From NCBI GenBank assembly GCA_051047955.1, contig JBPGPT010000023.1:62001-126000 (forward strand): a stretch of DNA of 64,000 nucleotides. The letters are read 5' to 3'. Of this stretch, positions 1 to 64,000 are shown piece by piece. A model generated the notes under the pieces. That model saw only the letters and a program-made list of their open reading frames with translations, had not been told where the DNA came from and did no database searches. A program made the translations under genes and the position numbers. Source of the stretch: Cystobasidiomycetes sp. EMM_F5 (Eukaryota). Each line of letters opens with the position of its first letter. Position 1 is the first letter of the stretch.

Positions 1-54
1 TTGTAACTTAACGCCAGCAATTCACCGAAGAACTCTTGCCGTCTGTGAAATAAG

Positions 55-405
55 ATGTCATCGAACCAGGACGCACCACGAGTCAATTCCGTGAGATGCC
101 AGCAACCCTAGACCTTCGCATATCGCTGATTGCGGGGCACTTAAGGGCGGATCCGACGAATCTCACCTTACAAAGTCCGGCGAGCCAGACAAACGCTTCA
201 AGGAGCACGGAGGAGGAAGCCACGGCAATAGTGGTTAGTTTCCTATCGAGGCTGCTGTGGGAAGCGTTAAATTACGCGCGAGTGCTAATTTCTCCGACAT
301 TCAGGCGGCAGAGAGACAGGATTTGAGGAAGTCGGATCTGGCAGTTCCCAGATGGCCACCAAGAACAACACAGACCTCAACAAGGAGCTGAAGGAATCCT
401 CTTAG
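55..405 (+). CDS. Small Gly/Ser-rich hydrophilin-like protein (74 aa, 3 exons)
   Basis: Exons 55-90, 146-233 and 305-405 with GT-AG introns join in frame to give MSSNQDAPRVNSGGSDESHLTKSGEPDKRFKEHGGGSHG...NKELKESS*. The TKSGEPDKRFKE motif resembles fungal stress hydrophilins. Not in the ORF track. Confidence 0.7.
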
Positions 406-709
406 GGCTTGACAGATGTCACGTTGTATCGCTGAGTTGCCAAATCAGGCACATCCTCGCGGGGCCCTCATAGGTGGCGACAATGACCTATTCCGGCTGC
501 TTTGAGACTCATCAAATAGTACGCGTTCGCGCTATGTACACCACATCATGCTGTGAACAACCTCGTCCTGAAAACATACTCCAAACATCTGCCCAAACAC
601 TGAACGTCACCAGCTACCGAACTGTTTAGCAGGCTGACCGACAGAACACAACTTACCCATTCGTACAGCGACGCTTTCCTACTCCCATTAAACAGCGCTC
701 GCACACAAC

Positions 710-1474
710 ATGATGCATGCCTCGCCAAATACCATCCTCGCCCTCTTACTCTGCGTAAATCTCAAACTCATCTATGCCCAGATGTCTGGCCAACCTGCGC
801 CAACTTACAACAATTACACATGTATGGCGAACCAGACCGTTGTTTATGGAGAACAGTTTTGGACGATACCCAACGGAACGTTTCCTACGGCCGTTACGTT
901 CATAAGCAATTTTTGCGGGGCCTCGTAGGTTCTTTGCGTGGTTTCGTTGAGCAAAAAGCATCTCTAACGGCATCAATCACATAACTAGAATCGGAAACAC
1001 ATCGCTGAACTGCACCGGTAGTGGTCTCCTCGGGTCGACGCGCAAAGTCCGACAAGCGAACGGGAATTATATCAAGGAAACCCTGTTGAATTTGACCGTC
1101 AGGCCGTACGATGGAATGTTGGAGCAGACAGTGTGAGTGACCTGGCTCTCGCATCTCACGAGGAACTAATCGTTCAGCACAGCACCTCCGTCGAGGCAAA
1201 CACGATCGATATGTCGACCTTCAATTATACGGACTACTCTCATCTAAGTGTAATACAAGTCTACAAACAGGTGCGTTGTCTCGGCAGACTTGGTCGGATG
1301 ATGCTCGACTGAAGTAGCAATATGCAGAACGGTAGCGCGATTCCGCAGATGAAGATGTGGACGAATCGTTGTGTTAACAATGCAACGCAAGGCAATATCA
1401 GTGTCGCAGCGCTGTTACAAAAGGCAGAGGCATACTATGTTGCAGCCATCAGCAACGCGACAGCAAGCGCTTGA
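710..1474 (+). CDS. Secreted, heavily N-glycosylated protein (197 aa, 4 exons), possibly SRPBCC/Bet v1-like fold
   Basis: Signal peptide (ILALLLCVNLKLIYA). Exons 710-924, 989-1132, 1183-1270 and 1328-1474 join in frame. About 11 N-x-S/T sequons. Confidence 0.75.
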
Positions 1475-1700
1475 AGCAATACGCATTGCGGGATAGGGCG
1501 TACGCGTGTCCGCCTAGCCGTGTTGTATCGTCCATCGTCATGAAATAGCCACGATCGAAGCGTCTAATACCTATGTCGATGAACAGCAAAAGTTGAACCC
1601 TGGCAATGAATGTCCTGCCTTTCTCTACCCGATCGGCACGACTAGGCCTCGAGCTTGATGCTAAGCTAAGAGCTTGTTGTTCGCTCTGCACCAATACTGG

Positions 1701-2746
1701 TCATAATCTGCCCTCGTTCATTGTCGGCGTTGAAGTGCCTGATGCAACGTTTGGGAGCGATATATTGCGCCAGGCTTCGGAGTCTTCGTCATCGATACTG
1801 TCAAACAGGGCCTTGAAGAAATTGCGGAAGTTGGCCTTGCTCGGAACGTAATGACCTTTGCAACATGCTGTTTAGTAAGTTCTCAGAAGCCGTATGCTGT
1901 GAAGCCTCACCACCATCATGGATCTCCACTCGAGGCGATTGAAAGCGGTCGACAAGGGTCTGTGAGCGTTCTGCAGGGCGGTCAGCACGAAACTGTAGAA
2001 TGGCTATGCCCTTACCCAGGGACACTATAGTATCGTTCTTCCCCAAGATGTGCAGTGTGTTGGCGGAGCTCAGGCCTTCTTTCGGAAAGAATGCATTTTC
2101 TGAGTCTTGCAATGCGCTGCGGTTGTGTACTTAGTATCGAACGGTAATCCTGGTACATCCTCAAATTAGGCATACAAGCCAGACACTAGGACCGCGAGCT
2201 TGAATGGCGGATGATTTATGGTATTGGTGGGCAAAGATAGTAGCGAGCATAATGCGCCTGCCATGCCAGCACCTGCTTGTTAGTAAGCGCGTTCTTCTCA
2301 GCGTCATTGTCGCACAGAAACCGATACGATGTGGATTAACCGACCTTGCGAAAAGCCCAACACGACGTCGAACCGCTCGGCTTCAAGAGTCTCCTTGAGT
2401 AATTTCCACGTGTCCCCCATGCCTTCATACCGCTTTAGACCGGGTTGACCCTCTACATCCTTTGCGAAGAACCACGCCCGGGGCAGCTCTTCTGGGTTCG
2501 AGGTATCCGCCGTGGAGTCATAAGACACGAGCGATCCATCCGGGAGGTTCACAGAGTGCACAATGTGCGGTGGATCCAGGAATTTGAACGTCGTTCCAGC
2601 CGAACATTGCTTGCGAATGGCTGATAACCGGTTTTTAAATATGGACGCCGATTGCGTATAGCCGCTGCAACAGAGGTCAGACCTGATTTCGAACGAGACG
2701 GGACCAAAGCAGTCCTCGCGTACCATAAACATAGAACTTTTGGCAT
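1701..2746 (-). CDS. FSH1-family serine hydrolase
   Basis: N-terminal KVLCL-GYTQSASIF, RAWF, nucleophile motif GFSQG, TLHILGKND and GGHYVP; multi-exon. Confidence 0.9.
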
Positions 2747-2946
2747 GGCTAATGCAATCCGGTCGAAGATAGGCTGTCAGCGGGGAGCGACTGTTCCCTA
2801 CACCAGACGAGGAACGATTACTAGTACACATATCGTATCAACAACAGAACTGCACAGAAGTATTACGCTTCATTTCAGAGTCGCATCACGATCAAAGATC
2901 AGGCCTTCCTTGTCCACGACCCAGACGTGAGCCGGCCACAGACAAG

Positions 2947-5093
2947 TCACGAGAAACTGTGAAAGTTGTACAAGCCGTGCTCTCGGCCCACTGAAGAATC
3001 GAACAAGACGCGTTAGCTTGATGTATGGCGATGGCATCTGGCATCACACTCACAAAGACCATCCGGCGACAGAATAGCCATTTTCCTAGCATGCCAGCCG
3101 AAATCACCACCTTTCTTGCTCTGCTTTGCAAGTTGTATCATTCGTGTGCGATGCGCTTCAATCCCTGCAGCCTCCGATGCCAGACCAGCGCGAGGTGCAC
3201 CGCAGTCGACATACCATCCTCGCCAGCCTTTACCAAAAAAGATTCTCCAGTCATCGTGCGGGCCCGCTTCGTCAATCGCCTCGAGAGCCTTTTCGTCGAG
3301 TTCAATGACACGCAGCTTGCTGTGTGACCTACGACCTTTCGGCGGAAGCAAGCATTGATGAACTCCCATGATTGTGTTTAGAAGAGCGTCATTGCGCCTC
3401 GATGTCCTTCCGGGCTGGACAGGCATCATGTTCTGCCTGCAACTGCCGCGAATCGACAAAACCTCAACCGCTGGTGCTTTTTCCTCGATGAAGCGCTGCA
3501 AGCCTCGGAATGAGATGTGGGGACATTGCGACAAACCCAAGTCGACCAAGTGAGGCAGCTGTGGCATCTCTTGCAAGAGTTCGTCGTCCAATGGAGCCGT
3601 CGAAAGGTCCAGATATCGCAACTTTGCGGATCCGAACACGACAGACTCCCGGAGCACGCTCTGCAGGTGCTCTCTCGTCAAGGGCGAAGCGGATGTAGGC
3701 TCATAGTACATGTTTAATTCGATCAGTGATGCCAAGACGCTGGTGGAATTTACCAAAAAGTCGCGTATAGATTGACTGTCGAGCATTTGACATCTTGCTA
3801 GCGAAAGAGACTGCAGCTTGACTGTCGTAGAAGATCCCAGAGCGGCTAGTAGCGCTGGCGTGGCTCGCGTGCCGCCTAGGTCCAAGTGAGTGAGGTTTGG
3901 AAATGCCATTACGAGGTGTGTCAATATGTTTGCGCCCACGAGAACGTTGAATAAGCCGAGACGCTGCAGGTGCGGAAAGACAATTGTATCTGCGGCGGGA
4001 TGTGTTGCATTCAATCGATACTTTGCAATCAATTGGCTGAGAGCTTCGATGAAAGTCCGACTAACGCAGCCGCACAGGTCCAAAGCTTTGATGGGTGTAG
4101 TTATGCGAGCGAGCGCTGAACCTTGGATTGGGTGAGGTTGCACACCCGTGGCATGTCCGCCTCTCAATAACAGCTCGTCGAGCACTTCCAAAGTCAAGGC
4201 AGAGTCGATGTACTCGGTCAACCCAACTGCTTCCAGATTTCCGGACTTGGTAATTGAGTGAAAGCCATTGTCTTGCAGGCTGTTCTCCAGCGAATATGGA
4301 GATTCGCACAGGTTGCCAGAGGCACGAGTCCCGCGCAGGATGTGGAGAAGTCGTGCACACGTCACGAAGCGTTGACGCGAACTCTCTCGTACCGTCCTTC
4401 GGAGACCGTGCGATCTAAAGCGCTCAAAAGTGATGGTCTTTGTCCACAAGCCAGGATTGTCTTCTCGCCACGGTGATGCAGATTGGGGCGTCAAGTGCCG
4501 CGACGTGGCTTCTAAGGGTGAGACTGGTAGAAAGAATGAGCTGTCGGTGCTTGTAATGGAGCGAGTGCGGCCTCTCGGGCCGTCTGGATGGAGCTCATGA
4601 TAAGTACGAGTATGAATCTTTTAGAGACAACAAGCATTGTACTGACCTCGCTCCAAGGAAGTTTCGCGCGACGAGGGTGGGGTGAGGAGACCATGTTCGA
4701 GCGAGGCTTCTCGCTTGTCCCCCAGCATCAGACGCCCGAGCCGGACGTCAGTGCTGTCTTGCTGAGCGTCTTGCGCATCGCTATCAGCTTCCACGACTCC
4801 AATCGTTCCGACAAGAGACTCAAAGCTCGCCGGCATGGAAAGCGAGACATGACGATACAGCCAAGGCGTGGCCTCAACGTTGAAGCATTTGCTGACGAGG
4901 CACAGCGCGTAGAGAGTCGCTACGCCAGACCGACGGGATGTCCGCGTCACAGCTGGCGGGTCGAGGACATGCTCGAGCGAGTCGGCATAGACGTGCTGGC
5001 AGATGAGGCTGTGGTGGTGTAAGTCAGCGGCCGGGACAGACTGCGCCGCTACACTTACCTGACGAGCTCCGGCAGCAATACAGCAGATTCCAT
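2947..5093 (-). CDS. F-box / leucine-rich-repeat protein (YLR352W-like)
   Basis: Spliced N-terminus MESAVLLPELVSLICQHV is F-box-like. LRRs include FPNLTHLDLG and LRYLDLS. C-terminal GWRGWYV and GREHGLYNFHSF. Confidence 0.8.
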
Positions 5094-5583
5094 GGACAGT
5101 GCAGAGTATCAACGCACAACAGTAGTCGCCAACAACGCAACATCCAGCTTCTTATTACTGATGAGTCCGGCTATTACTCCTGAACGCCACTCTAGTGGTC
5201 AGGTGACTGTACGTAAACATTCCGCAAATTCTGCTTCTTTTCGGTTTTAAGGACGCGGACTGCAGAAGACTGACACTGCAGTGGAAGCTATAGAGGGGCC
5301 ATACTAACCTCGCTGACGTTTGGACCGCAGACTGATGGTTTGATAATTCGCAAATACGGGAAAGAACGAGAACTGAGCTCGTGCAATGCCAAGCGATGAG
5401 CGATTGACCCTTAAGACTGCATTCTCGTAGACGTCTGACTCGTTCTTGTACTCTGACGGTATGCTACCGACTGACCCTTTCTATACCAGACAACTGAGGC
5501 TGTGCAGAACGGCTTCGACTACCGAGTCGTAAGCATGAGCAGTGTCGCTATCATCCAGACAGGACCCTGCAGAAAGGCCCAAG

Positions 5584-7387
5584 ATGTCCCGTTATGGAGG
5601 TCGAGCTCCGCAGGTTCCACCGAGCCGGCCCCCTTCGGTAATACCCATCAACAAAGAGTCTCGGACATCTGGTATACCCCATATGCCACAGCCAGTCTCC
5701 CTTCAGCCTCAATCAGCACCTTATGGTGGCCCGCCTCCAAATGTAGGGCAACAGGGACCCATGGACCCCGTGCATTATCCTGCACCAACTGGTCAAGGGC
5801 TTGCAAATGGCAGCGACATTTACAACGATATGCCTGTCGAGCCTTACCCGTTGCAGCAGATGGATGACAGCTTCACCTCTATGCCGCCAGATCCTGCAAA
5901 TGCTGCTCCGCAAGGTCCCTCACCTTTGCCTCCCATGGCTTTGCCGGTGCAGAACAAGCTGCCTAGAGCTGCCGTTTTATTCAACTTGCTGAGGAATACG
6001 CCGCGATTCCTCAGTATATTGGTGAGCGTGCTGGGCTGTATACTCGAGATTGTCCTGGTGACACAGTAAGGAATACCAGTCGACTCGTGAAAGCATTCGG
6101 CATTGCTGATTGATTTGCAATGCAGAGATGCTATGCATTTTCTGGATCGAGGCGTGCAGCCTACAGCTTATACACCATCACCAGCTCTTCCGGCAGTAAC
6201 AAAAACAGTGACTGCTGGTAACGGCGGAGCTGCCAGCAAAAGCAGAAAGCCGACTCAGACAAGCAGTCGTGATCGAGCAGAGCAGAGTCTTCTGGGTAGA
6301 CGGCAGCCCACAGCTCGGCCTCATTCGTCGTTAAGCCAGCCACGGCATCCACACCCTCGCTATGTCCGCATGACGAAACGCACAGCATTGGGCGAATCCG
6401 GTATTCCTGCTCCTCTGTACGTCGACGAAACGGATATTCCTTGGCGGATGGGAGCGGCGGGATTCGTTGTGTTCTCACACCTCGTACAGGCATCCATCTT
6501 TCTCTACTTGGCCTATATCGATTTCCGGGGCTACAAAACGCAGCCAACAATCTTTGGCAAATGGGATAAATTCTTCGTTATTACCGTTCAGCTACTGCTG
6601 GTCTTTGATCTGCTCGGACGCAGGTGACTGAGCGAGCATTGAATACGGTCCGGTGACACTTACGTCTCGCCTGTTTATTTAGCCTGTCCTCGACTGTCAT
6701 TGCGGGAGCATATTTCATGATGGTCTTGTCTTTCGCAAACTTGCTGTTTGTAAGCATTTTAGTCGCAAGGTTTCTACACGGCTGAAAACTGACGTCGATT
6801 GTCAGGCATTTGTGTCCGCATGCCTTGCTGGCAGGGCTGCGAAACTTGCACGGGCCAACCAACAGTCTGCTACTCAGATGGCGCAGATGCCTGGACCGCC
6901 TCCATTTCCGCAGCCATTTGGAAACGGCTGTATTGATGAAGGCCAGCCTCAAGATATCGAACGTGACACAGGAGCATCGTTTGATAGGTCTCCGAGTCGT
7001 CAAAGGAAAAGACGGAGCTTCGACTCTCTTTCATCCGACGATAGCGATACCATCCGCAGCATGGCAAGACATAGCAGACCGCGTCGGCGCGCACATACGT
7101 ACTACCAAGCACGACCAGCTTATGTATCGCAGCCAGCCTCTCCCATATCTCTGCATGACCCGCGCCAGGTGCGGGCACGCCAGGCTCGCGAGCGAAGTTT
7201 GAGCGTTGGCCATTTGGCTCACACACACGGCCAGCATGCATACAGTAATTTCCAGCAACGTACCCGTGCGGATGCAGACTTCTTTCAAGGAGACTATACT
7301 GCATCTGTAGTGCCGCAAATGAGCGAAGTCGCTGGCGACGGTTTCGCGCAGAGAGCACGCCAGTGGCAGCAAAACAACAGAAGGTGA
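5584..7387 (+). CDS. Multi-pass membrane protein with Pro/Gln-rich N-terminus, unknown function
   Basis: ORFs 5542-6069, 6103-6627 and 6812-7387 linked by GT-AG introns; several hydrophobic helices. Confidence 0.7.
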
Positions 7388-7595
7388 CAAATTGCATGAC
7401 CTGACGTGTGTTCAACAAGAATGCAGTACACTGTGTCGGCGATTCTGCCGAGAACATTCGTGACACAGTAGCCACCAATGTTGATGTCGCGGCGGTGCTT
7501 CTGGTTTGGAGGACCACCCTGATGAGCATGGTCGCCGGGCTAGATTGTTCACTAACGTTGGGTCTCAGACGACTTCCACGTGGCGTTCATTATCC

Positions 7596-9165
7596 ATGAG
7601 CGCGGCCGATCAGCCGCCCAATCCATTTACCGAGCACTTCCAAGATGCCAGCCAAAAATCACGACGCACCTCGGAATCCCCTGCGGCGCCATCAATCCGT
7701 CGTGTCGTTGATGATGATGACGACGATGATGAGCACGAGGAGTCTGGGCCACGGATTTTTGGGCGATTCTGGCTGATTGCTATCGCTTTGAGCGTGAGCA
7801 TCGGCGCAATGTTGGTCGGGGTCGCTGTTCAGGTGATCTTCACGCAAAGGTGATATGATGCCGACTTCCGACTTTGGTACAAAGCTGTACTGATGCTGTC
7901 CCGCTGAAAATAAGGAACATTTTCGCCAAAATACCTGATTGGCTCGAATTCCACATCAACGCCGACCCTTTCGCTAGAGTAGACGCCGATATTCAAGGTC
8001 GAGATCTGCTCACAAGAGCCAACAAGGCCACAAAGCAGCATAAGCGTCCAGAGTGCGATTGGGTCAACGGGACAGACATGCAGGCAGTGTAAGTCCAGCA
8101 AGAGGCTCTCCCGAATATGCTAATGCAATGCGTTAATCAAGAGCGACAGCATTGCCTGTCACGGTCGCGGTACACATACTCATGGGTGAGAGGCAGTTTG
8201 CACACATATCGTCACGAAGTAACAATCTAATCGGGACGTGTGCTAGCCAACATCCTTATAGTAATGGTAGCAGCGGAAGTACAACGCTGGAGACGCAAAC
8301 TACACGCCTCCGCTGGAATGAACATAGGCTTGCTGCAAGTATGGATAGGGCTCGACGTTTTGTCCAGATCGTATGTACACAGTGTGAAGACAAAGAAGTG
8401 GACGTTACTAAGTGGAGATGTTGACATCAATGTATAGCCTCGATATGGTGAGTCTTGTCAACGGCTACATGCTTCTAACAATCGGAGTCTTCAATATCAG
8501 CATAGTAAGAGGCGGCCTATCTATCTAACGCGTCGTACTAATCGATTTTCCAGGGCGGCATTTGTCGTTTCCAGGAGGATGGCCCAGGATTTGCTTTATT
8601 TGGAACCGGTAAATGCAATGCGAGTAGACCTGCTCAACTCCAGCGTCCTAGAATTAAGATACCGAAGATCGTGGTCGACGATGTGGAGAAACAGCAACCT
8701 AAAGTCGAAGCAGCACCTACTGTGACTTCTGCTGCAACACCCACGAGCCTCCACACCACCGTGGGACCACCACCGCCGACACCCATGTATCAACAGCCAA
8801 TGCCATTTTATCAGCAGCCCACCCTGTATCCTGGCCCATATCCTAGTGCATATCCTAGCACATACGCTAGCCCAATGCCTTACGTCCCCCCATCGGTCGC
8901 AATCGCGTCTGGGTACGAAGTCCCCCCAATGGCACCGCAAAGCCCCCACCCAATGTCTTTGATGAGTGGAGCTATGTATGGACAATTTTTGACACCCGGT
9001 CCGCTGTCTCCGGGTCTTGCGACTCCCTTAACGGCCACACTACACAGAGACGACGATCCCAAACCCGCTCCAGCTCATTTGCTCACTAATCCTTTCCAGC
9101 CTGGCACTCAAAAGCCAGAAATTAAAGGCAGCGGCTTGAAGTTCTGGAAGCGAAGCTCTGCGTGA
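7596..9165 (+). CDS. Membrane protein with acidic N-terminus and Pro/Tyr-rich C-terminus, with two micro-exons
   Basis: TM helices FWLIAIALSVSIGAMLVGVAVQVIF and VAVHILMVLANILIVMV. Micro-exons 8438-8447 and 8501-8504 keep the frame into the 8671-9165 ORF. Confidence 0.65.
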
Positions 9166-9325
9166 TGGCACCGTACAAGAATAGGCACCCTTGCCAAAGG
9201 GCATTGTTTGGTCGACGAAGACCGGCGATGTTGTCGAACACATGTGGACGACCACTCGGCTGTGACTGGCGAGCTGGCATACTTCTTGCGTTCGCCTCTC
9301 ATTGCGTCCCTTGAACATCATCGAC

Positions 9326-10120
9326 ATGACCGCAAAAGTTGACGTGAGCGCGATGGCGCTTTACAACCTGAACCGGGCGCACAAGGAATTGCTAAGATTG
9401 CAAGACAAAGAAGTCTGGGAATCGAAGGACACAGCAGCCTTCCACTCCATGCACTATCTGGGCGATCAAGCCATCGAATCAGCTGCTATAGCGTTGGACA
9501 TTCGGCGCGATACTGTGTGCCTGGATGTCGGCAGCGGATTTTGTGCGACAGACCGCTACCTGTACGAGCACTTCGGCACGCAGGTGGTGGGTGTGGAATT
9601 GCAACAAGATATTCATGACATTGCGGAGATCATCAATCACAAAACACGAATGGCGAAGTCAGTTCGATCCGTACACTCCGACATACTCTCTGTCACCATT
9701 ACCGAAGCTCCGGTAGACTACGTTGTCTCATTTCTTTGCATTCTACACATTAAGGATAGAGTCGCACTATTCAAGAAGCTTTTCAGCCTGATCAAGCCTG
9801 GTGGAGCGATTTACATTGAAGACTACTACGCTCGGACCGCTCTTAGTCCTTCTACTTCAACTACGCTGAAGACCGTCGTCTCATGCCCTCACCTCCCTGA
9901 TCGTCAGAAATACCTGTGTGACGTTGAAGAGGCGGGCTTCAATGTCGTTTCCTTCACCGATGTTAGCGAAACTTGGGCGACATTCGTGCACAACCGGGCT
10001 GTGACATACCGGCAGCAAGAGAATGCCGAGCCTCTGTTGCAAGATTTCTATGACACCATCGACTTACAGTTTGCTGGTGGAGAAGTCGGAGGCGTGCGTC
10101 TTCTTTGTCAGAGGCCTTGA
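9326..10120 (+). CDS. Class I SAM-dependent methyltransferase (sarcosine/dimethylglycine or phosphoethanolamine N-methyltransferase-like), intronless
   Basis: HYLG motif, motif I CLDVGSG, VVGVE, LCILHI and LIKPGGAIYIEDY in one uninterrupted ORF. Confidence 0.85.
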   Translation: MTAKVDVSAMALYNLNRAHKELLRLQDKEVWESKDTAAFHSMHYLGDQAIESAAIALDIRRDTVCLDVGSGFCATDRYLYEHFGTQVVGVELQQDIHDIAEIINHKTRMAKSVRSVHSDILSVTITEAPVDYVVSFLCILHIKDRVALFKKLFSLIKPGGAIYIEDYYARTALSPSTSTTLKTVVSCPHLPDRQKYLCDVEEAGFNVVSFTDVSETWATFVHNRAVTYRQQENAEPLLQDFYDTIDLQFAGGEVGGVRLLCQRP

Positions 10121-10218
10121 AGTGAGAGAGTGTGGTCCCAGATGCCGCGTGTGCAGGGTTGTCAAAATGCGGCGATCGGCGTTGCAGGCAGTACGTGAAC
10201 TTATTGTACCACCCGCTA

Positions 10219-11856
10219 TCACCATGGTCTGTCTTTGGCGAGAGATGTCTCCTCCGAGCATTTTATCCAATCGCCACGTTGCTGCCCAGTGAGCCAGGCC
10301 TCGCTTTTAGACCGTAGAACCCCTTGAATGTCAAAGAAAGGTAAGACTGCCAATTGTAGAACGCCTTCAAACATGTTCTGTATCGTTTTGTGTAGCCTTG
10401 ACCCAGATTGCTTGAAATCGGGGCACGCATTGATCTCCAAGAGGTGTACACGCAGGGGATCATCCTGGCTGTTGGGCTCGGCGAGCAGGAAATCTATTCC
10501 GAATATTTCAAAGCTATTTGCTGCCACGCTGAAGTGATTGGGAACAGCTAGACCGGCACGAAATATTTCGCCAACTGTGTTGCCAATCGATACGACAGCA
10601 TCGTCTACCAGGGCTTTCGTTAGATACAAGGGCTTGCCGTCACCGCATTCTGAGTTTGTGGAAGTAACCATGCGATACCCGACAAGGTCGCTCAGGAGAA
10701 ATACACTCGATTCGGCTTCCGTATCGCTTTGCAGACAGGTGTTGGTAAGGTGAGCTGTCAAGTCGTTTACAACGTCTTTTCTTTCGGACGAAGCCATCGG
10801 ACTGGCGTACGGCTTGCTTGCGAAAAGTGCCAGCATTGGTGCATACATGTATACCCTGCGCAAGGTCAGTCATCACTGACGTAAACATATCCATGAGGAA
10901 GCTCACTGCAGTGCTCCAACGGCGACTACGTAGACGCGCAAGTGGAATTTACGGCCTAGTTCGGGATGCGAAAGGGGCACGAGCGGATCGAGCAGAAGGG
11001 GATTGTGCAAATATTCCTTTCACATTTCTTGAGGTTTTAGGGAAAGTGAGAAAGTACAAATAGAACGCAGCTCACCTGAATAATCCAGTCTCGCATGTCA
11101 TTCAGACGAATTCGAGTAGACTCTTGCTGATGGTGAGGATATTCTGGAGATCGCGCGTCGATGTTTATATCGCCTTGCTCCGAATCTTCGTCTTCACTTT
11201 CGTCGAAGTCGTTAAATATCGCTTGTAAGGATTCTCGACTGTTAAACAGGCGTATGCCCTGCCCTTTATCGGCCATAGCTGGCTTCAGGATCCACCATGT
11301 ATTGTTTGTCCCAGCTTCATTGCTGTCAAGGTACTGGCCCAACTCCCACAACTCGTCATAGAATAGTTCGTCCAGCTCGTCGGCATGGGCCAGCTCGAAA
11401 GGAAAGGTCTTCGGTACTGTCTTCATCAGACAAGAATCGGGGTGCTTCGCGACCCAATGAGCGACTGTTGTGCAAAGGTAGTTCTTGCGAATTAACGCCT
11501 AGAGACAAAGTCATTAGTTCGGCTGCAGCATCGGCGGGCGTACACAGGGCATCACCACTGCAGTTATTTGTAACAATCGCTCACACCTTGCGCAGCATAT
11601 AAGCGTTGGTCAGCACTGTTTTATTGTCGGCTCTGTCCCAGTCTAGCTCGTCATAATCGCAAAATTGGAGCGAGAATGCGTTTGCAGAGGTTCCGACATC
11701 GTCTTTGGCAGTGCACACTGTCCAGTCAGGCAGGACGTGACGAAAAGCTGCCTGGATTGCATTGACGGTATATTCCTGGCTGGCTGGGTAAATGACGCGG
11801 GCAGTCTTTGCGGCAGATTCACTATCCTCAATCATTTCGGGCTCATCTTTGACCAT
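10219..11856 (-). CDS. Tubulin-tyrosine ligase family ATP-grasp protein (Pby1-like)
   Basis: WILKPAMADKGQGIRLF, HLTNTCLQ, FEIFGIDFL and LLEINACPDF. Confidence 0.9.
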
Positions 11857-11982
11857 CGTCAGTTGTCGTATACTGCTTTGCGGCTGTTTCGCATTGGATT
11901 GCCATAAATGAGACCTTTGATATCCAAATTACGCCTGGGCTTGGACCCATCCGACATCAAAACCAGGCTGAACCCTCCAACC

Positions 11983-13899
11983 ATGTCCACACTTCCAGAC
12001 TCTGTATCCAAAGCCATACTCGAGGCTTCAGCTGGCCATCCGCGTCCAGACAAGACCTACGCCTACCAGTATGGCACCGCTGGGTTCAGATTGCGGTGGG
12101 ACCAAACAGAAAAATATTGATGATGGCTCAGTCTGACATTGCGTGAATTATTATACTTTATCAGTGCGGAAAAGCTGGACAGCGTCCTGTTTCGCGTAGG
12201 CTTGCTGGCAGTCCTGCGCTCAAAGAAACAACAAGGCAAGGCAATAGGGGTAATGGTCACCGCGTCACACAACCCAGAACAGGTGAGGAATAGTTTGTGG
12301 ACAGGTATCCAGCGCGTGCTGATAATGCGCGACCGAAGGACAACGGCGTAAAGCTTGTCGACCCGCGCGGGGAAATGCTCGAAGCTAGTTGGGAAGCTTC
12401 GGCTACCCTACTGGCAAATTCGACGACAGACAAGCAACTGCTGGACAGTCTTAATAGTCTCATCAAGTCGCACAAGATCGACCTGTCTCAAAAAGCTCGC
12501 GTCGTTTACGGCCACGATACTCGTCCGTCGTGTCCGGCCCTAGTTGCCAGTTTCAAGGATGGACTCAAAGCGTGCGGTCAAGGTGTGGAGTTGATTGCAG
12601 GAGGTCTACTCACTACGCCCCAGCTGCACTATCTTGTCCGTGCGCATAATGACTATGGTTCCGCAAAGCCATTTGGTGTGCCTACCGAAGAGGGCTACTA
12701 TGACAAACTCGCCAACGCGTTCCTGACTCTTGCAAAGGGTAAAATGTCGCTTTGTCCATTGACGGTTGACTGCGCCAACGGCGTTGGCGGCCCCAAGCTG
12801 CACAAGCTAGTTGAACGTATCGGCAAGGCAAACATTGATATTCGGATAGTCAAGGACGATATCATGACGCCAGGCGGACTCAACAGCCAATGTGGAGCAG
12901 ACTATGTCAAGACTCAGCAACGTGCACCTCCTGGCATGCAACTTTCACGCAACATGCGCTACTGTTCCCTAGACGGTGACGCAGACCGCATCATCTTTTA
13001 CTACCCAGCAGCAGACGGTTCGTTCCGCTTACTGGATGGAGACAAGATTGCTGGCGTCGCAGCAATGTTTCTGATGGATCTGGTCAAGCAAGCGGGTCTC
13101 GATCTGGAAGTGGGAGTGGTGCAGACGGCTTACGCGAACGGTAGCTCTACGGCATATCTCGAGAAGAGTCTCGTAAGGTATCTCTTGGCTGTGCTGCGGA
13201 CGTGTTCACTGACATGTTAAAACGCGATCACTCTCTCCACAGAAAGTACCGGTGGCGTGCGTCGCGACTGGCGTGAAATACTTGCATCACGCCGCCGAAC
13301 GATACGATATTGGCGTCTACTTTGAGGCAAACGGTCACGGAACTGTTTTGTTTGCACCTGAAGTACTACACCAGCTGTCTAATGCTCCTGCAACCTCGCC
13401 CAATCAGCAGATGGCGGTGAACAATTTGAAGGCATTGATCGAACTCATCAATCAGACCGTTGGCGATGCCATGTCGGACTTGTTACTGGTCGAGATCATC
13501 CTCATGCATCGTCAGTGGACTCCGGAGGAATGGGACGCCGCCTACACCGACCTCCCGAACAGACTTGTCAAAGTGACAGTAGCGGACAGGAATAGCTTCA
13601 AGACAAAAGACGCAGAACGCGTTCTAACCAGCCCCCCTGGCCTGCAGAACAAGATTGACGCCACTGTCGCCAAGTACAGCAAGGCGAGAGCTTTCGTACG
13701 TCCTAGCGGTACTGAGGACTGTGTCAGAGTGTACGCCGAAGCTGCTAGCAGGACAGAGGCCGATGGTGAGCGAGCTTTGCTAAGAAGAGCTACGGTAGCT
13801 GATCCGAACCGCAATGACCACGCAGATCTTGCCTTCAGATTGTCTGAGCTAGTCTTTGATGCGGCAGGGTCCGGTCAAGCACCGCAAAGAGTGGCATGA
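11983..13899 (+). CDS. PCM1: Phosphoacetylglucosamine mutase
   Basis: [27 protein letters not shown] and RPSGTED. An in-frame upstream ATG exists at 11908. Confidence 0.95.
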
Positions 13900-14032
13900 T
13901 CTGTCTGACGTTCTCTCTATTCCACAACATGCAATCAGTTCCGTCAGTTCTACGCGTACAATGTCGTCTGCAAATTTCTCAGAGCGGTAGCAAAATAGTC
14001 GCATCAGCGTTGTACTACTTTATCAGATAACG

Positions 14033-14858
14033 ATGGCCCGGGGCAATGATAATCTCGTCGATTCCAAAGACCCTGCACGATGGCAGGCTGCCCTGGACAG
14101 CTATCCCGAGCGCGTCAAGCAGCATGCTCAGACTGGGAAGCGTCGCAAGTCGCTGGTCTCGCTCGATGAATTTGTGCGGACGCACCTGCCGGTCGTCATC
14201 AAGGCCCGATATTCCGATGCATCAGACGACAAGGGCTACCTCAAGAAGGAAGACGTATGCAAGATTGTAGAGTGGAAGATTACGGCGAGTCTCCCAACGC
14301 TAGGTTGTTACTGTATGCTGATTTGCGGGCTTAATAGCGTGGTAAATTCAGGTTGGAAGACTCACTCACGCTGAGCCGTCAACTCGCGCTGAAGTATTCT
14401 GCAACAGACCACTGATGCGGTATGCCAACGCACTTGACCCGCAAGTCGTAGAGAAAACTACCCGGGAAGCATTCACTCAAGCTGCCTCTGACATGTCATC
14501 CGTGAGGCATCTCCACAATCGTCTGTCGACCTGCCTGACTGTGTACCCCTCCCTCTTTTAGGCGATGGAAACACTAACCTCGCTCAAGGGAGTTGGTCCA
14601 GCCACTGCGTCTGCCATTCTTTCCTTCGGGAGCCTGGATGGGGATTGTCCATTCCTGTCAGATGAGGCCATGCAGGCATTCGGGCTCACCAACAAGGCTG
14701 GTAAGCTCGACTACACTCTGTCAAACTGGAAGTCTTTGCGTACGCTGTGCGACGATAAGGCGAAACAGCTCAACAAATTCACTGTAGATCAAGATTCTGC
14801 TGAATGGAATGCGGTCCTAGTAGAACGTGCCATCTGGGCGGAGAGCGTTGAGGTCTGA
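14033..14858 (+). CDS. HhH DNA-glycosylase-like protein
   Basis: WKITRGKFRP is rebuilt through a GC-AG intron (14285-14337) and a 14-nt exon. Helix-hairpin-helix motif LKGVGPATASAIL and PFLSDEA. Confidence 0.75.
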
Positions 14859-15048
14859 GACAAGTCATGATACCACCGCCAAGTCGTTCACAGTCTCCAT
14901 GCCGACATAATCAAGAATCAACCGCGTATGTGGAGCCGTCACCGGGCGTGGTACAATCAAGGATTCTACAAGCTATCACAGTCCCATCATACTATACAGA
15001 GAACACCAATCGCCAAGCTCATTGCTCAAAACATTACCTGATCATTGC

Positions 15049-17361
15049 TCAGAACATTACCTGGACTCCGTCATCGTCATCATCTGGGATGGCAGATCCA
15101 GTTCCAATACCAAGAATCTGATTTCGGCGACATCTGTCAATACTCGTCATCCGCAGGGTGCTCCTACCTACCTCGCTGGTGTCCACCTTGTTGCGAGGCT
15201 TGTAGGTGAAACCGACCCATACACCGCGTCCGAAAGGCTCATCAAGCTCCTTGATGGCATCGACATTCTTCTGCTTGTCGAATACCTCCTTGTATTTGCT
15301 GAGCTCAGCCGGGTCCTCGAAGTTGTCAAAGTAGCCGACACTGTGCGTAACAGGCAGCTGTTAGTCACGGCAAACATCTGGCATCTTGGCGTCCACTCAC
15401 TCGACTTCGGAGTCTAGTGCGGGAATGAAGGGCGCAGGAGCTTCGCGTAAAGTGTCCCAAGCAATCGAGCTGTAGAAAGGATGATTTTTAATCTCGTCGA
15501 GCGTGGAGGGTCTTCGACTCTTGTCTGCAATAAGTTGTACGATAGCGGACCAGCCGGCATCGCTGAGATTGAAGATTCTATCTTCGGGACGATCATAATG
15601 TGGCCTTCGGAGCGTCTTGTGCCAGTTTTTCAAATTTGCCCACGTTTCTTCGGGCGTAGCGCCAGAAAAGGGTGGATAACCAGCCAAAAATTCAAATAGG
15701 ATGCAGCCTAGCGACCAGTAGTCTACCGAGAACGAGTAAGGCTGGCCCCGCATGCACTCAATAGACATGTAGTCGGGCGAGCCGACGATTGAATCTGCGG
15801 TTCGCGGTTCCGTCTTACGTATGCTCTTGTAGATGTCCTTCATCTCCTTTGTGCTGCGATAAATGACTTCATTATCCTTGACCTCATCGAGCTATGATAG
15901 CAGAAAGAGTCAGACTGTGCAAGGACGCAAAGGGCATTGCTCTACCTTATTCTTCATTTGCTCGATGCGACCAGGATTCAGATTTCCAGCAGCCAGCCCA
16001 AAGTCGGTAAGTTTGACATGGCCGATCTTGTCGATCAGGAAGTTCTGCATAGCGTGAAACGTCAGATGTGATGATATTTACACACTCAACACGCGCAAGA
16101 CTGACTTCTGGCTTGAGATCACGGTGGATGTAACCTAATTTATGTAGAGCATTGACTGAGCAAAACATTTCCGCAATGTAGAATCGAGCATGCTCCTCCT
16201 TGAGGACACCGGAATTGTTGAGCAGAGTGCGAAAGTCGCCTCCCGGTACGTATTCCTAGCCGAATCATAGCATGTCAGATCAGGAGACCCGAAGGCTACT
16301 ACTTTTGGATGACGTTACCATGGCCAAATAAATGTAGGTAGGATCCTGAAATGCATACAGCAGCGCAACCAGCCACGGTGTCTTTGTCGCAGTAAGGATA
16401 TCGCGTTCAACTAGGACATGCTTGATCTCGTCCATCTTTGCCAGTGTTCGCTTCTTCATCTTCTTCAGGGCGACAACTTCTCCAGAGTCCTTCTTGCGCG
16501 CAAGATAGACTTCCCCATACCCACCCTGGCCAACTTGGGTGATGATGTGAAAGGCGTCCATGCGAAGTTTTGTTCGTCGTTTGCGAAGTAGAACGCGTTC
16601 TCTCCCGGTGTAGGATGACCATTCTGAAGCGTAGGCAGCGCCAGTTACCTAAAACCTCATACGACGCGTAAGCGTTTGCACGAGGCATCCTTTCAAATAC
16701 CTTACACCTCGCTTGGCCGTGTCTTCTTTGAATAGCTGAAGCCGCCGTCTCCGACCGCCCACGTATGAGATAAGGTCAAAGTAGTAGCTACGAGATGAGT
16801 GAATTTAGTAGATTCGCTTGTGAGCGACTCGTCGCACCCACTCGAGGAAGACTGTTGCGTTGTATGTACGTGTTGATGTTAGTCGCCACCAGTCACTCTT
16901 GAGACTTCAAGCGACGACTCACACAGCTGAGCTACATCAGCTTTACGTCGCACATCCTGACTTCTGAGCAGCTCGCTCTCCCAAGCCTTGAATCCCTGTC
17001 CCTTTCTCCAGCTGGCCAGTCCGATGTTTGTCGCATTTGACGAAGTAGCGGCAGCGCTTTCTGCGACTGAGCGAGACTGAGGCGTCTGTGCGAGCAGCTG
17101 TGACATGGTTGGCTCGCTGGACGCTGATCCAGACGCAGACCCGGCTGAAGCTGCGCCATTCTGCTGCTGCTGTTGCTGCATGAGACGCGTCGGAATGGCC
17201 GTCCGCACATTTTCCTTGTCGGCTTCGCGGGCGTAGCTCGATGCAGCTGTCACGCTCGCCGTCTTGTTGGACTGCGCCTTGCCGTCCGTGCTGATATTGT
17301 TGGTCGTGGCTGCTGCTTTGTTGCCTTGCCCAGCAACGAGCAGGCGGGAAGTCGGCTGCAT
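15049..17361 (-). CDS. DBF2: NDR/LATS-family AGC Ser/Thr kinase, Dbf2/Sid2 type
   Basis: [28 protein letters not shown] and C-terminal GFTY. A 10-nt micro-exon (16842-16851) gives FLDYYFD. Start codon approximate. Confidence 0.9.
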
Positions 17362-17559
17362 GACGAGACTGCGGCCGCAGAGTGGGTTGAGTATAGTATG
17401 CAGCACTAAAGCACCGAGTGGGCAGTGCTGATGGTGTCCGGGAAAGAGCAGAGTCTGGCCTTGAAGCGCGTAAACATGAATGCATACACTCATGATCGGG
17501 CTATTTACCGTCAGCTCTGCCAATGTCAATGCATTCCTTGACGCTGACACCTTTCCACC

Positions 17560-19214
17560 ATGCAGTGCTGTCGGCTAACCCTAATCACTTCTCCGCTGAC
17601 CCATTACGCGCGAAAGCGGATCCCGAAGAGCGTTGCGAACGAGCTCCGTCCGCGTCATAGATCCACAATTACTGATACACCCAGCAAGACCACCCCAGCC
17701 TTCATATTCGATATCGATGGAGTGCTCAAGATTGGTCCAAAAGTGTTGCCTCAGGGCAGAGATGTAGGTTGGAGAAGGAGCTGACAATGCAATGGCTGCA
17801 TGTGGCTGAGATCCCGGCCTGATGTACCATCTCCAGGTGCTACGACTGCTGGCTGGCGATAACAAACTCGGGAAGAAGTTTCCCTTCATTCTGGTGACCA
17901 ATGGAGGAGGCATTACCGAAGAAGAGTCAGTATGCTCTGACCACGCTACACAATCATCTTACACGTTCATCGCGCACAGACGGTGCTACAAGCTGACCAA
18001 GGAGCTGGGCGTGGAGATCCGCATAGATCAACTCATACAATCGCATACAGTATTTCGAGAGCTGGTCGAGCAATACAAGGAGGAACCAGTACTCGTGCTG
18101 GGCGGGCGTGGCAACAGCTGCAGAGAAGTCGCACACTCGTACGGTTTCCGGAAGTGCTACACTTCCTTGGATTTGTTATCTTGGAGACCGGAAATATGGC
18201 CATTGCATAAACTGACAAACAAGGAGGCTGAAAGCGTGAAGGCGAGCATTGCGACTGACTCACACTGTACCTAATATCGCTAAATTAATTTTACATGATT
18301 ATGCAAAACGTACAGACTGTCGATTTCAGCAATATCGCCTTCAAGGCAATCTTTGTATATCACGATCCCCGCAACTGGGGCTTGGATATTCAGGCAATGA
18401 CCGATGTGTTGGCATCCCCCGATGGCGTTGTCGGCAAATGGAAGGATCTAGACGGCAATGACGAAGCCTGGAAGTCGCAAATTCCGGTGTACTTTTCCAA
18501 CCCAGATCTTCTATGGGTGGCGTGATTGCTTTTAAGACAGTCAGGATATTATACTGAATTGTCTGAGACAGGGCAACGACTGGCCGGAGCCGAGGTATGG
18601 ACAAGGTGCCTTCCAAGAAGCCTTTCGGGCTATATGGAAGCGGACAACAGGGCACGAATTACAAGCGTGAGTCTCGATAGAAAGACAGTTGAACACATTC
18701 AATATGCATGTCTTGACGGTGTTAATAGCACAACTGGTGGTAAACCGTAAGCAGACTGAACATGGATTGATGATACAATGACTATATGGACAAGTCACCT
18801 GCAGAACCAATCTCACTTATCGATATGCCGAGCGTCTATTGCTCCAGCAACTCAATCGTCCCGATATCCTTCCAAAAGGCAGTGCGCCAGTAGTTGAACT
18901 GGGGCCGACCTACATGGTAAATCCAATGTAGCTTCTATGACATTTCCCCCAACCTGACTGCTTAAGCACAGGTCGGCGACAATCCCCTAAGTGATATAGC
19001 CGGAGCGAATGCCTACGGGCTGTCATCCATTCTTGTACGGACAGGTGTCTTCCGCGGGAAAGACAATGATCATGTCCACCCAGCAACAACGGTTCAGCCT
19101 GACGTACTGGTGAGTAGCCGTACCGAGTCATTCAGACTGTGGTTTTGATAGTGAAGCTGTCCTCAGGCCGGCGTGACGTGGGCTTTGCGCAAGGAGCTTG
19201 GCGACGTCCTATGA
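17560..19214 (+). CDS. HAD-superfamily IIA hydrolase (CECR5/HDHD5-like) with probable mitochondrial presequence
   Basis: FDIDGVL, TNGGG, SNPDLLW, GKP and GDNPLSDIAGAN. GC-AG intron donor at 18242. Confidence 0.88.
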
Positions 19215-19613
19215 CGATCTCGACAGTATTTCACGTGTGCATATCATGTTCTCGAAAGCGCACGTATAGACAGAACAGCCATACGCAGGGCAAAGCGCAC
19301 AGGAGTCCTATTCCAAGTTCGACCCGAGTCGCATTTAGTAAAGTAGGAGCATAGTATGCTGATCTGCATCAATACCGCTGTACTCTTCTTGCAGTGTCAC
19401 GCTGCGTTGTATACTACTGCCCAGCATCATTGCATTGTCAAAACAACCAGAGGCTAACTTGCTTCAATCATGCAACATGGGAGCCTGCCCTTAAATCATT
19501 TTGCGATGCTACATATATCATGCGTGTAGATGACGTCTAGAGTCCGCAATTGTAAAGGTCGTTAGTGGGTAGAAATACAGAAGTAGTCATAAAACCGCCT
19601 ATGGCATCACTTC

Positions 19614-22600
19614 TCACGGCCAGGGAGCGGTAGAGAATCGAGGAGAGTTATTCCATCGTGATGGTGTGGAAGTGAGCTCCAAAAATCTCTGTCTGGACAT
19701 TTCTTCCGGATCAACAGGTGGTAGAAAGCCTGCCTCTAGCGAAAAGGAGTTGCGCGTGGAGCGCATCAAGGGAGTAAAGGGAGTCGGCATTCCCGAAAAA
19801 GCTGTTTGTGATCCTACTGTGGTTTTCGTGCCGGCCGTATGAGTGTACATGTGATCCCAGTGTCGTGAGCCATCATCATCGTCGTGCCGGCGTGCCGGAA
19901 GCTCGTCCCAAACGAATTGCATCGATGATGCGTTGCGAGTATGTCTAGATCGTTTTGCAGGACCGCCAATCATCGGAGTCTGCGGCGAGTACATTCCGCC
20001 TCCTGCCATGTTCATGAGGGCTGCCTGGGCTGAGCTCATGTATTGTGGTCGGGCAGCTGCCGCCGACGAGCTTTGATTAACTGCGCCCATAGCCGGAGTC
20101 GCGGGCGCATATGATCTTGACAATGAGTGAGAGTAGGCGTGGCGTCGAACATAGTCATTTTGCGATTGTACAGTGTGTTGCGGTGTTACTGGAATCGCGC
20201 CCGGCCTCGGTGAGGGGGCTAGAGCCAGGTTGGTATCTTGAAAGTGTGATTTATAATCCATGCGTGGGGTAGTCGCATGTGAGAACGTTGGCTCTCTCAT
20301 CGGTACGCTCTGACGAGGTGTCGTCGGGGTCTGGAATTCCACCTGCACAGCTGTGTCCAGCGTGACAGCGGGTCTAACTGGAGAATTTGGCGAAGGGTAT
20401 GATGCGGCAGCGGAATCTGCATAGTCGGGGGCTGTCATACCGCTAGCAGCATCCACCAGAGCTTGCAGCTTCTTCGGCAGTGCAGTCCCAGTACACCTGA
20501 AGCAGAACCAATCCTCGCCAAGGTCTTCCTCCTTGATGTCTAAGCAGTCTAGATGATACCAGGCATTGCAAGTATTGCACTGTACCATGCCGCCTTTGAC
20601 AGTATCAGACTCGCAAAAGCATTCACTGGCTGTAGCCACCCGATTTTTGCCCTTTTTGCGTCCCTTCTTTGTTGTAGCAGCACCAGCATGACCGGGAGCA
20701 GATGCGCCCTTCTTCATTGCATGAGGTGTAACATACGCTGACGCCAGGAGAGAGTTGAGCGTCTTGCGCTCGCTAGAAGTTCCCATCGCATGGGAAGCGG
20801 ACTCTTGCATCTCTTGCCGGGCTCGCTTCCGCGACGTCATCTTCAGCGCACGCACACTCTTGCCCATGACACGGACAGAATCGCTTGGCTCTTCAAGATA
20901 ATCCTCATACGGAATGCTGAGTCCCGCGCTCTTCACATCGAGAGCCGACTGGAGCGAAAGACTGGATGACATAGTAGGATCTACGACCATTGCGTTCGAA
21001 GGCCGAATGGTGAGGTTCAAGGGCAAGTGGTTTATGTACGGAGCAAGAGCGAAAGCAGGAGCGCCAGACGATGACGTCGGCGAGGATGGACCGGCATTCA
21101 TGCTGTCATCATCGTCGAATCGCTGAGGCAGGGTCGACCACGGACTGTCATTGCCACCGGGCGCCGACATCTCTGGCGAGTTGAGCCACGCCTGTATTCG
21201 CGACTTGCGCCTCTCCATCTCAGTAGCTTGTGCTGAGACACTCGGAACTCCGTTTCCGCTGACAGGGAGCAGATCTACGATCGGTGCACCCAATTGTACA
21301 GGGTTGTTGAGTGCATCAATCGATGGGAAAGTAGAATGCACTCCCGTGAGAGGCGATGTAGACGTCGATATAACGGCCGGCGTAGCACCATTTAATGATG
21401 TAGTAGGTGCGCCGGATGCATTGGTTGACAGATTTAGACCCACGAGTGGAAATTTCCAGCCGGATTGAAGTCGCTCCTTTTCCGGATACAAAGCAACGGA
21501 GGGTGCTTCTGCGATAGGCTTCTTTCCTCCTCGTTGCTGTTGCTGTTGCTCCTGTTGATGCTGGTGCTGATACTGCAACGACTGATATTTATCCGGCGAT
21601 GGCATAGCATATGCTGGAGAGCATGGCAAAGTGCTGCTGTGATACACCGCAGAAGATGCAGGTGGCGTAATGAGCGGAAGCGAAGAGCGTGCACTAGACA
21701 GGCTAGAAGCGGAGAGGCTGAGCGCTGAAGGAGGATGACTACCTCCAGAATCATCGTCGGTATCCATAAGCATGCCGTTATGTACCTGTACCTGAGTAGG
21801 CATCCACGCCGTTTGCTGGATGAGCTGAGGTTGCTGTTCAATGGGTGCAGGTCTGGCGGAAAATCTTTTGCGTCAATGGGAGCATCAGTGGAATTGCACA
21901 ACAGAGGAGGACTTACGGAGCTAGCATTGGCATTGCAGTGTGAGACTCGCTTCTGGACATTGGTACGGTGCCGTATGCTTGGGTCGCTACGGCATTAGAT
22001 ATTGGCGGCAAAAAAGCTGGAGCGAGACAAGCTCTCCCGTTCGAGCTCATGGACAAGACGAGCGGAGCTGAATTAGCCATAGCCATACCTTCACGAGAAA
22101 GACTTGATGACGAAGACTGCCTCGATTGGGAGGAATTGTACGATTGCATGGATAGAGCGGATAGGGCTTTATGCGGAGCTGAGCCCGTCATCAAGGCGGG
22201 TGGGTCTGAAGTGATAGACGACATAGTCAGACTGCGCTTGTCTCTCGTCTTTGTGGACGCCGTCGACGACGAAGTTTTCCGGCCGATGGCGGAGCCAGAC
22301 ATTTGCAGCGGGGATACGGGAGAGTGTACTATCGATGCTGTACTTGAAGTCGCTGCCGAAACCAATGGGGAGACAGAGACAGCGAGTGGTATAGGTGCAG
22401 TGCGTGGCATACTCGCTGCATTGGAGTTTGCGTAAGTGATACCAGTATTGAAAAGAGGCGGAAGTGGAGCTGCTAAATCCAGCGTCATGGGTTTTCTCAG
22501 TGTTACAGATGGCTGAGCCGGTGTGTCGGCTCGGACAGAAGTGCCATTCCCATCCTGGCTAGATAGGGATTGAAGCGGAGTATAGAATTGGGTAGTCTTG

Positions 22601-23042
22601 ACTGGCGATGGCATGCCATCCGCAAGTGCCAACTGAGATAGGGGAGATGAACCTTTCATTGCGGTTAATTTTCTTGATTTCGACTGTCGTCGAGTGGGAG
22701 TAGTGATGCTGGAGAGAAAAGTGTGAACATCAAGTACAGCATCGATGGGGGATATACTACATACGCGATATCCTCAGCACCCTCTTTTTCAGCCGGCACA
22801 GCCGACACTCCTTGCACGTTCTGCCCCTTCTTGGGAGACGTCACTGCAGCGGTAACGGTCTTTACATTGCTGACCTTGCTTGCCTGCTGCTGTGCCTCCA
22901 TGACAGCATCCAATTTTGCACGAGGCGTCGATACTCCTGCTCCGGACGAAGCCGATTTCTTGACGGCCTTTAGGTGTTCGACGATACGAGTCTGCCGTTG
23001 CTTCCGGACAGGAGGAGCGGTGATTCCAGCTGTGCTGCTCAT
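19614..23042 (-). CDS. PHD-finger protein, largely low-complexity
   Basis: CFC...MVQCNTCNAWYHLDCL...WFCFRC. ORFs 22665-23042, 21913-22659 and 19614-21803 are separated by intron-sized gaps. 5' end uncertain. Confidence 0.8.
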
Positions 23043-24555
23043 CGCGCAGACTAGCCAGGCTCAAGTGATAGATTAACTAACCCGGGATATCTTTGCTTCG
23101 AGGGCTATCGGGGAGAATATGGCTCGATTCCTGAACGAGACCAGACTCAGAGGGCGGTCTACGTGCACGAAGATAGTAAACGGCCTTGCTCCTCGTCGTA
23201 GTCGCTCTATCGTCTCCGTCTCTTTTGCTGGCTCGGGAGCTGCTGGCTGCCTTTTTGTTCCTCGAAGCGCACCGAGCGGGCCGGGAGCAGGCTGATGTTA
23301 TCGGATGATGCGGACGCAGCAGTTGCTACTACTCCCGCAGCATACGCAGAGTGTGGTGCAGTCCCAGCAATGCCTGCCTCAACACTCGAGTACCGCTGCA
23401 GTCACGGCGTAATAGGCCCCGAGGTTGTCGATTGCTGCCAATTGTGATGGGGGCCTCGTTCGTAAAGTGAAAGTGGTCGAATGCTCAGACGAAAGTGCGG
23501 CGAACGGATGTCAAGCAAGTCTCTGCAGAAGAGCTATTGGATGCTAGGCTGACGTCTCGCTGGCTCAACTTGCTGAAACTCTGCTAATTTATATATTACA
23601 GCACACTTGCCGAGCGGGCACCCGGGGCCTGGACGCTTATCTTGGATGGCTGATCTGATGGGTCTTGCGCTCCCGACAGTCTACCTTCACCACTCTGATA
23701 ATGTACCGCCAACTGATTCTCCGTTCAAGTCTCAACCTTCTCTGGCCCCACCGCTCAGCAAAAGTGCACTCTCTGTTCACTCTAACGCTACGCTGACAGC
23801 AGGCTCACTACACCTTCAGCTGCACTGAAGCATCATGCTTGCATGTATGGCGCGGAGCGGGTGTCCCGCCTCGACCAATGAAGTAACTGCCCGACACCCA
23901 GAGAATATTACGCGCAGACCCCCTGTTCCTGAGACGCGTAGTAGCCTAGTCTCATCGCAATCAGATTAGACGTGGTACCTTTGACGCGTCTTTTGAATTA
24001 AGAGCTGCATCAAGGTACGCGGCCACCTGTGCCGCCGCTGACAAGAGACATATCGATGGCAAGATGGTCATTGTGACAGCAGCTGCAGCTGATGGCACTC
24101 ACCTGATTGTTGTGCATGAGCATCCTGTGTCTCCGCCATGCGACTCGTCACAAACGCTCAACGCCTTGCAGTCCACCGAGTGGATGACAACGTACATCTT
24201 ATAACATCCCCTACAATTGCCTGCATATGTGTACGAACTGCATTTGCCCACTATTCTTTCAACCGGACCTACTGTCAAAGTTCGCCAGCTGTATACTCTG
24301 ACAAGGTTAGACGGTTTCACTCTGATCTGCTAGACATCATTTGACCCTCGCGCGATCTGATGCGATGCGATGACCTGATGTGTCCACATTCATGGCGCCA
24401 GGCTTCTCCGGCATTTCACAGCCTTTTCGCATCGCCGTTAGAACGCAAATATATAAGAAGTATTGGATCATCCAGATACTGACCAGGAAGTTTTGCCGTT
24501 CCCTTATATCCCTGTTCCCATTGCACTATTTCCATATGCTCAATCCACATCATGA

Positions 24556-24958
24556 TCAAAACACGCCCGTTTCAAAATCCGCTACTCTGACTTTTTCACC
24601 ATCGAGCTTTGACTTTATAAAGTCTACAAACTCGAGGTGGGCTGGGTCGGTGAGATAGTATGTCCTCTCTTGCTGGTTTCTAAAGGTCACTATGAACGCG
24701 TGCTGTACATGTCGGTAGCAATCTTCTAGTCAGCGTCGCTAGTACACATGAGAGCAGAGGACAGCACACATGGATAGACGAGCCAGCCTCTTCGGGCGAG
24801 TTGTTGGCGCCGCCATTGATGGCGAGAATGTAGGGTGATCCTTCGATCCGGCACGCTTGTCCGAGACTAAAGAATCGTCGACCGACTTCTTTCCGCTCCT
24901 CCTCGCTGACTTCCGGCTTGTATGCAAACAAGACGAGGTGCTGCACGACCGATGGCAT
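24556..24958 (-). CDS. Dabb stress-responsive alpha/beta-barrel protein
   Basis: VQHLVLFAYK, GGANNSPE, HAFIVTF, YYLTDPAHLEF and VADF; one intron. Confidence 0.9.
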
Positions 24959-25385
24959 GATGTCGACAGTCTGCTGAATAAGATGTCCGGGTTTCGTTCT
25001 CTAGCTCCCGCAACGATGAAAGCAGGATGCGGGCAGCTCTTCTGATATAGTTCACGTTGTTGTGTGAGTGCAGAAATTAGGACTTGATGACTCTGCAGCA
25101 GAGCAGAGCAAGCTGGCCTGCACGGGTTGCTCGGTTTATTTGTGGCAAAAAGAAGAGCACATTCGTTGCGGCTATCATTGTCAAGTTTCGCTTCCAACGC
25201 CAAACGGGAAGAGCGAAGTCGGCCTTCGTATCATGACAAACTTCCAAACTCACATCTACATTACAACTAATCTACAGCACAATTGCGGGCGAGCAAAGCT
25301 CTGCAACGATCCGATTGTCCATATAAAGAAAAAGTCAAGACACTGATATCGAGAACAACAAGCAGGGTGCGAAGTGAGCACTGAC

Positions 25386-27732
25386 TCAAGGCGATGCAAT
25401 TATTTTTTCAAGTTGCGCTTGGTCTGCGAGTTGAGCTTTGAGCTTGTCGAGCGGTGATTGAGGCTGGGTCGGCTGACGAGCGGGCGGGGGCGGACGGACA
25501 GGTCTTGGGTGCGGAGTCTGGATGTACGAACGGCTAGCGACTGGTCCTATACTATCGAGTCTTAGGTGTGGCGGACGGATCGGAGATGCAGAGAGGGGTT
25601 GAGTTTCGCTACTGGGTGAATGCGCATCGATAATTGTAGACAACGTACTTCCACCCGAGTCTGGCCGATGCATGTCGCTGATGGAATCACCCTCTCCTCC
25701 CTCGTGTATAGCACCGTTGAACCAGTTGCTGCCGCCAACTGACGATCGGTCATCTCCAGAAGAAGCCGACCGGCTGGCGGGGAATGGACGGGCTGATGTA
25801 CGTTTGGCGGCAGCAGCGGAACTTGATCCGAGTACAGGAGTTTGCTGCGGTAGTCCCATCATCATTGACCCAGGTCGTTGCGCAAGCGGAGCAGGCATGA
25901 CGAGGTCAATCCTCGAATACCGAGAGTGCGGAGCCCCTGCTATATGGCTCGTACGGCGCGATCCCTGATGCTGTAGTGGTCCCGCGGTCTGGTGGTTCTG
26001 CCATTGCGATCTATACTGCTGCGACGTCCGCTGGCCAGACGCTTGTCCGTATGAAGAGGCTCTAGCGGGATAGCCTGTGACCGTCTGTGCATATCGAGGC
26101 ACTGACCTGGAACTGCGAGGATGATTTACAATATTTCCAAATTGATCGACAGATTGGCTGCCTTGCTGGGTCGTGGACGCGTAAGTGCCGCCCAAGCGAG
26201 GTAAACTCTGTGCGTCTCGTATGACCAACGATTGACGCTGTGGAGTCGTTGATGCTTGATGAACTGGCGGAGGTGGAGGGGTGTTAGCGCTGAAATCCAT
26301 GAGCGGGGGAGGGGATGCAAAAGGAAGGCCTGGAGGAAGCGAACCAGGTTCTGATACTGGCGAAGTGACAAAGCCTGACGCGTACTGTGGGTCAGTAATG
26401 GTAATATCGCCTCTGTCTTTACCATCCAGATCCGGTGACGACTCGCCGCTTGATTGTAAGCCAGACATGCCACCCGACGGATTGAGTGACGTCGAGCTGG
26501 ATGTATGTTGCGATCTGCTGCTAGGTTGACGTTGAGGCGTAAGACCCGAGGAGAAAGAAGGCATGCGATCGGACGGCAACGATCTTTGCGAGGGATAGAT
26601 TGTGGGTGCATCCAAAAGCGATACGTTGCTCCCCGTTGCGTGCGTCGTAAAGCTGTCGGTATGGGCTAGCGTACTTCGACCCCGCATACTATCCTGATAC
26701 GATTCCGATGCAGGTAGAAGGTGGGCAAGGCTGCCACTTCGCGTCGACGCGGCATCGTAATGGCTGTACGAGGACGCATACTGTAGATTATGGGAGACAC
26801 TGTACAATGAGGGATTGGCGTAGCTCTTCTCCACCATGAGCGAGGGCGGCTCAATCCTCGCCAGAGCAGGATTAAAAGCTGAAGGTGAGTCTGTAAATGC
26901 CGGCTTGTAGGCTATAAAGTCTTCATCGTCATCATTAATGTCGTCGCTTTTGCCTCTGCCGAATCGAGGCCATCCAGAGCCCTTCAAACTGCGACTTTCT
27001 CGACGAGAAAAGTATCGGTATAGCCGATAGGCGACGAATATAGCAACGAGCCCTCCTGCAACAGCAACGGCAACAATCGCTGCGAGAGGAAAGTTGCTGT
27101 TGCCAACGGATGCATTCTGAGCGGTAGAATCGGAATTAGCTACGGGAATCGCTAGAACGGTTGATGATGTTCTGGAAGCTGTGATCAATAGGTCAGTACG
27201 CGAAGAGGATGAGCTTTCTGCACGCTTACTGGTCGTGGTGGATGATGTACTGGTCGTACTGGGACGTATCGAGGAGGTGATGATGACCACAGCGGGAACT
27301 GCATAACAGGTGAATAAGCGAGAAGTTTGCAACTGTCAGAGCCTATTCCTCACCCGATGTGGCTGCGACAGTAGGTCTATTTGATGACGAGGTCCGTGCG
27401 GCAGCAGCAGCAGCAGCGGCGGCGGCAGAGGCGGAAGCAGCAGAAGCGGAAGCGGCGGCAGCAAGCTGTGCAGACTGCTGCTGCTGCTGTTGCTGTTGCT
27501 GTTGTGTATTTTGCTGTTGTTGCTGAGTGTATTGCTGTTGAGTCTGTTGCGATTGTGCCTGTTGTGTGGGGTACTGCTGCTGCGTTGCCACTGGCGAAGG
27601 GCTGTATGTCGTCGGATTTGCTGCTGCTGCTGGCGGAGTAGTATATTGCTGCTGCTGCTGCACCACTGAAGATGGAGACCCTTGCACGAGACTGTTACTC
27701 GCAGCGACCGACGACCTTGAAAGGCTTGCCAT
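25386..27732 (-). CDS. Single-pass membrane protein with Gln/Ala/Ser/Thr-rich N-terminus and long disordered tail
   Basis: TM LAAIVAVAVAGGLVAIFVAY followed by a basic stop-transfer segment. ORFs 27343-27732 and 25386-27332 are joined by an intron. Confidence 0.75.
27398..27662. repeat. Coding trinucleotide repeats (poly-Ala and poly-Gln)
   Basis: Runs of GCA/GCG and TGC/TGT encoding poly-Ala and poly-Gln on the minus strand. Confidence 0.85.
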
Positions 27733-28488
27733 TGCGATTGAGAACTAAATGGATCTTCTTTGTTGATTCTGCGGAGTAGGACCCAGACGACAATGGACGA
27801 CAAGTTGTAAGAATGAAGCAGTCAGTAGTGAGTGCGCGCAGAGTGTTAACGTTGCCCACTCTACCCGTACTCTGCGCTTCTTCCCGTCTTTAAATTTGGC
27901 GGGCTTCACGTCTGCAGCCAGAGTCCAGGCCCCGTCTCGCTCGCTGGCAGAGGCAATGGCGAGCTCTGACAGCGGGCCATGCAGTCTGAGCTGCCAGTCT
28001 GACGAGCAGCGTCGAGTTGCTACGACCTGCACCGCTGTATCGAGCTGTTGACTACTTCAAGCTGCTGCCATACATTTTACTCGAGCTTTGTTTACTTTTT
28101 GCTGGCCAGGCACCCAGCCAACAGGGCATGGCGTGGCATTCCGGGGCATGCCCTGAGAGCGGCCATCACAACGATAAATTACGGGTGCAAGCAATTCGAA
28201 TGCTCGAGGTTGAATACATACTCTGACATTGGAGTATGAATCGTTCCAGTCAAGCAAAGCCAACCTCCGTCCGTCCAGGTATTCGATTCTGGTTTTGCCC
28301 AGCTTAGTAAGCGATCGAATGTCAGTCGCGCATTGACATTCCGCCTTGTTTACCGACGCGTACAGTGCTGTTAAGGCTGACCTTTTTGGCTGCTCAAACT
28401 TGGATACATCCTGACATCTCGATATCAATAAATATACCAGCACTAGCATTGCATTCACACAGCGACACTGCCAGCTACGCGTCACAGC

Positions 28489-30442
28489 ATGCGCACAGTC
28501 GACCTCGCTACAGCACTCGACCCGGCTCACCGTAAAAAGTATGACCACAAGCACCTCGGAGACATTGTCCGGGCCATTGTGTCGTCCAAGAACATCGTAT
28601 GCATGACTGGGGCAGGCATATCCACCTCTGCAGGCATTCCCGTGAGTTGCTCGGTGTGCGTGTCGTTCGAGTCGATATTCTGATGGCGCACGCCTCGCAG
28701 GACTTTCGATCCAAGAATGGCCTGTACGAGTTGGCCGCATCGAGCGAGTATCATCTCAACACGCGCAACGATGCAAGTACTTCGCAGCTGGATTCCCCGT
28801 CCTCGCAAACCCAGTATGAACCCGCAGAATCATCATTGAACAAGCGCGCCAAATCATCCCAGCAGTCCACACCTGCCTCTCGAGCTCATTCACAGTCCAT
28901 GTCGCGTTCTTCCTCCACATCCTCCTCATCCTCATCCACATCGTCTAGCTGTAATCAACGTAAAGGCAAAAGCAACGGATCAGGAGCAGACCTCTTCAAC
29001 GCATCTGTTTTTCGCTCCGCAGACTCCCTTTCCCGCTTTCTCCAATTCATCTCTGCACTCCATGTATGCTCATCCAACGCTTCTCCAACGCCTACTCATC
29101 GTTTCCTGAGCACACTAGCAGAGAAAGGCAAGTTGCGAAGAGTGTACACGCAGAATATCGATGGGCTCGAAAGTAGGGCTGGGCTGGCGGATGTAAACTA
29201 TACACTGACTGCTGCAGCGCCCAAACCAACGTCTGGCAAAAATGCGAACCGTTATTCAGGTCATGTAGTCCATTTACATGGTCGGGCGTCGAGTGTCAGA
29301 TGTACAGCCTGTTCATACACCGGACCGTGGACAGAGGACGTACACGACTCCTTTTCTTCCGGGCAGTTAGAAGCGTGCACCGAGTGCGCCGACAGGCAGA
29401 GCGCACGCATGGCAGCGGGAAGACGCGGTGGAACTGCTGGCGCGTTGAGACCAAACATTACGCTATACGGTGAAGACGGAGGCAACGAGGCGAACCTTAT
29501 TGCCGATGTGCATGAAGCGGATATAAAGAGCAAACCGGACTGTCTGCTGGTTATGGGAACGTCTCTCAAGGTGGGTACCATCTCGTCATATCTGATTTGC
29601 ACATTCCCTGAATCTGCAACGACACGTTCTATGCGTAGGTCCACGGCTTCAAACTACTCGTAAAAGACTTTGCTGCAGAAGTCCAAGAACGAGGGGGTCT
29701 GGCTGTGTTCATCAACCTCGAGGCGCCCAGCAGCGCCTGGGACTCGGTCTTTGACTGCTGCATCACAGGTACGACTGATGCTTTCGTGCACGAAGTCTCG
29801 ACGGAGTGGAAGAAGCGTCGCCCACAGGACTTCATGTCACAACCTACCCTCTCCAAGGCCGTTTTTGCGTCATCCAAGCAAGTCGTGCTCGAGCCAATCA
29901 AGAAGGCCTCACAGTCACACAGGCCAGTCTTGCAGCCCGTTTGTCCGCCCGCCCAGACTGTAGAGACTCGAGGTCAAAAGAACGCACCAGAGGGACGAAG
30001 AAAGCGGCAGAGGACCATCAGCCTCGATATGTCAGCATCCCATTTCGAAAGGTCATCGAGCGAAGAAAGTGGAGATGCATCTAGCGGGCCGCAGACACCC
30101 TGCGAAGATGGCGAGAGCTACAGAGAGGAAGACACCTCTATCGTATACGAAACAGACGACGAGGACTGTGTCAAAGTGGCTAGATCACCGGCTTCTGCCC
30201 GCACTCGACCTCTGCTCAAGGCAAAACAGAACAGATCTGCTCTCGCAATGGCAAAGATTCCCGACGTTCCACGCATCATCAAACACCCGCAGACTCCTGT
30301 TCGAGCAATCATTGCAAGTTGCAAGGATGTTCGCAAGGATATCAAAACTCCTTCCCCCAAGAAGGCAGACTTCAAGCAGATCGTTCAGGCTTTTGCAGCT
30401 CCACCTCCTAAACCCTCAAAAAAGATCAGAATGTCTAGTTGA
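28489..30442 (+). CDS. Sir2-family NAD+-dependent deacetylase (Hst3/Hst4-like)
   Basis: GAGISTSAGIPDFRS, YTQNIDGLE, LHG, two CxxC zinc ligands, LRPNITLY, MGTSLKVHG and a disordered C-terminal tail. Confidence 0.92.
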
Positions 30443-30687
30443 GAATGGGAATGCCATGCCGTCTCAGCTCATTACCTGAAGTCATGCTGGGTCGCGTTCA
30501 ATATAATCGTAAAATACACCGCTTTCGAATTTCCTTAACAGGTCATTGATATGTCGTAGCGTTTCATAATTACAGCCGATGGAAGTCACTGCCCTTAGTG
30601 TGCGATGGCTCACTTCGTATGTGAGCCTGCAGCACGTCGTGTCGCGTGAGACACTGGCTCAGACTAGCCATCAATAGACTAGCTTCA

Positions 30688-33347
30688 CTACAAATCGAAT
30701 ATTCTGATCTCCTTGCGCCAGTTCTTCTTTTCTCTTCGCTCCCCTGTAGAGGCGTGAAGAAAAGCATAGGTCAGAAGCTGCAAGGCTATATGATCAGGAT
30801 CGCTCACAATAATCTCCGCTATAATGCCAGATACCACTGTTGGCATCCTGTTCTCGGAAAAATTGGGGAGGCGTCTTTTCGCTAGGGTTCTGCTCCCAGC
30901 GTTTCCTTCTGTCGCGCTGCTTCTGTTCCAGAGCCTGTTTGCCATGCTCGGCTTCGTCTACATTACCCTCTTCTAGAGCGCGTTGATCCGGCCGGAAGCG
31001 TGTGTCGGTAGGCGGAAGATACGGCCTAATATCGTCGGTGAGCTCGTTGAGCTGCACAGACCACTCAGAGAAACCATAGTATTTCGGAGCATTTTCGGGA
31101 AAGTCGTGAATCTGCCACACAGTCTCCCAATTTTTGCCTCCTGTGTTCCGTGCAATCGATTCGTCCCATTTGCCCTGTATCTAAACATAAGTAAGCAGTG
31201 TCAGTGAGTGTGCAGTCATTTATGTAGGGATAGTGCTTTCCACACACTTCGATCTTCGCAGTATCATGCGTGTCAAACACCTTGCCTTCGACTTTGTTTC
31301 GGGAACTTGTACCGCCCCATGATGAACCTTCCTTGAAAGTTATCGCAGCCCTTTCCCCCGTATCTTCGTTGTGCACCTCCATTACTCCGACATGCTCCAG
31401 GTACTTTTCGCCGCTCATGATGTTTTTGACGTAAGTCGAGGGGCGTGTCCATGTATACACTTCGTCATGCTCCTTTATGCGTACTTCGTTCATGCCTTCA
31501 GGCAGCACTGCCCCATCGGAACAGTTCAGATTGATAGCACGCCCAGCAAGAAGGACGAAAGGCTTACGCTCATAACTGCGACCCCAGAACTTCTGTGCAC
31601 CGGATGCGCTTGCTGTATAATCCCAGCCCTTGCCGATGGCATGTCCCTGTGACAGGGCTGGTTAGAACTGAAAGGCCTAGATCTGAGCCGTAGCCTTACT
31701 ACAGTCCAGTTCGGATGATGCACCACCTTTTCTGCGATGAATTTGATGCCCTTGTCTGGTCTGACCAGCTCAAACGTCTGACCCAACAGAGGGTTGAATG
31801 GCTTTCTGGAAGATCTGTACTTCGTAGGCGCATATGACGCAATGGCAAACAGGGCCACGTAGAGTAGCCGTTCCAACGACTGCTTCTGCTTCGCTGCAGT
31901 GTCTAAAAGGTCCGAATACTCTAAGGGCTCGGCCATAGCTTGCAACTGATCAATAGGCTCGTTGAGCGTGACCGGAAATGATATTTTAGACAGGTCCTGT
32001 ACAGACTTCATCAGTCTGCAAGCGTGTGTCTGCGAGTGAAGGGTTTCTACCTTGCCCATGTTTCGTTTGAGTAGGCTGAAGAGGGACACTTCTTCGCCAG
32101 CCAAGGGATGCGGAAGCTGTTTACGACGGTTGACATTGTCCGCCTTTGGCTTGCTGTCACCAGACTCGGTTGCATCGCTGCGTGTACTGCTCGCATCGTC
32201 TTCTACTTCGGTATCTTCGTCCGAATGATACATACTACCACTACTATCACTACTGCTAGACGTGTATCCAGCGGTCTCATCGCCTTCAATATCGAGCTCA
32301 TAGGAGTATCCAGCTTCGGCATCGTAATATTCGGAAGCAGCTACACTTTCTGCGAGCGAGAGTCGTCTTGACAATCCGTAGTCATCATTTGCGATATGTG
32401 ACTGATTGAGAAGATGCAGTGCCTGTGTATGTTGTTCTTTGAGATGATTGACTGCATCGGCCAGCTTGTCCGCATTGACTCGTCCAGCGTCCTCGAAGCT
32501 CACAAAGGCTGGTAATTTGCTAACGAGTCAAGCGTGACTTTGCGGCGATAGGCGCATCACATACCATGAGCTACGGAGTTTGCTGTTGAAGAGGCATAAT
32601 TGACAGCCTTGCCAAGTACACTTCCTGCCTGACCTGTTCCTGGTTGTTGCGAAGAAGCTGCGTCCTCTGCAATGCGTTCCAGAGCGGTGATGCTCTGTTG
32701 AGTGATAAAAACCATGAGCGAATGCTTTGTTGCAGTAATACCATGCTGCAGGCTCTTACCTTTGTCATGTTGGTTATAACGGTGACGAGTTGTGCGGAAA
32801 CATCTGCACCGATGAGGTGATCTACCGGGGCCGGACTCTCGCGTCTTGGAGTGTCCACCAATTGCCCATGGGCTATTTTAGCATGCTCTTTAACGTGCGC
32901 GAAGTTGTGGAGTGCTGCGACCCAGCTGTACACGATGACGATGCGGGACCGAGTCTCAGCGCGGTTCTTGTACATTCTGCGCACCGCAAAAGGCAGCATA
33001 CCGCTCATAGTCTTGGTCCGACAAGGCCTTGCAGTGCCACGGGACTTTGTCGCCAGAATCAATGACAATCTGCCTTCGTTTCTTTGATCTGCCCACTGAA
33101 CACCGGGCGACGTTTACGCTGTCCCGGACTGGCTCGCCCTGGACACGCGAGTAGCTGAGCGTGCCAGAGCTGTTGAGCATGAAGCTGCGCAATGACCGAA
33201 GAGCGGGTCAGCTAGATTGTCAAAGTATTGCGTCCTGTCATGCCGGGGACGACCCCGCAAGTGTGCGTACAATCTCTTCGCCATGCCTTGGTAGCTCTTG
33301 CGCTTCTTCTTCTCCATGTACCCACTCAGCAGCATCGTTGGATCCAT
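30688..33347 (-). CDS. Oxysterol-binding protein with N-terminal PH domain (Osh3-like)
   Basis: PH start LSGYMEKKKRK; KPFNPLLGQTFE, EKVVHHP and LPPTDTRFRPDQRALEEG. Confidence 0.92.
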
Positions 33348-33466
33348 TATCGCACGTATTGACTGTCCGCTGACGGGCGGATGACGCAAATGACAGAAAC
33401 GCTCAAATGACAGTCTCTAAAATATAACTTTACCGAATACTCTATCTACGACAATGACACGCTCTG

Positions 33467-34226
33467 CTACAGATTGTCGGGGATATTGACTAATTTCGGG
33501 ACAGCCTCACTGAAAAGTCAACATACATTAGCTGATCCGTTGGATTCTCGGATGCCTTACGTACCCGTTGAGCTTTTTAAACAGCGCGCCTATACCTGTA
33601 TGTGAGTAATCCTTCTCGTTCCATTGATCTTTGTGGTATCGGATCACAGGCGTCTGCCAGGAGAATAGCGATTAGCCTCTTGTGTTCGTTCGGCGATTAC
33701 ATGCTGCACTGTACGCACAGGTCCAGTCGTATCCAGGGCCAGCGATAGGAGGTTCTTGATCGTCTTGGTCCCCATGATTGGAGCGGTATACGCCATGTGC
33801 ATCTTGACGCAGATAAGATCTGGGTCGTTCCGTGCTACTTCATGTTCCAGCACTTCGACTTTAGAAAACACGTTCGGAAGGGCTATGAATTGTGCAGCGA
33901 TTTTTCGACTGCAGGCACGGCGAGGTGAGCAGGGGACCCTGTAATGTGCAAATGCAGCAAGGCAGTGCCTACCGAGTATTTGAGAAGGACATGATGTCAT
34001 CGTAGGTACTCTGCTCATGATAGCACCGCTCCATATCCTTTGCCAGCTCCTTGATACGGCCATTGTACATCCCAATAACCGTATCGACAATCTTTTGTCT
34101 CTCTGGCGGTAATGGTAGCGACTTTGCCGGAACTGGTGTATATTCGCCATCTGCGTCCAAAAAGTCGGCCGTATTTACGTGCGGCTCATACTTGCGGTCT
34201 GCTGGCGGTGCTGCGACGGACGACAT
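33467..34226 (-). CDS. SnoaL/NTF2-like fold protein
   Basis: STYDDIMS, IAAQFIALPNVF and IRYHKDQWNEK; multi-exon; ends VPKLVNIPDNL*. Confidence 0.7.
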
Positions 34227-34344
34227 AGTAACGCTACTGCAGTATTGGTCAAAAAGACAGCCGTGTCGTCAAGCCGGCGACGCCTGGATCGAGGTACAGA
34301 CGTGGTCGGATCGACGAGAATAGGAGGTGGCGATTTCCTCTGTC

Positions 34345-36112
34345 CTAGTCGTCCGCGACGTGCTTCATCATGCCTTTTGTGACGAATGCCTTGTTGAAGT
34401 TGAGCATACCATTAATATCCTGCACCCATCCACCGTCAAGCGCTTCGTCGGTCTGCTTATCCGTCTCCGCAACAGGCTTCGCGGACGTGCCTGGCGACTT
34501 GATAGTCTCGACGGCCTGAGAGTTATAGGCCAATATTCCCGCAGGGAGGTCCTTGGATGTAGGTTTGAGTGACGGGACGATGCATGGCACAGGATATGGA
34601 GACATCGAAATGGAAAGATACTGCGAAGGCTGCAATTCCCGTAAGATGTGACCGTCGAGGGAGAGTTCGGCTGAAGATCGCGAGTCGGAGGATAGCTGGA
34701 TGAGCAAGTTTCAGCGAGATATTAGCACAACCTTCCGCAACATTCACACACTCTCAACTGAATGCACGCATCACTGGGAAGCAGGACGCTCCGGAATGAC
34801 AAGCTTCGTGGGCATATAGGCGTGAGCAGCAGTGATGGGACAGAAGGATGCACAATAGGACCTCCGGCCGACAACGAGTATGCTGTCGAACCCGTCGGTG
34901 TGGAAATGATCAGCCCATCCGCCTGAATACACTCGAGCAGGTCAGTCACAGTTGTGAGGTGTGGTTGTTTGGCCTACAATAGCCTCGGTCAGGTATTGAC
35001 CGTCAACGTATGTCTCGATCCGTGTCAGGTGAGGATACAGCCCTCGATGAAGAGTCACCTCATTCAGAGCCTGGTTAGCTGACAAGAGCCGTAAATTCAA
35101 ATCGTTTATTGTCACGGATGCGGATTGCGTTGCTTACCAGTCTGATCAAAGCTTGACAAGATGCATCCATCGGCGTCGTGAATGACGCATCGTAAGCGGA
35201 GCCTGAGTAGCATGCTAGCGCGAGAGGCCATTACTTCTGCAAGTGCACCCTCGAAATCGCCGAGGCCTGTATAAACAGCAAAGCGAGCGAGTCAGCGTCA
35301 CTATGAGCATACATTGTCAAGTAGGCCTACCGAAGGGCATCAGGAAGCCGAGTGTTCCCATATTTACGCCCAAGACTGGCGGAACTGCACCCTGTGCAAA
35401 CATTGAAGCGACATGGAGTACGGTTCCATCTCCACCGAGACTGATGGCGAGATCCACAGACTTGAGCACATCTTGACTTGGCTCTGTCGACCAAGCCCTT
35501 CAGCCTGCATATGGGCCAACTAGCCGAGTTCAGCTAAACCTACGCTCGTCCAGCACATGTATGTGGCTACGCAAATTCATGCCAAGCTGAGTTGCGAGTT
35601 CCTTCTCGACTATCAGATTCGTTTCCGGGTATTCTGCCTGAATATGCTTGAGTATCCTTTCTGCAGCTTCCAGTGTTTTGAGATTATCCTGCTTTTTGAC
35701 GAGGAGTATATTGCGCGGCGGAGTGATCCATTTGAGCGAATGTGATCCGCTGATTGGAGAGCAGATCAGTCAAGCACTTGCAATTCTGCATTGTCATAAG
35801 CCTCAATGCACCCGAATTTCGACCCTATACGGTGCGATATTTCGGTACAGCGTTTCGGCGGCACAATCGCAGCCAGTCTGGACGCGGCTTTTCAGCATAT
35901 TACTGCAATGAGGATTCGTATACTCCGCACCTCCCTCGCGGCGCTACCTCAATCTCTGCTTTCTGCGCAATCTGCAGCTTTCTGACGGAGCTGGACAGTT
36001 TTCGGCTATGTCGACAGTCTTGCAGTAAATGAGCAGCATTTCTGCCCAATATGGGGCTCCTAGCAGGCATGCAGGCATAATTGCGCGCATAGCGAGCAGA
36101 TGCCGCCAGCAT
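34345..36112 (-). CDS. NAD(H) kinase, mitochondrial Pos5-like
   Basis: [20 protein letters not shown] and [21 protein letters not shown], with an Arg-rich presequence. Confidence 0.9.
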
Positions 36113-36212
36113 GAGCAGTTGGAACGCGGGAAATGGCCTGCAAGTTTGGTCTAATTGGTCTTAGGCTCTTATCTATCGTTGCATTCTCTTGCTCCACCCA
36201 TTTGTCTAAAAG

Positions 36213-37836
36213 ATGTCTCGAATATCGGCGCATCGGATAGCTGGTCTGGCGTTGATGGTCTCGACTGCTCTGGCTGGGCCGCTTGCTAGAGCCATTCAAC
36301 AGCAGCCGCTGGGTGCCAACTTGGCCCATACGACTGCAAGCGGATATGACGCGTTTGGGGCATCGCACCTCAGCGAATGGTGTGCATTGTCCAAGAAGCA
36401 CTTCCTGGAGGACTTGCACGCCGACACCGCGCAGGATTGGATTGTGGTCATGGGCAACGAGGCTGGCGGTGAGCTAGTTGCCGCGATATACATATACCTG
36501 TGCTCGGCCTAACATACACAACAGACCTCGATAGTATGGTCTCCGCTATTGCGCTCGCGTACGATGTCGCACATACCAAACACAAGCCGGCCCGGGCAGT
36601 GTCACTACTGCAAGTCAAGAATGATGCAATTGACCTGAGACCCGAAAACAAGTTGGCTTTGGAAAAGGCGCGAATGGAACGCGGGCATAAGGATCTGCTG
36701 AGTATGTAAGGCGACGATGCGCATAATGTGGTCACTAATACTCTCAGATGTCCAGCTATCGAAGAACTGCCGTTCGAACCAGCCGAGGTCGGACGACGCA
36801 TCAAGGGAATTATGCTGGTGGACCACAATCGTCCATTATCGTGCGCAGCTATGTCTATCTCGACGCGACGTTAGGGTGAAGAGCTGACTCGTCTTGTCGG
36901 CTGCTGAAGATATTGGGGGGATACGCCGATTTTGGGTATTGTTGATCAGTGCGTCAAAGCACGTTAAGAGTGGCAGCCATGATTTAACACTGTTCCCAGT
37001 CATTCGGATCGCGGCACAAATACGTCGGCAGTCCCTCGTGAGTACCGAGCCTCCCTAAAAAGCAAAGGGAGAGCCTGACATTCGTGAAAGGGGTCATACA
37101 ACCCGCCGGATCGTGCTCATCCCATATCACATCGCTTGTCTTGAGCCACAAGCACTCGCACGGACCAGTCCCGCGCTCTCTCGGCGATTTGCTTCTGTAC
37201 ACCATTGCGCTCGACACAAAAGGTCTGAAGGGCTCGAAAGGACTCGAAGTCGATAAGAAAGCAGCAGCAGCGATACTCCCACACTCTCATTACAGCGAGG
37301 AGGAGCTAGACGAGACCATGAAGGATCTCGGCAAGGAACTTAAGAGAGCCAAGAATGACCTCGGTGGTCTTACCCTAACACAGCTGATACAGCGCGACTG
37401 GAAGGGCGATGTCGTTTACGATTCGACTGTACCGATTCATCTCGGCTTTGCGAGCATTCCCATGTCGCTGGCAGATATGATTGAAAAGACTGACAATCAG
37501 ACCGTCTCTGCTTTCTTCGACGTCGACAGTGCGTGGGCGCATGAAAACAAGGTCGACATTGCCATTCTCCTTACTGGCTTCAAGGATGCAAACGGCACGA
37601 AACAAAGAGAAATCATATTGACGGTCCGCGATGGGCACCGGATAGATGAGAAGGAGGCGGACAGACTGTTCAGAGATGTCAGCAGGGAGCTTCGAGAGTC
37701 GTCTGAACTGAGTCTCAAGCCGTGGAATGGCGGTACGAATCTTGGTCGGTGGAGAGCTGCATGGAGCAACTCGAGGGAAGATGGGGGCCGCAAAGTTGTG
37801 CGACCACTGGTGGAGAAGGCAGTCAGGCATTGGTAG
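36213..37836 (+). CDS. DHH-family exopolyphosphatase (Ppx1/prune-like) with signal-peptide-like N-terminus
   Basis: GNEAGDLDS, VDHN, DHH split across an intron, GSCSS and RDWK. Confidence 0.88.
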
Positions 37837-37922
37837 ATTTGTCGTTCTCTTCCGTGTAGCCTCCGCAAAGCCATTTTTGTAATTCGAAATACCATTGTAT
37901 CGCTCCTTCACACCAACAAACA

Positions 37923-38287
37923 ATGCATCCTCCGTTAGCGCAGCACCAGCACGTCGGTATGTGATCTCTTCGACCTTTTCAGCTTCCAACATTGAGACTG
38001 CCCCATTTCTGCATAACGCAGCCTGCAAAGACTTTATCGATGCGCTGGAACGGTGTCACTCGAGCAACTGGAATCGACTGACTGGCGCATGTAACGATAT
38101 CAAGATGGAGCTCAATATGTGTCTCCGACAAGAGGTGGGAGCGGGCTGTAGCATTACTGCTGTTGTGGACGCTGAAACCGTGCCTCATTTACAGCGCTTG
38201 AATCGGCGGCAAGAGAACCACGACGAAGCGAAATTGAAGCGCGACCTCACGAAACAGAAGTGGAAAGCTATCGACGACGAGTCGTAG
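37923..38287 (+). CDS. CMC2: Twin CX9C COX assembly protein
   Basis: MHPPL...CKDFIDALERCH...GACNDIKMELNMCLRQE; two introns. Confidence 0.9.
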
Positions 38288-38789
38288 TCGCTCGAATACT
38301 TACGAGAATGCAATTGACTCGAAGCCTGCTGGTTTATGAAGCCATGTACAAAAAATCGCCACAACTTCCTTAATCAAGTTGCGTAAAGCACGCACTTCTT
38401 TCTCAGTAGCAGTAGGTCATCTTCCGAAGCTCTGTATACCAATGTTTCTGAGATGTCCTTGACGCTGTCCGTCCCAGGCATCAGGCATGTTGTTGTGCCT
38501 CACATCCACAGGAGTGCTACGCATTGAAGAAGAAAAGCAGAGCGCAATCTCAACATCCGAATTAACCCTGACTTCAGCTCCTCCTGCGTGTACAAAACTG
38601 AAGCCGTCTTAGTGTGAACCGCTTCCGCACCTTCTCCGTCTAAATGACTCACAGCGGAAATGACTGAACGTACAGCCAACCAGACTACACAAGCCGAACG
38701 ACTTTACCACCTGCCTTTCGTTACCACACACACGTCAATTCGACCTGATATACTGAGCGAACACTCCGACATCAGTTCATCAAACGTCC

Positions 38790-39161
38790 ATGCTCTTCCT
38801 CATCCCGCTCATCGCAATTGGGGTGGTTATTGTAGGCTCCAGCGTTCTCTCGGCCTCGTTTCTGTTGAAAGTACTGGGCGTCGGGTTGGCTTTCGCCTTC
38901 AGTCCTCTAGGTGCGAAGGCCTCCCTACAATCTTCTGACACGGCTAAAATCGTCCTATCTTTAGCATGGGTCGGCCCTGCCGTGCAGAGCACAATGTATG
39001 CCGGCTTCACGACAGGTGCATACGCTAGCCTGCAGTCTATCGCAATGGCAGGCATCTCCACACTCACAGCCGTACTGGCTGCATCGGCTACTGTCGTTGG
39101 TGCCGCTGTACTCCTCGTCTCGCGTAGGTCAGACTTCCGCTTGTTTGTATACCTTGGCTGA
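38790..39161 (+). CDS. Small hydrophobic IFI6/IFI27-like protein, copy 1
   Basis: Gly/Ala-rich hydrophobic protein with FSPLAWVGPAVQS...GAYASLQSIAMAG; intron 38911-38964. Confidence 0.7.
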   Translation: MLFLIPLIAIGVVIVGSSVLSASFLLKVLGVGLAFAFSPLGAKASLQSSDTAKIVLSLAWVGPAVQSTMYAGFTTGAYASLQSIAMAGISTLTAVLAASATVVGAAVLLVSRRSDFRLFVYLG

Positions 39162-39674
39162 ATGGGCTTCTTCTGCTTCAGGCCTCTTCGGTTTGGCGTG
39201 AGAGGGTGAGGTATCGCGCAAGGCGTAGGCGATTGCCGCAGCTACCGCTACCCCATTGCAGATACATCCTTATTCGTAAGGTGTCAACCAAAATTTAGGC
39301 TTGCGGAACGGAAAACGGAACGGGCGAACGGAACGGCGCAGTGGACGGACCCGGGCAGCGATAGCGCTGAGATTCGATGCGATAAGATGGTACTTCAGCA
39401 GCTACTCATTTGTACGCTCTGTAAAGCTATTGATTATAATGCATCTGCCGGACATACGACAGATTCCGTAAAATCCAACTTGAAGAGCTCCGTTCCGTGT
39501 CCGACAATGGCAAGCGCGAGTGGGTTCACGATCGTCTCGAGTCAGCCCCGTAGCGTTTGCATCCACGCCTGTTGCCTCTGCTCCAGACCGGTCAATATCC
39601 AGTCGACCGTTTTCGCTGCAACTTGGCCATTCAAGCATTTTCCACATTGAACTTCGCCCACCCAGCCTATCACC

Positions 39675-40015
39675 ATGCCTCTGCTCAAATTGATCGTAGG
39701 CGCTACCATCGCAACTACAGGTGCAAGTGTCCTCCTGCTTCCTCTCGCGCTCGGTACTGTCGGTGTTGGCGTAGCCATTGCTTATAGCCCTGTCGGTACG
39801 TCAAATGGTAACAAACAACCATATTTGCGTTGTCTGACAATCTTACCCTGCCGCCAGCCTGGGTCGGACCTGCCGTACAGGGCGCGGTCTATGCAGGAGC
39901 TACGACTGGCGTGTACTCTGCTGCTCAATCTGTAGCCATGGCAGGCATCGCCAAAGGAACCGCAGCTTTGGCCACTACGGCCGTTGCTGTTGGTGCGGCT
40001 ATCATTGCAGCTTGA
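39675..40015 (+). CDS. Small hydrophobic IFI6/IFI27-like protein, copy 2
   Basis: YSPVAWVGPAVQG...GVYSAAQSVAMAG; intron 39796-39857 at the same position as in copy 1. Confidence 0.7.
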
Positions 40016-40333
40016 AGTAAGTAGTGGGTGTGCCTTGCGCGATCTACCGCACCCTGACAAAAGATCTATTCGTCAGACCGTCAAAGAGCCTGAGTAATCG
40101 TTCTGTCAAATCAACGTTGGTTGCGTCTTCGGGTTAATAGTCTCGTGACATCTCTGGGGAGCCTGGTCGAGAAGACTGAAGGAAGAGGAGTACTTAGGAA
40201 GAGATTGTCAGCTAGCGAGTCTCACAAGCTACGTTTGCCAGTAAATCACATCTTGCTTCAACTTGCAATGCTCGTACGATGCGTGACGGTTCATCGCGCG
40301 ACAACTATTAGTACATTGCACGGCACGGACGGT

Positions 40334-41620
40334 CTAGTCAATCTTGAACTTTGCCCCGCTGTTCCACCCAAATTGCTTGTATTCCGCAAACAGGATCCAG
40401 CCTGCTATACTGAGCACCAGCACGGCCAGATCATCCAAGAACTGTCCCAGTAATGCGTAGTACTTGACTCCTGTCTGTGCGTACATTGCAAATTTCGGGG
40501 GGAGATATGGCATGATCGTGCTCAGCAAGGACGGCATCGGGGCCTGCGTCTGCGGAAGACAGTGTCGAAACAGCATCAGTGCACGGAGAAGCTCGAGAGA
40601 ACACTCCTGATCTTACTTTGAGTATCAAGATCGCTGCGCTCTGTAGCATCAGCTCAACCGTCAGGAACATATAAAGGAATTGCTAAGGAAGCAAACGGAA
40701 ATGGAAAGCTCAGATATTAACGCCGCGTGTCTAAGCATGTACTTACCAAGCTTGCGACGCCGCGTCCAGTAGCTTCCCAGGAGGCTTCTATTCCTTTGGC
40801 GAGAATGGTCGAATCGCTTCCAGCTTGCTTTCCCCGTCCTAGCGCAGCCCACCCGTTCCAATCGATGTTTCCGATATCTCTCCACCCTCCTGCGTTTCCA
40901 GATGTGAATACAGAAAGGCGCGTATTGGAATAGCCGTTTCGAAGCTTCGGTTCTAAGACAAACACCGCATAGAACGCCAGCGAGACCATGGAGATGAGAT
41001 GGACGAGGGGTAGCAGACGATCAATCCATGTTTTCGTACGTGGGGCTGTCAATTGCACTGGAGTTGCACCAGGCGCTCCTCCCATCATTGCTGCAATGTT
41101 CTCGAAACCTGGTGGTAGATTACCTCCGCCGCCTTCACTGGGTTGGGCCCCGCCAAAAAGCATAGACATCATGTCTGGCATACCTCCTGGACCATTAGAA
41201 GGATACCCAGACATGTCTGGAAATGCGCTAAGAGCGGCCGAGCCTTGCTGTGAGATGTCTATATCTGGCGGGTCATCTAGCGGATCAAACGAAGGCGCAG
41301 CCAAGTCTGGCAGAGTAGTATTTTTCTTAGATGTAGTCGAAGATGACGCATCTTGTGGTGGTCTAGATTGGGAGGAACCGCCGACTGCCGAAGATGATGC
41401 TGGTTTTGGTAAAGCTGTATAGTAAAGTGTTAGCAGACGAAGATATTAATCCGCACCACATATCCTCACGCTGTCCACCTGTCCCAAAACGTTCAGAGGC
41501 ATCATCGCCTTTCGCTGCTCCCGTAATCTTTGCCAGCCTGTCGGCACCGCGACTTGCTATCTTTGCCTGTCGCGCTTCCGCACGCTTCCGTCGCTCTGCA
41601 GCGGCTGCATCTTCTGCCAT
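40334..41620 (-). CDS. GET complex subunit Get2/CAML-like
   Basis: N-terminal RRKRAEARQAKIASRGADRLAKITG and C-terminal TM helices including FLDDLAVLVLSIAG. Confidence 0.8.
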
Positions 41621-41747
41621 ATCAATTTTGAAAGTATCCTGATGTCGCGTGCAGTTTGGTCAGATAATCTTGGAAGTAGACCAAGCTGTGGACGTGTTCG
41701 TCTGTTGGACTTGCATTTTGCCAGCTTTCAACAGGAAATTACCCACA

Positions 41748-42786
41748 ATGAACACATTTATAAGCCGCGACAAGGGCAAGCAACCAGCTTTTCAAGGGTC
41801 GACGCTGATTCTAGTGCGCGCAAACGGGATATTTCGCTAGCATTTCAAGAAACTGACGTATGCATGTCCTGCTGGTGATAGCCAATCGTCTCGCTGGCCA
41901 ACGTGGCCCAGCTCGCAGCTGACCTTCTCATCCACACTCTTCAACTCGAACGTATAGGAGCACTATCCGGCCGTAATCATGTCCCGTTGGTTGCGCCGCA
42001 GGATTACGTGCATAAGCAAATCAATGGGCCTTTAGTGAATGCCTTCTCGACGGCCGTAGAAGGTGAGAATGCAGCCATTTATGGGCTGATGTACTGGCCT
42101 GATTCACCCCTCAACAGTCTTTCAATCCAGAGATGGCAAAATCACACTTATACAGCAACGCTCACCCGTTATAAAGGTAAGCTTACAGAGCGTCCGACTG
42201 ATATAGCTTCGCTAATGTAGACGTGTGTAAGTCGAGAAAAGATGCTTTCGTAGCGTCGTTGATTGCGTTCGTGCAACAAGCGCACTTCAGCGGTATCCTC
42301 GTAATGGCGGGTACAGACCCTAGTATACATCGCGACTTCGACAAGTACGCGAATCGGTGCACATGTGGTAATCGTGCTTACATGAACATATTCTACAGCC
42401 CCTCACCCTTCAGATATATCACCTTGAAGGACCATAAACTCGCAACCGGGCTAAAGGCAGTCGCGTCTCGATTCGTAGCACAACCTACGACATCCGCCAA
42501 CATGCCCCTGATCTCGGCTGGCGGCATCACGCGCAGATTATTGTCGGGCTTGGCAGCTAGTATGCAAAACACGCCCGAGATTGAGGTCGCGTGCCTACTC
42601 ATGTTTGTCGTCGAAGGAGACAATCGGCAAGACGCTCATGTCTTAGCTCGCACGGTCTCAAAGACACTTGATGTCAATGTCTCCGAAGACAGTTGGCGTG
42701 AGCCAGTCAGTTGGAAGACTGGCCTGTATGGCACTCAAGTGGAAACCAGCGGTAGTGACAGAGGCGTCCGAGATTTGTACAGTTGA
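41748..42786 (+). CDS. Proteasome assembly chaperone 2 (PAC2/PSMG2-like)
   Basis: STLILPIVSLANVAQLAADLLI, QQRSPV, EGDNRQDA and WREPVSW. Confidence 0.88.
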
Positions 42787-42888
42787 TGCTACAATTTGGT
42801 GATCGGTATGAGGGCATATTTGATAAATGTGCGCCTTGCGTACTCTACATGGGTTTATCTGCATTGTGTTACTTCATACTTCATGCCT

Positions 42889-43935
42889 TCAACTTGGCTT
42901 TGGCGAGACCTTTGCTGCAAGCGCCGGTGAAATCCAGAAGGCTAGTAATGGCATCATCAGTTCTGATGTGCGTGCGATTGGTTTCCAAACTTACTTGGGT
43001 ACCGACGATGCCCAATGTTGTTGATAAGCATCGCCCACGCGAGCATGATTACGCTCGAAGCCGCGATGTCACCCACGTAAAACCATGACAAGTTCGCAAT
43101 CTGCGGAATAGTGATTGCTAGTACGGCTGTAGCTCCACCTGGCGGATGTCTGTTGGAACGCATTCAGCACAAGCCAAAAGAAATTATGCAGAGGAGACTG
43201 TGAACAAACGTGATGTTGAACAATTGCATGACGGCGATAGATATGCTAATAGCTAATGCTGCCGCCTGCCAGAATGGATGTATTGTTAGAACACATCCAC
43301 GCTTTTGTGAACGTATGAACCCACTGCCCAATTGGCCGTCCCGACTGTCCCAACGACAAATCCGTCTATTCTTAGAAAGCCCTTCGTGAGAGCGACGCCG
43401 ATGACAGCGCTAATCGTGTTTCCTAGCACAACGTTTCGAGGTTGAGTGAGAGGAGATGTTGGGGCAGCATAGAGCAGTGTTGCTTCAGCTCCGAATCTGC
43501 GTGGGAATCTTCATTAGCGAAGGTCTACGTGACATCGCCTGATGCCTTTTACTCACGCTCCAATGAGTACTGGAGCACTCCGGCGAAGAAAGGGTGCACT
43601 TCTTGCCATTGTCGCACATAGGGCGACTCCGAAGAAACTTCCAATAAAGGTCAAGAACAAATTGGATGCCTTCTGCGTCCACGGATGTTCGCGGAAGCGT
43701 GCCAGTCGACGTGATGGCCCAGCGTACTTGGGATCGTCGTGCATACTTTGAGGCAGCATTCTCCCTCTTGAGCTAGCATCGTCTTCCTTTTCTCCCTTCT
43801 GTACGCGTGCGGGTCGATATCTGCGTATACAAAGAATGAGTATACATTGGCGAAGGGTGCGAACACTACATTGTACCCAAGGAAGCGCGACGCCGGCCAT
43901 AGAGCCTCGCCAATCGATGGCGGTATATCTCCCAT
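42889..43935 (-). CDS. HPP-family membrane protein
   Basis: SRFLGYR, SPLTQPRNVVLG, HPPGGATA and NNIGHRRYP. Confidence 0.9.
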
Positions 43936-44338
43936 TGTGCATGTACAGCGTAGGCACAGCTACAGCAGCAGATTGCAATTACTGAGCATTGGTCAGTATG
44001 GAAAGTGTCGACGTCGTGATTTCATCAATGCGCATGTCTTCCAATCTTCGATGACGAACCCAGAACTGATTACCGCGACGACGATCAATTACCAGCATTT
44101 TGGCAGCATCAATGAAACAGGCAATACAAGCTATACGTTTCGCACCAACAACAGCGGTAACTGAGGGTGCTTATACTACATCCCGTCCGATTTGTTCTGT
44201 ATTTACTCCCTGTTCCCGATATTACCTCCCGAGGTCTCCGTCCAGCCAGCGGACATCTAAACCACAAGGGTGCTACGACTTTGGTCCTCGGATGGAAATG
44301 TCTTACGTCTTACTTTGTATGCGAACCTTCGCAGCTTG

Positions 44339-44763
44339 CTAGCGACCTCCGCCTGTCAAGACCGGGTCAGCAAAGCGATTATGCGCCTTTCCACCAACAG
44401 GTGATCCTGTCATGCTCACCCTTGATCCACTGAGGCTTTGGCTTTCCTCTTCCTTTGAGATCTTCTCCTCTAGCTTCGACACTCTCGCTCATGTCCCGCT
44501 TGCCCCCACCTGAACAATCACTGCAGTCAGTCGCACGGCACTACACCTGCACGCAGATCAGCTTGCACCGGCACCTTTAATCCATTGTGGCTTCGGCCTT
44601 GCCCTTTCTTCCATGGCATGATTGTCGTTGACTACGCAGCAGATTTGACTCAGCTACCGGACCAGCTAGATGTATACCCTCGACCGCACTGACTTGGTGC
44701 GGGTAGCGGGGTAGCAACGGCCACGGCCACGACGGAAAGCAACAGCAAGGACGCTAGCTTCAT
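44339..44763 (-). CDS. Secreted repeat-peptide precursor (KEP-like), 76 aa, 4 exons
   Basis: Exons 44763-44694, 44631-44575, 44509-44420 and 44352-44339 total 231 nt with three GT-AG introns. Translation: MKLASLLLLSVVAVAVATPLPAPINDNHAMEERARPKPQWIKGGGKRDMSESVEARGEDLKGRGKPKPQWIKGGGR*. Confidence 0.85.
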
Positions 44764-45633
44764 CTTTGCCGAACCTTGCGCTGATAAAAGTATTTCAGTT
44801 CACTGTAGTTAAGGGTGTCGAGACCAGCCTAATCGTAAAGACGAAAGTCAAAGAAGGTTGCCGTACAATGCTTTTTAAACGAGCACATCCTTCGCAAAAG
44901 CAACCGATAACCGACCTACATTGGCAGTAATCATCGGTCTGTTCCACATTTCACCTTCAGCATGCCGTTTCTGGAAGCCACCGCGATCCCATTCCGCCTT
45001 GTCCGCTACCAGGGATCCAAGTTCCGCCCATCACAATAGCATCAGCGCATCCTGACTGAAGTGCCAGAGCTTCCCTGTGAGTAAGACCCTGGTAGTTGCC
45101 TTAATGCAATCAATCTGTCATCTTGTGCCTGAGACGCGCTTGCCTGTTCCGGCAAATGGTAAACAAGCCGCGTAAAGAAACACGAGAATATGTCTGTTGG
45201 TTGTCAGGAGCACAGAACGTGTTTTCAGCCGTTGTTGATGGGACGAACGCCGATGGCTAGCTGGAATGCGCAGCCAGGGCAACCCGTGCATCAGCATATC
45301 AACATGCTTTGCACGGAACTAAGCATCGGAGCCGTATGAAGCGTCAATCTGTAGATGTCCGCTGAACCCGGCAGGTGATAATACTTGAAATTCCAACTGT
45401 TCAGCTTGCGGAGAACAGCAATATTGCAGCAGCCAGGACGAAATACTAAATACTGCATGATACAGAGCTTCTTGTACGGACATGCGTTGAGACGGCGTGT
45501 ATAACATCTTCATGAAACACCGCTGCTCGATGTTCTCGAGCCTTATAGCAGTTTGTCGTAGTATTTGCTTGAAAAGGTAACATTTCGATGGGCATTGCTA
45601 TCTGTACTTTCAGTAATGATAGAGACTGTCGGA

Positions 45634-46780
45634 TCAGTCTTGCTTGACTTGTGCTCCTGGTGTATTGCGAGCCACCCAGTCTCGCAGAGATGTCAATCCT
45701 GGATGAATCTGCTTCAACTGCGAGGTATTCAATCTCGGTAAGCGCTCCGAGCGGTACACTCCGTCACGAGAAAGGCGTGTAGTGTATCAGTCGGAGGAAC
45801 GAACTCTAGAGCATGACTTCAACGTGCACTCACGCATCATGGCTGGTTTCCAGCCTCCTGGTAGTATGTAAACGATGAATGAAGGAATCCATGCTATCCA
45901 GGGCCGTGACCCTTGCACGGCTTCGATTGCATCTTGCACTTGTGCCACTGTGAAGTGGCCAGACCCTACAGAGATGGTCTGATTTTGAAACTCGGCGTCG
46001 TCTGGATGCAACAAGCTCTTTGCGGCAATGACACCAATGTCGGTTGTCGATGTCAGCGGCAACGTCTTCCAATCGACCATAGCGAAGAAGGATCCAAGTG
46101 CAAGGGATCGCACAATCCCTGGTGCAACTGGGAAATTCTCCTGCCGTGGGCATGTGTCAATATGATCGGCAGCTGTAAGACGGATGGCCCACCATGAAAG
46201 CTCCAGGTCGTAGGATAGTATAGGACAGTCCACTGGCTTTCACGTAGTCTTCAATCTGTAAGAGTGTAGGTAGACAGCGAGTTGAGTGTGTAAGAGTGTA
46301 GGTAGACAGTGAGTTGAGTGTCAGTCTGTATACCTACTAGGACGCAGTCCATCTGCTACTGACTGCCAATTTGGATCGCCAGAACGGCACCTCCTGGGTA
46401 TGATCTGCGGCAAAGACACTGGAGAATACGACATGCTTGACATTGTTTCGCTTTGCTGCGTCAACAAATCGCTTTCCCGCCGCGACCTCTGCCTGTTCGC
46501 CGGTATTTGGGTCGGTCATGAAGAATGCTGCATCGCACTCGTACATTGCATGGTCGAGCTCCTCTCTGCTGCGTTGAGAATCGCTGGATAGGTCTGCCCG
46601 GTACGCATTGCAGCTCTTTCGCAGCAGTTTGATGCTCGACGATGACGACGGGTTGCGAGTGATGAAGCGTATCACTTTTGGCGTGTCCTTGTCCCTCAAC
46701 AGGGCCTGCACGACGGCTCCTCCTTGTTTCCCTGTCGCGCCTGCGACGAGGATGACTTGTTCAGGATATCTTCTGGGCAT
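45634..46780 (-). CDS. NmrA-like NAD(P)-binding protein
   Basis: ILVAGATGKQGGAVV, VKHVVFSSV and VPFWRSK; multi-exon. Confidence 0.9.
46257..46320. repeat. 32-bp tandem duplication inside an NmrA intron
   Basis: tgtaagagtgtaggtagacag(c/t)gagttgagtg twice, one mismatch. Confidence 0.95.
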
Positions 46781-47073
46781 AACTCTATAGACGAGGTTGT
46801 GGTAATTCCAACCGGGCTATCAATCCGATGTGCCAGTAAGTTGCTCTGACGGTCAGACTGTATGGGGATCGGAACGAGTTTAATACTTGTGATTTATACT
46901 GCAATGCATCCGTTACCCAAGCACCCTTTGAAGTGTTCCTGCAATTGCAAAGTCTCTTTACATTCTCGTTACCCACGTGACTTCTCGATCACCGTGGGAC
47001 CCCGTCATCGTTCCAAAGATGTCTTCAAATTGAAGCTGTCCACCTTTCTGCGTATTGCGCAGACAGCTCAAAG

Positions 47074-47952
47074 ATGTCGGACCTCCTGCACAACACCCTG
47101 AACAGGAATGCTCACTATGCAGCGATGACGGGGCAGCCACTACCGCCTCGCCATACGTCGCCGACAATGGGTTCCAACGCATCAGACGCGAGCGACGACG
47201 AGAACGCTCTCACTCCCGTCCACACTCGTCCCGGCACACCGACTGGAACTCCGAGGAGGAGAGGGTCGCGGACGCCGGCTGAGTCGAGGTCAACTTCACC
47301 TAGCAGGCTGGCAAAGAAGCGGATGGCAGAGGAAGCTGAGCGGAGGAGGAGTAGGGATCCACTCGTCCGGTTCGATAACACCATCTCAGCGAGGATATTC
47401 AGAGAACTCGACGTCCTAGATCTAGCGAGGGCGCAGAGGGTGTGTAAAAAGTGGTCACGTTCGGCGACGATTAGTGAGCATCTACACCGTCTAACTCCTG
47501 CATCATCCTCATACTGACGATTGATGCACTCTGCAGACTGGGCATTCTTCATCCGCTTCCATGAACGACGGAGCGAGAGTGCACTCTCCACAGAACCGGT
47601 GTGGACACGTCGAGATGCAAAGGAAAATTGGGCAGCACGGTACAAGTCTGCATTCACCATGAATGGCTTGCAGTACCAAACTGCCTTTGAGATGGAGTAT
47701 GAAAAGGCGCGGTCAGACGGCTACCTCACCCCGAAAGAACAGCGAGAGGAGAAGTGGGCAGCAGAGAATGCGGCGTCGGCGAGCAGTCAGTCTGGAGAGT
47801 CTGGCAACCTGCATACAGTCTTTGGCGGAGACAAGTTGGCCGCCCGCGAGTTCTACAAGAGCCTTGGCGGTAGGAGTAAAGTAAAGTCAAAAACGCATGC
47901 GTCTGGCCCGAGAGATCGTACGGGCTTCTCTGAAGAGTATGATGAGTACTGA
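47074..47952 (+). CDS. F-box protein
   Basis: DPLVRFDNTISARIFRELDVLDLARAQRVCKKW; one intron. Confidence 0.8.
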
Positions 47953-48291
47953 TGGACGTTTGTGCGTAAAAGCACGTCTTACCGCGCTTGTCAGAGCTGA
48001 TGACCATTCGCATCCTTCTCCACATTCTCCACATTTTCTCAGCTGTTGTATCTCAATCGACATATTCTCCCTACCATGTAGCCATATAGACACGCCTCTT
48101 GATGACTAGCTTGCATGCATTACCTTGCAGCTGCTTGGCCATGTCCTATTACTCGCTCGAATACGACCTGATGACTAAGCCGTTCGTTTTGCGCATGAAA
48201 GTGTCTTTTTTGGCTTGCAGACTGTGCGCAATTCGAATGATAATGCGCAAACGATGACTGCGCTGGCTGCATCCTGCACTTTTGTAACAAA

Positions 48292-49731
48292 ATGGTGCTG
48301 ACATATCTCGCATCCTACGTCTATGGGAGCGGTGCAGCAAGCCAGCCGTCAACATCGCAGTTGCAGCCAGCAGCCAGCACTGCGAGGGTCCGCACAAGTC
48401 GACGGCGGACGAGCAGCAGCAATGGGAGTGTTAACGGCAGCTCAAGTGTGGCTAGAGGGACTGGTCTGTCTAGCAGCAGAGGCAGAGAACGGCAGTCGAC
48501 CCGAGAGTGCGACTGCGAATGCCAGTCCAATAATCTACCGCCGTGTACGTGCGACACCGCACTAGACTACGACGACGACGCTGCAAAGGATCCGTCCTAC
48601 GCAATCATAGATTACATCAACCACACGAGATCCCTCTACGATGTCTTGGGCGTGTCGACCAGATTCAAAAACATCGAAGAACTGAGGAGAGCATACATGG
48701 CGAGGTGTAGGGTTTGCCATCCAGAGTAGGTTGAGACACACCGTCTTCATGACCGTTCAGACTACCTTGCTGATCATTTGGACGATATCTGATCCGGCTC
48801 ATACACGTCTCCAGCAAATTCCCAAGCTATGCAGAACACGCTACTTCTGCCTTCCAACGCGTTTCATTAGCATACGAGACACTCAGCAAACCCAGCAGTC
48901 GAAGAGCGTACGATATATCGGGAGCAAGAGACGGATTCAGCGGTCCAAGCAGCGATCCAATGGGTGCAGGTACGCTGTTCGACAAGCTCCTCGCCGCGTT
49001 GTGTACCCTAATTTGCACGTCATGCAGAATATGGTGACGAGACGCTGCGTAACGTCTTGTATACCATGTATTGCGAATTTCTGGAAAATGGCCAATTGGA
49101 AATGGTACGCGTCCTGGTCGAAGCGCTCAATGCGACCAACCCAGGACTGAACCTGGGAGAGGATGCCATAGTAGGCATTGAGACTGCGCTGCGACGCTTG
49201 AGAGGCTTTCTGTTATGTAAGGACCGCAGCTTGTCACTTTTGATTTGCCTACTTTGTACTGACGTGCTATCCCGCCGTAGCTTCTGCGAAGCATTTTCGC
49301 GTCGTCAAATTTGAGCTCATCAAGCTCTACGAAATCCAGCACGACTTGCGTCAGCTATCGTATTTCGATGTGTTTGGTCGTCTGCGGTTATCGCTGCAAT
49401 TAGCCAGAGTGACGCTCAGCATACCCATGGCCATTGACAAGGCGATGCTCGAGGATGAAGCGTACAACAGTGGTAGCGATCCAGAGTCTTCGTCTTCTGG
49501 AGCGTCGTCGCCAGGATCGGCGGGATTTGTGGAGAATAGCGATCCGCTGACATCGACTGACCGTCAAATTACGAGGAAGAGCCTGCTTGGACCGCGTATT
49601 ACAAGTGTTCTCAATTTAGTGAGTGCCCCTTGTGCGCTTTACGCGCGAAGCGGGACAAATCCTAACGTGCTGATGACGTGCGTGTCCCTCAGGCTGTAGC
49701 GGTACTGGAGAAGGGGGAGCGGATCATATGA
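48292..49731 (+). CDS. J-domain (DnaJ) protein
   Basis: LYDVLGV...LRRAY...HPDK split by an intron, then ATSAFQRVSLAYETLS. Confidence 0.85.
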
Positions 49732-50066
49732 GAGACGGATCCTGCATGTGTCGGTCTTCCCTCGTGGACCGGCTACACTAATGTAGCTCCGAACGCAATG
49801 TCTTGCAACGCTGTATGCATTTTTTTCTGTGTATCATCGTGTTGTCAGTAGTACCGTATCGCGCTCAAATCGCGTGAAGCGAGAGAATCCAACTGCTGGT
49901 GCATAGTTGACAGTAATGAGACGTTGCTCACACCACATTTGAATTTCATCAAGTCTTCTGCTTTGACCTCGTTGCCAGGCACCACGACTCGTAGAATTTC
50001 CACCAGCTTCAGGTCAGACTTTCGGATTCAACCAATCCAAAAACAACTCCTTCCGACTCAGTCAAC

Positions 50067-51183
50067 ATGGTCGCACTCGACGCACTCAATCACTACATTG
50101 CCGACAAGAGCTACGTCTCTGGGTGAGTTTGTCTGCCTTTGATTACCTCGGAAAACGACGACCCAAGTTCCCACGAAAAAAAGATGAATGTCTGCTCTGG
50201 TCCGTGTTTCCGACCATTGGCGCACGGGTTGGCTCCTTGAATGTGAGGCACGGCGTAAGACCCCGCTGCTCCTCGGTCCTTTTTCGAAAGGTCGAGGCCA
50301 CCCACTCGCGCACTGACGAAAATTTTCATTTTTCCAAGCTAGCTGATTACCCACTCATCGTTCATTATATGGAACATGCACTGCTTCAACGACGTTTGCT
50401 GACGTTTCTTCTGCGGTGCCTTCTTTGTTTTGGCCAAAACAGTTACACCCCTTCCCAGGCCGATGTGACCGTCTTCAAGTCGGTCGACAGCGCACCCAGC
50501 TCGCAGTACCCCCACGCTCTCCGGTGGTACAAGCACATTGCTTCGTACGAAGCCGAATTCGATACTCTGGCTGGCGAAAAGTCCAAGTCCGCCGACGACC
50601 TTATTCCAGCCGTCGCATCCACCTCTTCCGCCAAATCTGCCGACGCCGCCCCTGCTGCAGAGGACGACGACGATGAGGTCGACCTCTTCGGCTCTGACGA
50701 CGATGAGGTAGACGAGGCTGCAGAGAAACTCAAGCAAGAGCGCCTCGCTGCTTACGCTGCAAAGAAGGCAACAAAGCCAAAGACTATTGCCAAGGTGCGT
50801 TCAATTCCAGTTTATACAGAAGATATTCAAGCTGACTAAGCAAATGTTCACTTTGTTTCTCCGCAATCCTGTCTTTGTTTGTACACGTCTACTCTGCCCT
50901 TCGATTTTCGCTCGTTCAGTCTGTCGTCACCCTCGACGTCAAGCCATGGGACGACGAGACCGACATGGCCGAGCTCGAGAAGTCTGTTCGTTCCATCGAG
51001 AAGGATGGTCTCGTTTGGGGTCTGTCCAAGCTCGTAGCTATCGGCTACGGTGTCAAGAAGCTCCAGATCACTTTGGTCATCGAAGACGAGAAGATCTCGC
51101 TCGACGAGCTCCAGGAGCAGATTGCCGAGGAGTTTGAGGAGTACGTACAGAGCTCTGATGTCCAGGCAATGCAGAAGCTCTAG
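50067..51183 (+). CDS. EFB1: Translation elongation factor 1-beta
   Basis: [24 protein letters not shown] and [16 protein letters not shown]. Introns 50123-50441 and 50795-50919. Confidence 0.97.
50181..50346 (+). ncRNA. snR18: Intronic box C/D snoRNA, U18/snR18 orthologue
   Basis: Guide TGGTCCGTGTTT (50198-50209) is complementary to the conserved LSU rRNA segment AAACACGGACCA. It is followed by D' CCGA. Box C-like AAGATGA is at 50181, C' CTGACGA at 50313 and D CTGA at 50343. Yeast snR18 is hosted in the EFB1 intron. Confidence 0.85.
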
Positions 51184-52221
51184 ATTAGTCGTTTCGTTGT
51201 TGCTTGTAAGAGCGTTTGTCGCATAGCTGTTATGCAAGCTTGCGCAAGCCTGGCTCGGATTTGCCTCGGGCTCAGTCAAGTCTGGAGAACGATCCAATTG
51301 CAGCAAGTCAGCTCATAAGAAGTGAGAAATCTATGGCTTTGTGCTCGTATGTGCTCTGAATTTGCAGGCGTTTGAGCTCCGCTGCGCGTCAATTCGGAGG
51401 CCTTTAGCCATAAATTCTGAATGAGATTCGAGCGCAGTACTTTCACTTTATGGTGGACAGTGATAAGTTGCACGAATCGCTGCTCCTGCTGGCTGCTGTA
51501 CCAGTTACCCGAGGTAGCAGTCTGGACTGGCCCACGAGCCAAACACGGATTGTCTGGCTGAAAGTGGGAGATGTTATGACAGGACGCTCCAACATTGCAT
51601 AGGCGCTACACGCTTTGTCCATTGCTGCTGCTGGACATTGCTGGGTTGTTTGCGGCGCGTATCGAAGGTGATTGAGCGCGTAAAGTGCTTGGAAACGCCT
51701 AGTTCGCGCTGCCTGCAAGTCTGACGCATATCCCACGGCTTTACTACGCTGTGCTTCTTGCTTGCTTCACCCTGCGCTCAGCCTGCTCGCCTCCCCGGGT
51801 TGCTCAAGGGGCTGCTCCGCGCTAAGCTGGACCGACAGCGGAGGTTGAGCCCCTCGAAATTCGGCTGATTTGCATTTCAACTCGTGACTTGCGCAAGATG
51901 GCGGGCCGCAAAGCAGAGAGGACAGGGACAAGTGTGGGAAATTGCGGCTTTGAGGAGTGCAGACGAGGAGAGGACGGCTGCACTTTGCGGGCACGAGGGG
52001 CCCAATTTGCGCGTCCCAAGCGGAGGCGGGTAAAGTGTCTATGCCACCACACTGGTTGCGGGCAGCAGTGAGCAGTTTATGCATAGATGGTGTGCAATTC
52101 TTCGCTGCGCTGCCTGCTCTTGCTTTCCTTTCCTCTTCTCATCCTGCATCTGCGAAAATAACAATTTCAGCAAAGTCACACATCCAGCAGCTCATACCCA
52201 CATTCTCCATCATCATCAAGC

Positions 52222-52767
52222 ATGTCTTCCGTCGCTCCAACCACTCCTATCGATATCGCGGCAACCAGAGTCGAAGACACCGTCCAGGCCGAGGGCACTC
52301 CGGACCTTGCTTATAGTCAATCGGGTCTCTCAGACGCGAGTTCCGACCTATCTTCCGAAGCCGATTCCGATGTCAAGCATCTGTATGAGCACAATGAGGA
52401 TGGTACCGTCATCATCAGACAAATCCAAGGCGAGCACACCCCAGAGCTTCCCGGTCAGGCTGGTCCAGGCACCCCCGAGGAGATCGAAAGACCACTCCGC
52501 TCAACCAAGAAATACACGAACTTGGCCAGATTCTTCCAGAGAGGAGGCAACGTTCCATACACTGCACGAGCGGATCGCATTACCGGCGAGAATAACGTCG
52601 ATATCGTCGAGGCAGAGGAAGAATCCGGCAATGAGTCTGACGACGAGTCTGATTCGGACTGGGAGTAAGATCTCGAGCCCTCGAGTAAGTCTTGAAAGCT
52701 GTGCTCCCTTGTCTGCTGTACACTGATGTGCATCTACAGGGTCTCTGTGGGACCAGTCGCGTCTTGA
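52222..52767 (+). CDS. Small acidic disordered protein, unknown function
   Basis: ORF with the C-ending codon bias of a highly expressed gene; intron 52664-52739; ends WEVSVGPVAS*. Confidence 0.75.
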
Positions 52768-53166
52768 ACATCTCGGCAAGCGCCTGTACTCCGATTCTTG
52801 GTGAGTAGTGCGCATCGATTTGCAGCAGAGCTCCATTTGACATTCCTGAGCAGCTGTACTGCCTCTGCCCTGGGTCTGTGCCGTCGAGACCGCTATAAGA
52901 CCTGCCACCCTGCTTAACCTATCCGTCAGAAACATTGTTGTTAGCATTAGTCCTTCGATGTCTTGACGTTGTATGAATTAGCTGGCACATTGTCATCAGC
53001 CATTTGCTCTGTCATGTCGCAAGAACCCCACAAATTGAAAGACATTCGCTACATTTATGGGGTTTTCATGCTGAACTCTACTGCTGACTACTTGCGAGAT
53101 GACGTAAATGCACTGCGTGGCGGTCCACCTTCCAGTAGGGAATGGATGACAATGCAAGGTGATCAT

Positions 53167-54534
53167 TCAGTGAAGACGACGCGTGTCCCATGGGAGATAG
53201 CCAGGAAAGACCGAAATTCCGTCCGAAGGGCAGTACTCCAGCAGATCACGAAGTTCAGGGTTGCTTGTAAAATACGGGTGTACTCTCATGAAAGGGTTTC
53301 GTGCTCGACGTTTCGCCAGCAAAACGCCATGACAGCCGTAGATGTCCTTTTGATAGGGAATAAGACCGTGTTCTCGCTCGCCGACGTACGACGACCCGTC
53401 TTCGTCCGAGTCGTCGATGCCTATGTATGTGAACGTCTCCAGAGGCCACCTGACAGCGTTTCGAAAGACGTCGGTGAAGCGAGAACGCTTCATGCCAAAG
53501 CCTACCACCGTTATCCGTGAAGGATACCTGCCGGTGAGTCTGCGAAGTACATTTGTCAGAGGGGCCAGTACATGGGTTGACGAGGAGGTGACATACTCCT
53601 TGAAGCGACATAAACTGAAAACGAGGTTCTGGTACGAATCCATGGCATACATTTCGGTCGTTGCGCGCATGAACATCGACTGACCCGCCTCCGGGGTGTC
53701 AGTATGACTGACGTCACCTTGAGACGATCGCTTAGGTATTTCAAACTGTCTGTACAGATCTAGGGCTCGAGCAACGCGAAAGTACGAGGTGGCTTCCGCT
53801 TCGGATGCTTGTATTCGGGTCTGCCCACCAGAAAAGACGAGCAAACTCTGTTGATCTCTGACTGCAAGTTCAACAGCTTTGATGATATGTCTGATAAAGG
53901 TCTTGACGCTGTTTTGTTGACCCTTCTGCAGTATCCATTGACTGGAATCATCTGCTTCTGAGCGTAAGCGACCTTGCCAGACGGAATGGCCGGGGACGAG
54001 TATCATATGATTGAGATCGTCGGGTATAGATGATGCTTTTCCTCCGCTGCCGCTGACCAGGCCAGTATTCTGTTGCGGTAGGGGCATTGTTGCGCGTATG
54101 CTGAAGGGAAGTCGGTCCCGCTCGCCTTTTAGCGGATGTTCGTGAAGATAGAACTTGACGTTGTACAAGAGACTGACTGAAAGAATGGTTAAAAGGAGGA
54201 GAACTGCTAGGTTTGTCGTTCTGGACCGAGCTGTGAGATTCTTTGGACGAAGAAAGCCTAGCGGCGAGCGAAGAAGAAGGTATGCCATCAATCCGCGCAG
54301 AGATCGCGGCCTCCCTCCCTCTGCCGCAAGAATGGCGTGAAGATCTTCCGCGCCTTCGGCATCAATACCTCCATAGCTTGCGCTCCTCTGCTTGCCTTTG
54401 GAGGAAGACCACGATCTGCCTGACGGATTCCGTTTCTTTGTGAGGGTCACTGAAGAGACTGCGTTTGTGGAAGTGGAAGCGTGGGGTTCTTTGTGCTGCT
54501 CAGCAGAGTACATTGGAAGACTTTGCGTGACCAT
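53167..54534 (-). CDS. DUF218/YdcF-like type II membrane protein
   Basis: One TM, then LVPGHSVW, FSGGQTR, DSYQNLVFS and YPSRITVV; in-frame intron 53540-53596. Confidence 0.82.
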   Translation of the reverse strand: MVTQSLPMYSAEQHKEPHASTSTNAVSSVTLTKKRNPSGRSWSSSKGKQRSASYGGIDAEGAEDLHAILAAEGGRPRSLRGLMAYLLLRSPLGFLRPKNLTARSRTTNLAVLLLLTILSVSLLYNVKFYLHEHPLKGERDRLPFSIRATMPLPQQNTGLVSGSGGKASSIPDDLNHMILVPGHSVWQGRLRSEADDSSQWILQKGQQNSVKTFIRHIIKAVELAVRDQQSLLVFSGGQTRIQASEAEATSYFRVARALDLYRQFEIPKRSSQGDVSHTDTPEAGQSMFMRATTEMYAMDSYQNLVFSLCRFKEYVTSSSTHVLAPLTNVLRRLTGRYPSRITVVGFGMKRSRFTDVFRNAVRWPLETFTYIGIDDSDEDGSSYVGEREHGLIPYQKDIYGCHGVLLAKRRARNPFMRVHPYFTSNPELRDLLEYCPSDGISVFPGYLPWDTRRLH

Positions 54535-54742
54535 TGTGTCGCCAGACTTGCACGAATAATGCAGGAACTAGGGACAGGTCGTCTGCGATGGCGGCTATGG
54601 CAACTGAAGGTAGCTCTTTGCAGGACCAGGCATGTCATTGCAGCATATAATGGGTCATGATTTGGTTGGCGCCAAAGTGGACAGTGCTTGCGATATTCCA
54701 GGTCATTGCAGCTCAGCCTCCCGCCAAAAGATACGCAAGACC

Positions 54743-55361
54743 ATGTACTGCCTCAAGGACTGCAAGTAGCGTACATGTAACGATTCACAAACCTATGGTC
54801 TGACTTGTGCTCTTGTTTGTTCCGTCACTCCCGGATATCGTCATTCTTGGCCTCCAAACAGTCCTAATACTCGTCTTTCTGCCATGGCCGACAGCGCCGC
54901 CGCTCTTCTCGTTCTTATTCCTCGTGGCCTTCTATTTGCAGCGTAGACCTTGGTGAGTTATTGGTCGGATTGCCCGACACAATCCCATCGACTGACCGAG
55001 TAATATATATCCCCTGTAACGCGCTGTCAGCGTGTACTGCTCAATCCTGCTCGTAGCGCTTTTTGCGTCTACGTGTCAGATAGACCTATCGTCCGCAGGA
55101 TCCGCTGGAGGCAGTCTCAGTCGATGCTGGTGTGATTTCAACAACGGTCATTTGCTATCGCCCAGACTCTTTCCAAACGCGACCTTTTTGAACGATACAT
55201 CTTCAATATCGCACAACACTTCTGCTGTCAATGCCACTGCGGTTCCGGAAAGATGGATCCCACAATTGACATCGGCCATTGGGATTTGGATGGCAAATCA
55301 GATTGAAACTGTCTCGACGGGATTCACGGAAAAGGCGCTCGGCTTTCGCATTGTGCCTTGA
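54743..55361 (+). CDS. BC10/BLCAP-family small membrane protein
   Basis: Exons 54743-54761, 54862-54952 and 55031-55361 (first intron GC-AG) give MYCLKDFLILVFLPWP...LQRRPCVYCSILLVALFASTC, matching the MYCL...RxPCxxC pattern. Confidence 0.78.
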
Positions 55362-56253
55362 CACCTGAGTCCCGTCAAATACAGAACGGGAAGTTTCGCT
55401 GCGCCGAAGACAAATGCGCCGGCCTGGCTCAACATTATACTGGAAAAGTACAGCCGTAAATTCCCGTCACAATCAATTGCAGCCTGAGGCCGCAAAGCAA
55501 TGTGGACATAAAACGATCAAGATGCACTCGAAGCTACATGATTGACCAGTCAAGCAGACTAGCCAGGCTTGCTGGTCGTAAATTTGATGGTCGCAGTTTA
55601 CAACAATCCCGATTTCGCGGAGACTCGCGACAGTCCTTATAATCCTAGTTCAACCTCCTACCACTAACCGAGAGCATGAGCCAAAAAGCTTGCAGGGGCT
55701 AGCAGAATAAGTGCAGAAGGGTTGTCCCGGGCATATCGAGAGGCGGATACTTCAGGCAGAAGTCGTACGCGAGAGAGCGTCTGGAAGGAAAGAAGGAGAA
55801 GCGAACATGTCTTTGCTGGATGTCGGGTTGCGGACCTTTGTCAGAATCATCTTGGCAAGTTTCTGGCTTTTGCGTAGACTTTTCTTCTCCAACCAAACGA
55901 GCGGAGTGCATATCCTGCCGTACATTATGCAATACAATACCTGCCTCACTCTGTATCGCCTTGCTCGGTGCCCAGTGCGACACTGCACCACCTTTGACCC
56001 CGGACGGTGCTGCCCTCTGATACCGTTGCAGCGTCGCTAGTAGATCATAGAGCTGTTGGACAATGAGGCAGCCATGACTTAGCGGGCCTTGTCCACGATG
56101 CACTGCTGACCCGACACAACGATGGGAATGCTGATGAGGCTGATGGACTGAGGCTGGCACGCTTATTACAGCGAGAGATCATCGTGCAATTGAAGAGGTC
56201 GCGGAATTCTTACAAGAGCGGTTTAGTGATACTATCGTACGCTTTGCACGTCG

Positions 56254-59200
56254 ATGCTGCCATCGCCGGGAATGCAGTCGTATTCGTCTTACAATGGCGT
56301 CTCTGGCGGTCTCCCTCGAGGACATTTTGGCTCCACAGGGCAATTTCCACATCAATCTGATACGCAACGCCGCTCCGACCATGGCCCCTCCGCGTCTCCG
56401 ATGGTCAGGATGTATTCGCAGCCGTATCGCGGGCCGTCCTCGTACTTGAACGCCCAGTCGCAGCATGTCCAACATTTTGTGCCGGACCCTTCGTATTCGC
56501 AGTCTGTATCACGCGGGCAGGCAGTAGTCCCACATCTCCAGCGAGGCTTCTCGGCTTCCCCAGTTGCGCATCAATCGCCTGGACTCGGCGGTTCAGGAGG
56601 TCGCGCATACACACCCAGAAGTAGCGGCGGAGCGGACAACAAGTGGACAGGCGGCTCCTACTCTCCTCGTCAGACAGAGCCTTATCGGAATCACAACACC
56701 TCGGTCGACTTTATGCAGCACTCGCCTGGCCGCGGATTGAATAGACCGGCTTTCAAACACAGCCAGAGCAGTCCAAGCATATCGATGAAACGACTCGCGC
56801 CTCCGCAGAGTAGCTTCAAACCTCTGCGGTCTCCAGGATTGTCCTCTCGGGGACCTAGCCCTGTGGGAAGCAGCTTTTCAGGCGCGGGCTCCTCAACGCC
56901 TACGCTCGATATGTATGGTATGCCGATTGCGAAACCGCGAGTGTGTAAAGTCCGTTTTCCGCGTGAAGTTGATGCAATTCTACCTGAAGAGATTCGTGAA
57001 ATAAGCTTGTGGTCGCGCCGGCCTTTAAGGACTGGTCCATCATGTACGCACCTTCCATTGGTCGATACTCGTACAAGAGAGCCTCATCCGGAAGACAAGG
57101 TCTGCAGAGAAGAGCTACCGGATACTATCGAGGTTGGAAGCTTCCTAAGAGCTTGGTGATGATCACTGACCGGACTGCTTGTTCTTCCGTCAACATTCAG
57201 ATCTATTTACCAAACGACTGGAAAGAACTGCAATTGCAGATCCTCGAGCAGCAATTGTTCAAGATTGGCATCACACGAGATTACATTAACGGAGTGAGTA
57301 TCGCGCTAGTCCAAAAGCCAGATCTCTTCCCTTTGCTCATTCCGCCGGTTTTGTACAGATGGACGCCGCATTAAACGCGTCGCTGGCAAATTCCTCGCTG
57401 CCTGTGGCGGCTACCCATCTCGCCGGTGGTGGTGTGCCACAGCAGGATGTCATAGCGCCCCACCAGCGTACCGCGTCACTCTTCGTACCGAATGGTCCTA
57501 TACTGGGCGCTCCCCGGGATCCGAGTCGCCATCCACTACATCCGCTTACCATTAGAGGGCCCCGCTTTGGCCATTCTTCAGCAATGTCGTATGGCGGACC
57601 TGCAACAACCGGATCCGCCATTTTTCAATCGTTGCCATCAAACGCCTTTCCGCTTGTGAACGGCAATCCTACTAGAATCACAGAGGTCGAAGAGGTCGAG
57701 GAAGTCGAACAAGAGGCGGAGCCTTTACTGGAAGTTGAGATAGAACAGGAAGAGATCTTGAAGCCTGCTAGGCTTCTCACACTAAAAGAGCTCAATGCTG
57801 GCTTTGGCATTACCTCCGACTCGGAAACGGAGTGTAAGCCGGCCTTCCCGCACACTGCACATCCTTTGTCGCGGAGCAAAGGCCCGAGCTGGGCTCATTT
57901 ACAAACAGAGCATACTACGACAACATCCCAGGATATTGATACTACGCACACTTCGGGAGCGAAGCTATGTAGCACACCACCTCCCCAAGCTAGCGGTTGT
58001 CAGTCCGTAATACTGTCCGCTGCGCGCCACCAAGCCAAACGCAGCATGTCTGCCCCGGATCTCTCGCTCGTGGGTGCGACCTGCAGAAGTTTACGTGCAT
58101 CTCCGCCTCGTCCAGTCTCGGAGCTGGGCTACACAGCTGAAGATAGTGACGTACCGGAAGATGTGGAATCGGATGCCAGCGGCGATTATTCGAATCCGTC
58201 TGATGTCGAGCGGGCCAAAGAGCGTAGAGATCTCTCATCATCACTTCACAACGCTTTGTCACCGGTAACGGTGATGAGGAAGTCGTCAACAGTGCGCCCT
58301 AGTAACATCGTTCCCGAAGAGCCAGAGGTGAACGACTTGTCTGACAATGAAGCCATCATTAGGCCTGCATTGATGAATACCCCGGCCAGTGGAGATCCAC
58401 TCCACCTGCAGCATAACACGCACCCATCTACAACATCTTCAGCAACAGTTCAGGCATCTGGACGACGTTTAAATGCTGCCGCACCAGAATTTGTTTTCGG
58501 TCAGATTGACCAGCAACTTCCACGTCTTCAGCTGGCTGGCGCCTCTCCTCCGCGTCAAAGAAAGGACCAATCCAAGCCTTCCATGAATCCTGCTGCTCCT
58601 GCCTTTGTATTTGGATATGCGCGCAAGCCACGCAGTACTGAAGATGGTTCCCACCGCCAAGCTGAAGCTCACTGGGAACACAAATCTCGAAGTAATCTTT
58701 CTGTGGATAATTCGATCCATACTGCTGGGCACAATATGGCGCTAACAATGTCTGCCAGTGACGCTAAGCAGGGAATCGTTTGGCTATCAGACACTTCCAA
58801 TGCTACTCCATCTGGCGGAACTGCATTCTTTGATACTGCTCATCCAAGCATGTCGACAACCGTGGCACCCGCAGTACAATCGGTCAGCAATGTGGCAGAT
58901 TTATTGTCGTTTAAGACGAGCTGGTCTCCATCGTTGCCATATGGCTCAGCCCGGGATAACGTGCCCCAGCTGCCGCCACTTGGAACGATTGGCCGGAATA
59001 CTAGGTTAAATTCCGCATTTTCTAGCTTATTTGGCGATGACGATGACGAAGCTACTCAAGATGCTTCTCTCATTGTACCGCATCGCGTGAAGCCAAGTCA
59101 TAAGCACAAGCCTTTGCCCGACTTCGACCTTCTGCCGCCTCCTGTCGGACTCGAGGGCGGCTCCACCATTACTCTCAACAGCTCCGATGGGAGAACGCTA

Positions 59201-61138
59201 GAGGTTGATGCCGCGATCTCTCCCGAATCTGGAGTCCGGGAGCGAGAGGCGTTGCCTCTACTGGAGCAACACGCCGAACCATACTCATCTATACAGGGCA
59301 AAGATATTAACTTTTCCGAGCAGGGGTCTCCACTCTCCTCGCCTTCATCCATCGGAAGCTCACGGTCCAGCCGATCTGACATATCGAGCGAGTTCCGCAT
59401 GCCGCCATCGAATGTATCAGCATCGCGGCAAACTTTTGAGGATGTTTTGGCGGCGAAAGTAGATAGACTGCGTAAAGAAATCTTGTCGCAGCTCACTGCG
59501 CAGATGTCAATCACCCAGGTCCAGGCAACGGCTTTGACCTCTATCCAATCACCTATCCAGGCTTCCCTTGCTCAAATCACTCTCCTTCTCGATCAGAAGC
59601 TGCCATCATTGAGCGTAGATGCACTTCCGGGTCAAATACAGTCACGAACAGCTAGGCTGCCTGATTCCCTCGACAAACAGCTGGAGACTCAAAGGTATTT
59701 GACCCTGAGAAGTGGAGATATGAGACTGACTCTTGTTATTAGCGCCCGCATTGAAGATGCTGTGCAGTCGATGCTTGCTGCAGCAGAAACGAGGATTGTC
59801 GAAAACGAACAGCGCTCCTCATCGAAATTCACTGCCGCTACATCTCTTGCCCTTTCTGACCTCGACGCCCGGTTCGAGAACATAGTCCACGACAACGCAC
59901 GCAAGATCTTCGATGATCACAGCAAGACTCTGCGCTCAATGCTAGAGGATACATTATCTTCGATTTCAGCAGAGCGCCGCGATACTCTGCAAAATGCCCG
60001 GTCATCGCAAGTTGAAATTATGAAAGAGGAGTGTCGCAATCTCTTGTCGACACTGCGTGAGGAGTATGATATACTACAGGAGCACAATGCAGCCACTACA
60101 CTCCGAGAGGTTCGCGAAGAGCTGGCGCAAACTATTGCGGAAAAGGCGGCTCAATTAGAGCATTTTACGAGAGCAGAACGCCGGTACGACGAGGACGTGC
60201 AGACCCTACGCGACAGCATTGCGGCAAAAGACAGAGAGCTGGCCGATGCTGTCTCTGCTTTGCAACAGCACAGAACGTCGATAGATGCGGAGCATCAAAT
60301 TCGTCAGCAAGATCTTTGCAAGCAGATTGAGGACTACAAAGCACTTTGCGGAGGTATGGAAGCCGAACTCAAAATATATAAATCGCAATCGAGAGATTGG
60401 CAGGCAGAAAAGCAAAGAATGGAGGCTCTTCCAGAAACGCATCATAGGCAAATGGCAGATGTTCAGGCGGCCCATTACGTTCAGATTCAAGAACTTCGGG
60501 AGGTCGACATTGCTAGTCGAGCCAAAGCAGAAATCAGCGAGAGGCGACTGAAGCAACAAGTAAGACTCGGCATCCTGGAGAAGACTTGAACTAACAGACT
60601 TTTGATGCAGGATGACATATTAGCGCAATTGTTGCGCGACAAGGAGGCATCGCAGGCACTGCAAGCAGAGTTGCAAGGAAAGCTGATCTTGCTTCATGAC
60701 GCTCACACGCTCTTGCGAGAGCAATCAGTCATTGGCCAGGAGAGGCTCGAGCGCCTCACAGCCGATCTCGCTAATGTACAGGCTCAGCTTAGGACTTCTG
60801 AAGATGTGCGATGTCGCGAAAGAGAAGCTTTCGAAAGTCAACTTGGCGAGTACAATCGCCAAGCAAGCAGTGCCGAGAGACACATGGCCAGTCTTGCGAC
60901 ACTATTGGGACAAACGCACAAGTTCAGCATGTGGGATCCTATTCAAAACCCTTGTACGTTTCAAGATGTCGTCTACGAATCCTACTGCGCCGCAGAGTCA
61001 GGCCCCTTAAAGATTCTGCCGCGTATCCAGCTCAGCCCCGACGTATCAGCAGACATGTCAGCGCCAGCATCTGCCAACGTTTCCACCGTATCATCGAAGC
61101 CTCTTCCGCAGATCGACGATTCCGGTTGGTTCGCATAG
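56254..61138 (+). CDS. Large disordered/coiled-coil protein with two PAM2-like motifs
   Basis: Four ORFs linked by introns; LNAAAPEFVFG and MNPAAPAFVFG; C-terminal heptad-rich region. Confidence 0.75.
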
Positions 61139-61480
61139 CAAAGATGATCAGAGCTCGAGCAATAATCGTTGTTATAATGTGTTGCTTTCTATCTTAAAGA
61201 ATCTCCGGAGGGAAGACCGCCTGCGAAGTCAATTCGGTTGAGTCAGTGCTGTTATACATGTGTGCTCTTCGCATATGGTGTTTCGGCTTGCGCAGACCGC
61301 AGATTAGCAAGTCGAAGGATGACGTGCTGGTGTCAAGCCTCGACGTGTAGTCCTGACCCCGGAATCACACTATACGTGTCATCCCTCACTTCGCAGCGGA
61401 AGGAGGGCTGGTTCGATGATATGTTTGTTCTTTGCATACGTTCTAGGTAGCACAAATATGGAAAGTCTCGCTGCGTCTCA

Positions 61481-63797
61481 TTATGCATCAGTCATCTCCG
61501 AATCTCGAACCTCTAATTCTCCTGTCGTCCGTGTTGGGACAGCTTGACCTTCACTGATCGGCCCTGCGACCTGTACGAATGTGACGCTGTTAGATGACGT
61601 CGATCAGTAGCAAAGGGGCATACTAACCTCCAATGCCTTTCCAGCGAAATACCGCACATCCGCGTCCTCATCGTCCTTGAGCTTGACAAGCCCCGGAATG
61701 AGTCGCTCTTTCACAATCGAAGCTCCTTCAGGCTTGCTCGCGAGCACCGTTGAGAGTACTTCGAATGCTTTCGCTACATTAAAGCGGATATTTGGAATTG
61801 GATCGCCAGCCAACGTTGTGATGGCATCGAGTACGGACGGCTGTTGAGGTGATGTAGGTGATGCAAGGGTAGGCTGGGAAGTGATGACATGTGTGTCCAT
61901 AGCTGGTGCCATTGTCTACGACAAAGAGCGATTAAGTAAAGTTGAACCAGCAATGCTCGCAAGATACTCACAGTAATGGCAAAGACGGTCGTGAGGCGGT
62001 GAAGATAGTTTTCGTCGTTCGCTTGAGCGATAACGTGTGGAAGGAGGGCAGACGCCGCCCACTCGGCCCCAAACACTTCTGTCAACTTGCGTAGATTGAC
62101 AGTCGCGGCCTCTCTGATGGAGAAGACAGGGTCGGCAAGCCAGCTCATGCAGAGATTGCCCAGCTTCTCATCGAAGAATGCCACACCGAGCTGTGTGGCG
62201 AGGAGGGGAATATATTCGATGATGGCCTGACGGACTCTCCACTGTTTGTCCTCCGCAAGGGTGATGACGGCCGGCAACAATGCTTGTGATAACCGTTCGA
62301 TGCCAATGACTGCATTTACTTGTTCGAGCTTGGAAATAATATTTAGTCTAACTTCGGGGAATTCATCCTTAAGCAGTTGCAGGAAGAGCGGTAAGAGGTG
62401 TTCGATTGTATTGTCCTTTCCGAGCTGCGGAGCCAGTCCGCTTATCTGCGCCCCAAGCGCAGCCCGTACATGTTGTGAAGAGTCAGAGGCCAAGTCGCGC
62501 ACGCATGGCATGAGACGAGCTAGGATTGTTTCAGCATTGATCAGCTTGGCGAAACCTGTATTAAGAAAACATAATGTTAGGCTTGCCACAAAGTATTCAG
62601 TCAAGTTTACGTACCTGGAATTTGGCCAGCAGCAGCGGTTCGAACTTCTGCTTCCTGATCCTTGAGCAAATGGACGTAGGCGTTCACGAGCTCCTCTTTG
62701 ACTATCTCCTCGCCCGCGGCCTCGGACAGCTGGTACCGCCACCTGTCAGACTATGCGTAAGTAACATGTAACAAGAAAACATACCTTGACGAAATTATCT
62801 GCAACCATATAGCGGACCCTCCACGACTTGTCTTGTACCATACTCTTCATTGTCGAACCGAGGTACATTTTGCATTCGCCAGAGTCCATCGCGCTGGCAA
62901 TGGCGATAAGAGAATCTACAGTCAACAGACGCACAGAATCTTGGTCGTCTGATGAAAGCTTCCGGAACACTGGCACTAGATCGCGTATCAGGGTCTCTTT
63001 GCCGAGTTGTCGAGACAAGCCGCCCATTTCCTTTGCGGCCGACCGACGGACCATAGGCGTATCATCCTGGCATAGAGCCGAAAACATCTTTACCATCTCC
63101 TCGCGCAAGGTAGTCACATTCGCCTCAGTCAGACTAGATGTAGGGGCAGTTGCAGAGAGAGCGGAAGTTGAGGGGTCACCGGAGGACACGGCCGAGTCGG
63201 ATGCCTGCGATGTGTTTATACGCCGGTATACGGATGCGTAGAGCGCCGTCGCCGAGCTTCGTGATGTAAACCACTCGCCCGTGCTAAGTCGACGTAGTAG
63301 CGGGAGGTACGCTTCAACAATCTGCGAAGGCGTGAGGACGGCGGCAACCTTGTTGATCGATTCAGCGGCCTGGGTGTACCAACAGTGCCCAATCAGCGAC
63401 ATTCCGTAATCTAGCCTCATAATGATGAAGGTACCTTTTCCCGTACGAGCGTTTCTTCGACCGCTGCAAGGTTCTCCAGCGGCCCTAGCAGCAGATGGGC
63501 ATGCGTTGGACCACCAATGTACTCTGCAAAGTTGCCCAATTCTTCCGCGAGCGCCAGCAGGACCTCGTCCTCGTCGTCGAGACTATCTTGGAGGAACGGC
63601 ACCAGTTCATCGCGCGACCTTTCAGGACCCAAGGCCAGGGCTATCGTGCTCAGCCTCCGTATTGCATTGAGGCGCAGCACCACGTCCTCGCTCTTGAGCT
63701 CGTCAATCAGGATAGCGAGCGGGTGCAGCGAGTTTGGGTCTGGCTGTTGACCGACGCCGCCTTCGTGCATGCCCTGCGAAGTCCCGGCCTGCTGCAT
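61481..63797 (-). CDS. TPD3: Protein phosphatase 2A scaffold (A) subunit
   Basis: [40 protein letters not shown] repeats DKSWRVRY and DKQWRVR, and [12 protein letters not shown]. Confidence 0.97.
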
Positions 63798-64000
63798 CGT
63801 TTGGCAGAGTGTTGCTTGACTGCTGCGATGGATGTTGTCCGCTGCTGATGTATCGTGCTGCAGTAAATTATCGTCAAGTTTCGTATAGGTTTGTGGTCAA
63901 AAGGGGACCTGAGGTGAGAGGAGCCAGATGACGGGTTGGCTCAAGTCGGAATAATTGGCAAAGCTGATGTTGGATTTGGCGCTGACACGGCTAACGCTGA

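Follow-up and report, generated by a model that had tools for sequence, protein, structure and literature searches.

The described systems closest to the locus reported here are the Kex2-processed repeat proteins (KEPs) of fungi, together with a small number of other secreted peptide precursors. Le Marquer et al. (2019) defined KEPs by a signal peptide with no transmembrane segment, at least four fragments on in-silico cleavage at KR/RR (or KK), at least three repeats, and a repeat share of at least 15% (PMC6339444). In Coprinopsis cinerea, KEPs with STE13 motifs give rise to peptides such as pyro-QYKAPSW (from KEP 490115), and many of the confirmed KEP peptides of this species are pyroglutamated, which was called the first sign of Ste13 activity in basidiomycetes; most KEP-derived peptides have no known function (PMC9769878). 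[quoted passage not shown] Some alpha-pheromone precursors also lie below the KEP repeat threshold (PMC6339444).

The locus that we compare with these systems lies in a 64-kb stretch of DNA (hereafter the window), and its predicted product is a secreted precursor carrying two cationic 12-residue units that share the core PKPQWIKGGG. With basidiomycete KEPs that bear Ste13 signatures, of which C. cinerea KEP 490115 is an example, it would have in common a signal peptide, tandem identical cores next to basic sites, X-Pro dipeptides ahead of a Gln, a short Trp-containing peptide, a basidiomycete host, and the lack of a mating link. The orphan status of the precursor is typical of the KEP class, in which 2560 of the 7878 members found in 1345 strains are without a homologue (PMC7329392).

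The fit to the KEP definition is partial. Two of the four defining properties are absent, with two fragments against at least four and two repeats against at least three, and the units account for 24 of the 76 residues (about 32%), above the minimum repeat share. A model reading of the letters and open reading frames that preceded this analysis (the sequence-only reading) had named the architecture of Kex2/Kex1-processed repeat precursors. That likeness, too, is partial, with one dibasic site, two repeats, and monobasic flanks on the N-terminal side of each unit. Further differences from KEPs are that the X-Pro dipeptides do not directly follow the KR and that the repeats are split by predicted phase-1 introns. 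We saw no sequence similarity to listed KEPs, the core strings having 0 occurrences in the excerpted supplements of the two KEP surveys (PMC6339444; PMC7329392). Nor were these strings found anywhere in the literature searched.

Like Qsp1, the predicted product is a small secreted pro-peptide, of comparable size class and from the same host group. Only one core is present in Qsp1, whose maturation by the serine protease Pqp1 is extracellular and whose re-import depends on Opt1; the precursor described here differs in having two cores, and no sequence relation was found between them. With Rep1 it shares the build of a secreted basidiomycete repeat precursor, here with two very short cationic units. 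Rep1 itself is far larger and gives at least eight products, hydrophobic wall-bound peptides that form amyloid-like fibrils. The ascomycete alpha-factor precursors (Saccharomyces cerevisiae MFalpha1, Aspergillus PpgA) are similar in their prepro build, in the combined logic of Kex2, Kex1, and Ste13, and in low repeat numbers; they differ in host phylum, and the spacer that follows KR here is without XA or XP dipeptides. Alpha-factor-type cores, which are of the W-C...G-Q..C or WHWLQL type, show no resemblance to PKPQWIKGGG. Taken as a type, the gene is ordinary among fungi and belongs to a class that is already known rather than new; its sequence is new.

The resemblance to substance P that the sequence-only reading had raised holds for the N-terminal end of one unit: RPKPQ in unit 1 equals the first five residues of substance P. 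The C-terminal FXGLM-amide (or FXGXR-amide) by which tachykinins are defined (PMC6880623) is missing, however, as the units end in WIKGGG, and unit 2 has K in place of R. We treat this weak five-residue match as a coincidence. The string RPKPQQFFGLM co-occurs with 'substance P' in seven papers.

A predicted four-exon gene on the minus strand

Joining four exons on the minus strand of 44339–44763 yields a 231-nt frame whose 76 codons contain no stop (Table 1). Every element of the hidden four-exon, two-repeat precursor first described by the sequence-only reading is present in this minus-strand sequence. All three predicted introns run from GT to AG and are 62–67 nt long, and two of them contain a CTGAC branch motif.

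Table 1. Predicted features of the proposed peptide gene and positions of its flanking genes, in window coordinates.
Feature	Position	Strand	Remarks
TATA-like TTTAAAAA	44872..44879	-	109–116 nt 5' of ATG; found by eye
Exon 1, 70 nt	44694..44763	-	ATG at 44763, A at -3; ends in phase 1
Exon 1 content	44713–44763 (signal-peptide-like residues 1–17)	-	Ends A-V-A, then T-P-L-P-A-P
Intron 1 (predicted), 62 nt	44632..44693	-	Donor CAA/GTCAGT, acceptor GCGTAG
Intron 1 branch-like CTGAG		-	18 nt from 3' end; strict CTRAY absent
Exon 2, 57 nt	44575..44631	-	End of pro-region 1 (..NDNHAMEER), unit 1 to WIK, and 1 Gly base
Unit 1	Start 44602, core start 44596	-	Within exon 2
Intron 2 (predicted), 65 nt	44510..44574	-	Donor AAG/GTGCCG, acceptor GTTCAG, branch CTGAC 17 nt away
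Exon 3, 90 nt	44420..44509	-	One 30-codon period; phase 1 at 5' and 3' ends
Exon 3 content	KR at 44501–44496	-	GG of unit 1, KR, 16-residue acidic spacer ending KGR, unit 2 to WIK + G
Unit 2	Start 44447, core start 44441	-	Within exon 3
Intron 3 (predicted), 67 nt	44353..44419	-	Donor AGG/GTGAGC, acceptor TGACAG, branch CTGAC 14 nt away
Exon 4, coding part, 14 nt	44339..44352	-	Rest of unit 2 GGG, Arg (44344–44342), TAG (44341–44339)
NmrA-like gene	45790–46816	-	5' of proposed gene, same strand; Pfam
HPP-family membrane protein gene	Exons 42960–43163, 43289–43510	-	Directly 3' of proposed gene, same strand; Pfam match

The three junctions are a predicted splice model, which we checked by enumerating all frame-compatible GT..AG pairs in stages, intron by intron. 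Introns 1, 2, and 3 have 16, 14, and 47 candidates, respectively, and in each set the proposed sites come closest to the consensus; for intron 1 this holds specifically for the donor. The donor of intron 2 is possible only at 44574 and 44568. The proposed GTGCCG at the former is a weak donor that lacks G at +5, although its exon side is good, and use of the alternative, which lies 6 nt downstream, would place an extra Gly-Ala in unit 1. On the other side of this intron, the acceptor at 44510 is the only candidate with a branch motif at a usable distance. For intron 3, the proposed pair produces the ending GGGR-stop, with an acceptor that is the first AG after the branch. Left unspliced, the frames end soon after WIK, with G-A-G-A-S-stop in unit 1 and with 13 residues and a stop in unit 2. 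Reading of the three GGG codons depends on the proposed splices, and the selection described below is thus the strongest support for the predicted junctions of introns 2 and 3.

Short introns appear to be normal in this genome, given one of 70 nt in the AGM1 gene (13173–13242) and one of 53 nt in an oxysterol-binding-protein gene (31699–31647) of the same window. Both have GTAAGG donors and CAG acceptors, and both were placed inferentially, by the continuity of the Pfam profile.

We considered two other assignments of this DNA. The exons are not the 5' part of the HPP-family gene, whose Pfam-matched exons lie more than 550 nt beyond the TAG, with introns here of only about 50–70 nt. Plus-strand open reading frames over the locus had no Pfam match, and the codon pattern fits the minus strand only.

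The predicted product begins with M-K and 15 hydrophobic residues ending in A-V-A, followed by T-P-L-P-A-P and a short acidic spacer ending in EER. Unit 1 (A-R-PKPQWIKGGG) comes next, then KR, an acidic spacer ending in KGR, unit 2 (G-K-PKPQWIKGGG), R, and the stop. The units begin at residues 34 and 64, a period of exactly 30 residues, and each 30-residue module opens with an acidic spacer of 16 residues whose last residue is Arg, continues with a cationic unit of 12 residues, and closes with either KR or R-stop. Each unit carries a net charge of +3 and each spacer one of -2. KR at residues 46–47 is the sole dibasic site and would divide the product into two fragments, and the N-terminal flank of both units offers a single Arg or Lys only.

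The signal-like start has an h-region with a mean Kyte–Doolittle hydropathy of 2.76, and no later hydrophobic stretch was seen by eye. To a crude rule (a basic residue near the start, 15 consecutive uncharged residues whose hydropathy averages 2.3 or more, and small residues at -3 and -1), we submitted the 1161 ATG-started open stretches of 23 codons in the window. Just one of them passed, and it is the start of the proposed gene.

Both repeats are split in phase 1 inside the first Gly codon after WIK (G/GT and G/GC), as the sequence-only reading had stated. Its further proposal of an exon-module duplication agrees with the 30-codon period and with the position of the 90-nt exon 3 between two phase-1 introns at homologous positions. 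The arrangement fits an origin of the two modules by tandem duplication of a 90-nt exon together with its intron. Since exon 3 measures 90 nt and is in phase 1 at both ends, simple arithmetic indicates that skipping it would keep the frame and yield a one-unit precursor.

Codon-level conservation of the repeated core

Over the 10-codon core as predicted after splicing, the two copies differ at eight of 30 nucleotides, all of them synonymous third positions, and at no residue. If eight differences were placed at random over 30 sites, the probability that all would fall on the nine degenerate third positions is 1.5e-6, and none of 2,000,000 simulated mutation sets left the peptide unchanged. The two residues that precede the core change conservatively between copies (A/G and R/K). 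Outside the units, the two spacers show no similarity by eye beyond their 16-residue length, their net charge of -2, and their terminal Arg, and introns 2 and 3 are 56% identical, which is the level of shuffled sequence (mean 51%, maximum 58%). The earlier description of a core conserved through synonymous codon differences between diverged spacers thus stands, with every difference silent. Saturation of the silent sites suggests that the module duplication is old.

Such a pair is exceptional in this stretch of DNA. When all six frames of the 64 kb were scanned for peptide 8-mers that recur within 400 nt, four pairs came up, of which PKPQWIKG was the only one with diverged DNA (5 of 24 nt different). 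The other three come from a single 32-nt DNA tandem repeat at 46257–46321 (1 of 24 nt different), and no repeated 8-mers appeared in 30 block-shuffled windows.

We take the codon pattern to show purifying selection at the protein level on the ten core residues in both predicted copies, and a gene for a secreted repeat-peptide precursor to be the best reading of this codon-level evidence. Because the protein-level selection spans both WIK/G splice junctions, we consider the proposed gene likely to be real.

Searches for relatives gave nothing that adds to this evidence. Using the 53-residue frame around exon 3, no protein of 29–93 residues in the protein collection shared three 5-residue words, and none scored among proteins of 94–2000 residues. 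A phmmer search with the 31 residues of exon 3, a short query that detects close relatives only, had no match among 1,835,955,588 representatives, and the ESM Atlas held no usable match to the peptide gene. The back-translated pattern P-K-P-Q-W-I-K-G occurred at three loci in metagenome contigs, with one match each and in unrelated contexts: two in frames broken by stops and one inside an unrelated long open reading frame on a contig of 43.5% GC. We read these three as chance matches. The lack of relatives among proteins and metagenome contigs is weak evidence against the gene. The peptide gene is missing from the protein collection even for its own genome, which indicates that tiny intron-split genes are not being called.

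Gene neighborhood and host lineage

The window is densely packed with genes, has a GC content of 52%, and is without visible repeats. Pfam matches identify many housekeeping genes, among them DHHA2 exopolyphosphatase-like, Cmc1, PAC2, F-box, DnaJ, EF-1 beta, PP2A scaffold, AGM1, and Sir2 genes, and others. The scans covered 205 open reading frame translations across the window (34 + 43 + 15 + 113, a few frames being counted twice). Three of these sets comprised frames of at least 130 residues at 36–54.6 kb (34), of 60–129 residues at 36.5–53 kb (113), and of at least 150 residues elsewhere in the window (43). Neither tailoring genes (DUF3328/UstYa, tyrosinase, P450, or others) nor mating-type genes were found among the window frames scanned with Pfam.

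To place the host, we used a 466-residue neighboring open reading frame (53170–54567, minus strand), for which 264 proteins were found at E ≤1e-10 and the best 120 of the 264 were used. The best named relatives are from Rhodotorula, Rhodosporidiobolus, and Sporobolomyces, at 44–46% identity, followed by Agaricomycetes, and one further protein among the best 120 of the 264 is 63% identical. A quick maximum-likelihood tree of this single gene, with 29 rows picked from the same 120 to cover the subphyla, joined the window protein with the 63%-identical protein (SH-aLRT 100) and placed the pair beside Microbotryomycetes with weak support (SH-aLRT 80). These relatives make the host a basidiomycete of a lineage that has been poorly sampled and that probably belongs in or near Pucciniomycotina and near Microbotryomycetes. 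The GC content and the dense, repeat-poor packing are presumably unlike those of a rust genome.

Predicted processing and competing explanations

Our full best explanation, to which we give about an even chance, is a KEP-like or Qsp1-like secreted peptide precursor that is processed and releases an extracellular self-signal. Its splicing, secretion, cleavage, and function are steps that we infer. Residues 1–17 would act as a signal peptide, directing the product to the secretory pathway and being removed after A-V-A (residue 17). A kexin-type protease would then cut after the KR in the late secretory pathway, and a Kex1-type carboxypeptidase would strip the C-terminal KR and the final R, leaving both products to end in ...WIKGGG. 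Such trimming would explain the lone Arg at the end of the frame. C-terminal amidation of a Gly-extended peptide was considered and rejected, as fungi are not known to have an amidating enzyme.

The N-terminus of the product could form in three ways. A monobasic cut after Arg33 and Arg63 would release a 12-mer, a cut after Arg35 and Lys65, which share an R-x-[R/K] context, would release the invariant 10-mer, and Ste13-type removal of R/K-P and K-P followed by cyclization of Gln would give a 7-mer. We slightly favor the 10-mer, because this product would coincide exactly with the invariant part and both sites stand in R-x-[R/K]. Kex2 is not expected to cleave after E-R, G-R, or G-K, so another protease has to be assumed, for example, a yapsin-like enzyme or an extracellular one as for Qsp1.

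Trimming of X-Pro dipeptides and pyroglutamate formation, as raised by the sequence-only reading, have a precedent in the Coprinopsis KEPs (PMC9769878), but relative to a cut after Arg33 or Arg63 the dipeptides here are offset by one residue, and the 7-mer route would need an extra trimming step. The KR itself is followed by D-M-S-E rather than by XA or XP, and the R/K-P and K-P dipeptides stand 17 residues further on.

Once released, the peptide would most likely serve as an extracellular self-signal, comparable to KEP-derived peptides or Qsp1. Every core residue is exact in both copies, with free drift around the core, which suggests a ligand for a specific partner and leads us to favor a self-signal.

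The explanation that survives best beside this one, though we regard it as rather unlikely, is that the gene is real and its product stays uncut, with a 59-residue secreted and disordered mini-protein acting whole, for example, at the cell wall or in an effector-like role. It would account for the presence of only one dibasic site and for a gene below the KEP thresholds (PMC6339444), and the codon evidence for a real gene applies to it equally. What it does not readily explain is the confinement of selection to a 10-residue core and its basic flanks between diverged spacers, the pattern expected of excised pieces. In addition, basic residues follow each unit immediately, and for one of them, the terminal Arg, no alternative purpose is obvious.

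Unlikely, too, is a precursor processed in the same way whose cationic Pro/Lys/Trp peptide is antimicrobial or host-directed, the acidic spacers serving as neutralizing pro-regions; a cationic defense peptide is our second option, after a self-signal, for the role of the peptide. The contrast of charge between units and spacers suits it, as an acidic pro-piece joined to a cationic peptide is typical of antimicrobial peptide precursors, and the start resembles the starts of insect proline-rich peptides. Yet, for activity on membranes, a peptide of 7–12 residues that ends in GGG is very short and has only weak amphipathic character, and exact conservation of the core fits recognition by a receptor better.

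We hold it to be improbable that there is no gene at all and that the intergenic DNA between the NmrA-like and HPP genes contains an open frame that arose by chance, or a decayed relic. This view accommodates a tiny coding sequence pieced together from selected splice sites, a weak intron 2 donor, and searches that found no homologue. Neutral decay cannot, however, produce core differences that are synonymous in eight of eight cases with third positions saturated, and the signal-peptide-like start singled out by the crude rule is found on the same strand, where an in-frame join is available.

An alpha-factor-type mating pheromone precursor is very unlikely. The likeness to alpha-factor drawn by the sequence-only reading extends to the signal peptide, the repeated short peptides, the KR site, and the X-Pro dipeptides, and ascomycete precursors with as few as one repeat occur (PMC6339444). 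Against a pheromone function stands the host. Basidiomycetes mate via a-type lipopeptides only, alpha-type precursors not being mating pheromones there (PMC6339444; PMC9769878), so an alpha-type mating pheromone is not to be expected in a basidiomycete, and no mating-type genes were seen among the window frames.

A dikaritin-type cyclic RiPP precursor, of the ustiloxin, phomopsin, or victorin kind, would likewise combine a signal peptide with repeated cores adjoining basic sites, but it is extremely improbable given a core without Tyr, KR or R on the C-terminal side only, housekeeping neighbors with no tailoring gene among the 205 translations, and DUF3328 neighbors in only 6.1% of basidiomycete KEPs (PMC7329392). 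Precursors of the ustiloxin type have a Tyr-containing core with KR on either side and a nearby DUF3328/UstYa gene, usually accompanied by an oxidase.

A more specific version of the self-signal explanation, which we consider doubtful, is a new self-signaling (quorum or development) peptide precursor of an under-sampled basidiomycete lineage that is built from a symmetric 90-nt cassette exon. If it were true, gain, loss, or skipping of the exon would alter the number of identical peptides per transcript with the frame intact, amounting to a splice-level control of dose. We found no description of such control for fungal peptide precursors in the literature searched.

On its own, the precursor is one more orphan in a class of thousands. 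Its appeal lies in a gene that escaped annotation, in its cassette-exon build, and in an under-sampled basidiomycete. Among fungal signals, short secreted peptides belong to the least charted, and, if real, this would be a secreted-peptide gene missed by standard annotation in a lineage whose neighboring protein is about 45% identical to that of named relatives. The locus illustrates how internal repeats that have diverged at synonymous sites only can bring tiny intron-split genes to light without recourse to RNA.

An HPP-family gene beside the peptide gene

Just downstream of the proposed four-exon gene for a secreted two-repeat precursor (the peptide gene), and on the same strand, lies a gene for an HPP-family membrane protein, whose first exon probably falls around 43556-43765. 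On the opposite strand, a gene for the proteasome assembly chaperone PAC2 seems to end with an open frame that the last HPP-family exon overlaps, and the two genes therefore appear to be convergent and to overlap by roughly 100 nt.

Coordinates (window positions) and strands of the genes and open reading frames
Feature	Positions	Strand	Basis
HPP-family membrane protein gene	42960-43765	minus	Pfam TM_HPP exons and probable first exon
Pfam TM_HPP exons of this gene	42960-43163, 43289-43510	minus	Pfam
Open frame, apparent end of the PAC2 gene	42759-43085	plus	
Long ORFs carrying the triplet-repeat cluster	25389-27335, 27339-27821	minus	
466-residue single-exon ORF	53170-54567	minus	

Tandem and triplet repeats

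A seemingly perfect 32-nt tandem duplication (46257-46321, 2.0 copies, 96% matches) separates the two blocks of open reading frame in the NmrA-like gene upstream of the peptide gene, perhaps within an intron, and explains the repeated peptide 8-mers other than PKPQWIKG of the peptide gene that our six-frame scan of the window recovered. A 23-nt tandem duplication (15019-15063, 2.0 copies, 95% matches) adjoins part of a protein kinase gene on the minus strand (15400-15891). GCA/CTG triplet-type repeats cluster at 27401-27550 within long ORFs that have no Pfam matches, and probably encode a poly-Gln/Ala-rich low-complexity protein region.

Relatives of the 466-residue ORF

Although fungal proteins related to this neighbouring ORF are named "DUF218 domain-containing" by their sources, the ORF itself has no Pfam matches at E <= 0.01. 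Among the matches listed, the closest named relatives are about 45% identical and one further protein 63%; because identities are only this high, the host genome is placed in a sparsely sampled basidiomycete lineage.
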